Positions 1 to 64,000 of a DNA stretch of 64,000 nt are shown in pieces. This stretch comes from a virus (taxonomy: Duplodnaviria; Caudoviricetes), in IMG/VR virus record IMGVR_UViG_3300011217_000001, positions 128,001 through 192,000 of that record. One strand, written 5' to 3'. A program made the translations under genes and the position numbers. Position 1 is the stretch's first letter. Every line of letters begins with the position of its first letter. The notes under the pieces are model-generated. The model worked only from the letters and a program-made list of their open reading frames with translations. It did not search any database and was not told the origin of the DNA.

Positions 1-5
1 GTGGT

Positions 6-29
6 GGTAGCCTCCCGAAAGAGGCTACC
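6..29 (-). terminator. Stem-loop, probable terminator
   Basis: GGTAGCCTC-CCGAAA-GAGGCTACC just downstream of minus-strand gene 41..379. Confidence 0.6.
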
Positions 30-40
30 GGTTCTACTGC

Positions 41-379
41 TTAACGCTTGCTGCGGAAGACTGCAGTCAGCTTGACATCATCGGTGTCGTCGATGCGTTC
101 AAGGGTAACCGAGTCAACACCACGGCGCTTGGTCGCCGAATGCTTGCTGCTTTCGAAGTAGCGAGCATGGGTGATTGCGCTATCGAAGATGGCATCACTG
201 TAGTGGTCATCGTCGAAAGTGGCGAGCATGTTTTCGATGTGCGCTCTGCGGGTGGGTGGTTTCGGGTTGTCCGAACCCACCGAGCGGATACCGTTACACG
301 CCCTGCTCAGTTCGCGCAGCCGCGGGATATCGATGGACGGGGTATCGTCGTCCTCGTCCTCTTCATCCACGACCCGCAT
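41..379 (-). CDS. Hypothetical protein, tandem paralogue family member A
   Basis: 112 aa; motifs RRAHIENMLA and RGVDSVTLE..DDVKLTAVF shared with neighbours. Confidence 0.75.
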   Translation of the reverse strand: MRVVDEEDEDDDTPSIDIPRLRELSRACNGIRSVGSDNPKPPTRRAHIENMLATFDDDHYSDAIFDSAITHARYFESSKHSATKRRGVDSVTLERIDDTDDVKLTAVFRSKR

Positions 380-759
380 CAGCTTTCGCCGAAGCCCGGC
401 GTACCCGGCAGCTGCTCGATCTTGACCGGACCATATTCGGCGGTCACGCGGACGCGGTTGCCCGGCAGTTCTTCGATTTCGACCGAGTCCACTTCGCGGC
501 GGATCTTGGGCTGCTTGGTCCAGTCGCGACCGTAGCCGCTGGCCGCCTGCTGGGCCGCGTTCAGGGTCTGGTGACGGATGTGCGAACCGACGTTCTCGGA
601 CAGCAGGCCTTCGATACGGGCACGGCGCAGCTTGCCGTCTTCACGCTGACCTGCGGCGATGCGGTCGGCGTTGATATCGAAGCGCGCATTGGCAAGGGCG
701 CGCTCTTCGATCGGCTCGTCCTGTTCGGTGACGTAAACCGGCTTCTTGGAATTGGACAC
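379..759 (-). CDS. Hypothetical protein, tandem paralogue family member B
   Basis: 126 aa; RRARIEGLLS and REVDSVEIE..RVRVTAEY; stop/start overlap with neighbours. Confidence 0.75.
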   Translation of the reverse strand: MSNSKKPVYVTEQDEPIEERALANARFDINADRIAAGQREDGKLRRARIEGLLSENVGSHIRHQTLNAAQQAASGYGRDWTKQPKIRREVDSVEIEELPGNRVRVTAEYGPVKIEQLPGTPGFGES

Positions 760-1067
760 TACTTCTGCTCCAGATAAAGCGAAAGGGAATCGAGGACGAT
801 GACAGAATGCTCACCTCCCTCGGGTTGATCCGGCAGAACCGGAACCTGGGGCGTCACGACCATGCGCGACTTGAGGCGTTCACAGAACTTTTCAACGATG
901 GCCTTCTCTTCGTCCACGTTGATACCGAGGGACATAGCCACACGGCGCAGTTCTTCCACGTCGGTAGGCGGTGCAAAACGCGCACCGATCGGGTGACCAT
1001 AGATGAGTCCCTTGCCGATGTTGTCACACAGCTTGGGGCTTTTCACAGGTTGGAACGTGAGGGACAT
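759..1067 (-). CDS. Hypothetical protein
   Basis: Start moved to MSLTFQ (ATG 1067), immediately after the upstream stop. Confidence 0.65.
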   Translation of the reverse strand: MSLTFQPVKSPKLCDNIGKGLIYGHPIGARFAPPTDVEELRRVAMSLGINVDEEKAIVEKFCERLKSRMVVTPQVPVLPDQPEGGEHSVIVLDSLSLYLEQK

Positions 1068-1068
1068 G

Positions 1069-1353
1069 TCAGTCCTTGCTCTTGGGTTTGAACGTGGCTC
1101 GCACCACGACCGTGTCGCTGAAGTTGCGCTGGATTTCGATCCGATCCAACCCACGGTAGTTATCTTCGCCGAAGGCAGCGTTGATGTGACCGTTGATGAT
1201 GTCCTGCGCGTAGCTCTGGTCCAGAGTGGTCCCAGCTGCGAGCATGTTCTCAAGGTTGGACTTGCGCAGGCCGGTGGAAAGACGCGTGGGGTTGGCGATA
1301 TCGCTCAGGTCGATGAGTTCGACCAAGTTGACGTCGTCGTTCGCCTCGTCCAT
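1069..1353 (-). CDS. Hypothetical protein, tandem paralogue family member C
   Basis: 94 aa; RKSNLENMLA and RGLDRIEIQ..DTVVVRATF. Confidence 0.75.
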   Translation of the reverse strand: MDEANDDVNLVELIDLSDIANPTRLSTGLRKSNLENMLAAGTTLDQSYAQDIINGHINAAFGEDNYRGLDRIEIQRNFSDTVVVRATFKPKSKD

Positions 1354-1673
1354 CAGCTGCGTTCCTTCGGTGCGAAGCGCGCGTGCAGATCGACGGTGTC
1401 GTCGCTGTTGTGGCGCAGCTCGATCGATTCCACGCCACGGTGGTCGTCGCGGCCGGTAGCCATGTCGACCGCGCAGGAGAGCATGTCTTCGCCACGATCG
1501 GCGGCCAGGCCGGTATCGGTGGCCAGCAGGTTGGAGATCTTGGCACTGCGATCGGTGATGCCCGGCAGCGGCTTGTCCAGCATCGGCAGGACACCGTCCA
1601 CGAACAAGTAGAGCTCCGACCCCTTTTCCAGGTTGGCGTCGGCGGCCTTGCGGGTACGTTCTTCTTTGGACAT
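1353..1673 (-). CDS. Hypothetical protein, tandem paralogue family member D
   Basis: 106 aa; RSAKISNLLA and RGVESIELR..DTVDLHARF; RBS AAGGAG. Confidence 0.75.
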   Translation of the reverse strand: MSKEERTRKAADANLEKGSELYLFVDGVLPMLDKPLPGITDRSAKISNLLATDTGLAADRGEDMLSCAVDMATGRDDHRGVESIELRHNSDDTVDLHARFAPKERS

Positions 1674-1688
1674 GATGCGTGTTACTCC

Positions 1689-2540
1689 TTAGTCGACAAG
1701 TTCAAGGATAAGACCGACCACTTCCAGCTTGCTGCGCTTGCCACGCAGAAGCGGGATGTTGGTGATGGCATAGTCGATCGTGTGGTGAGAGCAGTCGATG
1801 GACAGGGACAGATGCACTGCCACTTCCATCGGTTCTGCGAGGAGACCGAACGCTGAAAGCCCCGGTGGCGGTAGTGATGGCGAACGCGCGCCCGATGGCG
1901 AGAGGAACACAATGTCATCATCAAGCTGCTCATGACTACGGATGACCTTGCGGACCTGAGTCTCTGCCTCGATGCACATTGCTGGCGCTTTGAGGACGAT
2001 CGGACTATCGAGACGAACAGCAACCTCGCGGGACGACTCGATGATTTTCAACACCATGGCAGTGACAGCCATGGACTTACCGACTTGACAGTAGGCCTCG
2101 GTGGGAAACAAGAACGGCTGCGGACCCTGGGTCTTGCGTTCGGCATCCAGGAACATCAACCCCTTGTCCGGGATCTCGTAACTGGGCGGGTCCATGGTCC
2201 ACGTCGGGGCATCGCCAGTGCCGGCACGTACCAGGAAGCTGCGCTCACCAATTCCCTGTTGACCACGACCGACGAAGTGTTCGAGGAGATCTTCCTGCCC
2301 TTCATCAGACCGTGTCCAACTCGGACGCGAGTCCTGCCTGAGGTACACGCGGTTCTTGTCGAAGTTGTTGGAGAGGAAGGCGGCGATCAAGGACGCGAGA
2401 TCTTCCTTCATGCCACCGTGTCCACCTTCCACGGTGATGGTCATGAGGCTGTGAGCCTGCAGTTCCTCGACGGCCTTCACCAACGTCTGCGGAACGTGGA
2501 CCTTTGTCGGTTGTTCGGTGGATTCCGGAGTATCAGCCAT
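1689..2540 (-). CDS. Hypothetical protein
   Basis: Start MADTPES at 2540, overlapping the upstream stop. Confidence 0.7.
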   Translation of the reverse strand: MADTPESTEQPTKVHVPQTLVKAVEELQAHSLMTITVEGGHGGMKEDLASLIAAFLSNNFDKNRVYLRQDSRPSWTRSDEGQEDLLEHFVGRGQQGIGERSFLVRAGTGDAPTWTMDPPSYEIPDKGLMFLDAERKTQGPQPFLFPTEAYCQVGKSMAVTAMVLKIIESSREVAVRLDSPIVLKAPAMCIEAETQVRKVIRSHEQLDDDIVFLSPSGARSPSLPPPGLSAFGLLAEPMEVAVHLSLSIDCSHHTIDYAITNIPLLRGKRSKLEVVGLILELVD

Positions 2541-3315
2541 TGTTACCCCCGAAGTGACCGGACAGCTTCTTCTGCCAGTCCTGCAGTTCGGCACTGCTGG
2601 CAGACGGACCTTCCATCTTCTTCACCGCCGGCTTTTCATGGAACACCGGCTTGGGCGCATTGCGCTCGTGGAACTTCGGATCCGGTTCCTGCCCACGACG
2701 AGGCTTGCTCACCTCGATCGGACGACCAGACATGCTGGTGGCCAGTTCACGACCCGGGCCCGGCTTACGCTCGGTACGGGGACGATCGTTCGGACGGGAC
2801 TGACGCGGCTCACGGGAGCGGTCCTTCCGCAGCGCCTTGATCGACTTGCTGCGCACCTTGCCGTCCACTTCGTTCAGGGCGGTGACGGTGGCTGCGTTGA
2901 GGATGGTCTTGCTGCCCAGCAGCTGACCTTCCAGGGTCTGGATGCGGCGCTTGGTCACATCGTCCAGCGCCGAGAAGTAGATCACCCACTTCTCCATCAG
3001 TTCGGCCCAGTGGAAGTCGCCGATGCTGTGGTCCTGCACGATGGTGATGAAAGCGACCGGGTCACCGTTGCCATTGCGATCCAGTTCTTCCAGGAACTTG
3101 GTCGTCTCATCGCCACGATGGCGACCGAAGTTGGTATTGAAGATGCGCTCCAGGCCGACGGCTTCGTCGGCGGCAGCGTCATGATCGAGGAAGCTGGCAT
3201 CAACCGTATCCGATCGGTGACCGGAGGTCGTGAAGACCTGGTTGAAGTTGCGGCGCTGGGCTTCGGCCAGTGCGGCATCGCGGGAATTGGAAACGATCCA
3301 GTGGTACTGTGGCAT
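2533..3315 (-). CDS. Hypothetical protein with basic, disordered C-terminal half
   Basis: 260 aa ORF; R/K/P-rich tail. Confidence 0.7.
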   Translation of the reverse strand: MPQYHWIVSNSRDAALAEAQRRNFNQVFTTSGHRSDTVDASFLDHDAAADEAVGLERIFNTNFGRHRGDETTKFLEELDRNGNGDPVAFITIVQDHSIGDFHWAELMEKWVIYFSALDDVTKRRIQTLEGQLLGSKTILNAATVTALNEVDGKVRSKSIKALRKDRSREPRQSRPNDRPRTERKPGPGRELATSMSGRPIEVSKPRRGQEPDPKFHERNAPKPVFHEKPAVKKMEGPSASSAELQDWQKKLSGHFGGNNG

Positions 3316-3400
3316 TGTGTTCTCTCGTGTTCAGTTGGGTGCGCTGGTTCCAGCATCGGATGAAACAGGGCTAGCGGTTTTTACACCAGCGTCTTGTTAC

Positions 3401-3434
3401 GGCATAAAAGCCGAGGGGGAGTTACCCCCTCGGC
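3401..3434 (-). terminator. Hairpin + TTTTATGCC element
   Basis: Minus strand GCCGAGGGGG-TAACT-CCCCCTCGGC-TTTTATGCC. Confidence 0.75.
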
Positions 3435-3443
3435 AGACCAGGA

Positions 3444-3761
3444 TTAGAAGCCGTGACGCTTCAGCGCTTCGTCGATGTCCTTGCCCGAGTAGACCAAGTC
3501 GTGATTCTCCGAGTCTTCTTCGTTGATCTCGGTGAGGGTCAGTTCACTGGTCTCCAGCGCGAAGGTGCGCTGGCTCAGGTTGTCGGTGCCGATGGCGGCG
3601 CGGAAGTGCTGCAGGTCGGCCTTCATGGCCAGCCAGTCACCATCCTGCTCCTTCGTCAGCTCGTTGGCTTCGGACACGATGTTGACATCGTACTGACCCA
3701 GTTCGCGGATCAGGAAATCGTTGTCGTCAAGTGCGTAGTACGTGGGTTTGCCGTTGTTCAT
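3444..3761 (-). CDS. Acidic hypothetical protein
   Basis: Start MNNGKP at 3761; followed by terminator. Confidence 0.7.
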   Translation of the reverse strand: MNNGKPTYYALDDNDFLIRELGQYDVNIVSEANELTKEQDGDWLAMKADLQHFRAAIGTDNLSQRTFALETSELTLTEINEEDSENHDLVYSGKDIDEALKRHGF

Positions 3762-3841
3762 GGTCTTGGTTTCGGTTGTCGCAGCAGAAGGGAATAGACC
3801 CCCCACTCCCTGCTGCAGGAGTGGAGGGTAGAAACTGGGGG

Positions 3842-4438
3842 CTATCGCCTGGCGTAGAAGCGATGATTGCCGATGGTCGCAACGTAGCGTTCATAGCGCA
3901 GTTGCCGGTGGGCTGCCTTGTTCCGGAAGAACAGGCTGTCGTCAATGGGGTTGGGGACAGATCGTGTCAGGACGTCGCGGCTCACTTTCATGGCCATTGC
4001 GTAGCGGTCCTGCTCGCGGATCTTCAGGTTCATCCCAACCCAGTTGTACTCGTATTTACCCTGGTATTTGGTGTGGATCACTCCACAGATGGATTTTGGA
4101 TAAGCTGGATGCGCTGCGCGGTTGAGGGTCAGATACCCTACGGCGCGCATTCCTACTTCACTTTCACCCTTGGCTTCGTGATAGATCGTCCGTGCCATGC
4201 ATTGGATCTCGGCATCGGTGAGCTTCACAGTGTAGCGTTCGTTAAGCGGTATGATTGGAACGGGGAGCTCCACAATCGGGAGCGGATCAACTTCAATGTT
4301 GACCGGAAGAATCACGGCCTCGACAGGCGCCATGACAACGTTGCTGGTGACAACTTGCTGCTTGGGCTGGAAGAGGGTACAGGCGCTCAGGCTCAGTACG
4401 ACCGACATTACCAGCAGGGACTTGATCAGGTTGAACAT
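3842..4438 (-). CDS. SleB/Hydrolase_2 family cell wall hydrolase, predicted lipoprotein
   Basis: CMARTIYHEAKGE..GMRAVG..LNR...YPKSICGVI and C-terminal IGNHRFY; signal peptide with lipobox LSAC. Confidence 0.88.
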   Translation of the reverse strand: MFNLIKSLLVMSVVLSLSACTLFQPKQQVVTSNVVMAPVEAVILPVNIEVDPLPIVELPVPIIPLNERYTVKLTDAEIQCMARTIYHEAKGESEVGMRAVGYLTLNRAAHPAYPKSICGVIHTKYQGKYEYNWVGMNLKIREQDRYAMAMKVSRDVLTRSVPNPIDDSLFFRNKAAHRQLRYERYVATIGNHRFYARR

Positions 4439-4576
4439 TGGAGCAAACTCTAGCAGGGATATTCCTGCCACAGATCTCTCCCTTTTCGCATGCAGGAGTT
4501 CACTGTGGAGGCGCTAAGTACATTGTTTCAGGGTCTCTATTTGGAAGTTTGGAGAAATTACGCTGGCCTACAAAAG

Positions 4577-4644
4577 ATAGACCTCATGACCCTAGGGAGC
4601 TTCAGCTTTTGAAAGCATGACTCCCTTAGGTAATGTAGGTCTAT
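4577..4644. repeat. Long imperfect inverted repeat (intergenic)
   Basis: ATAGACCT..CCTAGGGAG..GCTTT/AAAGC..CTCCCTTAGG..AGGTCTAT. Confidence 0.6.
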
Positions 4645-4667
4645 TTCCTGTTTGTTTCTTCAAGCTG

Positions 4668-4946
4668 TCAGCCCGCGTTACGGGCTGATTCGAAGCTGTC
4701 CCAGTCACTATCGGTGGCAACGCGCTTCTCCAGATCGACACGATCGGGAAGCTGTCCACCGCGATGACGCCCATCGTCGCTCACCAGAGAACCGAGCAGA
4801 CCGCTGGAGTCTGTGTGGGTATAGCCGCAGATGCGGCACTTGTATTCCTTGCCGATGACTTTGGTCTTCGTACCGAAGTGACCAATGCCATCAGTTACTT
4901 CCAGATCTTCCCGACCATGTTGGCAGGAGGTGTTTCGAGTGTTCAT
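4668..4946 (-). CDS. Small hypothetical protein, possible Zn ribbon
   Basis: CxH ... CRICG motifs. Confidence 0.5.
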   Translation of the reverse strand: MNTRNTSCQHGREDLEVTDGIGHFGTKTKVIGKEYKCRICGYTHTDSSGLLGSLVSDDGRHRGGQLPDRVDLEKRVATDSDWDSFESARNAG

Positions 4947-5017
4947 TTTGGTTGGCCGGTATGTCTCCAAATCATTCTGGTGAGGGGTCGTCTTTTACAA
5001 CCAAAAGAAAATGTCGA

Positions 5018-5046
5018 GCATAGAGGGAGGCCCCGAAGGGCCTCCC
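5018..5046 (-). terminator. Hairpin + TATGC element
   Basis: GGGAGGCCC-TTCG-GGGCCTCCC-TCTATGC on minus strand. Confidence 0.7.
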
Positions 5047-5051
5047 GTCTG

Positions 5052-5426
5052 TTATTCAGCGCTGGGAGCGTTCTCGCCGTAGAAGACGGGAACAACCAGG
5101 CACAGGCCCTGATCAGAACGCATGATCTGCGAACCGATGACGCCGACTGCGTCACGAGCGATGTCTTCGAGGATCTTCAGTAGCAGGGGATCTTCCTGCG
5201 CTGCCGTGGCAGTGCCGAAGCTGAAACCGCTCATGACCGTGATCGGGATGATCAGCGATGCCTGCTCTGCCGAATAGAACTTCACGATCGTCGGGGCATC
5301 GGTCAGGATGCATTTGAGCTGGCCTGCGAAATCGCTGGCAGCTTCGTAGCGCTTGATGGGCAGCGTAGCGCCTTGCTCGGAAGCCAGGGCAATCACTGCA
5401 TCGAAACGGATCTTCTCGTCGCTCAT
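5052..5426 (-). CDS. Hypothetical protein
   Basis: Start MSDEKI, ATGA overlap with upstream gene. Confidence 0.7.
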   Translation of the reverse strand: MSDEKIRFDAVIALASEQGATLPIKRYEAASDFAGQLKCILTDAPTIVKFYSAEQASLIIPITVMSGFSFGTATAAQEDPLLLKILEDIARDAVGVIGSQIMRSDQGLCLVVPVFYGENAPSAE

Positions 5427-5920
5427 CGGCGTTTGGTCTTCGGTGGTGGTGGGAGTGGGGTGGCTTCCAATTCCTGCCACTCGCGCAGGATCTTGGCGTC
5501 TTCGCCATAGCGCGGGAAGCCGGGCTGGAAGAAGATGGCTTCGTCGTTCTTGAGCGCAGCTTCGATGGCGTCGTAGTCCCCGGCCATGTGCGAGATGCCC
5601 GAGGGCTGGCGATCCAGATGGACCAGCTCGGGGTTCTGCAGCATGACGATGAAGGACTGCTCACGGATGGAGTTCTGCGGGAACTTGGCCGTGAGGAAAC
5701 GCCCTTCGCCGACCTTGAGCAGCATGACGAATTCGCCATGGGAAAGGTAGTCGGTATGGGACAGTTCCCTGGCGTAGCGACGTGCGCCAGCACGGATGCG
5801 ATCCACGATCAGATCACGCTGGTCGGCCAACTGTTGATCACGCGAACGCCAGCCCTGTTGACTACGGGGCACTTCCCAGTCGACCTTGCGACGCTGACCG
5901 TAGCTGTAGTAGTGACTCAT
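5423..5920 (-). CDS. Hypothetical protein
   Basis: 165 aa, ATGA-coupled. Confidence 0.7.
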   Translation of the reverse strand: MSHYYSYGQRRKVDWEVPRSQQGWRSRDQQLADQRDLIVDRIRAGARRYARELSHTDYLSHGEFVMLLKVGEGRFLTAKFPQNSIREQSFIVMLQNPELVHLDRQPSGISHMAGDYDAIEAALKNDEAIFFQPGFPRYGEDAKILREWQELEATPLPPPPKTKRR

Positions 5921-6333
5921 GTGGCAGCCTTTTCCCTTTTCTTCTTGGCGCGATAGGTTTCGATGTATCCCCGCTGCTTTTGCAAACGCAGGGTGTGAGC
6001 TGCTGTGTCTTTGTACGTGGATCCATCCGCCAGTTTCAGGTAGCAGTCCGGGCGAGCAGGGTCTTGCATCCAGTGGCGGATACGAGCACTACTGACCTTG
6101 TGTACGCGAGCGGCGATCTTGCTAAAACGATATTCAACGCCATCAATCACCCAGCGGCACCCAGCGAACGACATGGCCGGTTTAGTGGCCTCATTGAGCT
6201 TACGCCAGCCTGAGGTCTCGGGCGTCTTACAGAGCTTGTTGAGGACGTTACGTTCGATGCCGGTTGCTTCTACTGCGGCAGTGATGCTTTCATACACCAC
6301 CCCGGCATGTTCTACTTTCACTCGATTGTGCAT
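5917..6333 (-). CDS. Tandem NUMOD1/IENR1-like DNA-binding repeat protein without nuclease domain
   Basis: HAGVVYESITAAVEATGIERNVL and IDGVEYRFSKIAARVHKVSSARIRHW repeats; basic C-terminus. Confidence 0.65.
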   Translation of the reverse strand: MHNRVKVEHAGVVYESITAAVEATGIERNVLNKLCKTPETSGWRKLNEATKPAMSFAGCRWVIDGVEYRFSKIAARVHKVSSARIRHWMQDPARPDCYLKLADGSTYKDTAAHTLRLQKQRGYIETYRAKKKREKAAT

Positions 6334-6339
6334 GACGGC

Positions 6340-6894
6340 TTACAGATACTCTTCGGGCAGTGGTCCGTAGATGAGCTTGGCCATCGTACCCAGTACGCGT
6401 CCGGATTCGCCATTGGCTACATTACCGTGGAAATCCATCGCGTAGGAGAAGCCGATCTCGTTCCACCACAGTGCCACGTTGAAGCACGGGCACGCCTTCG
6501 GCACGCCCAGATCACGATGACCGATGATGCTCTCGATCTTGTAGGTCAGCTGCAGGTTCCAGATCTTGAGCGCAAGGGCACGCATCTGTGCCGGAGTGTA
6601 GTTGGCCGTCGGCTTGTTCTGTTCATCCACCCCGCCTTCCAGAGCCACGGCCACGGAGATGCGGTTGACCAGGGGTTCGTGCGCACCCATCATCGGCAAC
6701 GGGCGACAATGGTGCACCTTGCCATCGCGAGTGATGATGAAGTGATAGCCCGTGGTAGCGAACTGACGCGCCCTGTGGTTCTTTTCCACCCACTTGACCA
6801 CGTCAGGGAACTGCTCCGGATAGGTCGCCGTGCAATGCACGACAACCATGCGGATGTCTTCTTTCTTCATTACTTCCATCGTAGGCTGAGCCAC
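6340..6894 (-). CDS. N-acetylmuramoyl-L-alanine amidase (T7 lysozyme-like, Amidase_2)
   Basis: VVHCTAT, GYHFII, GAH, GHRD, KACPCF zinc/catalytic motifs. Confidence 0.92.
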   Translation of the reverse strand: MAQPTMEVMKKEDIRMVVVHCTATYPEQFPDVVKWVEKNHRARQFATTGYHFIITRDGKVHHCRPLPMMGAHEPLVNRISVAVALEGGVDEQNKPTANYTPAQMRALALKIWNLQLTYKIESIIGHRDLGVPKACPCFNVALWWNEIGFSYAMDFHGNVANGESGRVLGTMAKLIYGPLPEEYL

Positions 6895-6897
6895 GTC

Positions 6898-7269
6898 TTA
6901 CTCCCTTGGGTAGATACAGTCAGTGTCGCCATGCCCAGCGGCCTGGGCGAGTTTGTCTCGGTCGAGCCATTCGCACAGAACGCGCAGCGATGCAACCATC
7001 GGCATGACCCCGCCACAGACCAGGATCAATGGGACCAGGTAAGGGTCATAGGCGCCATTCATCTCCCCATTGAAAACAGCATGGATGAACGCCGCATTGC
7101 CGATGGGGAGCAGGATCAGCGGCGCTGCCATGTGGATCACCAGGGCGTCAATGCAACGACTTGCGCCGTTGTTGCAGAGGATTCGATTGTTGGCCCAGAA
7201 GATTGCGGTCAACTGGACCATCATCGTCAAGAACACGATGGCGTCTGCGATGAACAGATACTTGAACAC
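6898..7269 (-). CDS. Small multi-TM membrane protein (holin candidate)
   Basis: About 3 hydrophobic segments; directly upstream of amidase. Confidence 0.55.
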   Translation of the reverse strand: MFKYLFIADAIVFLTMMVQLTAIFWANNRILCNNGASRCIDALVIHMAAPLILLPIGNAAFIHAVFNGEMNGAYDPYLVPLILVCGGVMPMVASLRVLCEWLDRDKLAQAAGHGDTDCIYPRE

Positions 7270-7278
7270 GACCCTTCC

Positions 7279-7797
7279 TTATTTGCGCAGTTCGTCGAGG
7301 TTGAACGGGTTCAGTGCCTGGCCGGAGAGGTTACCAGCCAGCAGCTGAGCCATCGGATTGCAGCTGCGGATATCCTGGTCAGCACGAACCAGCATGCACA
7401 GCGTCTGGGTATAGACACCGGCCACATTGGTGACGAAGAAGACGCTGTAGGGAATCTCCTTGTACTTCTGTAGCTGGTTCATGTTCCCATACACGGTGGC
7501 GTTGCCGATCTCGAAGATATCGGTTTCCACGTAGATGGTGGCGTGGACACGCTCCATGGCCAGTCGAGCCACTTCAGCGCGGACGTACTCCGCTTCGCGC
7601 TGAGCGATCTCGGTCTTGGAGAGCGTCTCCTTGGAGGTCTCCAGATCTTCCAGCACCTTGACCGTAGCATTGGCGCGCATGACGTCCCAGCTGATACGTT
7701 CACCCAGCGGGGCGATGCGGTCGATATTGTCCAGCTGACTTGCATCGTTGACGATCAGGAAATACAGCCGCTTGGGATTGCGAGTGGTTTCTTCCAT
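7279..7797 (-). CDS. Hypothetical protein
   Basis: 172 aa, RBS GGGAGA. Confidence 0.75.
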   Translation of the reverse strand: MEETTRNPKRLYFLIVNDASQLDNIDRIAPLGERISWDVMRANATVKVLEDLETSKETLSKTEIAQREAEYVRAEVARLAMERVHATIYVETDIFEIGNATVYGNMNQLQKYKEIPYSVFFVTNVAGVYTQTLCMLVRADQDIRSCNPMAQLLAGNLSGQALNPFNLDELRK

Positions 7798-7848
7798 GGT
7801 ATTTCTCCCTTGGTGACTATAGGAAAAGCAATTCTTGTTATTAAATAC

Positions 7849-7877
7849 GGCGGGAGGAAACCCCTCCCGCCTATGCC
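7849..7877. terminator. Hairpin + TATGCC element
   Basis: GGCGGGAGG-AAACC-CCTCCCGCC-TATGCC. Confidence 0.6.
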
Positions 7878-7878
7878 G

Positions 7879-8484
7879 TCAGTGACTTCCCCAGACTTGC
7901 CCGGCCTGCGACTGGAAGTCCATACGGATCAGTGAGCGATCGTGATACATCCACACAGTGAATGCTCCTTTCACGTCACTCGGTTCAAGCCACATCTCAA
8001 CTCCGGTACGGAACAGCGCGTACAGGAAACGACGCATGGCAGCCCCATGACTGTACCACTTACGTTCATCAGGCCCAGCGCCCCCACACCACTTCTCAAC
8101 TTCCATCTTGAATGGTTCGTCAGAACTGGTCGGGGAGTAGACAATCGCCTTCTCGTGCCGGGGCGGCATGTCACCCTTGGTATTGACAAGAGTAACGTTG
8201 AGCACCTTGAGCATGTCCATACTGCCCAGACCATGCAAACTCAGGAACCACATACGACGCCCCGGTACACGCAGGTTGTGGTAGATGTGGGTCGAATAGC
8301 TGGTGGGCTTATAGAAGTACTCGGCAAAGCGCATGAACAGTGGCGCAAACCACATCGGCAGTTTCTCCGACATCAGTGTCCGGAGAAACTCTTCCTGTCG
8401 CCAGAGGACGTCCACGGGGAGGTCGGCCATCCAGCTTGCGGAGTTTACAACGATGTGACGTTGAACTTGGCTCTTCTTCTTCAT
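7879..8484 (-). CDS. Hypothetical protein
   Basis: 201 aa, ATGA-coupled. Confidence 0.7.
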   Translation of the reverse strand: MKKKSQVQRHIVVNSASWMADLPVDVLWRQEEFLRTLMSEKLPMWFAPLFMRFAEYFYKPTSYSTHIYHNLRVPGRRMWFLSLHGLGSMDMLKVLNVTLVNTKGDMPPRHEKAIVYSPTSSDEPFKMEVEKWCGGAGPDERKWYSHGAAMRRFLYALFRTGVEMWLEPSDVKGAFTVWMYHDRSLIRMDFQSQAGQVWGSH

Positions 8485-8957
8485 TCGTCGCCGCTCTCAT
8501 CCACGAACTCGTTGGTCAGATCAAATCCGATAATGCGCTGGATCTTCGACCAACGTACCCCTTCGCCAGTTGGACTTGGTTCGGTACGCCCAAAGAAACG
8601 CATGGCCAGAATGACCACGTCATCGACATGGTTGTCCAGATGTTCGACCATTGCCTGGCCCATCGGACCGGTGGGTTGGATGATCCCGTAGATGGCATCC
8701 TCACGGATATCCACCGACACGACTGCCAGGGCTACCGACAAGTCGTTGATGTATCCCTGTCGATGAATGCGCTCGGACATGGACATGCGTTCGCTGATCA
8801 GGGGTGGTCCGTATTCACCACGGATCAGATTGTTGGTCAGCCGCTCCTTGAAAGGCAGGCCAATATCTTCGTTGAAGAACTCATCGAACACCTGTTTACT
8901 TACGCCGTTGTTCTCATCGAACTTCAGCAGACGTGCTGCGTACTGCTTGGTTTCCAC
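8481..8957 (-). CDS. Prohead-protease-like (T4 gp21/phiKZ gp175 fold) protein, catalytic His/Ser apparently lost
   Basis: IRGEYGPP (cf. GExGHP), IYGIIQPTGPMG, LAMRFFG (cf. FSxR), IIGFDL. Confidence 0.65.
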   Translation of the reverse strand: METKQYAARLLKFDENNGVSKQVFDEFFNEDIGLPFKERLTNNLIRGEYGPPLISERMSMSERIHRQGYINDLSVALAVVSVDIREDAIYGIIQPTGPMGQAMVEHLDNHVDDVVILAMRFFGRTEPSPTGEGVRWSKIQRIIGFDLTNEFVDESGDE

Positions 8958-8969
8958 GGTACTTCTCCC

Positions 8970-9503
8970 TTAGGTGTTCTTTTCGTAGTAATAGGACGGC
9001 AGTGCGATCTTCGCGTACTGCCCCTCGAAGCTAACCAGGATGACCCAGCTGTTGAGGAACTCGCCCTCAAAGAGCTTGAGGTAATGTACGGTTACATGCA
9101 GTCCGCCGAAGACGCGACCGAGATGGCGTTGCATCGTGGCCAGTTCGGTATCCAGGACTTCAGCGGGGCGCCCTGCACGCTTGATGATCGCGGTAATCAT
9201 GTCAACTACCAGACGACCGGCCTGCGGCAGGATGTCAAAGCAGACCTCGTTGTTGAGGACATGCTGCTTCTCGGTGTTGAGCCGGAGGCGGACGGTCTTG
9301 CGGTCGGAATTGGGGAACAGCTCAACGGTGACAGTGCCGTCGATCTGCTTGGCAAGATCGTGATCTTCCTGATAGAACCGTAGCGCTGGAAAACGACTGC
9401 GCAGCAGGCCGTAGATCACGGGCAGGGAGATTTCCTCGCCAGTGTCCAGCAGCTCGAAGCAATCATTCTCGGGGGCATACTTTTGGGTGTTGTGACTTGC
9501 CAT
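8970..9503 (-). CDS. Hypothetical protein
   Basis: 177 aa ORF in operon. Confidence 0.7.
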   Translation of the reverse strand: MASHNTQKYAPENDCFELLDTGEEISLPVIYGLLRSRFPALRFYQEDHDLAKQIDGTVTVELFPNSDRKTVRLRLNTEKQHVLNNEVCFDILPQAGRLVVDMITAIIKRAGRPAEVLDTELATMQRHLGRVFGGLHVTVHYLKLFEGEFLNSWVILVSFEGQYAKIALPSYYYEKNT

Positions 9504-9569
9504 CTGTTTCTTTTCTCTCGTGATTAATCGTGATGGTACGTGAGTACGGCGACGAGTAACTTTTGCTAC

Positions 9570-10136
9570 TTAGTTCTTGCGGCCGCGCCGCTTGATACGA
9601 CGACGGTTGCGGATCTTGTCGCGTGCTTTGTAGGTCGTGTAGTTCAGGTCAATGTAGTCGTCCAAACCTGCGCGCTTCACGATGTCCGCTATGCTCTCGA
9701 ACTTCCGCTTCTTCATCGCCTCTCGGGCAAGGAGGTTCCTGCGTATGGCAGCCTTCAGCACATCGGCTTCCAACGGCCCACCCGAGGGAATGCTTGCGGT
9801 ATGGTGATCACCCAGGATGTGCATGACCATCTCCAGGGTGCGATCCTTCCCATGTCCCATGAAAGGATTGAGTCGAATACCGCTGAAGGCAGCCGGGGAG
9901 ATATCCTTGGGAGCGGTAGCTACCAGCTTTGCCATGTCGCGCGGCAACCCGGCAACCTTCTCGAAGTAGTACGCAGGATCGGTACGCATGCGTTCCAGGA
10001 TCAGCTCCTTGTCGAGGTAGCCCAGCTCCGGATCGAAGATGTCCAGCTTGTCGACATGTTCGCTGTTGGCCTCCAGCCTGCGCTCCTGAGCAAGAGACAT
10101 GCGGAAGGGTACGGGTTCGTTCATTTGTTCATCCAA
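9570..10136 (-). CDS. Hypothetical protein with basic C-terminus
   Basis: 188 aa ORF. Confidence 0.7.
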   Translation of the reverse strand: MDEQMNEPVPFRMSLAQERRLEANSEHVDKLDIFDPELGYLDKELILERMRTDPAYYFEKVAGLPRDMAKLVATAPKDISPAAFSGIRLNPFMGHGKDRTLEMVMHILGDHHTASIPSGGPLEADVLKAAIRRNLLAREAMKKRKFESIADIVKRAGLDDYIDLNYTTYKARDKIRNRRRIKRRGRKN

Positions 10137-10390
10137 AGGTTCTTGCCGCTGGGGCAGGTGTACTCAAAGTAAGTGATCTGCACTGGGGCGACTGAGTACT
10201 TGTCATCCGGTGCCGCTTTAGATTGCACGAACTGGGTAGTGCTCTTACCCGTAGTCGTACACCCCATGGCTTCCAGCAGGTTGGCTTCGTCCTTCGGTGC
10301 TGTCGGAAGGTTTGCCAGATAGAACAGCAATCCGAAAACTACAGCTACAACCATCAGACTCAGGCACGCCTTAATGGCTTTCGTGCTCAT
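10121..10390 (-). CDS. Small membrane-anchored protein
   Basis: N-terminal TM; two Cys in the soluble part. Confidence 0.65.
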   Translation of the reverse strand: MSTKAIKACLSLMVVAVVFGLLFYLANLPTAPKDEANLLEAMGCTTTGKSTTQFVQSKAAPDDKYSVAPVQITYFEYTCPSGKNLWMNK

Positions 10391-10533
10391 TTCCCTTTCC
10401 TCTCCTTGACCTTCTTATCTTCGGCTACGAACTCCTTTGCAACTTTCTGCGGTATATTGTTACGCTCTGCGAAGTCCTTGTCGTGAGCGGCTGCACGCAT
10501 GAAGCGAGCTTGCTTTTCACTCTTGGAAGGCAT
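10387..10533 (-). CDS. Small conserved phage protein (MPSKSEKQARFM...)
   Basis: 48 aa, RBS AAGGAG; recurrent phage small-protein motif of unknown function. Confidence 0.7.
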   Translation of the reverse strand: MPSKSEKQARFMRAAAHDKDFAERNNIPQKVAKEFVAEDKKVKERKGK

Positions 10534-10548
10534 CGTCGTTCTCCTTAG

Positions 10549-10578
10549 GGCATAGCCGGAGAGGTTACCCCCTCCGGC
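10549..10578 (-). terminator. Hairpin + TATGCC element
   Basis: GCCGGAG stem followed by TATGCC on minus strand. Confidence 0.6.
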
Positions 10579-10584
10579 CACAGG

Positions 10585-11424
10585 TTAGATCAGAGGCAGC
10601 TGGATACCACGCTGACCCATGTACTTACCACCTCGGTCGGCGTAGCTGGTCTCGCATTCTTCCTCGCCACGGAAGAACAGGAACTGCGCGATACCGGTGT
10701 TGAGGTAGATACGTGCGGGGATCGGGGTCAGATTAGCGACTTCGATCACTACATTTCCCGCGAAACCCGGTTCGATCGGCGTAGCGTTGATCAGCACACC
10801 GGCACGGGCGTAGGTGCTCTTGCCGATGCACAGCGCAACCACATCGCGGGGCATGTGGAAGTATTCGCGAGTAACACCCAGACCGTAGCTGTGTGGCGGC
10901 AGCAGGATGTACTTCAGGCCGCTCTTCGGGCAAGTGCGGACCGTGGCGTCAACGAGACATTCCTCGTCGAACTCCATCGGATCGATCTCGGAAACGTTCA
11001 TACCGGAGAAGATCTTGAAACCGGCCTCATCCAGCGTCACGTCGTAGCCGAAGCTGGTCGTGCCGTAGGAGATGACCCGCTGACCGAACCTGACCATGTT
11101 CGGGTTCTTGAGCTGGTCTGGCAACTTGCGGACCTGCCCCGGTTCGAACGGTGCGATCATCGGACGCCAGTCCTCGACGTACTTCTCAGCGATCTCCTTG
11201 ACCCTCCGCACCCTGGTCGAGAAGTATTCGTTCTCAGCCAGTATGTCCTGTGGACCAAGACGCGCGCCCTTTGGGAAAAGTCTCGGATAGCTTTCCTCGT
11301 AGACTTCATCCATCTCGCTCTTGATCGTCTCCAGATCTGGAGCGGAGCAGAGGTTGCGAATGGCAACGTCGTTGAGGATACCGGTCTTACAAGCCTTGCT
11401 GACCGAAGCTGCTTGCTGGTTCAT
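10585..11424 (-). CDS. dcd: dCTP deaminase
   Basis: MIAPFEPGQVR, ISYGTTSFGYDV, GKSTYARAG, TPIEPGF.G, GIAQFLF, SYADRGGKYMGQ; ~60 aa N-terminal insertion. Confidence 0.95.
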   Translation of the reverse strand: MNQQAASVSKACKTGILNDVAIRNLCSAPDLETIKSEMDEVYEESYPRLFPKGARLGPQDILAENEYFSTRVRRVKEIAEKYVEDWRPMIAPFEPGQVRKLPDQLKNPNMVRFGQRVISYGTTSFGYDVTLDEAGFKIFSGMNVSEIDPMEFDEECLVDATVRTCPKSGLKYILLPPHSYGLGVTREYFHMPRDVVALCIGKSTYARAGVLINATPIEPGFAGNVVIEVANLTPIPARIYLNTGIAQFLFFRGEEECETSYADRGGKYMGQRGIQLPLI

Positions 11425-11440
11425 TTGAGTCCTTGAATCA

Positions 11441-11983
11441 CTAGATGCGGGTAACCCAGCCGTCAGGCTTCAGGGTTGCGAAGGGGTTGGTCATGTCACG
11501 ACCCTGGTAGCCGTGGAACAGGCGGGGTAGGTCAGTGCGAACGTAGAACTTGCACGACATACCGATACCGTGAGGGCGGCAGGGTTCGACGAAGAAACCA
11601 GTCAGCTGTTGCAGTAGACGTGTCAACGGACCTTCTTCATGCTCGTTGTACATCAGCTGCTCAGGCAGGGTGATGATGGTAGGGTGATTGGTGCGAGTGG
11701 TGACCGAACGATCCAGCAGATCAGCCATCTTGTTGTTCAGCACCCGCACCACGCTATGCAGCATCTGCGCCTTGACTTCGCTACCGATCGGATTCTTCAG
11801 CGGCTTGGTCTTGCGAGCGTTGGAGTCAGCATAGAGCTTCTGCATGCGCTCTTCTTCGCGCCTCATTTCAGCCTGTGCCTGATGACGCTGACGGAAGAAC
11901 TCATTGAAGACTTCTTCCTGATAGCTGTACGGACCATCGCTCGGATCAGGTCCACGTCGATTGTCACGGCTACGGTTAAACAT
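11441..11983 (-). CDS. Hypothetical protein
   Basis: 180 aa ORF. Confidence 0.7.
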   Translation of the reverse strand: MFNRSRDNRRGPDPSDGPYSYQEEVFNEFFRQRHQAQAEMRREEERMQKLYADSNARKTKPLKNPIGSEVKAQMLHSVVRVLNNKMADLLDRSVTTRTNHPTIITLPEQLMYNEHEEGPLTRLLQQLTGFFVEPCRPHGIGMSCKFYVRTDLPRLFHGYQGRDMTNPFATLKPDGWVTRI

Positions 11984-11986
11984 AAA

Positions 11987-12415
11987 TCACCACTGGGTTC
12001 GTTGAACGCCGGTGCGGAACTCTTCCAGACCCGGGATACGGATCTCTTCCCACAGCTCACGTTCGTGCGGTTCGTATTCGGCATACACACGCGTGTTCGC
12101 CGTCACAGAGCGGATGAAGTCACCCACTCCATGAATTAGTTCGGGGGAGTTGTGGCCATCGCGGAAAGCGAAGTCGGCTAGGTAGATTCCCCAGTCAACT
12201 TCACGAGCCACCAGGATCAGTCCCACAACCTGCTGAGTGGGACCATAGATCACCGCCCTCAGATCAGTCAGGACGTAGCGATCCCCTTCATCGGACTCGC
12301 GCAGGTAGGTAAGCATCCCGCGTTCGTCATGATGGATGGAGTTGATGCCACGTTCAGCCATCAGGTTGAGGAACTCCACGTCCCCTACTTCGCGGAAGTC
12401 GTAAAGACTGTCCAT
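11987..12415 (-). CDS. Hypothetical protein
   Basis: 142 aa, RBS AAGGA. Confidence 0.7.
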   Translation of the reverse strand: MDSLYDFREVGDVEFLNLMAERGINSIHHDERGMLTYLRESDEGDRYVLTDLRAVIYGPTQQVVGLILVAREVDWGIYLADFAFRDGHNSPELIHGVGDFIRSVTANTRVYAEYEPHERELWEEIRIPGLEEFRTGVQRTQW

Positions 12416-12424
12416 GGTGATTCC

Positions 12425-12949
12425 TTATTTGACTACCTTCAGGAAAGGTCGGCCTTGGGTCTTGCTGGGGGTTTCCTTGGTGGGAAGCTTGCCAGCGTTG
12501 AGGTTTTCAATGTACTCGTTCAGAGCCGGGTTGTTACCCAGCGACATGCCCCTGCCGGACTCTTCCAGCATGAACGCCGACAGAATCGAATCGACGTCGA
12601 CGATGGCATCGAAGTGTTCGCCCTTGGAACGCGCAGAGAACAACAGCAGACTCACCGGGTCGTGCGGCTGCGGGTCGTCACCTTCACGGTAGAAGGTCAG
12701 ACCACGCGTAGCCTGCTCGCCGAGGTTCAGGACGATGATGGAGATCTCCGCACCCGGAGTACCGTCATCGTTCTCCAGTCGCTGTTTCTGGACCGGCAAC
12801 GTACTGGGCAGCTGATTGCCTTCCCAGTTGGCGACGATGCAGATATGGGGCGATCCACCCATGGCGAAGATCCAGTTGTACAGACCTTCGATGACGAAGC
12901 CGGCAGTGCCGATGTGCGGGTTGATCTGGTTATCACTACGCTTATTCAC
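12425..12949 (-). CDS. sspB: SspB-like ClpXP adaptor protein
   Basis: GLYNWI....SPHI, IVLNLGEQA, FSAR, ILSAFMLEESGRG parallel SspB; C-terminal GRPFLKVVK matches ClpX-binding tail GRPALRVVK; GTG start with GGAG RBS. Confidence 0.82.
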   Translation of the reverse strand: MNKRSDNQINPHIGTAGFVIEGLYNWIFAMGGSPHICIVANWEGNQLPSTLPVQKQRLENDDGTPGAEISIIVLNLGEQATRGLTFYREGDDPQPHDPVSLLLFSARSKGEHFDAIVDVDSILSAFMLEESGRGMSLGNNPALNEYIENLNAGKLPTKETPSKTQGRPFLKVVK

Positions 12950-12998
12950 GTCTTTCTCCGTGGTTACAATAGATTGGTTAGATGCGTTGGGGATTACT

Positions 12999-13034
12999 CT
13001 GTTCGATAGTGTAGGTTTGAAATACACTGGAATA
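12999..13034 (-). promoter_or_regulatory. Putative phage early promoter
   Basis: TATTCCAGTGTATTTCAAACCTACACTATC, matches recurring TTTCA-N3-CTAYAY motif. Confidence 0.55.
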
Positions 13035-13035
13035 C

Positions 13036-13065
13036 GGCATAGGGGAAGAGCCGAAGCTCCTCCCC
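13036..13065 (-). terminator. Hairpin + TATGCC element
   Basis: TTCG-loop stem then TATGCC. Confidence 0.6.
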
Positions 13066-13071
13066 CAATAC

Positions 13072-13191
13072 TCAGCCACATTCACCCTTGAGGGTAAGTG
13101 TCAGCATGTCAGCGAATCTGCAGTTCGCCTCGTGCTGCGCCTCTAACAGCGCCTCGGACACATCTTCTTTTTCTTTGGTTTCTTCGTCCAT
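13072..13191 (-). CDS. Small hypothetical protein (39 aa, MDEETKEKEDV...)
   Basis: Read manually; fills the gap between upstream gene and terminator. Confidence 0.45.
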   Translation of the reverse strand: MDEETKEKEDVSEALLEAQHEANCRFADMLTLTLKGECG

Positions 13192-13201
13192 CACTCAAGC
13201 C

Positions 13202-13471
13202 TCATCCGAAAAGGATCAAGCCATTACGAGTCTGGATTGCACCTTGCAGCCAGTCACCTTTTTCGGTCGCATGCGGACCGACATCGAAGCCATGCTTGCG
13301 AAGCATTGCGATGGCATCGCGGTTGGGTTGACCCTCCCCGTCGATAAGTACTTCCTCGGCGAGATAGATGATCTCCGGCTGGAGCATCTTCAGTGCCGTG
13401 ATCGGCGACTGCTGATACGTACGCAGCTGTTCAACGAGATCACCCAAGGGGTCTTTGTGGTTCGTCCCCAT
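13202..13471 (-). CDS. Hypothetical protein
   Basis: 89 aa ORF. Confidence 0.65.
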   Translation of the reverse strand: MGTNHKDPLGDLVEQLRTYQQSPITALKMLQPEIIYLAEEVLIDGEGQPNRDAIAMLRKHGFDVGPHATEKGDWLQGAIQTRNGLILFG

Positions 13472-13540
13472 TGTCAGAGTTCCTATCGGGTCTGTCGATT
13501 ATGGCAGGTACTACCCTGCCATAGGATTGGGGACGTTTAG

Positions 13541-13577
13541 GGCATAGCGGAGGGGGCATGAGCCCCCTCCGTATGTC
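13541..13577. terminator. Hairpin flanked by TATG on both strands
   Basis: ggcata-g-CGGAGGGGGC-atga-GCCCCCTCCG-tatgtc. Confidence 0.65.
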
Positions 13578-13586
13578 GCTGACGAA

Positions 13587-15296
13587 TCAGCGATACTGCC
13601 TGAGCATCTTGCGGGCCATCGCGTTGTACGAGTACAGGATGAACTTGAACATCCGCATGTTGTCAGTCGTGACGCGGTAACGCATCTCGCTGCTCAGCTT
13701 CAGCGCACGCTTCACGTAGAAGCGCTGGTCGCGGTCGCCCTGGAAGCCCGGGGTGGACAGCATGTGCACTGCGGTGTTGAAGATGGCAACACCGGCCGGA
13801 CCCAGCACGTAGGTCTTCAGGTATTCCAGAGCCGAGCGCTTGCGGCTGAAGCCCTGGGCGACCTTCAGGAACGCACGGGTGATCGCACCGATCTTCTCCG
13901 GCGGCAGCACCGGAACGAGGATGCGGCCCACGCGGGTGCCGTCGGAGTCTTCAAACATCCGGGTGGGGATGTTGAAGCTGGCGTACTTGTCCAGGAACTG
14001 GGTCGTACGGTCCGTACCGTCGTAGGTCGTGGACTTGTTCTCGAACATGCGGCGACCACCCGGGATCGGGTACTGCAGCTGCGCCTCGGTCAGGGCCGAG
14101 CGCGGATCACGCCACTTGCCCGGCAGGGCCGCCCAGCGACGCTGGAACTCGACGTCGGTGATCTTGTTCAGACCACTGACCAGGCCGATGTTGGTCTGGT
14201 AGGCGTCCTTGGCCACGTCCACGAAACGACCGGTGACGTACTCGGCCAGCTGGGCGTAACCGATCAGGTGACCGGCCAGGTCCGTCGGCAGTTCGCCGTT
14301 GCGGTGCAGCGAGGACATGTTGACGACGACTTCGGCCTTGCGCGGCTGGCGCTGGGACGGGGTGTCGGCGACCTTCTTCATCAGGCGACCCAGCATGAAC
14401 GCGCCGGTTTCGATGGCGTTGTAGAACGCCACGTCGCGACGGATCAGGGCTGCCAGCGCACGCTTGGCGATGTTTTCCTGGGAGATCACCAGGTTGCCGC
14501 GCATCTGGTCGATGGCTTCGGTGGACACCAGCAGCTTGCCGTTGTCAGCCTTCTCGTAGGACAGCTTGACGGCCGGGGTGTTGTACACCGCAGCGATGGC
14601 TTCCAGCGCGACTTCGGCTTCTTCCACCGCAGCTTCGTCGGCGAAGCCGCCTTCTTCGTTGACGGTTTCCACGGCGCCCTGGAATTCGTTCAGGGTGTCG
14701 TTGGCTGCTTCGGCTTCGGATTCGCGCTCACCGGTTTCGATGATGGCTTCTTCTTCGTCCATCAGCTCTTCGGTGGAGACCTCGGTCTCGTCCTCGGCGG
14801 CGGCCAGTTCCGCTTCTTCTTCAGCGGCGGCAGCGGCGTCGGCTTCGGTAGCGCCATCGTCGAAGTTCTCTTCTTCCACGTCGCCGTCTTCGTCGACCGG
14901 TTCACCTTCGGCCGCTTCCTCGTCGAACGATTCGGTGGTGAGCTGGTAGTTCAGGCCGGCGATCAGGTTCTGGGCGCGGGCCGATTCCACGGCGACCTGC
15001 GGACCCATCACGTTCAGGCGTTCGACGATCTCGTCGCTGACACCCTGCAGGCCCTCGGCGTCCTCGAAGGACTCCATGGCCGGTGCCTTGTTCAGGGGCA
15101 GGAGTTCACGAGCGCCAGCGCGCAGGGCGATGGCCAGGAACGGGGACTTGCCGCCGTTCTTCTTCAGCTGTGCACCCACCGACTCCATGGCCGGGAGGAT
15201 ACGACGGACGGAGCGGTCGACGTGGATCAGCTGGGCGGAATCGGCGACTGCCTGTTCCAGCTTCTCACGTGCAACACGCTGCTGCAGAGTCTTCAT
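13587..15296 (-). CDS. Virion internal head protein, phiKZ-type, with acidic propeptide
   Basis: Repeated AME/STE/ALE/SQE processing-like sites and Glu/Asp-rich N-terminal region; strong codon bias. Confidence 0.7.
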   Translation of the reverse strand: MKTLQQRVAREKLEQAVADSAQLIHVDRSVRRILPAMESVGAQLKKNGGKSPFLAIALRAGARELLPLNKAPAMESFEDAEGLQGVSDEIVERLNVMGPQVAVESARAQNLIAGLNYQLTTESFDEEAAEGEPVDEDGDVEEENFDDGATEADAAAAAEEEAELAAAEDETEVSTEELMDEEEAIIETGERESEAEAANDTLNEFQGAVETVNEEGGFADEAAVEEAEVALEAIAAVYNTPAVKLSYEKADNGKLLVSTEAIDQMRGNLVISQENIAKRALAALIRRDVAFYNAIETGAFMLGRLMKKVADTPSQRQPRKAEVVVNMSSLHRNGELPTDLAGHLIGYAQLAEYVTGRFVDVAKDAYQTNIGLVSGLNKITDVEFQRRWAALPGKWRDPRSALTEAQLQYPIPGGRRMFENKSTTYDGTDRTTQFLDKYASFNIPTRMFEDSDGTRVGRILVPVLPPEKIGAITRAFLKVAQGFSRKRSALEYLKTYVLGPAGVAIFNTAVHMLSTPGFQGDRDQRFYVKRALKLSSEMRYRVTTDNMRMFKFILYSYNAMARKMLRQYR

Positions 15297-15362
15297 TGAA
15301 AGGGGTTCCTTGAGGGCTAAAATCCGCCGCAGCAAACTGCGGCGTCATATATTAGCTGGCGC

Positions 15363-15860
15363 TCACGCACCCACGGCAAGGTCAGCGATCAGGTTCTTCA
15401 GCTTGTCAGGCAGAGGAAGCCTTGCTACCAGTCGATTGGCGAGGAGGATGTTGTCGCGGCCATAGATGCTGGGCATATACAGATCGACGTTCAGGCCGTC
15501 TTCGACGGTGTCAATCTCCACGTTCCACGCATCCCTGCTACTGCCGTAGTGGTTGCTGTAAGCACGCAGCACGGTGCCAGCGCCGGGACGTACCCAGCGA
15601 TCACCATCGTAGAACTCCTGCGACTCGCCGCAGATGAAGGACGTGCCATCCATCAGGGTGACCTTGATGGCAGGCGCCTTGCGCTCCACCAGGTCGATAG
15701 CACGCAGACCGGCGATCATCGGCATAGCGTCATCGCCGCGATCACGCTTCATGGCCATGAAGGTCGGCAGTGCGATACCAGCGTCCTTCCAGCTCTTGAC
15801 CTGCCACATGGACAGATCGGTTCGGCCGGCCAGTTCAGTGTTCAGGTCAAAGCCATACAT
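15363..15860 (-). CDS. Stand-alone degenerate Hint (intein-fold) domain protein
   Basis: IKVTLMDGTSFICGESQEFYDGDRWVR (block B-like) and LYMPSIYGRDNILLANRLVA (block F/G-like); no Cys1, TxxH or HN. Confidence 0.6.
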   Translation of the reverse strand: MYGFDLNTELAGRTDLSMWQVKSWKDAGIALPTFMAMKRDRGDDAMPMIAGLRAIDLVERKAPAIKVTLMDGTSFICGESQEFYDGDRWVRPGAGTVLRAYSNHYGSSRDAWNVEIDTVEDGLNVDLYMPSIYGRDNILLANRLVARLPLPDKLKNLIADLAVGA

Positions 15861-16561
15861 CAGCGGATCCCTTTCCTGACCAGTTCGACGTGGTTGCGGT
15901 TGGAGTAGAAGACGAAGGGACGCCCGATGGCGTCGATGGTCAGCAGGACCAGGTTGTGGCGTTCCGGCGAACCCGGGGCCGAGATCGGCGTTGCCAACAC
16001 TTCCTTGACGATGGCGTGGATGGCGTGCTGGATCTTGGTGCCGCCGATACCACGAGGCAGGACGACCAGGTCACGCACTTCCAGATCACCCGCGGAGTTC
16101 TCCTTGGTGTTCCACACGGTCAATACGTTGGTCAGCTCGTGCAGCATCTCGCGCTGCTCAGCCGTGCTGCGCTCTTCGTGCAGCATCTCGATCACTTCGA
16201 AGTTGAAGATGGCCGAGTTCCACAGGACCGAGCGGAAGAAGGGTTCGATGCCGTCCTTCAAGATCTTGTAGCTGCCACCGTTGAAGTTGTCGTTGACCAG
16301 CAGCAGGTCCACGTCAGCCTTGTCCGCTTCCCTCGGCGGCTTGGTCAGATCGACCACTGCCTTCGAACCGGATTGGGCGCTGTAGTCTTTGCCGAACAGC
16401 TCCTCGGCAAACGGTCGCGCATCACGCGGGACGAGGCTGGCAGCGATCTCTGCGCCAACCGGACGATCGTAGTTGAGGACCAACTCGACGATCTTCAGCA
16501 GCATCTTCGATGCCGCGATATCGCCGTGTTCACGGCTATAGTTATTGAGGGTCGTTTGCAT
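15860..16561 (-). CDS. Hypothetical protein
   Basis: Start MQTTLN with GGAG RBS. Confidence 0.75.
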   Translation of the reverse strand: MQTTLNNYSREHGDIAASKMLLKIVELVLNYDRPVGAEIAASLVPRDARPFAEELFGKDYSAQSGSKAVVDLTKPPREADKADVDLLLVNDNFNGGSYKILKDGIEPFFRSVLWNSAIFNFEVIEMLHEERSTAEQREMLHELTNVLTVWNTKENSAGDLEVRDLVVLPRGIGGTKIQHAIHAIVKEVLATPISAPGSPERHNLVLLTIDAIGRPFVFYSNRNHVELVRKGIR

Positions 16562-16602
16562 GTTTGCTCCTCCCTTCACTCCCACCCATACAGGCTACGG
16601 CA

Positions 16603-16797
16603 ATGAAAGGCAAAAAGGAGGCACAGCCGGCGGAGAAGACTCGCGCTGAGCTGGCCCACGTGAAAGAAGTGGAAGGTGACAAGTATCCCTTCCATGTGAT
16701 CAACACCGAAAGTGGCGCGATGTTGGCCCGCTTCCCCAAGCAGGAAGATGCGGACCGTTACATCAATGAAGTACCGATTGACCGGCTGGTTGCGTAA
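16603..16797 (+). CDS. Small hypothetical protein, lone plus-strand gene
   Basis: 64 aa MKGKKE...IDRLVA; followed by plus-oriented hairpin+TATGCC. Confidence 0.65.
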   Translation: MKGKKEAQPAEKTRAELAHVKEVEGDKYPFHVINTESGAMLARFPKQEDADRYINEVPIDRLVA

Positions 16798-16801
16798 GTA
16801 A

Positions 16802-16832
16802 GGGGAGAGCTGGCGGGCTCTCCCCTTATGCC
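16802..16832 (+). terminator. Hairpin + TTATGCC between convergent genes
   Basis: GGGGAGAGC-TGGCGG-GCTCTCCCC-TTATGCC. Confidence 0.7.
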
Positions 16833-16833
16833 G

Positions 16834-24903: not shown

Positions 24904-25944
24904 TTAGAAAGCGATCTCCGAAAGCTTCTGCTTCAGATTGCCGCTGGAGGTGTAGGTCTGCCCTGCCAGGTCGGTGAGGACCAGCGGGATATCCTTCAGC
25001 TCGCTGTTGGCATTGCGCAGACGCTTGCACAGATCACCGATGGTGGAACCTTCCGGCATCTTCTGGATCCACTGCTTCACGCCAGAGCGCATGCTCGGAC
25101 GTTCACGGAAGACCACACGCAGCCCATCGACCTTGTAGATCTCTTCTTCCAACTGACGCAGGGTCAGACCGTTGGAGGACTGGGAGACCTTCTTGGCAGC
25201 TGCGCCCTTGGTGATGAAGGTCAGCTTGAAGCCCAGGTTCTTGGCGATTTCCTGGGCACGACGACGACCGCCCGATGCAACGGTCTGGGTGACGCTGACC
25301 GGCTTCTGCAGAGCGAAGTAGTGCTTGATCATCGCAGCCTTGCCGATGCCCAGCTTTTCAGCGAAGTCGCTGATCGCGGCGCGCGGGGAGATGGTGATCG
25401 GGGTCAGTTCCTTGGCTTCAGCAGCCGGCTTCTTGGTACGGCGGTTGCGGGTAGCCTTGGAGAAGGCATCAACCAACTTGCCAGCTTCATGAACAGCGGG
25501 CTTGACGTGGGTGACCTTGAAGCCTTCGACCTTGCCGATAGCGTTGAGCACCTTGACGATGTTCTTCACTTCCTTGATCTTGACCGTACCGGTGACGGTC
25601 GTACCGTGACGGAACAGGCGGCTCACCAGACCACTCGGACGCATGCCCAGGATCTTCGCCAGTTCGGCGATCGTGGTGTCGTCGATGACGGTGACTTCCT
25701 GGACGAGCTTGATGTCCTTCGCCTTCGGGGCGGTGAACCCCTTACCGAGGACGACCGAGCCCTTGTTGATTTCCCGCTTGAGCTTTGCCAGTTCCTGACG
25801 CAGCTTGAGCGGAACTTCCCTGCCGGCTTCCTTCAACTTCTTGGAACGCAGGGCGAGCTTCTTACGACGGGCAACCAGCTCGTAGTACTCGGCGGTATCA
25901 TTGACGGTCTTGACATTCTTCTTTTCAACAGCTTTCTTGTTCAT
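24904..25944 (-). CDS. Highly basic protein with two IF2 N-terminal (IF2_N)-like repeats
   Basis: EVTVIDDTTIAELAKILGMRPSGLVSRLF and PITISPRAAISDFAEKLGIGKAAMIKHYF..VSVTQTV..AQEIAKNLGFK; start MNKKAV with GGAG RBS. Confidence 0.7.
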   Translation of the reverse strand: MNKKAVEKKNVKTVNDTAEYYELVARRKKLALRSKKLKEAGREVPLKLRQELAKLKREINKGSVVLGKGFTAPKAKDIKLVQEVTVIDDTTIAELAKILGMRPSGLVSRLFRHGTTVTGTVKIKEVKNIVKVLNAIGKVEGFKVTHVKPAVHEAGKLVDAFSKATRNRRTKKPAAEAKELTPITISPRAAISDFAEKLGIGKAAMIKHYFALQKPVSVTQTVASGGRRRAQEIAKNLGFKLTFITKGAAAKKVSQSSNGLTLRQLEEEIYKVDGLRVVFRERPSMRSGVKQWIQKMPEGSTIGDLCKRLRNANSELKDIPLVLTDLAGQTYTSSGNLKQKLSEIAF

Positions 25945-26018
25945 TCTTGTTACTCCATTTATTGGAAGGGAAATAAAAGAGCCGCCGAAATGACGGCTCA
26001 GTTTGTTGCATGCTGCGG

Positions 26019-26225
26019 TTAGCGACGCGCCATATAGCGGTCGGCAAGCACAGCGGCACCGACTACGACGACGCAGAAGGCCATTGCTCCTCCGACGACG
26101 AGCTGGGTGTCTTTCTCCTTGGCCGTTTCGACGATGGCCGAACCAAGGCGCTTGATGAAGGGCTTCTTCGCCGGGGTGATGCGACGACGAGCGACGTTGG
26201 TGTTGTTTGCTTTGGGCTTTGCCAT
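26019..26225 (-). CDS. Small basic protein with C-terminal TM
   Basis: 68 aa; GGAG RBS; first gene after promoter. Confidence 0.7.
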   Translation of the reverse strand: MAKPKANNTNVARRRITPAKKPFIKRLGSAIVETAKEKDTQLVVGGAMAFCVVVVGAAVLADRYMARR

Positions 26226-26275
26226 GGTGTTTCTCCATTTGAGTGATAAGGGATGAGGTCTTTTGAATGGAACCT

Positions 26276-26311
26276 CACAGGAGTTATATAGGGTTGAAAA
26301 TCAATGGAATC
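26276..26311 (-). promoter_or_regulatory. Putative phage early promoter
   Basis: GATTCCATTGATTTTCAACCCTATATAACTCCTGTG. Confidence 0.65.
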
Positions 26312-26321
26312 GACATTTTGC

Positions 26322-26361
26322 GGCATAGAGGAGAGGGGCGACCCTCTCCTCCATTTATGCC
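26322..26361. terminator. Hairpin flanked by TATGCC on both strands
   Basis: GAGGAGAGGG-gcga-CCCTCTCCTC. Confidence 0.7.
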
Positions 26362-26363
26362 CT

Positions 26364-26798
26364 TCAGGGCTTGCGTACCTCGATCAGGTGCGGTGCCAGG
26401 TAGAGATGGCACAAGTGATTCACCACCTCGTAGTCGGTGTCCACGTTGGCCTTGTCGTGCAGGTAGCGCGATGTCCGCAGGACCAGTTCCTTGGTGGTCT
26501 CATCATCCACCAGCAGAACGATGTTGCCAGCACGCTGATCGGGGAACAGGCCATGGTCCGTACCGTCGGCCTTGGAGACATTCTCCAGCTCATCCTTCAT
26601 GAGCCACGGGAACGTCTTGACGAACAGCTGTGGCCTTGTCAAGACGAACCACAACAGACGCAGGTGGTTGATCCGATTGGACGTGTCCATCGGTTCTTCC
26701 TTGGGCGCGATGAACACCTTGAAGAACACGAACAGACCGATGCCGGTGAAGAACAGGCCGGCGAGCGCCAGTACCATCTTGAACAGGCCGAAGAACAT
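26364..26798 (-). CDS. Hypothetical membrane protein
   Basis: N-terminal TM. Confidence 0.7.
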   Translation of the reverse strand: MFFGLFKMVLALAGLFFTGIGLFVFFKVFIAPKEEPMDTSNRINHLRLLWFVLTRPQLFVKTFPWLMKDELENVSKADGTDHGLFPDQRAGNIVLLVDDETTKELVLRTSRYLHDKANVDTDYEVVNHLCHLYLAPHLIEVRKP

Positions 26799-27226
26799 CA
26801 GGCTTCCTTGGTTTCGGAGGGAATGGATTCCAGCAGACGCAGCAGGTCGGCATGGAACTCCGGATCAGCCGCTGCACGTTCTGCTGCAACTTCAGCCAGC
26901 TTGGTGTAGCCCAGTTCGGAGATCAGAGCGTCGTGGTTCTCCAGCTCCTTCAGGCGCTTGTGCATGAACTCCATGTAGGTGTTCAGGTGGTAGGAGCAGG
27001 CGTAGATGTCCCAGCGGTTGTTGCCGCGATAGATCGGCCAGAACCAGACCACTGCCGGATAACCGAAGCGTACGACGCCGGTGTATTTCAGCTTGGCGCC
27101 AGAGTCACGCAAGCCGCTCTGCTTGAGCGCCTGCTGCTTGGCTTCTTCGTACCCTTCGGCACTGCGGACCAGATAGCGACCTTCACCGAGGTAGCTGCAC
27201 TGGCGCTTGTTGGTTCCGGCGTTCAT
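26798..27226 (-). CDS. Hypothetical protein
   Basis: 142 aa, coupled. Confidence 0.7.
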   Translation of the reverse strand: MNAGTNKRQCSYLGEGRYLVRSAEGYEEAKQQALKQSGLRDSGAKLKYTGVVRFGYPAVVWFWPIYRGNNRWDIYACSYHLNTYMEFMHKRLKELENHDALISELGYTKLAEVAAERAAADPEFHADLLRLLESIPSETKEA

Positions 27227-27654
27227 GCCTGCTCCCCTGCGGATTTGATTTCGACCCCGGTATCGGGTGGTTGTACAACGCGGATGACCTCGAATGCCTT
27301 GCCGAGATCGCCGAGTGGCTGTTGGTCGTCGGACTCCAGCGGCGGAGACGGCGGCTCGCCGCAGAAGCCACCTTCGATCCAGTCCTTCATGGCTGGGAAG
27401 GTGTAAACGTCACCTTCGCCATTGCGGCACTTGTCGCGATAGCACATCACGTCGCGATAGCCGTTCTCCAGAATGACTGGACCTTCGAAGAGTTCGTCGT
27501 GGTCGGGCAGCTTCATCGTGGACTGCGCCCAGCTCCACGCGCCCAGGTAGGACTTGCTGCTCATCAGTCGCTGATGCAGGATCATGACAAACTGCTTAGC
27601 CTGCCAACCATGCTCGAAAGTCTTGAGTAGTACGAAGTGTTTCAACATTGCCAT
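27223..27654 (-). CDS. Hypothetical protein
   Basis: Start MAMLKH. Confidence 0.65.
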   Translation of the reverse strand: MAMLKHFVLLKTFEHGWQAKQFVMILHQRLMSSKSYLGAWSWAQSTMKLPDHDELFEGPVILENGYRDVMCYRDKCRNGEGDVYTFPAMKDWIEGGFCGEPPSPPLESDDQQPLGDLGKAFEVIRVVQPPDTGVEIKSAGEQA

Positions 27655-27712
27655 GATCCTGGTTAGCTGCGTAAATGGGCGTAAGCGCCCCATATAGTGG
27701 GCAGAAAACCGG

Positions 27713-27757
27713 AAAAAAAAAAAAAAAGACATAGAGGGAGGGGCCGAAGCCCCTCCC
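27713..27757 (-). terminator. Hairpin + TATGTC + T15 tract
   Basis: GGGAGGGGC-TTCG-GCCCCTCCC-TCTATGTC-T15. Confidence 0.75.
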
Positions 27758-27763
27758 GTCCAC

Positions 27764-28471
27764 TTAGTGCAGCACGATGTACGTGGTGCCCTTCGGATAG
27801 ATCACCTGCAGCTGACCGATCAACCCACGGATTGCTTCTTCCGGATCACGGATCGACCTGGGCGGCTTGCGCATGTCGATGATCAGGAACTTGGGATTGA
27901 ACTTGAAGCCCTTCGGGAAGATCGGCGAAAGGTAGACCTCAGACTTGGTGAGTCCCGCGTCCTTCACCACGTCCTGCACGAGATCGAAATCGACATTGGT
28001 GGTGACGGAGAACACCGCTTCGTTGGTGAAGATCGAAGCCAAGGTGTGCAGTGCGTTTTCCGGCACGTTGCGGAAATCGTGACGCTCCCAGTCCGGAGTC
28101 ATCTTCAGCTTGGAGAGCTTCTGGAAGAACTCGTGCTTGCCCACCACGTCGGTGACGTGAGCCATCTTGGTGGTGAGCAAGGAGATGCCGCCGTCGATCA
28201 ACATCAACCGCGGACGATCCTTTTCCTGCGGCTTGGGGTAGATGCTCAGGGTCATCCACTCGTCGTCGCGGGTCAGGATACGCATCTGCAGATCCATCGC
28301 CGTCACCATGCGGGTCAGGCATTCGAGGTTCTTGGTGTGGGCCAAGTACTCGAATTCGCGCTCGCCCATCGACAGGCGCTGCCAGAAGATGCCCGCTTCC
28401 ACGCCCAGGGTGAAGGCTTCGTCCTGGATAGGGAAGGAGACCAGCAGCGCGTAGTCGGTCGAGCCGGTCAT
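27764..28471 (-). CDS. Hypothetical two-domain protein
   Basis: 235 aa, ATGA-coupled. Confidence 0.75.
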   Translation of the reverse strand: MTGSTDYALLVSFPIQDEAFTLGVEAGIFWQRLSMGEREFEYLAHTKNLECLTRMVTAMDLQMRILTRDDEWMTLSIYPKPQEKDRPRLMLIDGGISLLTTKMAHVTDVVGKHEFFQKLSKLKMTPDWERHDFRNVPENALHTLASIFTNEAVFSVTTNVDFDLVQDVVKDAGLTKSEVYLSPIFPKGFKFNPKFLIIDMRKPPRSIRDPEEAIRGLIGQLQVIYPKGTTYIVLH

Positions 28472-29664
28472 GCCTTACCCCCGATCAACTTGTTGGCTGC
28501 CGCTGCGACCATCTGGTGCAGTCGCTCCAACGCCTCGTCCTTGTAGATGATGGAAACTTCACCCCGCGAGACCGTCAGGGTCGGAGTAGCGCGGCCCACC
28601 TCATCGACACTGGCGATACTTTCTTCGAGCTTGTCGAGGATAGCTTCCACGATATGGGGCGGGAAGAACGTGCGCATGGAATCCAGTGCACGAGTGAAAC
28701 GATCCTGGCGAGAGTTCTCACTCTGTACCGCCACGCGGCCGTCTGCGAATCTGAAGACCGTATAGTAGAAGGTTTCACCCTTCAGGAGTTCGTCCACGTA
28801 CGTGACGACGAGCTGCCAGTTGCCGTTGATGCGGCGACCATCGAGAGAGACCTTGACCGTGTTCCCGAACTTCTTGGTGAAGTGCGTGACGAGATAACTC
28901 AGGAACACGACGTCATTGGGAGCGGTGCCCATTTCGGATACCAGACCGTAGGCGCTCTTGATGGCATCTGCGATGTACTTGTCCACGCTGCGGTGGTAGC
29001 ACTCCAACCGCCGGAAGATGTAGCTTTGAGCCTTCTCGCCGAACACCTCGTTGGCTTCAGTGGTGAAGGTCCAGTATTCGTTTTCGAAGCTGCCAGTGAC
29101 CTTGACGTGGATGTCGAAGTCGCGGGCAATCGCACTGGAGATCTTTTCCGGCATCGTCGTACCGGCCGCGATGTCCAGGAGCACGCCGGCCTTCTCGGCT
29201 TCAGCGATGACGTCGACAATGATGTCTTCGACGCTAGCGCGGTTGGCGTACTGGGCCTGCTTGACCGTGAACAGCTTTCCGGTCTCGTGGAAGACGAAAC
29301 CATGGCGCCGCAGGCGCTGATCCAGGACCGCGCGATATTCGACCATGGCGGGGATCTGGTCCGCGATGTCTTCGATCTCGTTGCCCTGGAGCAACTTGAA
29401 GTCTTCGTGGTCTTCGGCCTCGCGATAGAACTCACGCAGCTTCTCAGTGCGATCATGGAGCTGAGCGCGCTCACCGATCAGACGTTCGACGTGCGGCTCG
29501 ATGTTGGCCGGGATATTGCCGATGGCGATGTAGGCCTGCTCGAAGGTTTCCTTCGGTGACCACGAGGTGTAGCCATCGGCGTACTTGACTGCGTAGCCGG
29601 GCTTGCCGTCCTTCTCCTGTTCCCAGGCGAGGATGATCTTGGTTCCAACGTAATGCTGCGTCAT
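28468..29664 (-). CDS. Multidomain phage protein: YxGTK...GYxSWSP domain + crAss001_48-like helical hairpin + unknown C-terminus
   Basis: HYVGTKII..GYAVKYADGYTSWSPKETFEQAY; ERLIGERAQL..KLREF...Q..AM.EY..VL..RL. Confidence 0.75.
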   Translation of the reverse strand: MTQHYVGTKIILAWEQEKDGKPGYAVKYADGYTSWSPKETFEQAYIAIGNIPANIEPHVERLIGERAQLHDRTEKLREFYREAEDHEDFKLLQGNEIEDIADQIPAMVEYRAVLDQRLRRHGFVFHETGKLFTVKQAQYANRASVEDIIVDVIAEAEKAGVLLDIAAGTTMPEKISSAIARDFDIHVKVTGSFENEYWTFTTEANEVFGEKAQSYIFRRLECYHRSVDKYIADAIKSAYGLVSEMGTAPNDVVFLSYLVTHFTKKFGNTVKVSLDGRRINGNWQLVVTYVDELLKGETFYYTVFRFADGRVAVQSENSRQDRFTRALDSMRTFFPPHIVEAILDKLEESIASVDEVGRATPTLTVSRGEVSIIYKDEALERLHQMVAAAANKLIGGKA

Positions 29665-29792
29665 TTCTTGTTCTCACGGTTCTTGTAAACGTAGCGGGCG
29701 GCGCTGATCAGATTGGGCAAAACCCATCCAACCACGATGACGGCATAAATCACTTGTGATGCAATGAAAGCTTGATGCGGTGTCACGTCCAT
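29661..29792 (-). CDS. Small single-TM protein (43 aa)
   Basis: Read manually; TGA overlaps next ATG. Confidence 0.5.
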   Translation of the reverse strand: MDVTPHQAFIASQVIYAVIVVGWVLPNLISAARYVYKNRENKK

Positions 29793-29843
29793 CTCCCTTT
29801 CGGTATAAAGCCCCCACCTTTCGGCGGGGGCAATCATTACTAC

Positions 29844-30599
29844 TTACACTTGGTCAAGGCAGCGGACCATGGCTTCCTTGATTCTCTTCAGCACTTCTTC
29901 TGGGGGGCGTTTGTCGATGTGCTTTACTTCGCACCAGATTTCGACAAGGGCATCGAGACCGGGATCGAATGCTGCGGTGTCATCCCGCAGTCCGAACAGT
30001 TTCTTGCGCATTGCCTTGTCAGGAGTCGTTTCCTTGACCAGCTCAAGCCACATCTCCCGACTGGCGCGCGGCACCAATCCAGTCAGCGCCTTGGACGCTT
30101 TGGAGAATGCATTGCGGATCAGGATGCCGTTATTTACCGGTGCGGACGGGAAGTCGTAGCTGTGCACCGAAAAACGGCCAGTGGCCGGCACGAACACGCC
30201 GCTCCTTACCTGCAGATGAATGGACTTATAGATCCCGGGATCGGGGTAGAAAACAGATACCGGTCGCGGGACTGACATCGGGTACGGTCGGAGATCGGAG
30301 AAGCGATTGGGGGAACGACCATACTCGACAATCATGCCAGGCAGGATCTCGTACACCCTACGGGAGGTCGCCACGTACCCCAGCAGGAAGTGCTTGTATC
30401 GCGCTATGTCGAATCCGACCTGCACTCGCTCGTCGGTCAGGGGGAGTGTGGTCAGTCTCAGTGACATGACTTGATCTCCAAAGGAGAGGTTTGTCATCAT
30501 CCACTTGTGCATTTCCTGGATGTCAATCTTTTCATTGACAGACTCCGTCAGAACGAGGAGGTCTTCCAGGTTACGCGACTTTTCCAAATTCAGCGACAT
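29844..30599 (-). CDS. Hypothetical protein
   Basis: 251 aa ORF. Confidence 0.7.
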   Translation of the reverse strand: MSLNLEKSRNLEDLLVLTESVNEKIDIQEMHKWMMTNLSFGDQVMSLRLTTLPLTDERVQVGFDIARYKHFLLGYVATSRRVYEILPGMIVEYGRSPNRFSDLRPYPMSVPRPVSVFYPDPGIYKSIHLQVRSGVFVPATGRFSVHSYDFPSAPVNNGILIRNAFSKASKALTGLVPRASREMWLELVKETTPDKAMRKKLFGLRDDTAAFDPGLDALVEIWCEVKHIDKRPPEEVLKRIKEAMVRCLDQV

Positions 30600-30707
30600 T
30601 CTCTTTACCTTTTAGTGCGACGATGAACCCTTGCGATTGGACCAATGTCCGGTTGCCTCGGGCGGAACCCCACCTACCCTCGTCGATAGATAGGTGGGGC
30701 TTTGAAA

Positions 30708-31151
30708 CTAGGTTGCTGGTTGCTCGGTAGTACGGGTGGAAAGCACATGGGAATGTGCCAAGAAAAGCGAGGCTCCGAGGTCGCTCTCATGGAGTCGGGC
30801 CTGCTGAAGCATGTCGATCAGCTTCTGGTCGGGTTCGGCCTTCTTCTGCTCCAGCTCCATGAGGTCAGTGAGGATGCTCAGTCGATACTGAGAATCCGTC
30901 GAGGCCGACAGAAGAACTCCTTCGAGCGGAAGGAAGATCGGCTTGATGTTGTGCGGCCAACGTGGCTCGCGCTCCTCTTGCAACTCGGCCAGATTTGTCG
31001 CCACTTCTTTCGGAAAAGGAACATCATCACGGCTGTCCTGGAGAATCTCATCCATGGACTGCATGAGGTCTTTCAGGTACTTCCGGTTGCGGAAGGCCAC
31101 CAAAACAATGATGACCATCAACCCAACTGCAATGTATGCTGCAATTTCCAT
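30708..31151 (-). CDS. Hypothetical membrane-anchored protein
   Basis: N-terminal TM MEIAAYIAVGLMVIIVLVAF. Confidence 0.7.
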   Translation of the reverse strand: MEIAAYIAVGLMVIIVLVAFRNRKYLKDLMQSMDEILQDSRDDVPFPKEVATNLAELQEEREPRWPHNIKPIFLPLEGVLLSASTDSQYRLSILTDLMELEQKKAEPDQKLIDMLQQARLHESDLGASLFLAHSHVLSTRTTEQPAT

Positions 31152-31171
31152 GTCCCTCTCCCTACATGTGG

Positions 31172-31411
31172 TTAGCCTGGCAGTTTGACTGAGGCTCCAT
31201 AATGGACAACCCAAGCAGTCAAAAACTGCAAGCGTTTCTCCTCAGCGACGATCTGTTCCCTCACCCACTCTTGTTGGATGGGGTCCATCTCCTCGTAGGA
31301 AGAGGATGCCATGTAGGTTTTTAGGTACTGCAGGAAGTGCTTGGCCCGAATGTACTCAGACTGCTGTCGATCGCGGAATTCGATCTCCTGCCAGGTGTTA
31401 GGCTGCTTCAT
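31172..31411 (-). CDS. Small crAss001_48-like helical hairpin protein (divergent)
   Basis: FRDRQQSEY......LKTYMASSSYEEMDPIQQEWVREQ pattern. Confidence 0.55.
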   Translation of the reverse strand: MKQPNTWQEIEFRDRQQSEYIRAKHFLQYLKTYMASSSYEEMDPIQQEWVREQIVAEEKRLQFLTAWVVHYGASVKLPG

Positions 31412-31553
31412 CGTCCTTATCCTTCCGCTTGAACTTGGACTTGATCCACGCCCAGATCTCTTCCTGGTTACCCAGTACAAAGACCATGACCGACATGACC
31501 ACGACAAAGGTCGCTATCGCAAGCCACGACTCCTGGTCAGTTGCAATCGCCAT
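31398..31553 (-). CDS. Small single-TM protein (51 aa)
   Basis: Read manually, MAIATDQESWLAIATFVVV... Confidence 0.55.
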   Translation of the reverse strand: MAIATDQESWLAIATFVVVMSVMVFVLGNQEEIWAWIKSKFKRKDKDDEAA

Positions 31554-31564
31554 ACACTCGTTAC

Positions 31565-32152
31565 TCATACACCTACCAAGATGACCAAGGGCTGAGGGGC
31601 TGCGCAGTTGACCGCATAGCGCAGGATGGCTGGGATGAACGTGGGCAGTGCCTCCATGTCCCCATTGCGCTGATAACGTGTGGAGATCAACAGCACATCA
31701 TCCACAAACACGCGGCGGATCCCCTCATCACCTGCGGAGTGGATCTCATAGCGCTTAGGGTTGAGGATTGCAGGCGGCAACGGCGGCAGCTTGCGATAGA
31801 TCTTCTCCATGAACTCATCAGCGTCCAGGATCGTGATGTCATTATCGCTCTGGCCATTCTCCACCAACAGAGTAGCCATCTTGTTACGACACGGTACAGA
31901 GGAGACGATGATCATGTCCCCCGGTCGAGCAAGCTTAGCAATGGCGCTGCTCCTACCTGTGCTCTTGGGTCCACCATAGCGCACGGTACGATAGGAGTAG
32001 AAGTCCAGGGTGCCAGTGATGCGATGCTCAATGATCCCAGCCTTGGCATAACTCGCATGTACACTCAAGGTTGCCTCGATCTGCCGTTTCAACAAGGCAG
32101 TGGTATCGATGCGCTCCTTGGGTGATGTCGCATGCGGTCCGTACTTTTCCAT
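31565..32152 (-). CDS. Degenerate P-loop NTPase-like protein
   Basis: GGPKSTGRS (Walker A-like, K to R) and VFVDD (Walker B-like). Confidence 0.55.
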   Translation of the reverse strand: MEKYGPHATSPKERIDTTALLKRQIEATLSVHASYAKAGIIEHRITGTLDFYSYRTVRYGGPKSTGRSSAIAKLARPGDMIIVSSVPCRNKMATLLVENGQSDNDITILDADEFMEKIYRKLPPLPPAILNPKRYEIHSAGDEGIRRVFVDDVLLISTRYQRNGDMEALPTFIPAILRYAVNCAAPQPLVILVGV

Positions 32153-32284
32153 TCTCAGTTCCTGAAGGGCAAAAGATAAAAGGAAGGGGAGGCTACGCCT
32201 CCCCTAATATTTAAGGCATAACGCTACGCGTAAGAGCGGTCTTTGCTTTCACCTATTTCATAGCGCGGGGCTGTCAGCTTTTAC

Positions 32285-32947
32285 TCAGTGCTGACGCTTA
32301 CTGCTGGCTTCGTAGAGAGCGGCAATGTTGATGTCCGCAATACTCTGGAACATGGACGCCCTGCTCTTGCTGAAGTCCACGATACCATCGAGGGGGTGGA
32401 AAGCCTCCGGCAGAAGGGCGATGACGTAGCGTCCTTCCAGCGCCAGCTCCGCCTGCTCTTCGACGGTGATGTACTCACTGGCCAGCAACACACAGAGACC
32501 TTCTACCTTGATGGTCGAATTGCAGGTATCGAACTCATCGCGTGCTTCGTACTCCGGGTAGCGCCTTGCGATCATGTCCTGTCGACGGTGATCACAGGAG
32601 CGATTGTTCTCCTCGAAGTCAAAGTGGATGTGTTCTTCAGTCGAGTCAAGCCTCCCGTACCCGAAGTCTTCAGTGATCGCGAAGCGACGACCATCAGGCA
32701 TCACCATGGTGCAGACAGCGACACTACGAATGCGAGTATCGTCACCTTCGCGAGTATCGATGACTACGACGTTGTACGCCGGCCCACCAGAGGCCACCAC
32801 TGTCCTGAGTTTTTCAATGAAAGCCGTGCGCTCTTCGGCAGTATCAAACCACTGATACTTGCTGCCGTTCAGCTCAGGCATCTGCGCCCAGAGCCAGCCG
32901 TCATTCAAGCAGGCGCCCCAGAACTTGACCATGTACTCGTTCTTCAT
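32285..32947 (-). CDS. Hypothetical protein, paralogue of 32956..33708
   Basis: Shared G.D.R.R...G.R....ED.GYG...CD motif. Confidence 0.75.
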   Translation of the reverse strand: MKNEYMVKFWGACLNDGWLWAQMPELNGSKYQWFDTAEERTAFIEKLRTVVASGGPAYNVVVIDTREGDDTRIRSVAVCTMVMPDGRRFAITEDFGYGRLDSTEEHIHFDFEENNRSCDHRRQDMIARRYPEYEARDEFDTCNSTIKVEGLCVLLASEYITVEEQAELALEGRYVIALLPEAFHPLDGIVDFSKSRASMFQSIADINIAALYEASSKRQH

Positions 32948-32955
32948 TACGTTTC

Positions 32956-33708
32956 TCAGTTCAACTTGGTGGAGGCGTCCGGCATGCTGCCAGCGATGTA
33001 TGCCTTGTAGGGTTTCTTGCCGGTGTACTCAGCAGCATCACCCATAGCTTCGCATAGGAAGCCCATCAGGAGCTTGCTGCGCTTATCCTCATCGCCTTCC
33101 CTGCAGGCGGTGTGATAGGCGCGACGGGCCTCTGAGGAGCTCTTGACACCACTACAGCAGCCGAAGTCAGGGCAGCACTCGCCTTCGGAGAGATTGGTCA
33201 GCTCTTCCATCGACTCAGCCGTGGAGGTGGCGTGGATGTCACGACCATTGATCCAGTGCTGGAGCTGTTCCTTGGAACTGATGTCAGCGCTTTCGATCAC
33301 GCGGGTGGAGACGACACTGATCATCTTGCCGCAGTCGTGATAGGGGAAGTTGGGACGGGTCTTGCGAATCAACATCGACAGCTCGCAATCACAGTCGGAA
33401 ACTTCCTCGCCCTCACGGATGACCTTGTACCCGTAGCCGAGATCCTCACGGACCTCATAACGAATCCCCTCAGCGTCCTGCAGGATCGACACACGCGTAC
33501 CACGCACACGCATGTCGGTGCCATGGCACTCGACCATGATAACCCCGGGAGTCACAGCCTGGACGGCGTTACGCAGCTTGTTGAGTTCCTCGCGGTCACG
33601 ACGCCAGTGATGCGCACCTTCGATGTTGGCGGCCTTGAGAATCATCTTCTCGCCAGCGGTAGCGCGGATGTTCAGGTAGAACTCGAAAGGTCCAACTTTG
33701 TAGCTCAT
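32956..33708 (-). CDS. Hypothetical Cys-rich protein with C-terminal ECCPDFGCC motif
   Basis: 250 aa. Confidence 0.75.
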   Translation of the reverse strand: MSYKVGPFEFYLNIRATAGEKMILKAANIEGAHHWRRDREELNKLRNAVQAVTPGVIMVECHGTDMRVRGTRVSILQDAEGIRYEVREDLGYGYKVIREGEEVSDCDCELSMLIRKTRPNFPYHDCGKMISVVSTRVIESADISSKEQLQHWINGRDIHATSTAESMEELTNLSEGECCPDFGCCSGVKSSSEARRAYHTACREGDEDKRSKLLMGFLCEAMGDAAEYTGKKPYKAYIAGSMPDASTKLN

Positions 33709-33712
33709 GGTG

Positions 33713-34117
33713 TTACTCCGTTAGCAGTTTGATGCGGTTGGCGAACTTCTCGCGAGGATTGGCCTGATAGAAGCGCAGGTAATCGGCTCGCAACTGGACT
33801 CTGGTAGCGACCGGGAAATCGAACCCAAAGATCTTGTCCGATTCACGGTTGAGGTTCTTGTCGGTGTGCTCGACACTGGACTGAGGGTAGGTCATCGAAT
33901 TGCACTGGATGCTGTCGATGAACTTGCAGTGGCTCACCGCTTCGAGTTCACGAATCATGTCTTGCGACACTTCGATATCGATATCCTCACAACGATCGAG
34001 CAACCCGTGAACCATCAGGGCTGCGCTACCGAGGACTACGATCTCCGACGGCTTGACTCCATAGGTGTCGCACCAGTCGTGAAGGTGAGCTTGTACCTGT
34101 GTGACCGAGGTGAACAT
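33713..34117 (-). CDS. Minimal nucleotidyltransferase-fold (Pol beta superfamily) protein
   Basis: VVLGSAALMVHGL...EDIDIEV = hG[GS]...DxD signature. Confidence 0.7.
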   Translation of the reverse strand: MFTSVTQVQAHLHDWCDTYGVKPSEIVVLGSAALMVHGLLDRCEDIDIEVSQDMIRELEAVSHCKFIDSIQCNSMTYPQSSVEHTDKNLNRESDKIFGFDFPVATRVQLRADYLRFYQANPREKFANRIKLLTE

Positions 34118-34136
34118 TGGAACTCCATTGATAAGT

Positions 34137-34171
34137 CACCTAGGTAATGTAGGGCTGAAAGATCTTTAAGC
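34137..34171 (-). promoter_or_regulatory. Putative phage early promoter
   Basis: GATCTTTCAGCCCTACATTACCTAGGTG; resembles phiKZ early TATTAC core. Confidence 0.65.
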
Positions 34172-34185
34172 AAAAGAAAAGAAAC

Positions 34186-34224
34186 GGCATAAAGCAGGAG
34201 ACCCCGTAGGGTCTCCTGTATGCC
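34186..34224. terminator. Hairpin flanked by TATGCC on both strands
   Basis: CAGGAGACCC-cgta-GGGTCTCCTG. Confidence 0.7.
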
Positions 34225-34225
34225 C

Positions 34226-34486
34226 TTATGGGGCGTCCGGCGGCAATGGAACACACTGGGTGCCCGTGGTATAGCCTCGCCTCTTGACGCACTGCATGGA
34301 GCTACCTGGCGGGATGAAGTAGAGCCAGACCACTCCGTCCACGACGAAGTACTGAGCCCCTGCTTCGATGCGCGGCGTCTCTGCGTCTGGCGTACGGCCC
34401 TGCGGGGAGCAGCCGGTGATGAAGATGAACGAGCCAATGAAGATGGCGATCGCTCCCAGAACAACGCCCTGGTACAAGTACTTCAT
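34226..34486 (-). CDS. Small putative lipoprotein
   Basis: Hydrophobic N-terminus with ITGC lipobox-like site. Confidence 0.6.
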   Translation of the reverse strand: MKYLYQGVVLGAIAIFIGSFIFITGCSPQGRTPDAETPRIEAGAQYFVVDGVVWLYFIPPGSSMQCVKRRGYTTGTQCVPLPPDAP

Positions 34487-34842
34487 GCCTCCACCTTCCT
34501 AGCGCGCTGCTGCGCGCGCCAACGCTTGTCGTTCTTGTGGCGAACGCGCTGATAGCCACGCCGCTCTTTGCGAGGGTCAGGCTTTCTGTAGCTGGTGATC
34601 CGAATATCCATGGGGATTTCCGTATCCGGTGCCGCGCCTTCCGGGAGTGCCTTCGGCAGCAGCCGCACTTTACGCTTGCGGGGACCGAACTCCATGACGT
34701 AGTCGCCATGTTCACCGGGCTGTAGTCTGGTCAGCGATCCATCATCGTTGATGCGACTGACAGTGGGTTCGTAGACCCGACCCTTGTGAGAATAGCTGTA
34801 CTGGGTAGTGCCGTTGCGGTTGATGAGATGACGATTGGACAT
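34483..34842 (-). CDS. Basic hypothetical protein
   Basis: 119 aa, coupled. Confidence 0.65.
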   Translation of the reverse strand: MSNRHLINRNGTTQYSYSHKGRVYEPTVSRINDDGSLTRLQPGEHGDYVMEFGPRKRKVRLLPKALPEGAAPDTEIPMDIRITSYRKPDPRKERRGYQRVRHKNDKRWRAQQRARKVEA

Positions 34843-34854
34843 CAGGGTTCCTAG

Positions 34855-35163
34855 TTAATGCCAGCGGGAAGTGCCGTCGTCGCAATTGTACAGGCGACGA
34901 AGTTCTTCGTAGGGGATGGGTTGGGCAATGATTGTTTTGCCGATAACGGCGTTGTGAATCCGGACGCCACTTTCGATCTTGGTCTGTCCAGTAAATTGAC
35001 AGTGGTTGTTGATGAAGTCCTGCTCCCGGGCAGCTACCTTCAGGAGAAAGATAAGGCCTACCACCAGTCCGATAATCATCAGGAAGAGAACACCGAGACA
35101 GATGGACAAGCCCACTCCCAAGAGATTGATCTCATCCTCTAGCCACGCGCGAAGTTTCTTCAT
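34855..35163 (-). CDS. Membrane-anchored hypothetical protein
   Basis: Start MKKLRA; TM plus two Cys. Confidence 0.65.
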   Translation of the reverse strand: MKKLRAWLEDEINLLGVGLSICLGVLFLMIIGLVVGLIFLLKVAAREQDFINNHCQFTGQTKIESGVRIHNAVIGKTIIAQPIPYEELRRLYNCDDGTSRWH

Positions 35164-35891
35164 GCTTCCTTCGCCTTGACATAAGGCAGAAGCACAGAGG
35201 CGACGATCTGATTGGTGCCCCACATCAGCGGGACGTTGTTCACTCGGGCGATCGGAATGAGGGTCAGCTTGCTGACAAGGATACCAAGTGCGCTGTCGAG
35301 ATCGCGCTGGAATACGAGCTTCAGCATCTTGGCGTATTCGTCATGGGTGACAACGATACCCGCAGCCTCCATGGCCGGCATCAGTACCCTGATGATGTTG
35401 AAGAAGTTGCCCTCGTACACGTAGATGCGATCGGTGGCGGCGTAGTGGTGCTGGTACAGTGCTACCATCCCACGCAGATCATCCCATTGACCGTAGAGGC
35501 CCTTAGCGAACAGAATCGCATCATGCAAGAAAGCGGACGACTCGCTGGGATAAATGTGGCTCAGATACTCGGGCGAAATACCGCCGTACTTCGGCTCGGT
35601 GATCGTGACTTCCACATGACGCTGATAGAGATTCTTGAACGGACCGTCGCCGAAGAGACATTTCACCTTCAGCTCTACGAAGTGGATAGATTCTTCAGCC
35701 GTGACGCTGATCAGATCCGGATCGCTGAGCTTGGTGAGGACCAACGTACGCACAGCTTCTTTCACTTTCCCTACCAGCTCTTCCAGGCAGGGCTTCACCT
35801 GAGCCTTGCGCACGACCTGGTAGTAGTTGTGAATAGCCGGACGAACGACATCAGTGATAGCCCGTATGTCCAGGTAAAGTTGCTCAGTCAT
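35160..35891 (-). CDS. Hypothetical protein
   Basis: 243 aa, GGAG RBS. Confidence 0.75.
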   Translation of the reverse strand: MTEQLYLDIRAITDVVRPAIHNYYQVVRKAQVKPCLEELVGKVKEAVRTLVLTKLSDPDLISVTAEESIHFVELKVKCLFGDGPFKNLYQRHVEVTITEPKYGGISPEYLSHIYPSESSAFLHDAILFAKGLYGQWDDLRGMVALYQHHYAATDRIYVYEGNFFNIIRVLMPAMEAAGIVVTHDEYAKMLKLVFQRDLDSALGILVSKLTLIPIARVNNVPLMWGTNQIVASVLLPYVKAKEA

Positions 35892-35903
35892 ATACCTACT
35901 CCC

Positions 35904-36275
35904 TTAGAATAACTTCGATTGACGGTGGTTGGCAAAGAGGGTTCCCTGCCGTTCGTTGGTAAATTGGGTGGCGAGGTTATGGAAGACCTCAACCGTGTAC
36001 AGATCGCCTTCGTAGCGATAGTCAACACGAGCCCAGACCTCGTTGTCATTCCAGCTCACCTCACTGGAGTGATAGAGACCCGGGATATGTCCCCGGTACT
36101 GACTACGGTCCTTCAGCAGTTTCGGTAACCAGTCCTTGAGATCATGCTCACGATCGCCGTTGTCCATCCACTGGTTGTAGTTGAGTTTGGACTCCCCTAC
36201 CTTCAGCAGAATGATCTCAGCGATCTCATCGCGCCAGAGCTGTTGTACGTTATCTTTGTTCATCACTTCCACCAC
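35904..36275 (-). CDS. Hypothetical protein
   Basis: 123 aa. Confidence 0.65.
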   Translation of the reverse strand: MVEVMNKDNVQQLWRDEIAEIILLKVGESKLNYNQWMDNGDREHDLKDWLPKLLKDRSQYRGHIPGLYHSSEVSWNDNEVWARVDYRYEGDLYTVEVFHNLATQFTNERQGTLFANHRQSKLF

Positions 36276-36607
36276 GACTTGGGTTCGACCTCCAACTGGA
36301 TGCGAACCTGGTCCTTGGTGCCGTAGCGGATGTAATCGAAGAGGATGTCAAGCTTGCCGTCAGTCCAAACTACGGCCAAGTCCCTGAACGTGTAGGGAGC
36401 AAGGCCACCCAGTGCGATAGCTTCCATGCGCTCGTTGAGCAGGGCGCGGAATTCGACCAAGTAGTCTTCCCTGCTGTTCTCGCTGCCGTGCTGCTCCATC
36501 TCGGTCTGAGCAAGACCCCAGCTGGAGGTAGCCATGGCAGTCAGGTCGGCCAGAGCAGCTTCCTTACGGGCGGCGCGCATTTCTTCAGTGTCAACAATAT
36601 CATTCAC
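36263..36607 (-). CDS. Hypothetical protein
   Basis: 114 aa, GAGGAG RBS. Confidence 0.7.
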   Translation of the reverse strand: MNDIVDTEEMRAARKEAALADLTAMATSSWGLAQTEMEQHGSENSREDYLVEFRALLNERMEAIALGGLAPYTFRDLAVVWTDGKLDILFDYIRYGTKDQVRIQLEVEPKSWWK

Positions 36608-36657
36608 GGCATACTCCTCGGTTAGTCATCATATCCGACTAGGTCATTTGGTTTTAC

Positions 36658-36697
36658 GACATACAGGAGAGCCCGGAGGCTCTCCTGCTTTTATGCC
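36658..36697. terminator. Hairpin flanked by TATG motifs
   Basis: CAGGAGAGCC-cgga-GGCTCTCCTG. Confidence 0.65.
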
Positions 36698-36698
36698 C

Positions 36699-37181
36699 TT
36701 AGCGCTGAGCCGGAGGCGGGTTCGGCGGAACGTCGCGACCATTCCGCACTTGCTCTTTCTGATCCTCGGTCAGCTCAGGATTCGACCCTGGATAACTGAC
36801 CACATCGTACTGCCGGGTCCGTACGTTGCGCGAATCACGATCAACGATGGTAAGCTTGCGCCATGTCAGCCAGAGATGGATCAGCAGGTTGACCAGCATC
36901 AGCGTGGAGATCAGCACCATGTTGAATGGGCGACCCATCCAGATCAGGACGAGGGCGCCTGCAGATAACGCCAGGTGGAATACCGAACCTAGCATCCAGT
37001 GCTGCAGAACCGGCACCAGCCAGAACAGCCGGCGATAGATCACTTCTGGGTCCGTCGGTTTGACCGGGTACGGTGGATGTGTGTTCTCGATGAAGTTGCG
37101 AATACGCCAGATGATCGCCAGCGTGTACGCTGGATACATGAAAAGCGTGGGGATGAGTAGGTAGATCAGGTAGGTGTACAT
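36699..37181 (-). CDS. Multi-TM membrane protein
   Basis: Start MYTYLI; 3-4 hydrophobic helices. Confidence 0.7.
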   Translation of the reverse strand: MYTYLIYLLIPTLFMYPAYTLAIIWRIRNFIENTHPPYPVKPTDPEVIYRRLFWLVPVLQHWMLGSVFHLALSAGALVLIWMGRPFNMVLISTLMLVNLLIHLWLTWRKLTIVDRDSRNVRTRQYDVVSYPGSNPELTEDQKEQVRNGRDVPPNPPPAQR

Positions 37182-37182
37182 G

Positions 37183-37419
37183 TCAGACCTTGAGCTTGCC
37201 ACCGGGGAATGGGAAGTTCGGCGCCATTGGAGGCGACCGTGGTTGCACAACAACCTCCCCATGTCTCGCCGAGGGGACTACCCTCACCATCAAGTCAGTG
37301 AGGTAGGGTTTACCGACCTTGATGCGATACCACTTGAATCGCAACAGAAGGCCATGCGTCAGCGCCGTTGCCGTGAACGCCGCCAGGATTACAAGTACAG
37401 CCAAGTAGATGTAGTGCAC
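37183..37419 (-). CDS. Small membrane protein
   Basis: 78 aa, N-terminal TM. Confidence 0.6.
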   Translation of the reverse strand: MHYIYLAVLVILAAFTATALTHGLLLRFKWYRIKVGKPYLTDLMVRVVPSARHGEVVVQPRSPPMAPNFPFPGGKLKV

Positions 37420-37559
37420 TATTTTCTCTCGTTGTAGTAGTCAGACCGCATGCGCTCAACCCACGGGTCTTTCCAGAAGTAGCAGTAAGCCGCGACCGCC
37501 AGGGATCCAAGCCCGACGATCGCAGCTACTACCTTGCCGATGATGACAAGGATTGCCAT
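37419..37559 (-). CDS. Small single-TM protein (46 aa)
   Basis: Read manually, MAILVIIGKVVAAIVG... Confidence 0.5.
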   Translation of the reverse strand: MAILVIIGKVVAAIVGLGSLAVAAYCYFWKDPWVERMRSDYYNERK

Positions 37560-37578
37560 TAGCCGCGACTACGCGCGT

Positions 37579-38019
37579 TCATCGCTGGTGGTTCAGGTTG
37601 GTGTTGGTACGCTCACCGAACAGGTAATAACCGATCACCTGCTCGCTGAACTCCTCCACCTTGACGGTGAAGTAGTCGCGGTCGTAAGCGACCTTGATGA
37701 AGTGCTCACCGGCGCCCACAGACAGAGGCGACCCGCCCTTGGTGCGCGTGAGCAGCTGTTTGGCCGGGATAACCTTCACTTCACCGAGGGAGTCCTTGAT
37801 GACCAGGAGACTGACGGCGTCCAGACGGCAGCCATCGGTCATGGAGGTGATGAAGGCCGCGTTGCTGGCCTCGTTGCAGGACACGGTCATGAGGTTGATC
37901 GCGCCATCCACCGGGAACGGGTACTTGGTGAAGGTCAAGCCCCGGTGGGTGACTTCCTTGCCGAGGTTGGCCAGGTCGTCGTTGAGGGGCTTGATGAGGT
38001 TCATGAGCGGCAGAGACAT
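37579..38019 (-). CDS. Hypothetical protein
   Basis: 146 aa, coupled to thyA. Confidence 0.7.
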   Translation of the reverse strand: MSLPLMNLIKPLNDDLANLGKEVTHRGLTFTKYPFPVDGAINLMTVSCNEASNAAFITSMTDGCRLDAVSLLVIKDSLGEVKVIPAKQLLTRTKGGSPLSVGAGEHFIKVAYDRDYFTVKVEEFSEQVIGYYLFGERTNTNLNHQR

Positions 38020-39242
38020 CAGACGGCTACCTTCGCTTTGATCTTTTCGTGGTGGGTGTAGTTGAGGATCACGATATCGTCGAAGGTGAAGTCGTCGATG
38101 TTCTTGATCCCCGGGTTCAACATCAGCTTCGGCAGCGGGTGCGGTTCGCGGGTACGCTGCAGGCCGATCTGCTCCACGTGGTTGGTGTAAGCATGCAAAT
38201 CGCCGACGGTGTAGACCAGCTCACCCACATCCATGTTGACCACCTGCGCGATCAGGTGGGTCAGCAGCGCGTAGCAGGTGATGTTGAACGGCGCGCCCAG
38301 GAAGACGTCGTTCGAACGCATGTTCACCATGCAGTTCAGGCGATGGGTCGGAACACCGTGCTGCTTGAACACCTCATCCAGGGACTGATGTTCGACGCTG
38401 TCCTTGTCGTAGCCGTTGTCGCGGATATCCTTGCGGATACGAGCCACTGCCGGAGTCTTGGCGAAGTCGCTCAGCAGAGCCCAGCGCTCTTCGCGAGTGA
38501 GCCAGGTGGTGCCGAACTGGAACAGGTTGTGGCACGGCGTCAGCGCCATGTGATCCAGGTCTGCCGGGTTCCACGAATCGACCAGCACGCGGCGGCTGTC
38601 CGGATCCTTCTTCAGGACTTCGATCGCATTGGCCAGCTGATCGATCTTGCGGGTGGCCACGTAGAACTCACCGCTCGGCATCGGCACGGGGATCAGCGAG
38701 ATCTCGTACTTGTCAGCGTAGACGCCAGCCAGGAACTCGTCCTTGGTGATCAGTCTGGTATCCTCGACGAAGCGCCACTGCTTGCCGTACACCGGACCCA
38801 GGTCACCCTTGCTCTTGACCTTGATCTCCTGCGTAACCGGCAGGCCGAGTTCGACCAGCTTCTCGCCCAGCGCGTGCGGGCTGAGCAGGTTGCGGTTGGC
38901 CCAGGCGCTCAGGAACGGATCGTGCGCCACCAGCGCTTCGCGCATGTCCCCCGCCAGCATCGGGGAGGTGACGTATACGTCTTCCGGAGCTGCCCACTCG
39001 TCCCAGATCCGCACCTTGTGGTCCTTCAGGTACTGGATGTTGGTGTCACCCTTGATGAGCCACAGCAGCTCATGGATGATCGACTTGAGGTGGATCTCCT
39101 TGGTGGTGACCACCGGCAGGCCATCCTTCAGGTTGAAGCGGGTCTGGTAGCCGAAGGTGGCTACGGTGCCGGTGCCGGTACGATCGGTCTTGCTGCGGCC
39201 ATGCTGGAAAACGTGTCCCAGCATATCGAGGTACTGTTTCAT
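38019..39242 (-). CDS. thyA: Thymidylate synthase
   Basis: DRTGTGT, IWDEWA, LGPVYGKQWR, MALTPCH, RSNDVFLGAPFN, GDLHAY; three insertions. Confidence 0.97.
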   Translation of the reverse strand: MKQYLDMLGHVFQHGRSKTDRTGTGTVATFGYQTRFNLKDGLPVVTTKEIHLKSIIHELLWLIKGDTNIQYLKDHKVRIWDEWAAPEDVYVTSPMLAGDMREALVAHDPFLSAWANRNLLSPHALGEKLVELGLPVTQEIKVKSKGDLGPVYGKQWRFVEDTRLITKDEFLAGVYADKYEISLIPVPMPSGEFYVATRKIDQLANAIEVLKKDPDSRRVLVDSWNPADLDHMALTPCHNLFQFGTTWLTREERWALLSDFAKTPAVARIRKDIRDNGYDKDSVEHQSLDEVFKQHGVPTHRLNCMVNMRSNDVFLGAPFNITCYALLTHLIAQVVNMDVGELVYTVGDLHAYTNHVEQIGLQRTREPHPLPKLMLNPGIKNIDDFTFDDIVILNYTHHEKIKAKVAV

Positions 39243-39253
39243 AAACTGCTCCT

Positions 39254-39616
39254 TTACTTGATTTCGTGCAAATCGAGAAGTGCTTTGGAGATGAGCTTGG
39301 TCTTGATGTTGTTGCGACCGGACTTGATCATCTTGGCCAGTCGATGCAAGCCATCTACCACGAGGAACTGCTGCCCCTTCGGCGCTCGTACATCGAGCAC
39401 AACCAGGATGGGCACATCGGTATCGGCCTTCTCCATCCGGTCAGGGTCGGGGGTGGCGTAATCGAGAACCCACTTCAACTTCGATACGGGCAGAACGGTA
39501 ATCGTGTACTTGTGGGTCTCACGGAACAGGTCATCCAGGGCGTAGGTCTTTCCGTTGGAGGAGAAGGTGCTCTCCCTCCCCTCGCTATAGACCCGGATCT
39601 TCTTGTGCTTTCCCAT
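39254..39616 (-). CDS. Stand-alone ParB/Sulfiredoxin N-terminal-like domain protein
   Basis: PILV...FLVVDGLHRLAK. Confidence 0.7.
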   Translation of the reverse strand: MGKHKKIRVYSEGRESTFSSNGKTYALDDLFRETHKYTITVLPVSKLKWVLDYATPDPDRMEKADTDVPILVVLDVRAPKGQQFLVVDGLHRLAKMIKSGRNNIKTKLISKALLDLHEIK

Positions 39617-39618
39617 GG

Positions 39619-40005
39619 CTAACCTTCGTCCCCGAGCAAGAAGCTACGCAGGGCATCATTGGCACGGATAAAGGCTACCGTCTTACCGCCCTGCCTGCCA
39701 TGGACACGGAACACCTGATCGGCCGGGATAGGAAGTCCTGCAGCCTGGAAGAGCTCGAAGAGAGAGCCGTACTTTTCAATAGCACGGATCTCTTCGGCGG
39801 TATCATCCCCAGGCACCTCATTCGTGTCTACGTACGGACCGGACAGCAGGCGGAGGTTCGGTTTGCCGTAGGCGTTGTAGTAAGCCAGTACGGCAAGGAG
39901 CAGCGAGTCGTTCAGTCGGATCTCACCACCCACATCCATCATGGTGATGGCACCTACGCCTTGGCTCATGCCTCGACCGTACTTGATGTAAAAATGCTTC
40001 CTCAT
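39619..40005 (-). CDS. Hypothetical protein
   Basis: Start MRKHFY. Confidence 0.65.
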   Translation of the reverse strand: MRKHFYIKYGRGMSQGVGAITMMDVGGEIRLNDSLLLAVLAYYNAYGKPNLRLLSGPYVDTNEVPGDDTAEEIRAIEKYGSLFELFQAAGLPIPADQVFRVHGRQGGKTVAFIRANDALRSFLLGDEG

Positions 40006-40018
40006 TGCGCTTCCTAAA

Positions 40019-40432
40019 TCAGAGGGCGGTGCCGAGCAGACGCTCACGGACTTGGATCGGCGTGATTGCTTCCCCCGGATCCTTTCCTTCAGGGATCACA
40101 GAGAACAGCTCATGCTGCTCCTTGGGCAGAGCGTACACCACCAGCCCCGTCGGCAGGTTGATGTAGATGTCCCACGTGCCTTCGCGTTCGACACGGAACG
40201 AGGTCCATGCGTGCGCCAGAGCGAAGTAGAGGATGTGGCAGTCCTCGGCCAAGTTGTTGTAGGCCTCTTCCATGTGGGCAGCCATATTAGCCGCCCTCGT
40301 GGCATTCTCTTCGTACTGCTTACGCGCCTTGTAGACCAGCACGGTCTGGCGGACGAAGTAGACCGCAAGAGCCAGCAGGACCACGATCACGATCGCCAGT
40401 GCCCAGACCAGATAGGGATAGACAGCGTTCAA
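40019..40432 (-). CDS. Membrane-anchored paralogue of 40429..40878
   Basis: N-terminal TM + WDIYINLPTGLVVYALP. Confidence 0.65.
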   Translation of the reverse strand: MNAVYPYLVWALAIVIVVLLALAVYFVRQTVLVYKARKQYEENATRAANMAAHMEEAYNNLAEDCHILYFALAHAWTSFRVEREGTWDIYINLPTGLVVYALPKEQHELFSVIPEGKDPGEAITPIQVRERLLGTAL

Positions 40433-40878
40433 AACTTCTCCTTTTGGGTTTCGTACTGCTTGTTGTGTTCCTTGGCACGATCGACCATTTCGTTCAGTGC
40501 CGTCAGTGCCGACTTGCCGCCCAGGGTACGGGAGGCGACACGCACATCCTCGATCAACCAGTTGAGGTCAACCTTGGGGATGTGGGTAACATCGCCGAAC
40601 TGGCGCACCAGGGTGTCCAGACGAATCAGGACTTCCTTCTTGTCAGCACCGTCCCAGCCTTCCATCTTGACCGGCAAATGCTGGAATAGCATCAGTTGGC
40701 TGTCGTGGATGTGGAAGTTGATCTGACCGGTGGGCAGGGTGAGGTAGCAGCTCCAGCGCCAATCGTCATCCCAGCCGTTCTCGTTGGTACGAGAGATGAA
40801 GGCCGGGTAGTGATGGGAGAGCAGCGCCAGCAGAAGGTTGCGTTCTGCGTAGGGGTCCACGGAGGACAAGTCAGTCAT
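40429..40878 (-). CDS. Conserved phage hypothetical (LPTGQxxxH...WDG domain)
   Basis: YAERNLLLALL...YLTLPTGQINFHI...WDG. Confidence 0.7.
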   Translation of the reverse strand: MTDLSSVDPYAERNLLLALLSHHYPAFISRTNENGWDDDWRWSCYLTLPTGQINFHIHDSQLMLFQHLPVKMEGWDGADKKEVLIRLDTLVRQFGDVTHIPKVDLNWLIEDVRVASRTLGGKSALTALNEMVDRAKEHNKQYETQKEKF

Positions 40879-41146
40879 TTTTCTTACCCTCCCGGTGGGC
40901 CATGAGGCGCGGTTCGAGGAGCTTGTACCGGCGCTGCGCGCGAGTCGCCTGATAGTTAGCCCAGATAGCCAACGCAAAGCAGACGACAGACATTGCCGGA
41001 TCGAGCGGATGAGTGGGTTGGAAGAGGAAGGTGAGTCCATATGCGATGTCGAAGATTGCGAGCAACCCAAAGGCGATGAACAGAAGTACGGACCGGCCGT
41101 ACTCTTTGCGCAGCTCTTCCAGGGACTTGTTAGCCGGATGCTTCAC
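40871..41146 (-). CDS. Small two-TM membrane protein
   Basis: 91 aa. Confidence 0.65.
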   Translation of the reverse strand: MKHPANKSLEELRKEYGRSVLLFIAFGLLAIFDIAYGLTFLFQPTHPLDPAMSVVCFALAIWANYQATRAQRRYKLLEPRLMAHREGKKND

Positions 41147-41844
41147 AACGCGAACCCTCCAACACCAGCACCGCGTTCCACCAGGTAGTCATCCTCCACC
41201 GACCGCAGGATGCCGGCTTGATGCAGCAGGGTCAGCGCTCGGTTGAGCATCATCTCCTGACCGCAGTCGGTATCCAGAATCGCCACGCGGTTGCGAACTT
41301 CTTCGCGAGCCGCTTGGATGTAGTGCTGACGGATGGCCGCGATCTTGTTCGGATCCTTGGTATCCATCGGGTCCATCTTGCCATGGCGCAGCGCGATGCG
41401 CTCCAGCGAGGTACTGACGTTGCAGCACAGCAGCAGCGTCAGGTCCGGCATACCTGCAGGCAGGATGGTTTCACGAAGACGGTTGAAGTCGTCCTTCTTG
41501 CAACCTTCCAGCTTGCACTGGTAAACCAGCGTGCTCAGGTAGGAGCGATCCATCAGGACGATCTTGCCCTGAGCCAGAGCAGGCTTGCTGATCTCTTCCC
41601 AGATCGAGCGATGCACCGTCAGTGCCAGAGACGCACGCAGGAACGGATCCATCCCCAGACCCGAGTTGGTGATGACCGGATAGATCTCGCGACCCAGCTT
41701 GGTACTGGTCCACGAGCTTGCGATCGCGTAAGGGATTTCGCGGTCTTCGAGGTAGCCTGCCAGCTTGCCCAGCACGGTCCCCTTGCCAACTGCATCGCCA
41801 CCTTCAATAGCGATCAGCCGACCCATTCGATTATTGATGCCCAT
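41143..41844 (-). CDS. tmk: Thymidylate (dTMP) kinase
   Basis: IAIEGGDAVGKGT P-loop, IVLMDRSYLSTLVYQ, PDLTLLL. Confidence 0.92.
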   Translation of the reverse strand: MGINNRMGRLIAIEGGDAVGKGTVLGKLAGYLEDREIPYAIASSWTSTKLGREIYPVITNSGLGMDPFLRASLALTVHRSIWEEISKPALAQGKIVLMDRSYLSTLVYQCKLEGCKKDDFNRLRETILPAGMPDLTLLLCCNVSTSLERIALRHGKMDPMDTKDPNKIAAIRQHYIQAAREEVRNRVAILDTDCGQEMMLNRALTLLHQAGILRSVEDDYLVERGAGVGGFAL

Positions 41845-41855
41845 GTTTAGCTCCA

Positions 41856-41883
41856 TAGAGGGAGGGCCAACGCCCTCCCTCTA
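41856..41883. terminator. Stem-loop
   Basis: TAGAGGGAGGGC-caac-GCCCTCCCTCTA. Confidence 0.6.
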
Positions 41884-41887
41884 CTGA

Positions 41888-42157
41888 TCAGTGCGCCAGC
41901 GCAGCGGCGACGAGGTTGCCGGAGATGATGTCGTGGACCTGCGCCAGCAGGGCCGGATCACCTTCGTAGATCTTCTCGGCAGCCGGCTTGTAGGGCAGGG
42001 TGACGACGTTCAGCTTGCCGCCCTGCTGCTGCAGGCGACGGGAGGCGCGTTCAGCTGCTGCTGCACGAGCACGTGCCAGCTGCTGCTTCTGCTGCTCTTC
42101 GAGGTAGACCTTGCCCAGTTCGATCTCGATGGCCTGGGTCAGTGCGCGCTTCTTCAT
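41888..42157 (-). CDS. Hypothetical helical protein
   Basis: 89 aa. Confidence 0.65.
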   Translation of the reverse strand: MKKRALTQAIEIELGKVYLEEQQKQQLARARAAAAERASRRLQQQGGKLNVVTLPYKPAAEKIYEGDPALLAQVHDIISGNLVAAALAH

Positions 42158-42196
42158 TGTTTCCTAGTTCCTTGTGGTGTTTTTTTTTTGCGGGGA

Positions 42197-42523
42197 TTAG
42201 CCGCGCTTCTTCTTCTTGTGAAACTTGCGGGGGCGCCGCTGGAACTGGAACAGCTCGCGCAGTCGTGCCTGCGGGCTGTTCTCTTCCTTCCATACATCCA
42301 CCAGCGGCTGGATGAAGTTCTCCGGCAGCACGCTCAGATGACTGAAGCGACTGTCGCACAGCAGCACGTTCTCCAACAGGCAGGAACGAGCCAGTGCATG
42401 CTGCTCATCGGTCGAGGGATCTTTGACCATGAAGCGCAGCGCGAAGGTCCGATTACCCTTGGGCGGGTCGGTCGGCAGTTTGAGGATCTTGTCCTCATCG
42501 GTGATCATCTGGTGAGCGTGCAT
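42197..42523 (-). CDS. Hypothetical protein with basic tail
   Basis: 108 aa. Confidence 0.6.
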   Translation of the reverse strand: MHAHQMITDEDKILKLPTDPPKGNRTFALRFMVKDPSTDEQHALARSCLLENVLLCDSRFSHLSVLPENFIQPLVDVWKEENSPQARLRELFQFQRRPRKFHKKKKRG

Positions 42524-42580
42524 ATTCCGGCGATGTCCGAGGATTGTTCAAATGATCTTAAACACGTGTTTGTTTTTACG

Positions 42581-42988
42581 CTAATGACGCAGATCTGTCT
42601 CCTCAAAGAAGTAGACCGAGTCATAACCTATTAACCTGGCAAACCCAACACCTGAGATAATGAACCCATTGGCTGTGGTCATCTTCACAAGAGTCGGAGC
42701 TACCCTGTAGTACAGGTCAGTGACCCAACCCAATATCTGCCCGTCGCTGATGACGTCATTGAAAGTGCTTTCATAGAAGGTCTCATAGAGCGCTTCGCTC
42801 ACAGTCTCTTCAAAGAAACCTTCGTCGATAATGCCCTCGGAGAATGTCTGGAAGATAACCTCCCCGACAAACATCAGGGTCATCGAGACAAACTCATCGA
42901 TCTCGTAGGGCTTTAACCGTAATCGTAGCAATGTGCGCATGATGCGCTTGACGTCATAACGAGTATCTATTACGATCTCGTGTATCAT
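42581..42988 (-). CDS. Acidic hypothetical protein
   Basis: 135 aa, GGGAG RBS. Confidence 0.65.
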   Translation of the reverse strand: MIHEIVIDTRYDVKRIMRTLLRLRLKPYEIDEFVSMTLMFVGEVIFQTFSEGIIDEGFFEETVSEALYETFYESTFNDVISDGQILGWVTDLYYRVAPTLVKMTTANGFIISGVGFARLIGYDSVYFFEETDLRH

Positions 42989-43041
42989 ACTTCTCCCTTG
43001 GTTTACGGCATAGGAGAGAGGTTGCCCCCTCTCCTATGGAT

Positions 43042-43917
43042 TTACTTGTTGAGCGACTTGAACGCATCGCCCATGCGGGTGTGGTAGGAGAACTGCTTGT
43101 AGCCGGCGCCGTTGTACAGGCGAGCGAACTCTTCCCAGTCCAGACGCAGCAGCGCGTCCCACAGGCGCGCATCGGTCTTGATGAAGTTCACGAAGGCCAG
43201 CAGGTGTTCGCGTTCACCGATCTTCATGGCTTCAACGAAAGCCTGCACGGTCTGGAAACCAGCGCGCTGGTAGTTGAACCCCATGATCTGGAACATGCCG
43301 AACGAGGCCGACATCAGCGCAGCGGTGTCGCTGTACTTGCGACCACGTTCCATGAACGCCCACTCGGCCGAACCACCGGAGTACAGATCGGTGGGAACGT
43401 ACTTGCTGGGGTTCTTGTTGTAGGTCGCACGCATGACCTTGCCCTTGTTCAGGCACAGCTCGGGCTGTTCCTTACGGAGCTTGTCACGCAGAGCGATCAT
43501 TTCCGAGCGCGGTACGCCCGGCTTGCCGACATCCACCAGGTAGGTGTCGAACTTGTGGCGCTCCCAGAGGATCACCGGCAGACCGTTGGAGCCGAAAGCA
43601 TCGCCGGAGGTTTCCACCTTGGCCACCGCCTTGATGGCATTGACCAGGCACGGCTGGTTCGGCTTGCTCAGCAGCTTGGCTGCATCGATGTAGTCCTGCT
43701 CGATGAGCTTCTTGCGCGCCGGCTCGGGAGCCAGACCCAGGGCGGCGAAGGTGGCAGCGCCAACCAGACCGTCGGCGGTCAGACCCTTGGAGGCCTGGAA
43801 CTTCTTGACAGCAGCCTCGGTGCCTGGACCGAAGATGCCGTCGTCTTTGATGCCCAGAGCTTTCTGGACAGCGGCGACTGCCGAGGAGGAGTCGCCCTTG
43901 CGGAGGAGCAGAGCCAT
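43042..43917 (-). CDS. Modular endolysin: PG_binding_1 + DUF3380 N-acetylmuramidase
   Basis: LRKGD..V..VQ..L..DGIFGPGT..AVK.FQ..GL.ADG.VG; AVAKVETSG, ILWERHKF, SASFGMFQIMGFNY, FARLYNG. Confidence 0.93.
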   Translation of the reverse strand: MALLLRKGDSSSAVAAVQKALGIKDDGIFGPGTEAAVKKFQASKGLTADGLVGAATFAALGLAPEPARKKLIEQDYIDAAKLLSKPNQPCLVNAIKAVAKVETSGDAFGSNGLPVILWERHKFDTYLVDVGKPGVPRSEMIALRDKLRKEQPELCLNKGKVMRATYNKNPSKYVPTDLYSGGSAEWAFMERGRKYSDTAALMSASFGMFQIMGFNYQRAGFQTVQAFVEAMKIGEREHLLAFVNFIKTDARLWDALLRLDWEEFARLYNGAGYKQFSYHTRMGDAFKSLNK

Positions 43918-43961
43918 CGTTATACCCTTCTGTGTTAGGCATAGGATGGCTCTGCTGGCGC

Positions 43962-44663
43962 TTACGGGTTGCGTACCCGGCGGAACACCTTGACGGTGCA
44001 CTGCTCGTACTGGGCGAACTTGTCCAGCAGGAAGTAGTCCGACTCCAGCCGCTCCCACACGTACGGGATGTAGGTGTCGCATACCTTGTTCAGTGTGTAG
44101 TCGACCACGGTAGCATGCACCTGCGAGGCACGCTTGATGGCCTCCTCGAACAGACGCGTGCCGCCAATGACGTAGTACTCCGAGTCGGTCACCTGACGAG
44201 CGCGTGCGATCGCTTCGTCCAGATTACGCACCAGGTCAAACTTCTGACCGGTATCGTATTCCAAAGTGGTGGAGACCACGATGATGTGGCGATTGGGCAG
44301 GCCACTGGCGGGGAGAGAACGGAAAGTCTGTAGACCCATGATCACCGGACAGCCCATGGTGGCTGCCTTGAAGTGACGCATGTCTTCCTTGACGTGCCAC
44401 GGGAGTTCCTGACCCAGACCGATACCGTCGTCGTTCTGCGCGGCAAAGATGACACGCAGGCGATGATCGACTTCGGAGTACGGACAGGGGACCAGAAGAG
44501 TTTGGTCCAGGTCAATTCGCTGCTGATCGGCAGCTGTACTGAAAACGATGTTGGGATCTTCCGCTGAAGCGTAGGTTGCGATGCGCTTACCCAGGGAGCG
44601 GAACAGTGCAGCCGAGTAGGCGGCTACACGATTACTGTTGCTGTACGTTACCGGGATCCGCAT
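43962..44663 (-). CDS. folA: Dihydrofolate reductase with N-terminal extension
   Basis: IG...LPWH..EDM.HFK..T, VIMG..TF.SL, LPNR..IV, VIGG..LF. Confidence 0.92.
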   Translation of the reverse strand: MRIPVTYSNSNRVAAYSAALFRSLGKRIATYASAEDPNIVFSTAADQQRIDLDQTLLVPCPYSEVDHRLRVIFAAQNDDGIGLGQELPWHVKEDMRHFKAATMGCPVIMGLQTFRSLPASGLPNRHIIVVSTTLEYDTGQKFDLVRNLDEAIARARQVTDSEYYVIGGTRLFEEAIKRASQVHATVVDYTLNKVCDTYIPYVWERLESDYFLLDKFAQYEQCTVKVFRRVRNP

Positions 44664-45132
44664 CTTCACTTTCCTTGTCGGTACTGGAGACGTGTTCGTA
44701 AAGGCCCATGGTCCGGACGATCTGACGATCTTCCTGATGCATGTGGCGCGAGCACAACGGATGGTCAACGTCGACCAGAATGTCGCCCTTGCTGAAGTAC
44801 TCGATCCCCCGGGCGATGGAGGAGGAACGAATACGACCTTCGCCGCAGTGGATGATGATGTCTTCGGTCGGCCAGCGTTCGATCAGCTCAGCGATCTGCT
44901 TGGCCATACCTTCATCGAAGTGCGGTTCGTAGGTGTTGGAGGAGATCCCGAAGTGCAGGCGCAGGACTTCCTTGTGTTCGACCTTGAACTTGGGTCGATT
45001 GTCGTACTTGCTGCCGATGGAAATGACCACCGACGGCGTGCCGAGGGCCTCGATGTTGGCCGCGCTCATGTAAGTAGTGCGGCGACTCGGACCAGCCGAG
45101 CCAGGTTTCTTGCGGAAGTGACGGAATGCCAT
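44632..45132 (-). CDS. Cys-dependent (CX5R) protein tyrosine/dual-specificity phosphatase-like protein
   Basis: IIIHCGEGRIRSSSI; VISI..LRLHF. Confidence 0.75.
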   Translation of the reverse strand: MAFRHFRKKPGSAGPSRRTTYMSAANIEALGTPSVVISIGSKYDNRPKFKVEHKEVLRLHFGISSNTYEPHFDEGMAKQIAELIERWPTEDIIIHCGEGRIRSSSIARGIEYFSKGDILVDVDHPLCSRHMHQEDRQIVRTMGLYEHVSSTDKESEDADPGNVQQQ

Positions 45133-45162
45133 GACATGCCCCATTAGATTGAAGTTGTACCT

Positions 45163-45196
45163 CAATTGGATAGTGTACGGTCAAATCTTTTTTACA
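45163..45196 (-). promoter_or_regulatory. Putative phage early promoter
   Basis: AAAAGATTTGACCGTACACTATCCAATTG variant. Confidence 0.45.
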
Positions 45197-45198
45197 GC

Positions 45199-45235
45199 GC
45201 ATATTGGGAGGGGCGTAAAGCCCCTCCCTTATGTC
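45199..45235. terminator. Hairpin flanked by TATG motifs
   Basis: GGGAGGGGC-gtaaa-GCCCCTCCC at end of virion block. Confidence 0.65.
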
Positions 45236-46610
45236 ATTCATTGGTTACCTGAGCCCAGTCCAACTTGGACCCGATGAAGATGGTCAGTACCGTCTTCTGC
45301 GTGTGCGTGGCGAAGGTGATGCCCTGCTGGGACGGCTCCACGATGAAGTGAGCCGCCGCCAACGTACCCATCGCTTCCTTCACGTCACCACCTTGCACGT
45401 ACATGTAGCGAACTGGCATGTTCGGCTCGATCATGTCAACCGAGCTGTTCTCCCAGACCACCTGTACGTAGGCACCATTGCGCTTGGCCAGCTGCGAGGA
45501 CTCGACGAACGGGTTGGAGGTGAACTTGCGCGAACCAGTCTGGACGTTGTTCAATCCGTTCTCGCGCTGCTCGGTGACGTACTCGGTCGTGTTGAGCGAG
45601 TTGTCGACCATGAGCTTGTTGCCCTCTACCTCGCCATAGGCTTCCATGACGTTACGGCTGTCGTTGTAGCGAACGCCGTTACCGCTGGAGAGCTTCTGAC
45701 CTTCCGTCGGATCGATGTACTCGATGCCGCCAGTTGCAATGATGGTGGTGTGCGTGTTGTCGCGCATGTACGTGCGCTCTACGCCCGGCAGCTTGTCGGC
45801 GGGTACTGCGATGACCGTAAGCTTGGGACGGGCCGTATTGAAGCGTGTGACGTCGTAGGAGGGGTACATGTACCAACTGCGTCCATGCAGGTAGTAGCCC
45901 ATGCCTGCCGAGTAGATACCGCCCTGATGCTCGTGCAGATACAGCGGCGAGTCAACGAAGCGCGTACCCGCAGGAACCTGTACCAATGGACGTGGCTCCT
46001 GATTGGAGTAGTCCACGATGCTCACGCCAGTGATCTTGTACTCGTCGGCAACTTCGATCTTCTGGCTGAGGTTGGTCAGGATCCAGCGAGCCAGTCCACC
46101 GGGGCGAGAACGCGTCGCGCCTTGGTTGACTGTCATCATCATCAGCTGTTCCAATGCATGGTCAAAGACCTGGAACGTGACACGCGCCACGTCAGACAGG
46201 TTCATCGCCTCCTTGTTGGCACCGAAGTCCTGCTTCATGGAAACCAGCGGGTTCTTCGGGTTGACGATACTTGCCCGGTAGGTCTGCACCATCGGTGCTT
46301 CATCCGGGGTTTCGGTCGAGCCTGCGACGAACTTGGGCGTGCGGGTGAGGATCATCTCCAGCGTGTCGTTGTGCGGGAAGATGTCGGAGTAGAACGTACC
46401 AGGCTGTACCGCCAGTTCAACGAACATGTGGTCAGCAAAGCGACGGTGGAAGTTGCGATCATTATCGACCGAGAGCACACAAATGGTGTCGTACTCAATC
46501 TCCGCAGCACGCAGCACGGCCGTCCATTGATACTGGATGGCCTTGGCGCCGTTCTTCATGACCTCCTCGATCTCCTCCCACAGGGGCGATTCTCGGATTG
46601 TCTGTCCCAT
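45234..46610 (-). CDS. Virion structural protein (phiKZ gp101-like tail/baseplate hub)
   Basis: Size, GIYSAGMGYY/MYP.YD motif and position in phiKZ-like synteny. Confidence 0.65.
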   Translation of the reverse strand: MGQTIRESPLWEEIEEVMKNGAKAIQYQWTAVLRAAEIEYDTICVLSVDNDRNFHRRFADHMFVELAVQPGTFYSDIFPHNDTLEMILTRTPKFVAGSTETPDEAPMVQTYRASIVNPKNPLVSMKQDFGANKEAMNLSDVARVTFQVFDHALEQLMMMTVNQGATRSRPGGLARWILTNLSQKIEVADEYKITGVSIVDYSNQEPRPLVQVPAGTRFVDSPLYLHEHQGGIYSAGMGYYLHGRSWYMYPSYDVTRFNTARPKLTVIAVPADKLPGVERTYMRDNTHTTIIATGGIEYIDPTEGQKLSSGNGVRYNDSRNVMEAYGEVEGNKLMVDNSLNTTEYVTEQRENGLNNVQTGSRKFTSNPFVESSQLAKRNGAYVQVVWENSSVDMIEPNMPVRYMYVQGGDVKEAMGTLAAAHFIVEPSQQGITFATHTQKTVLTIFIGSKLDWAQVTNE

Positions 46611-47221
46611 CAGTAATCTTCCCGCTCAGACAGCGTCTGACGAATGCTTTCGGTGATCTTGATCCCAGCGCTCTCACGAATGACAGGGCGCTTGACATCA
46701 CCCAGTGCATTGAGGTGGCGACGACGACGCGAACCGAACAGCGACAGACGATGCTGCAGGTCGTTGCCGTACTCACCCTTGGCGATCCAGTACTTGGCGC
46801 TCTGGTACATGTGAGCTGCAAGCTTCTCCAGCTTGACCAGCTCTTCGATCGGCACCTTCACTTCCTGCAGGTCAGCTCGGGAGCGTTCCTCCCAGTCCTT
46901 CAGCAGTTCCATCAGGTGACGGAATATCTGCACGCTGTCCTTGGTATTGCACAGGGCGAAGGTGACAGAGTTGTCCAAGAACTCTGCCATCTCCGGAGCC
47001 GTCAATGTGGCAGTGACGATCTCATCGGCCATTGCACGATCGACATCCTTGTTGCCCGTGGAGACCGTGCCGAACTGCGCGATCTCCTTTTCCGAGATCA
47101 GGTGAACCTTGGAGATCTGCGCTCGATAGCGGAACGTGAACAGCTTCTGCGCAACGCTCTTATCCGCAGCCTTGGTGCGCGGACGGAAGACCTTCACTGG
47201 TTCGGGCGGGAGGATGCTCAT
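46610..47221 (-). CDS. Conserved jumbo-phage protein (phiKZ gp100-like)
   Basis: Synteny; start MSILPP, ATGA-coupled. Confidence 0.55.
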   Translation of the reverse strand: MSILPPEPVKVFRPRTKAADKSVAQKLFTFRYRAQISKVHLISEKEIAQFGTVSTGNKDVDRAMADEIVTATLTAPEMAEFLDNSVTFALCNTKDSVQIFRHLMELLKDWEERSRADLQEVKVPIEELVKLEKLAAHMYQSAKYWIAKGEYGNDLQHRLSLFGSRRRRHLNALGDVKRPVIRESAGIKITESIRQTLSEREDY

Positions 47222-48624
47222 GACGGATTGGACCTGTATGCAATTTTCAAGAGAACGCACAGGATGGGGATGAAGTAGAAGCGCTCCAGGTTGTCCCAGT
47301 AGCCGCATTCGGTTGCCATCTTCATCAGCACCTTGTTGTCCATCGGCTCACCACGCAGCAGCTTGTGGACCTCGATCTCCATCTTCGTCGAACGCTGTCC
47401 ACTGCGAGAGTGATAGAAGCGCTCAGTGAAGATGTAGTAGTCCGAATCAGCCACCCGATTGATGTCGGGGACGTCTTCCGGAGCATTGCCCAGATCGAGC
47501 AACGAGGGGACTGCGGTGGTGCGGATGAGGCGACGGATATCCTTGACTCGGGCACCGGAGCGCTGCAGCGAGTTGTTGGAGCCAGCCACCACGTTGTTGC
47601 GGGTGTAGTTGGCATCCACGTCGGTACGCACTTCGGCAGGGAACACCACGTCGCGAACCTTGGTGTAGAAGATGCCGTTGTAGACCACGTGGTCCTTGAA
47701 TCGGTTCGTGCTCACCAACTGCATCTTGTAGACTGCGGTGGGCAGGATACGACCATTGAGCGCTGCAATCGCATCCAGAACGGTGAGCTGTTCCATCGCA
47801 CGATCGCCACCCACGTTCAGCGAACGCATGCGTCCACGGAAGGCGTTCTCGTTGGCCTCGAAGCATTGCTGCACGAAGCGGACCATGAAAGGGTCGTAGG
47901 TGATCGCGCTCTGATCGGGAACGATCAGGGTGTCCAGGTCGTGACTGTAGAAGTCACGGAAGTACGACCCCAGCAGATCCTGATACATCTGGATCATGTT
48001 GCGCTGGTTGTTGTACAGCTCATCGATGATGAGCGGACTCTGGCCATGATGCAGGAAGTCACGGACGAAGTGATAGGTCACCGTCGTCTTACGGCGGAAG
48101 TCCTCGCGGCGACCAAGGTCGTTGTAGGAGATCAGCTCGTATTCGATCGTGTGGACGGTGTCCTTGAAGATCGTCTTGCGCTCGGCCTGGGTAACCTGGA
48201 ACACACCCTCACGACCATCGCCCACGTCAGCGATGAACATGTCGCCGACATTGGGTACGAGGCAAGGGTAGATCGTTGCCGAACCGCGCACCTGCATGGA
48301 CTTGGTGTCTGCTTCCTGCGTCTGCCCGTCGTTGAGGGCGCTGGAGACGCGAAGCTCCATGCCCTTGATCAGACGGTACGGCTGTTGGTCTGCAGGCTTA
48401 CCACGCTGCTGGCCACTGACCGCGTTGTCGCGATCGATAACCTGCGAGTAGTAATCAACGATCCAACTCTGGCCGCTGACGTACGTCAGCAGGGAAGAGC
48501 TCGGGACGTGTCGGGTATTCACCGTCACACCGCGATACTCGGGATTCGTCACGACTGCCCCAGTCTGACGAAGGGTCGGCTTCGGCGGTCCCTTGTTCGG
48601 ATCCGCTCCCGTTACGAAGGACAT
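47218..48624 (-). CDS. Virion structural protein (phiKZ gp99-like)
   Basis: LLTYVSG.SW.VDYYSQ, PNVGDMFIADVGDG, YDPF, ERFYFIP. Confidence 0.7.
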   Translation of the reverse strand: MSFVTGADPNKGPPKPTLRQTGAVVTNPEYRGVTVNTRHVPSSSLLTYVSGQSWIVDYYSQVIDRDNAVSGQQRGKPADQQPYRLIKGMELRVSSALNDGQTQEADTKSMQVRGSATIYPCLVPNVGDMFIADVGDGREGVFQVTQAERKTIFKDTVHTIEYELISYNDLGRREDFRRKTTVTYHFVRDFLHHGQSPLIIDELYNNQRNMIQMYQDLLGSYFRDFYSHDLDTLIVPDQSAITYDPFMVRFVQQCFEANENAFRGRMRSLNVGGDRAMEQLTVLDAIAALNGRILPTAVYKMQLVSTNRFKDHVVYNGIFYTKVRDVVFPAEVRTDVDANYTRNNVVAGSNNSLQRSGARVKDIRRLIRTTAVPSLLDLGNAPEDVPDINRVADSDYYIFTERFYHSRSGQRSTKMEIEVHKLLRGEPMDNKVLMKMATECGYWDNLERFYFIPILCVLLKIAYRSNPS

Positions 48625-50164
48625 CTTCCATTCTCCTGGCTACAAGTGTGTAGTTGCCAACGGTGAGCATCACGTGCTCCACTCCGTTGAAATGTTGACC
48701 GCGCTGCAACTCCACGCGCTTAATGATGATCTCGATGTCGCGCATTGCGACCGAACCGTTGGGCAGCAGTTCCGGAATCCAGACGCCATTGGCAAAGCCG
48801 CACTGGATCTGAGTGAGTAGCTTGACCAACGCCTTGCCATGCTTGCGCATGCGGTTCCAGCTGTCGGTGGAAATGCGCTTGAGGTCGTTGACCATGGACA
48901 GTCGCAGGTGATACACCTTGCGCATGTCGATCTCCAACCGCTTGATCGCACACCCGTCAGCAGCCAAATGGACAGCGCCATCGGTAAGCGGAAGGTCGTT
49001 CTCAAACAGCGCCAGATGCACCACTGACTTTCCCAGCACCGAGATATGGTTACGCTCTGCGATGATGAAGTTCATCAGGTCATCGTCAAGCTTCCAGTCA
49101 CCCAGATGATGCAGGTTGCCGAGATTGCGATCCGATTCAGGTTTGGCTGCAATCAGCAACGTGATGATCGAGGACGTACCCGATGGAACACGACGCGGTG
49201 CCCAGTCATCGAAGTACGGCAGGACCACGCCATCCAAGCAACAACCCGGCGGACGGAACAGCTTGCTGAACTGCTCCAGTGCCAAGGTGTCGAAGGACTG
49301 TGCCCGGTTGTGTTGGTTGGGTGAGTAAATACCTTCACCAGGCAGCGGACGAATGTCTTCCGGGATCACCTGGTTATGGATGACCATCGGATACTCGATG
49401 TGCGCACCGGTCACCTTGTCGTACTGGAAGACGTAGCTGAAGTCGAACTGCATCGCAGAGGCCTCACCATCCTTGGTCGGATGATCTGGCAGTGCGGAGA
49501 ACTCGAACCAGCCCTGCACCTGAATCTGCTGCTCGGCGATAACCAGACGGGGTTCTTTACCCGCCTGATTGGTAACCACCGTCAGCTTGTTGGTGCCGTG
49601 TTCTTCGAGATACTCCTCGAAGTCCTGTCCGTAGCCAGCCTGCTCTTCACGCAGGTCGTAGATACGGGAGAGGATGTACTGGAACTCCTTGGGGAAGGAA
49701 TAGCTGTAATCCACCACGTGCAGGTTTTCCATCCGTCCCTTGGCCGTGCGCATGCGCAGGTCATTGCGGAAGCGTTCTGCGACGGTAGCGTTCTCCGCAC
49801 GGAACTGGAAGTTGATCCTGGCCATCGTAGCCGAGTAGATCGGGTACACCAGAATACCCAACGCCTGATCACTGAAGATGGCGATGTTGTTCTTCTGGTG
49901 CGTGTTCATGGTCAGGAACGAACGTTCGTCCACATCCTCCACCACTTCCACGCGCATCTTGTTTGCATGGGAGAAGGTGTTGAACTCCTCAGCGGGAGTG
50001 AGGGTAGAGCCATTCATGTAACTGGCTCCTGCCACACCGATGTACTGAATGGTAGTGCCGATCGGAGCCCCGGTGAGCTTCTGGATCTGGCGAACAACAT
50101 CATAAACCACTGGACGGCTGATGCTGTCGTAGGTCTCGTCGATCGTGATGGAACCGCTGGGCAT
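48455..50164 (-). CDS. Virion structural protein (phiKZ gp98-like)
   Basis: ETYDSISRPV, YPMVIHNQ, P.FDDW; synteny; 3' end overlaps next gene by 170 nt. Confidence 0.65.
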   Translation of the reverse strand: MPSGSITIDETYDSISRPVVYDVVRQIQKLTGAPIGTTIQYIGVAGASYMNGSTLTPAEEFNTFSHANKMRVEVVEDVDERSFLTMNTHQKNNIAIFSDQALGILVYPIYSATMARINFQFRAENATVAERFRNDLRMRTAKGRMENLHVVDYSYSFPKEFQYILSRIYDLREEQAGYGQDFEEYLEEHGTNKLTVVTNQAGKEPRLVIAEQQIQVQGWFEFSALPDHPTKDGEASAMQFDFSYVFQYDKVTGAHIEYPMVIHNQVIPEDIRPLPGEGIYSPNQHNRAQSFDTLALEQFSKLFRPPGCCLDGVVLPYFDDWAPRRVPSGTSSIITLLIAAKPESDRNLGNLHHLGDWKLDDDLMNFIIAERNHISVLGKSVVHLALFENDLPLTDGAVHLAADGCAIKRLEIDMRKVYHLRLSMVNDLKRISTDSWNRMRKHGKALVKLLTQIQCGFANGVWIPELLPNGSVAMRDIEIIIKRVELQRGQHFNGVEHVMLTVGNYTLVARRMEDVLRNGSGSEQGTAEADPSSDWGSRDESRVSRCDGEYPTRPELFPADVRQRPELDR

Positions 50165-50224
50165 GGCCGCCTCTTTCTAAGCGTGGGTCATAACATCGAC
50201 CAAAAAAAAAAAGACTACCAGTAT

Positions 50225-50256
50225 CTCCACTCCCCCGTAGGGGAGTGGAGCCTATG
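50225..50256. terminator. Stem-loop terminator
   Basis: CTCCACTCCCC-cgta-GGGGAGTGGAG; T-tract downstream on minus strand. Confidence 0.7.
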
Positions 50257-50276
50257 CTCGACTTGCCAGCGCCGGC

Positions 50277-50660
50277 TTAGAAGCCGGTGCCGAACAGGCC
50301 GTCGCCGTCGCGGTTGTCACGGTTGTTGTACCACCAGTAGGCCAGACCAGCCAGGCCGCCGACGACCACGCCAGCGATCATGGTCTTGCCCACCCAGCCC
50401 ATGCCTTCGCGCGGCAGTTCGTCGGCGTAGGCATTCGGGTCGATCAGCTGACCTTCGGCCATCAGCGATGCGTTGATTTCGCCCATGGCGGCGTCGAAGG
50501 TGGCGCGGTCGATCAGGGCACCGGAGACGGTGACCGAGTCGTTCTCGGACAGATCCTTGATCAGCTTCGGCATCATGTCGCCGTTGATGTTGGCCAGGGC
50601 AGCGGCGCGGAGCAGGTTGACGGCGGTGGCAACGTCACGGATCGGGGCATTCTTGGACAT
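50277..50660 (-). CDS. Hypothetical protein with C-terminal TM
   Basis: 127 aa, GAGGAG RBS, own promoter and terminator. Confidence 0.75.
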   Translation of the reverse strand: MSKNAPIRDVATAVNLLRAAALANINGDMMPKLIKDLSENDSVTVSGALIDRATFDAAMGEINASLMAEGQLIDPNAYADELPREGMGWVGKTMIAGVVVGGLAGLAYWWYNNRDNRDGDGLFGTGF

Positions 50661-50730
50661 GTAACACTCCTCGTATCTAAGGGATACAGCTTTGGGTGGG
50701 TTTAACGCCGAGGGAATTGAACTCGACGCT

Positions 50731-50766
50731 CACATGGGTGATATAGGGGTGAAACTTATTTGAATC
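50731..50766 (-). promoter_or_regulatory. Putative phage early promoter
   Basis: GATTCAAATAAGTTTCACCCCTATATCACCCATGTG. Confidence 0.65.
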
Positions 50767-50776
50767 CCAGTTTTAG

Positions 50777-50814
50777 GGCATAGCGACATAGGGGAGACCC
50801 CGAAGGGTCTCCCC
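50777..50814 (-). terminator. Hairpin + tandem TATGTC/TATGCC
   Basis: GGGGAGACCC-TTCG-GGGTCTCCCC-TATGTCGCTATGCC. Confidence 0.7.
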
Positions 50815-50821
50815 GTACCTA

Positions 50822-52132
50822 TTAACGCTGATGCAGAGCCAGCGAACGTTCCATGACGGACATGGTCGAACGGCAGACCACGATGAAGTGGCCCAGGAAC
50901 TGGCTCATCGGACCGATGGTGCGATGGGTGAAGTTGGACAGGAAGGCCAGCAGCACTTTCTTGGCGCCGCTGTTCTGCGGGTTCTTCTCCGCATCCGTTG
51001 CCGACATCACTGCCTTGCCACGACGATCCAGTTCACTGAAGGCCTTCTCCATGTTCTGGAAGAAGTTGCCGCCCTCGACCTTCTCCACGAAGCCGAGCAT
51101 GTCATAGACACGTTCAGCAAGGGAGTGGCACTGCTGTGCCGGGATCGTTGCCATGGTTTCAGAGCCAGTCGGCTGCTGTGCATCGGAGACCGTACGGACC
51201 CACTGCATGCCAGCACCCTGATGACCTGCGGCCACGAACACCAGACCCCAGCCACCAGGCAGACCACGAACCACCTTGGCAGTACCCGGCTCGAAGCGCG
51301 GGTCAGCGAAGGGGACCGAGGTACGGAACTTGGTAGCCATCTTCCACGGATCGAAGATGTCCTCGCCGGACTTGACAGCACGCATGGCCTGTTGAGCGCG
51401 ACCATTGGCGAAGTCACCCAGTGCTTCGTTGACCTTGCCCAGGGTGTCGTTGATGGCGTTGGGATAGACATCGAACAGGATCTGACCCTGACGCGTCATC
51501 TCGCGCAGCGCTGCGTCGATCTGACCCACGGCGGCCGGACTACGACCCTGTACCGCCAGCGAGTAGGCATCACTGCCCAATGCAACGGTAGCAGATTCCA
51601 GCGGCTGACCAGAGGCACCCTTGGCACGAGCCACGATGCGCTGTGCACGACGCTTCAGGACAGCGATCTGTCCCATGGCGCGTTGGAAGAAGGCAGAGAT
51701 GGATGCGAGCACATTGCGGATCACGTCCATGATGCGCTGCCAGATACGGGCGATTGTCTCACCCACACCTTCCATCGAGATCTTCGAACCGATGCTGCTT
51801 TCCAGACCCGGTGCCAGACTCTCCGGCAAGCGACCCGTACCAGCCAGTGCCATCTCCAGAGCGATCTGGGTCAGGGCAGCTTCGTGGGGGGTGGCTTCCT
51901 GGATATCAGAGGTGACCAGAGACAGGCGCTGCAGACCATCAGCCAGATCCATCGCGCGACCAACGTCCTCCAGTTCACCGGGGACGCGAGCGATCTGTGC
52001 AACCGAATCGGTGAAGGCGGTCTCCGCAATGTCCTCAGCTACTACCAGATGCGGATCACGGGTCTCCACCACGGCTTGGGCAACAGCGTCATCAGCGAAG
52101 GCTTCCACGTCGGACGATGTGTAATCATCCAC
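50822..52132 (-). CDS. Internal head protein (phiKZ gp93-97 family)
   Basis: Propeptide with GLE/SME sites then IWQRIMDVI..F helix; GTG start with AAGGAG. Confidence 0.78.
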   Translation of the reverse strand: MDDYTSSDVEAFADDAVAQAVVETRDPHLVVAEDIAETAFTDSVAQIARVPGELEDVGRAMDLADGLQRLSLVTSDIQEATPHEAALTQIALEMALAGTGRLPESLAPGLESSIGSKISMEGVGETIARIWQRIMDVIRNVLASISAFFQRAMGQIAVLKRRAQRIVARAKGASGQPLESATVALGSDAYSLAVQGRSPAAVGQIDAALREMTRQGQILFDVYPNAINDTLGKVNEALGDFANGRAQQAMRAVKSGEDIFDPWKMATKFRTSVPFADPRFEPGTAKVVRGLPGGWGLVFVAAGHQGAGMQWVRTVSDAQQPTGSETMATIPAQQCHSLAERVYDMLGFVEKVEGGNFFQNMEKAFSELDRRGKAVMSATDAEKNPQNSGAKKVLLAFLSNFTHRTIGPMSQFLGHFIVVCRSTMSVMERSLALHQR

Positions 52133-52160
52133 GATTGATTCTCCTTGGTTGACGTTATAA

Positions 52161-52188
52161 AGCCGAGGCCCCCGAAGGGGCCTCGGCT
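52161..52188 (-). terminator. Stem-loop terminator
   Basis: AGCCGAGGCCCC-TTCG-GGGGCCTCGGCT. Confidence 0.7.
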
Positions 52189-52213
52189 CCATGCTTGCGC
52201 AGACGAGGCTGTA

Positions 52214-53545
52214 TTAGCCCTTGTACATGCCAGCAGCCTTCTCGCCCAGGGCCAGAACCTTGGCGCCCGTGGTGATCAGGTAGCGGGTGATCGCAGCGGC
52301 CGGCGCGTCGATCACGTTGGCGCAGGACTTGGCCGCCGACAGGATCTGGCGTGCGTTGGCCTTGTTCTCGCCGGTCAGCTTTTCCGACTTCTCGGCTTCG
52401 GTCGAGAACTTGTCGCCGGCAGCCTTCACCTTGTTGATCAGGGTGTCGATCTGCTGGAACGCGTTGTTGTACTTGGCAACACGCGTGGCCAGGGCAGCGA
52501 TTTCTTCGCCGACCTTCTCCAGCTCGCCCTTGTTCGGCACGGAGATCTTGACTTCCTTGACTTCCACCGGGGTGGCGGTGTAGTCGCGGACGGACACGTT
52601 GTAGGTGCCCAGGGTCTCGATCTTCGAGGTCAGGGTGGCGCCCGGCTTCTTGCAGGTCACGAAGATGGCCTGGTTGCCCGGCAGCGGCTCGGAACGGTCC
52701 ACTTCCAGACCGGCGAAGCGCTTGTCACCCGATGCGACCTTGGCGCCAGCCACGGTCGGCACCTGGCCGATCAGGTTGTCGACGGCCTTGGCCGAGGACT
52801 CGAAGTTCTTCTCGCTGTCGAACTTCCAGTTGGTCAGGGCGGCGGTGAAGGCATCGCCGTATTCCCAGGTCTTCTTGAAGAAGTCGTCGAACAGCCAGTC
52901 ACCCTGCGCGCGCAGGCTCTTGGCGGTGTCGCCCAGACCTTCGACCTTCTTGCCGACGGCCAGGCCGCTGGCGATGTTGCCGGCGATGGTCAGCTGCTTT
53001 TCCTTCGGCTCGCCTTCCAGGCCCTTGGCAGTGGTCTGCAGGGCTTCGGCGCGGCGCTTCAGCTTCGGGGCGGCAGCGAAGAGCTTGATGAACAGCTTCT
53101 TGATGCTGTCGCGGACCTTGGCGATGGCACGCTTGATGGCTTCCCAGACCTTCTTCAGCCAGGCCTTGACGTCGGCTTCCATCGACAGGGTGGCCGACTG
53201 CTTGGAGCTGTCGCCGCCGAAGGATTCCAGCGAGGCGTGGGTGAACTTGGCCGACGGACCCAGCGGGCGCAGGGCGAAGTCGATGGCGCGCTGCGCGTAG
53301 CGGGCAGCGACCGGGTCCAGGCCGCCGTTCTTGGCATCGGCTTCCAGCGACAGGGCGATGGATTCCAGGGCTTCGGCGGTGTCTTCCAGCTGCTCGACGT
53401 TGGTCTGGTCGGCTTCGGCTTCGCCGCCGGCCTCTTCGACTTCGGTCAGGTCAGCTTCGAGGCTGTCGGCACCGGTTTCTTCGATGTCTTCAGCACCGGT
53501 CTCGTCTTCCGATTCCAGGGAGGCGAAAAAGTCGCGAACGCTCAT
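52214..53545 (-). CDS. Major internal head protein (phiKZ gp93-like, phiKZ_IP family)
   Basis: Acidic propeptide with SLE/ALE/SME sites, then KVWEAIKRAI; extreme codon bias. Confidence 0.82.
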   Translation of the reverse strand: MSVRDFFASLESEDETGAEDIEETGADSLEADLTEVEEAGGEAEADQTNVEQLEDTAEALESIALSLEADAKNGGLDPVAARYAQRAIDFALRPLGPSAKFTHASLESFGGDSSKQSATLSMEADVKAWLKKVWEAIKRAIAKVRDSIKKLFIKLFAAAPKLKRRAEALQTTAKGLEGEPKEKQLTIAGNIASGLAVGKKVEGLGDTAKSLRAQGDWLFDDFFKKTWEYGDAFTAALTNWKFDSEKNFESSAKAVDNLIGQVPTVAGAKVASGDKRFAGLEVDRSEPLPGNQAIFVTCKKPGATLTSKIETLGTYNVSVRDYTATPVEVKEVKISVPNKGELEKVGEEIAALATRVAKYNNAFQQIDTLINKVKAAGDKFSTEAEKSEKLTGENKANARQILSAAKSCANVIDAPAAAITRYLITTGAKVLALGEKAAGMYKG

Positions 53546-53740
53546 TGCATTGTCCTTCTGTATGGGTTGTGCCGGGGAATGACCCAGGCGAGTAACAGCT
53601 GTTACAGCATTCCCTGCTGCGGGTTTCTGCTAGTGGTGCGCACCAACAAAATAGATCCAAATAATACTCGTGAAAAATGCTCACTTGTTTCCAGCGGTGA
53701 GCATTTTCCCTATAGAATAGCTTGCGCTATCCTAGAGCTT

Positions 53741-54250
53741 TCAGTCGTTACGCTGCTGTTTGCTACGACCGAAGATCAGGTACAGCGAGAGGATCATGTC
53801 CTCAAAGCCGCCTTCACGCGAGCACCACTTGGTCACAACATAGGCCGAATCGTTCTCAAACATGCCCAGATCGAGCGGCACGGCGCGAACGATATTGTTC
53901 CCATGTGTGGGGAAATCGTCTTCGTTGACCAGATCGTGCCAGTTCATCGCCGACAGCTTGCGCTTACCGGAATTGATGAAGTTGACCGTATCGACCAGGA
54001 AGTCGTAGTTGAATCCCCGCAGGTTCGCATTGGCCTGCTGGTCCTTGGCCCACTCCACGAAGTTGTGGAGCAGGCGTCCGGCAACCACCAGCACCTCGGC
54101 GCGCTTGGCGAAGGACTGGGTGTTGAGCTTCTGTGCCATGAAGTCGTCGAAGATCTTGTTGATCTCCGGGTCACCATTGACACGAATCACACCCGAGCCA
54201 TTCGGCACTCGGCGGAAGTAACGGCGAGGATAGATCAGGAGAGCTGCCAT
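53741..54250 (-). CDS. Conserved jumbo-phage protein (phiKZ gp91-like)
   Basis: LLIYPRRY, FLVDTVNFI..G.R, W....GFED..L; synteny. Confidence 0.6.
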   Translation of the reverse strand: MAALLIYPRRYFRRVPNGSGVIRVNGDPEINKIFDDFMAQKLNTQSFAKRAEVLVVAGRLLHNFVEWAKDQQANANLRGFNYDFLVDTVNFINSGKRKLSAMNWHDLVNEDDFPTHGNNIVRAVPLDLGMFENDSAYVVTKWCSREGGFEDMILSLYLIFGRSKQQRND

Positions 54251-54262
54251 CGGTAACCCTCC

Positions 54263-55171
54263 TTAGTTGAGGTACTTTTCTTCGTACTTGGCAACCTGCC
54301 GGCGCTTGTCCAGCAGGCGGCGACGGGTGTACTCCAGGGCCTTGACGGCCGCCGGTTCGGAGGTACGGCCAGCGTAGACCTGCTCCAGGTTGAGCAGGCT
54401 GTATTCGATGGCACGCGCTTCTTCGACAGCCGCCTGGTAGCGATTGGCCGAGAACATGGCCAGGCCAGCACGGATGTGGAAGAACGGGTTCCAGCGCGGG
54501 GGCAGGAAGTCCATGCGCAGCGGATCGAGCTTGGCAGCACCGATACCCTGACGCATCGCATCGTCGTTTTCAGCACGCACTGCTGCGTCGGGAACCGACT
54601 TCAGCGCACGGTCCACTTCGACCAGCGGGATCTCCAGCAGCTTGCACACGCCCACGAAGCCCGGCAGACCCTTCTGGAGCATCTCCAGTTCAGCCTGCGG
54701 CATCGTGGAGGCGCCACGCTCGTTCACGTTGCCCTGAGCGGCTGCGGTTTCGCAGTCGATGGTCCACAGCAGCAGGTGGCGTGCGTAGGTGACGAAGAAG
54801 TCCAGCGCGTTGAGGTACTGGAGCACCGTGGCACGACGGTAGTCCAGCTCTTCCTGCGACACGTCCTTGTTGAAGCTGGTCTTGGTGTAGTTGTGGATCA
54901 TCGCCACCTTGGCCGGCATCTCTTCCATGAGACGCAGCAGCAGGACCGGATAGTTCGGGCCCCAGGTACGGTCGGCGTTCTCGAAGGCCTTGCTGACCTC
55001 CTGCACCGCACGACTGCGGAAACCGCCACGACCTTCCAGCACCCTCACGCCATTACGGAACGGGGCGGTGGTCAGTTCGTTGACTTCGTGGTCCAGCGCA
55101 GCCAGTGCAGCGGTGATCTGATCACGTCGCAGGGTCTCCTGGAGACCCCGGACGAATTCGAGGGCTTTCAT
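54263..55171 (-). CDS. Virion inner-body protein (phiKZ gp90-like)
   Basis: DPL..F..WNPF.H motif; synteny. Confidence 0.65.
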   Translation of the reverse strand: MKALEFVRGLQETLRRDQITAALAALDHEVNELTTAPFRNGVRVLEGRGGFRSRAVQEVSKAFENADRTWGPNYPVLLLRLMEEMPAKVAMIHNYTKTSFNKDVSQEELDYRRATVLQYLNALDFFVTYARHLLLWTIDCETAAAQGNVNERGASTMPQAELEMLQKGLPGFVGVCKLLEIPLVEVDRALKSVPDAAVRAENDDAMRQGIGAAKLDPLRMDFLPPRWNPFFHIRAGLAMFSANRYQAAVEEARAIEYSLLNLEQVYAGRTSEPAAVKALEYTRRRLLDKRRQVAKYEEKYLN

Positions 55172-55189
55172 TTCTTTTGTTTCCTTGGA

Positions 55190-56596
55190 TCAGAAGGAGG
55201 GGGCGTTCTGGCTGTTGAGCGCCTTGAAGATTTCCATGATGTCAGCAGTGCTGCTGCCACCCTTCGACGCGCCCTTGATGTCGCGCAGGTTCAGCTCGGT
55301 GGGCAGGTCGATGCCGCGATGGTAGAAGGTGACGCTCTCCCACTTCTCGTCGACCACGACCAGCACCATCAGGTAGGAACCTTCGAAGATGCGCTGACGG
55401 AAGCGGCCATCGCTGATACGACCGCGTGCATCGCGCTCCAGCTCCTTGACGGTTTCGCTGGACATCACGCACAGGTTCGAGGCGGTGGCCAGCGACGGGC
55501 TGCCACGGAAGATCGCCGCCAGGCCGTTGCTGTTGCGGGTCTTCAGGATGTTCCGGTAGGTCCGGGTGCTGTCCTGAGCCAGCGTACGGCGATGGTTGTC
55601 GATCAGGTCGGTGCAGAAGACGATGTCCTTGACGAACTCCAGCTGACCGGCACGCCACATGTGGTAGCGTTCCTTGATGGTCATGTTCTTGGACAGGTCG
55701 CCCAATATATGAACCAGGTTCCGGGGGGCGATCAGCGAAGCGATCAGGCGCAGCTGAACCGGGAAGCGAGCAGTCTGGCCGTTGTCCGTGACCGACACTT
55801 CCAGCATCTTGCCGACGCTGAGGTTGGCAGTGTCCTTCAGAACATCGACATTGGAGAACTCGGCGCCAGGCTGCGAGCGTTCGTATTCACGCTGCTCTTC
55901 TTCAGCCAGACGACGTTCTTCTTCGGCCATCTGCCGCAGCTCTTCCTGCTTTTCACGTCGATCAGCGCGGGTGCGCTGGTCGGCGAAGCGGGCTTCTTCC
56001 AGCTCCTGCTTACGACGCTCGGCGTCGGCACGACTCTGGTCGCGCAGGCGGTTCTGGTATTCGCGATCGGCTTCGCCTTCGCGCTGCTCCATCTGACGAC
56101 GCTGTTCGGCGTTGAAACGGCGGGTGTCCAGAGCCAGGCGACGCTCGTCCAGCTTCATGCGCTGCTGCTGGTAATCGTCAGCTTCCAGGCCGTAGCTTTC
56201 CAGACCCGGAGTCGGCAGGTTCGGCGAAGGCAGGCCGAAGCGGTAGGACTCCATCGAAGACATCAGGTAGGCGGAGGCGCGCTGCATGTCAGCCGCGCCC
56301 AGGCCGGAACGCTTGGGGTTCAGCGGTTCCAACAGACGCACCACGTCGACACGTCCGACGTTGACACGCAGGCTGACCGCCATCATGTAGTAGGCTGCGA
56401 AGAGCGAGGTGAGCGACTGCATGATGTCGCCCATGTACGGCTGTGACTGCAGGCGTGCATCGACCAGCGCGACCGGCTCCACGCGAGTGGGCTGGGACAC
56501 GTCAATCAGTGACTTGTTGTTCTTTGCGAACAGGAATGGCAGCGACTGGGTCACGAACTTCAGCGCGGTATTCGCCAGCACCGATTTGAGAATCAT
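55190..56596 (-). CDS. Virion inner-body protein (phiKZ gp89-like)
   Basis: SLID...TRVEP..LVD, NLSVGKML.V, ER...W.AG....D...C.DLI; long charged insertion. Confidence 0.7.
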   Translation of the reverse strand: MILKSVLANTALKFVTQSLPFLFAKNNKSLIDVSQPTRVEPVALVDARLQSQPYMGDIMQSLTSLFAAYYMMAVSLRVNVGRVDVVRLLEPLNPKRSGLGAADMQRASAYLMSSMESYRFGLPSPNLPTPGLESYGLEADDYQQQRMKLDERRLALDTRRFNAEQRRQMEQREGEADREYQNRLRDQSRADAERRKQELEEARFADQRTRADRREKQEELRQMAEEERRLAEEEQREYERSQPGAEFSNVDVLKDTANLSVGKMLEVSVTDNGQTARFPVQLRLIASLIAPRNLVHILGDLSKNMTIKERYHMWRAGQLEFVKDIVFCTDLIDNHRRTLAQDSTRTYRNILKTRNSNGLAAIFRGSPSLATASNLCVMSSETVKELERDARGRISDGRFRQRIFEGSYLMVLVVVDEKWESVTFYHRGIDLPTELNLRDIKGASKGGSSTADIMEIFKALNSQNAPSF

Positions 56597-56629
56597 TGGA
56601 AAGCCCTTTTATCGGAGGTTGAAACAGAA

Positions 56630-57664
56630 ATGGGTACATATCAAGAGGATATCAACCTGATCTCACAAGGATCAGGCCTTGGTTCCTTCAGCCGAGCATC
56701 GAGTGATGCGTTGTACGGCATCAACCATCGCGGCTTGGGCAATCCGATCCCCCTGAATACCGACAATCAGGGTCTGATCTTTTTCACCAGGCCTTTGTTG
56801 AATCTTGCTTACGACAACGTTGCATCGTGCCGCCAGCTGACACCTCTTTTGACGCCTGAGGAATACAGCTACCAGCGGGCCATCCGCAGCCTGCTTGATC
56901 CGTGGGGTAATGGACCTGAACACCCCGGGATCCGTAAGGCCGTGAATACCCCTCTGGTCGATCCGAAGCAAGCGTTCATAACGCCGCTGACCAACCACCT
57001 CCTCAGTCTGACGGGGTGGCCTGATCAAGAGCTCGATACGTTCACTTCGAAACCGGGTGCGCACCGGGAAGTTTACACGATGGCCGATGGCATCTCGCGT
57101 GACTTCTCAGCCTTCCCACTCACTGCAACTTACCGCAATGTGACAGGCGACCCTATAACATTGCTGTATTACGTGTGGATGAAGTACATCGCCGAAGTAA
57201 CGCAAGGGACGATGCTGCCGTATCCGCAGATGGTGCTGGAAAACGAGATCGACTACATGACGCGAATCTATCGCCTCGTGCTCGATCCCACGCGCCAGTA
57301 CGTGCAGCGAATCACTGCCTGCGCAGGCGCTTTCCCCACGGCCAATCCGCTGGGCGCGGTGTTCAACTTCAATGCCGATCAGGCCATGAGTCAGGACAGT
57401 AAGGAGATCGCAGTTCGTTTCCAGTGCGTTGGTTACGAGCCGTACGACCCGATCCTGTTTGTGGAGTTCAACTCCACTGTCTGCTTCTTCAACCGCGACA
57501 TGTTCGACGGTACTCGCGAAGAGAAGATGCAGCGTCTGACCAAGGCTGAGTTGGTCTATTTCAATTACAGAGGCTATCCTCGAATCGATCCGAAGTCTGG
57601 CCGCCTTGAATGGTGGGTCACCAAGCTCGATTATGAAGATGCCAAGAGGAGACTGCTGTCGTGA
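56630..57664 (+). CDS. Virion structural protein (phiKZ gp88-like)
   Basis: GINHR, GLIFFTRP.LNL, EIDY.TRIYRLVLDP, YPRI; divergent orientation as in phiKZ. Confidence 0.72.
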   Translation: MGTYQEDINLISQGSGLGSFSRASSDALYGINHRGLGNPIPLNTDNQGLIFFTRPLLNLAYDNVASCRQLTPLLTPEEYSYQRAIRSLLDPWGNGPEHPGIRKAVNTPLVDPKQAFITPLTNHLLSLTGWPDQELDTFTSKPGAHREVYTMADGISRDFSAFPLTATYRNVTGDPITLLYYVWMKYIAEVTQGTMLPYPQMVLENEIDYMTRIYRLVLDPTRQYVQRITACAGAFPTANPLGAVFNFNADQAMSQDSKEIAVRFQCVGYEPYDPILFVEFNSTVCFFNRDMFDGTREEKMQRLTKAELVYFNYRGYPRIDPKSGRLEWWVTKLDYEDAKRRLLS

Positions 57665-60570
57665 ATTCGAGCGATGTTCTGGTGCTGTTGGACAAGGCAC
57701 GTTACAACCCTGGCGCCATGTTCGAAGTTGGTATCGACATGCTGGAGCAGGCCAACAGCGGCGAGCTGGTGTTCGTCGACGCCAGCCAGCCGGCTGTGCA
57801 GGTCATCGAGATGGCCGCTACTCTGGCCGCTTCGAGCATGCATGAAAGTGCTGCCAACACGCGTCGTCAGTTCGCCCGAATGGCATTGGACGAGGAAGAG
57901 CTGTACCTGCACATGTCCGACAAGGACTACATCGGCCGCTGGGCTACCCCGGCACGTACCACGATCACCGTGGCGATGGCCTTGGAAGAAGTTCTGGCAC
58001 GCGCTGTCCCGACCGGTGTGAATGGCGTGCAGAAGATGGTCATCCCGCGCAACACCGAGTTCGTGGTGGCGGGCGTGACCTTCTCGATGCAGTACCCGAT
58101 CGAGATCCGCATCAACAGCGCTGGCACCGAACGCGTGGTCTACGACGTAACCCGCCCGTCTCCGCTCATGCCGTTGTCCACCAACCTGCTCAAGACGTGG
58201 AAGAGCAGTGCGCAGGGCGGGATCGAGATGCTGTTCATCGAAATCCCCGTGATGCAGATGAAGGTGACCAGCAGCAACTTCACCGTCAGTAAGGCCGTGC
58301 CGACCAGTGGTGCGATCTCCTTCGCTGGCAGCTACTACGCCACCCGTGCCTATCACCGTTCCGGTGACGGTCCGTGGGAAGAGATCCCCACGACCGAAAC
58401 CCGCCAGGTGTTCGACCCGGCTCAGCCGACCCTGTCGCTGCAGGTGTTCTCCGATCGAGTCAAGTACGCGGTGCCGGAGGTCTACTCCACGGCCGGCACG
58501 ATCAAGAAGCAGCTGCGTGTGGATGTCTACTCCACCGAAGGCGAGCTGTCGATGATCCTGTCCAACTACGAGTCCGACGCGTTCGATTATCGCTGGCAGG
58601 ATTTCGACAACGACGACAACGGCCTGTACTGGGCAGCGCTGGAGAACATCTCCACGCTGCTGGTCTTCTCCGACGAAGTGGTCACAGGTGGCAGCGGTGC
58701 CAAGCCGTTCGAGGTGTTGCGTGAGCAGGTCATGATGAATGCCCACGGCGCTTCCAATCAGCCGATCACCCCGTGGCAGATCATCTCCACGCTGACCAAC
58801 GAGGGTTACTCCTCGGTGAAGACCGTGGACAACCTGACCCGCCGTATCTACAAGACCTCCCGTCCTCTGCCGTTGCCGGAAGATGGTTCGGTGCTCAGTC
58901 CCATCGGCGCAGGTATCATGACCTTCCAGCAGTCGCTGGATGGCCTGAAGAACTACCCCGGCGTCAAGGACAACGGTGAGCGCGTCACCCTGACCCCGAG
59001 CATTCTGTACAAGCTCGACAATGGTCTGGTCAAGATCGTGGAGCAGGACGAGCTGAACATGGTCAACGGGGCGATCCCGGAAACCAAGGCTCGCTTGATC
59101 AACGCCGAGCGTTACTTGTACAGTCCGTACCACTACGTGTTGGACATCACCGGCAACGTGTTCGACGCTCGCGGCTATTACCTGGACAACCCGTCCATCG
59201 ACAGCCGCAACTTCATCGCCGAGAACGATACGCTGGGGATGACCATCTCCACTGAGAGCTTCGACATCGAGCGCACCGAGAAGGGTTACCGCATCACCGT
59301 GGTCACCGCGTCGAGCGAAGAAGCGCTGGCTCTGCCGGATGAAAGCGTCCATGCACAGCTGAGCTTCCAGCCGACCGGTGAGAGCGGCCGTGCGTACCTC
59401 AACGGCGTGCTGGACGTCAAGCTGGCCAGTGGCGAACGTGCGTTCGTGTTCGAGCTGGAAAGCAACCTGGACATCAACGCCAACGACGACATGTACCTGA
59501 CCAACTTCCAGATGTTCGGTGGAAGCACCCGTCCGGTTCCTGTCTCGCTGACCGAGAGCTTCGATCTGTTCTACGTGCTGAGCGACTTCCGTCCTGTGGA
59601 TGCGCTGAACACGGATATCGATCTGCTCATGTCCAAGGAGATGCTGCCGGAAGACGCCATCGGTCTGACCCATGAGAAGTTCAACACCAACATGGGCAGT
59701 GCGCTGGACGGTCTGTGGACGGCTTCGCGTTCTGTGACTTCCTCGGAAGATTACAAGCGCTACGCCGCTGACGTACCTTGGACCTACGAGGAACCGGAGT
59801 TCGAGCGCGATCCCAACACTGGCACGATTCTGTACGATGTCGTCAACGGCGAGATCAAGTACCGGATGCTGCATGCCAAGGGTGAGGTCCGTCTGGATGA
59901 CGACGGCAAGCCGATGATCCGCTTCATGAAGGGCGACGTCATGCGTGATGCCGACGGCAACCCGATCGTCGAATCCACCCGCAAGATGACCCGTCAGGTT
60001 GACCTGTTCTTCTTGGATGGCAAGTACTGGTTCGCAACCAACCAGGCTTCGCTGGACTACCGTGACAGCACTGCGCAGACCGTGGTTCGTTGGCTCACTA
60101 CCGACATTGCCACCATCCGTGCCAAGTTGCTGGAAGGCACCGAGCTGTACTTCGCCCCGCAGACCACGCTGGGCAACGTGCAGGTCATGGTGGAGGAAGG
60201 TCTGGTCTCGACCATCCCGGCCGAGCAGGGTCTGCGTGTTGGCCTGTACCTGGGCCGTGCGGAGTACGCCGACGCTCGACTGCGTGAGTCGCTGACGCGT
60301 TCGATCAAGCTGGTCATCGCTGATCGCATGATTCAGACCCGCGTGGCAATCGACGACATCCTCGACAAGCTGCGTGAGGAGATCGGCAACGAAGCGATCG
60401 CATTCAGTGTGTCCGGGTTGGGTGGTGCAAACAACTTCCCACTCGTCACGCTGATGGACGATACTCTGCGTTGCTCTGTCCGCAAGCGTGTTGTCACCAA
60501 GAGCGATGATACCCTGGCGGTGGAGGACGACGTGCAGATCGATCCGCTGCGTCACACGGTCGCCAAGTAA
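57661..60570 (+). CDS. Large virion structural protein, baseplate wedge-like (phiKZ gp87-like)
   Basis: 969 aa; LYLHMSDKDYIGR, FSMQYPIEI, YLYSPYHYVLD. Confidence 0.75.
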   Translation: MNSSDVLVLLDKARYNPGAMFEVGIDMLEQANSGELVFVDASQPAVQVIEMAATLAASSMHESAANTRRQFARMALDEEELYLHMSDKDYIGRWATPARTTITVAMALEEVLARAVPTGVNGVQKMVIPRNTEFVVAGVTFSMQYPIEIRINSAGTERVVYDVTRPSPLMPLSTNLLKTWKSSAQGGIEMLFIEIPVMQMKVTSSNFTVSKAVPTSGAISFAGSYYATRAYHRSGDGPWEEIPTTETRQVFDPAQPTLSLQVFSDRVKYAVPEVYSTAGTIKKQLRVDVYSTEGELSMILSNYESDAFDYRWQDFDNDDNGLYWAALENISTLLVFSDEVVTGGSGAKPFEVLREQVMMNAHGASNQPITPWQIISTLTNEGYSSVKTVDNLTRRIYKTSRPLPLPEDGSVLSPIGAGIMTFQQSLDGLKNYPGVKDNGERVTLTPSILYKLDNGLVKIVEQDELNMVNGAIPETKARLINAERYLYSPYHYVLDITGNVFDARGYYLDNPSIDSRNFIAENDTLGMTISTESFDIERTEKGYRITVVTASSEEALALPDESVHAQLSFQPTGESGRAYLNGVLDVKLASGERAFVFELESNLDINANDDMYLTNFQMFGGSTRPVPVSLTESFDLFYVLSDFRPVDALNTDIDLLMSKEMLPEDAIGLTHEKFNTNMGSALDGLWTASRSVTSSEDYKRYAADVPWTYEEPEFERDPNTGTILYDVVNGEIKYRMLHAKGEVRLDDDGKPMIRFMKGDVMRDADGNPIVESTRKMTRQVDLFFLDGKYWFATNQASLDYRDSTAQTVVRWLTTDIATIRAKLLEGTELYFAPQTTLGNVQVMVEEGLVSTIPAEQGLRVGLYLGRAEYADARLRESLTRSIKLVIADRMIQTRVAIDDILDKLREEIGNEAIAFSVSGLGGANNFPLVTLMDDTLRCSVRKRVVTKSDDTLAVEDDVQIDPLRHTVAK

Positions 60571-60571
60571 G

Positions 60572-60610
60572 GGCATATCGGGAGGGGCTTTCGCCCCTCC
60601 CTCTATGTCG
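60572..60610. terminator. Bidirectional hairpin between convergent genes
   Basis: ggcata..GGGAGGGGC-tttc-GCCCCTCCC-tctatgtc. Confidence 0.75.
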
Positions 60611-60611
60611 C

Positions 60612-61862
60612 TTAGAAACGACGCATGCGGCGCTTCAGTTCAGCGGTGATCTTCGCAACACGACCACGCAGTTCAGCATCGTCGGATGCTACGGCCAGCT
60701 TGTTCAGCTCGGAGAAGAAGGCCAACATGCGGTTCAGCGAGAGCGTGAGCAGGCGACGACGAGCCGCTGCCATCACTTCCACTGCATTCCACATGACCAC
60801 CAGAGCACGGGTCTCTTCGGTGATGTTCTTCAGCGCCTTGCTGTAGGTGGAGGCCACCCGTGGATCGGACGAGGTGGTCTTCTCCACCGACTTCAGCTTG
60901 CGGGCAGCCGCGTTCAGACGAACGGCACCGCGCAGCGAGCTTTCCATCGGGCCGTAGACCGAACGGGTCACGAACGCACCATCGACCACACGCTTGACCA
61001 GACGATCGATATCGTCCACGGCGACGGGCTGCTGATCCAGCTTGGTGACGGACTGGAAGATCGCGTTGGCCACCGGCAGGATGTCCGAGTGGATCGACTC
61101 GGCCACGAACACACCCGAGGTCACTTCACCGGGGAAGGAGAACATCGGGATCGGACGGGCGATCTCATCGAGCATGTCCACCAGCACGTCGTTGGAACGC
61201 TGGTCGCCTTCACGCACGGTCTGGCCGGAGAGGCGGATGTAGTTGGAGATCTTCTCGCTGAGCTTCTCCTCCCACTGGTCCAGCTTCTCCCAGCAGGTGC
61301 CGAGGAAGGTGGAGTACGGACCGCTGGTCAGCAGGTCTTCGTGGATGGCGCGCATCTGGCTGAGCATCTCACGATCGTTGCCCAGACGCTTGCGGATCTC
61401 CTGCAGCGGCGTACCCTGGAACAGCGGCTCGACTTCTTCCATGGCCTCGCCGAGCGCCATGACGTTGTTGACCACGACCGAGGTCTTGGCTTCCTTGGTA
61501 CGGTTGGAGCGGAAATACTCCACCATCCACATAGTCAACTTGATGAGCAGGGCAGCAGCCACACCCACCAGCGCGCCGATCAGGACAGCCTGGCCGACAG
61601 TAATCGCTTCCTGCGCCACCTTCAGGTTGGTGGTCGAGGGTTCCTTGGTGAAGCTCTTGACCGGAATGCGGCCGAGCTCGATGGCGTGCTCGACGACGAG
61701 CTGTTCGGCCATTTCCATCGAGATACCGCCGACTTCAGCGATGCGCTCGATATGACCGCGCAGTGCTTCCATCGAGGTTTCGATGTCTTCGATCTGGGTC
61801 TGCTCTTCAGCGCCGAGGTCTTCGGGGAGCAGGGTGCTTTCTTCGAGGTCAGTAACGTCCAT
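60612..61862 (-). CDS. Virion head protein (phiKZ gp86-like)
   Basis: SME/AQE sites, FTKEPSTTNL motif, TM segment; synteny. Confidence 0.65.
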   Translation of the reverse strand: MDVTDLEESTLLPEDLGAEEQTQIEDIETSMEALRGHIERIAEVGGISMEMAEQLVVEHAIELGRIPVKSFTKEPSTTNLKVAQEAITVGQAVLIGALVGVAAALLIKLTMWMVEYFRSNRTKEAKTSVVVNNVMALGEAMEEVEPLFQGTPLQEIRKRLGNDREMLSQMRAIHEDLLTSGPYSTFLGTCWEKLDQWEEKLSEKISNYIRLSGQTVREGDQRSNDVLVDMLDEIARPIPMFSFPGEVTSGVFVAESIHSDILPVANAIFQSVTKLDQQPVAVDDIDRLVKRVVDGAFVTRSVYGPMESSLRGAVRLNAAARKLKSVEKTTSSDPRVASTYSKALKNITEETRALVVMWNAVEVMAAARRRLLTLSLNRMLAFFSELNKLAVASDDAELRGRVAKITAELKRRMRRF

Positions 61863-62320
61863 CAGAACTTCTCGCCTTGTTTGGTGGTGTGCTCTTCGAA
61901 ACGACGGACCAGGAAACGAATCTGGCGCTGACGCTTCTCATCGCGGAGGGAGTTGACGAGATCGAAGCTGATCTCGCCCAGGGTGCCGGAGCTGAGCGCC
62001 TGCTCCAGGGCGATGATCGCCGAGGGGTGGCTGGGTTCGTACACCATGCGGTAGCGGGTTTTCCAGAGGCCCATGGTCAGGCTCTGGATGGCCGGTACGT
62101 TCAGGGGCTCGCGCTCGTTGACCTTGGAGATGATGCGGTTGGTCTCGTCCCGGAAGTTCTGGACGAAGTACGACTCCACGTTCTCCACCGGACCAGACGG
62201 CAGTGCCAGTGCGTATGCCATTGCCAGGGCAAGCGCGGCGGTGACCACCTCCAGACGCTCCTTGCCCATCAGGCCGTCGCAGTCCAGAGCCATGGTCACC
62301 GAGTCAGGGATGCCGTCCAT
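61862..62320 (-). CDS. Virion protein (phiKZ gp85-like)
   Basis: 152 aa; synteny. Confidence 0.55.
   Translation of the reverse strand: MDGIPDSVTMALDCDGLMGKERLEVVTAALALAMAYALALPSGPVENVESYFVQNFRDETNRIISKVNEREPLNVPAIQSLTMGLWKTRYRMVYEPSHPSAIIALEQALSSGTLGEISFDLVNSLRDEKRQRQIRFLVRRFEEHTTKQGEKF

Positions 62321-64000: not shown

Follow-up and report, generated by a model that had tools for sequence, protein, structure and literature searches.

A divergent SspB-like gene with a ClpX-binding-type tail in a jumbo phage related to Xanthomonas phage Xoo-sp14

The locus and its source phage

The window, i.e. the whole stretch of DNA that was analysed (64,000 nt), comes from a virus record of 230,357 bp, of which it covers bases 128001-192000. 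The gene under study and its immediate surroundings are as follows.

12425..12949, minus strand: SspB-like gene, 174 aa, GTG start at 12949; ortholog of Xoosp14_69 (61% identical)
12956..12959, minus strand: Shine-Dalgarno sequence GGAG, 6 nt 5′ of the GTG, kept in orthologs
13004..13027, minus strand: phage promoter motif of 24 bases, consensus TTTCA-N4-TATATCA; probably a virion-RNAP early promoter
13037..13071, minus strand: stable hairpin (−24.1 kcal/mol, z −3.9), directly upstream of the promoter
10585..12415, minus strand: three closely spaced downstream genes (two unknowns of 142 aa and 180 aa, and dCTP deaminase), order kept in relatives

The initial annotation had placed the start of the SspB-like gene at 12949. 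This start was confirmed, since the longer ATG-start frame (218 aa, from 13081) carries an internal stop codon in three orthologs; a 226-aa frame on the plus strand was unsupported. The gene is under purifying selection (dN/dS 0.20). An independent 232-kb contig contains the entire stretch and differs from it at two places; the difference within the SspB-like gene is silent and falls in the tail.

Genes of the window match those of Xanthomonas phage Xoo-sp14 both by sequence and by order. The genome encodes homologs of phiKZ chimallin (E 1.8e-21), of the DNA polymerase and of non-virion RNA polymerase subunits. The chimallin and polymerase homologs identify the source as a nucleus-forming jumbo phage; with a record of this length and RNA polymerase homologs of phiKZ type, the carrier of the SspB-like gene is a large lytic phage. 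The phiKZ PhuZ protein was unmatched in the genome at E 0.01, and the genome search found no tRNA genes. From Xoo-sp14, the sole basis for the assignment, we infer a host among Xanthomonadaceae.

The promoter motif at 13027-13004 scored 16.8 bits in the leave-one-out procedure and is the weakest of the 20 training sites. This score was reached by 21 sites on the minus strand, by none on the plus strand and by 0-1 sites per simulated genome. About 20 copies are intergenic, all on the minus strand, including copies ahead of the chimallin and gp68 homologs. A sigma-70 scan gave no site ahead of the SspB-like gene. All jumbo phages profiled have one conserved AT-rich motif of this kind as their early promoter (PMC7598289), with exceptions at polymerase genes of 201phi2-1 (PMC11512511); by analogy, the motif ahead of the SspB-like gene is probably an early promoter as well. 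The gene had been described as the first one after an early-promoter-like motif. The motif is real and its early timing is argued by analogy; the first-gene position is not fixed among relatives, as one of them has another gene between the promoter and sspB. In this relative (L003, positions 3681-3990) the additional gene codes for 102 aa and opens with residues that match residues 1-8 of the window protein; our reading is that an in-frame gene loss or insertion left the start region on the SspB-like gene. In the window, motif copies are located at 13027, 26304, 34165 and 50759. Many motif copies have a hairpin and a short TATGCC box upstream, a combination that could serve to map early operons.

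The hairpin at 13037-13071 probably terminates the unit before it. An acidic 39-aa ORF (13072-13191, minus strand) ends at the hairpin; it is called in two relatives and unannotated in Xoo-sp14. The SspB-like gene and the three downstream genes probably share a transcript. Among the neighbours a Pfam family was assigned only to dCTP deaminase, and the sspA-sspB context is absent.

Several other genes of the region deserve mention. Besides dCTP deaminase (10585-11424, minus strand), a MazG-like pyrophosphatase gene (16834-17727, minus strand) is located near the SspB-like gene; MazG-like genes also lie near the sspB of phage RTH11 and near another probable phage sspB (L015). Orthologs of the gene at 8481-8957 (minus strand), situated among accessory genes, match Pfam Peptidase_S80 (prohead protease-like). 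A convergent gene at 16603-16797 (plus strand) codes for a 64-aa protein ending in LVA, similar to a ClpXP degron. The C-terminus is identical in four relatives; with high conservation over the entire protein, the LVA ending does not stand out.

SspB homology and predicted fold

The initial annotation had described the protein as SspB-like along its length, and the motifs that it named are present: Y24xW26, P34-H35, I72-N75, F104-R107 and E130-G134. The parts of the protein are listed below.

12530..12919, minus strand: SspB-fold domain, residues ~11-140, N-terminal helix and small beta-barrel, from the predicted structure
12743..12805, minus strand: insertion 1, residues 49-69, ~15 extra residues; predicted beta-hairpin in place of the E. 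coli 43-48 loop
12647..12685, minus strand: insertion 2, residues 89-101, ~11 extra residues; low-confidence loop
12497..12529, minus strand: predicted extra helix, residues 141-151; the flexible linker that comes next is short and non-acidic
12428..12454, minus strand: putative ClpX-binding (XB)-type tail, assigned by sequence motif; P-x-L-x-V-V-K, kept in all five orthologs

Sequence searches against Pfam, PHROGs and PDB left the protein unmatched. More sensitive comparisons were consistent in pointing to SspB. Alignment of four orthologs with E. coli SspB by hhalign showed insertions of 15 and 11 residues and gave a probability of 92.6% (E 4.5e-7). A custom HMM, built from 89 SspBs of mostly bacterial origin and run with no filters, scored the SspB-like gene at 47.9 bits and all others of the 230 called genes at 6 bits or less. 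In a profile search of 1.8 billion proteins, the ortholog and two artefacts (the repeat-rich matches P0008 and P0011, set aside as spurious) were followed by 10 proteins, each of them above the Pfam SspB cut-off. The proposed HMMER check against Pfam had a mixed outcome: the curated cut-off of PF04386 was missed, whereas the custom HMM, hhalign and two fold searches all ranked SspB first. Given the PF04386 score, we file the protein as SspB-like rather than as a canonical SspB.

The SspB fold itself was recovered. The top 11 rows in Foldseek were all SspB structures (E 4e-4 to 3e-3). In the all-against-all fold search the top four matches were three SspB chains and an Agrobacterium protein (Z 4.8-6.3; the next match had Z 2.7), and the best exhaustive match was 8ET3 (Z 6.3, rmsd 3.5 over 91 residues). 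An Atlas model had TM 0.61/0.72 to an SspB cluster. The predicted structure is of moderate quality (pLDDT 71, pTM 0.66, TM 0.33-0.52 against solved SspB structures).

Fifty positions are conserved in 75% or more of the 52 reference SspBs, and the phage protein keeps 25 of them. In a tree of 68 SspB proteins, where some rows are labelled phage or bacterial without proof, branches are very long, that of the SspB-like protein included, and bootstrap values are unsettled; hence the tree singles out neither a donor nor a number of acquisitions, and it speaks neither for nor against one shared origin of phage SspBs.

Groove, insertions and dimer helix

Conservation is distributed unevenly along the gene. 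The N-terminal helix (dN/dS 0.10) and residues 102-140 (0.13) are the best-conserved parts, while the two insertions have dN/dS 0.46 and 0.33. Within the clade, identity is 42% in insertion 1, 53% in insertion 2 and 80-87% in the core. Residues 124-143 form a conserved new patch, nearly invariant within the clade.

In the groove, equivalents of E. coli N54, A59, F72, A74 (A/G), R75 and G78 are kept in orthologs (among them, in phage numbering, N75, A80, A/G106 and R107). F76, found in 52/52 reference SspBs, is S or A in the phage protein, and the 43-48 loop is replaced. We take this loop of E. coli SspB to flank the ssrA groove in SspB-ssrA structures, and Y44 and F76 presumably have contact roles. 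In the iLID system the changes A58V and R73Q weaken ssrA binding (PMC7147098); if H. influenzae numbering is assumed for iLID, both sites map onto kept groove motifs. Judged from these alignments, the dimer helix is altered as strongly as the groove. Its signature is mostly lost (R10, P11, Y12, R15, A16, D23 and N24 are all changed), and the predicted N-terminal helix, near-invariant within the clade, differs from that of bacterial SspB.

The initial annotation had characterized the protein by a divergent groove with insertions and a conserved tail. The tail, the change at F76 and the replaced 43-48 loop agree with this picture; the several kept groove residues do not. The same pattern had been taken as the mark of a retargeted adaptor or a competitor, which we found to be half supported. 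The insertions vary within the clade and so do not have the look of a fixed new binding surface; this variation does not suggest a fixed new specificity. The dimer helix is changed as much as the groove. As 25 of the 50 conserved positions are lost, many of them outside the groove, long-branch drift can explain much of the pattern. The ‘changed once, then held’ pattern of the clade fits a shifted client list together with a private dimer interface.

The kept groove residues may equally well reflect unchanged ssrA binding or a structural role. With unchanged binding the protein would act as an ordinary booster, still holding ssrA-tagged chains and adding delivery capacity during heavy phage translation. 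We consider such a role unlikely. The equivalents of N54, A59, A74 and R75 and the tail are all retained, over the SspB domain some phage copies (pf16, FLC4) reach 41-53% identity with E. coli SspB, and the gene likely shares an operon with dCTP deaminase, all of which fit a booster. On the other hand, F76 is lost and the presumably groove-flanking loop is replaced, 94 of 101 genomes of the host class (a tally that takes in the unpublished genome G037, its sequence left aside) have an SspB of their own, and no tmRNA was found in the phage.

The ClpX-binding-type tail

The C-terminus GRPFLKVVK, described in the initial annotation as close to the E. coli SspB tail, indeed matches it in seven of nine residues. 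Residues P, L, V, V and K of the tail are invariant in five orthologs, while the adjacent linker is just 33% identical. With a matrix built from 17 distinct SspB tails, the protein scored 20.2 bits; the 65,975 internal 8-mers of the proteome all scored lower. Residues 158-174 have pLDDT <50 and are predicted to be a flexible linker and tail. The linker has ~14 residues with net charge +2 in the phage protein and 44 residues with net charge −14 in E. coli; short linkers are common among bacterial SspBs too. Among 16 scored phage or probably phage rows the tail is kept in 12, and in two others it precedes a short extension.

The tail segment of E. coli SspB binds the ClpX N-domain, as described with the SspB architecture (PMC9963277), and the XB peptide alone binds ClpX and suffices to recruit a target for degradation (PMC12373786). 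Judged by its tail, the SspB-like protein very probably engages host ClpX in some way. Prediction of a complex between residues 141-174 and a dimer of the X. campestris ClpX zinc-binding domain gave 0.06 (mark 0.34), which speaks neither for nor against binding. In the 99%-complete phage genome searches for ClpP, the ClpX zinc finger, AAA_2, ClpS, HslV and tmRNA found none, so the ClpX partner would be the host enzyme.

The tail also bears on the possibility that the domain has been repurposed, i.e. that the barrel now binds some partner, of phage or host, that has nothing to do with ClpXP, the tail being a relic or binding something else. The failure of Pfam, PHROG and PDB sequence searches and the almost invariant patch at residues 124-143 would suit such a protein, as would the SspB homologs of RTH11 and LucasX, which are without the gammaproteobacterial tail. 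Against this, the protein ends exactly in a near-perfect XB motif that is under selection, and most of the phage rows have such a tail; we regard a repurposed domain as quite improbable.

A second protein with an XB-like tail

Scoring the C-termini of all 230 genes with the tail matrix revealed one other outlier (13.0 bits, with 0.007 expected; the third-best gene scored −2.2).

19035..19436, minus strand: protein of 133 aa with a second XB-like tail, no known family; possible second ClpX-tethered factor, by tail motif

The gene is located 6 kb from the SspB-like gene. When the SspB HMM was compared with the 230 called genes, the 133-aa protein showed no SspB homology beyond the tail. It is 91-94% identical in close relatives. 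Distant homologs (26-41% identical) in two remote Xanthomonas jumbo phages, RTH11 and LucasX (gp191), end in P-x-L-x-[VI]-V-[KR], and the genes are located 2-3 kb from the SspB-like gene of each phage. The predicted fold has pLDDT 45, and the fold search with this low-confidence model was uninformative; Atlas feature matches were all <0.9. In our view nothing hints more strongly at a role of ClpX tethering in these phages than the 133-aa family with its conserved tail. This family is the least described part of our results and the more interesting by-product.

The SspB homologs of LucasX (L006, 2453-3019) and RTH11 (L007, 2495-3034) end in a basic V-x-x-x-D-F-R motif, an ending that resembles the alphaproteobacterial SspB tail. 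A similar V-x-x-x-D-F-R-type motif occurs internally in LucasX gp191.

A tail shared by two otherwise dissimilar proteins could mean that ClpX occupancy is the point. The SspB-like protein would then be a competitor or decoy: the two tails of a dimer would occupy ClpX N-domains, or tagged substrates would be held unproductively, with host adaptors and N-domain-dependent substrates blocked. Damping of the RseA/sigmaE envelope-stress response would be an example. A competitor of this kind was proposed for pf16 gp18 by modelling (PMC5587285). The tail is better conserved than the domain, and the short neutral linker could spoil the geometry of delivery. However, a protein serving purely as a decoy could do without a folded domain, and here the core is under strong purifying selection (dN/dS 0.10-0.13) and groove residues are kept; many bacterial SspBs have short linkers as well. 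Poisoning of host SspB through heterodimers looks unlikely, given the heavily changed dimer helix. On balance a decoy is improbable.

Proposed role

The most likely reading, which we hold tentatively, is that of an adaptor tethered to host ClpX with an altered client list; we count in its favour that the groove is still constrained while F76 and the 43-48 loop are changed. Such an adaptor would be made early in infection and would stay in the host cytoplasm, presumably as a dimer. Its C-terminal tail would dock on the N-terminal zinc-binding domain of host ClpX, and the remodelled groove would hold a client peptide. Proteins different from the set served by host SspB, or a wider set, might thus be fed to ClpXP; as a guess, the clients could be regulators of host stress or defence, or else proteins of the phage itself that need clearance.

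A broader and doubtful extension is that this phage group runs a kit directed at host ClpXP, comprising a retargeted SspB and the non-SspB 133-aa adaptor family, both acting as binder-plus-tether degraders that would destroy defence or stress proteins early.

If the adaptor reading is true, a nucleus-forming phage would gain control over protein turnover in its host through ClpXP; as a means of host takeover or of counter-defence, this route has several times been proposed from sequence. Targeted degradation in bacteria would also gain ready-made models in such natural binder-plus-tether proteins. To this the window gene adds one more divergent example, not the idea.

Comparison with known systems

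Genes of this kind were already known: a GenBank annotation and two papers predate our analysis. The novelty of a phage SspB-like adaptor is removed by the Xoo-sp14 entry and by the work on pf16 and RAY. Xoosp14_69 (QNR51760.1), annotated as ‘ClpXP protease specificity-enhancing factor’ (a label only), is an ortholog with 61% full-length identity; gene order, promoter and hairpin are all common to the two phages, and substitutions are confined to the insertions, the linker and two variable tail positions.

A search of a phage collection with E. coli SspB gave 92 records, mostly of jumbo phages, including phiKZ gp232 and RAY gp39; a viral structure library added SspB-like matches in PhiPA3, 201phi2-1, PhiEaH1 and VAP7, among others. 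Gp18 of Pseudomonas phage pf16 was described in 2017, by modelling, as an SspB with a competitor model (PMC5587285). Gp039 of Erwinia phage RAY is SspB-like and cytoplasmic (PMC10299810), and phiKZ gp232 was part of a construct set that mostly gave diffuse signal outside the shell (PMC10449902). The phiKZ gene takes 22 and 43 transposon insertions (10.1101/2025.11.23.690004) and is therefore dispensable in the laboratory. In the searchable literature we found no functional test of any phage SspB. As Xoo-sp14 is a cultured relative and insertion mutants of phiKZ gp232 exist, the function is testable now.

RAY gp039, pf16 gp18, phiKZ gp232 and the structural matches likewise come from large lytic phages and join an SspB-like domain to a ClpX-type tail. 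Identity of the window protein to other phage SspBs is 12-26%, and its insertions and the change at F76 are its own. With bacterial SspB (E. coli / H. influenzae type; PF04386; PDB 1OX9, 1OU8, 1YFN and 8ET3) it has in common the fold, the domain-linker-tail layout and the XB tail. It differs in the two insertions, the loss of F76, the rewritten dimer helix, the extra predicted helix and the short non-acidic linker; the gene also has no sspA neighbour, the sspA-sspB operon being typical and not essential. Steering of host Clp proteases by unrelated sequences has been described as well. ClpS adaptors of jumbo phages (PMC7824862) have been proposed to act in this way, although ClpS serves ClpAP, and T5 Gp00X (PMC11806420), a 31-aa peptide that triggers RpoS degradation, is reported to steer a host Clp protease.
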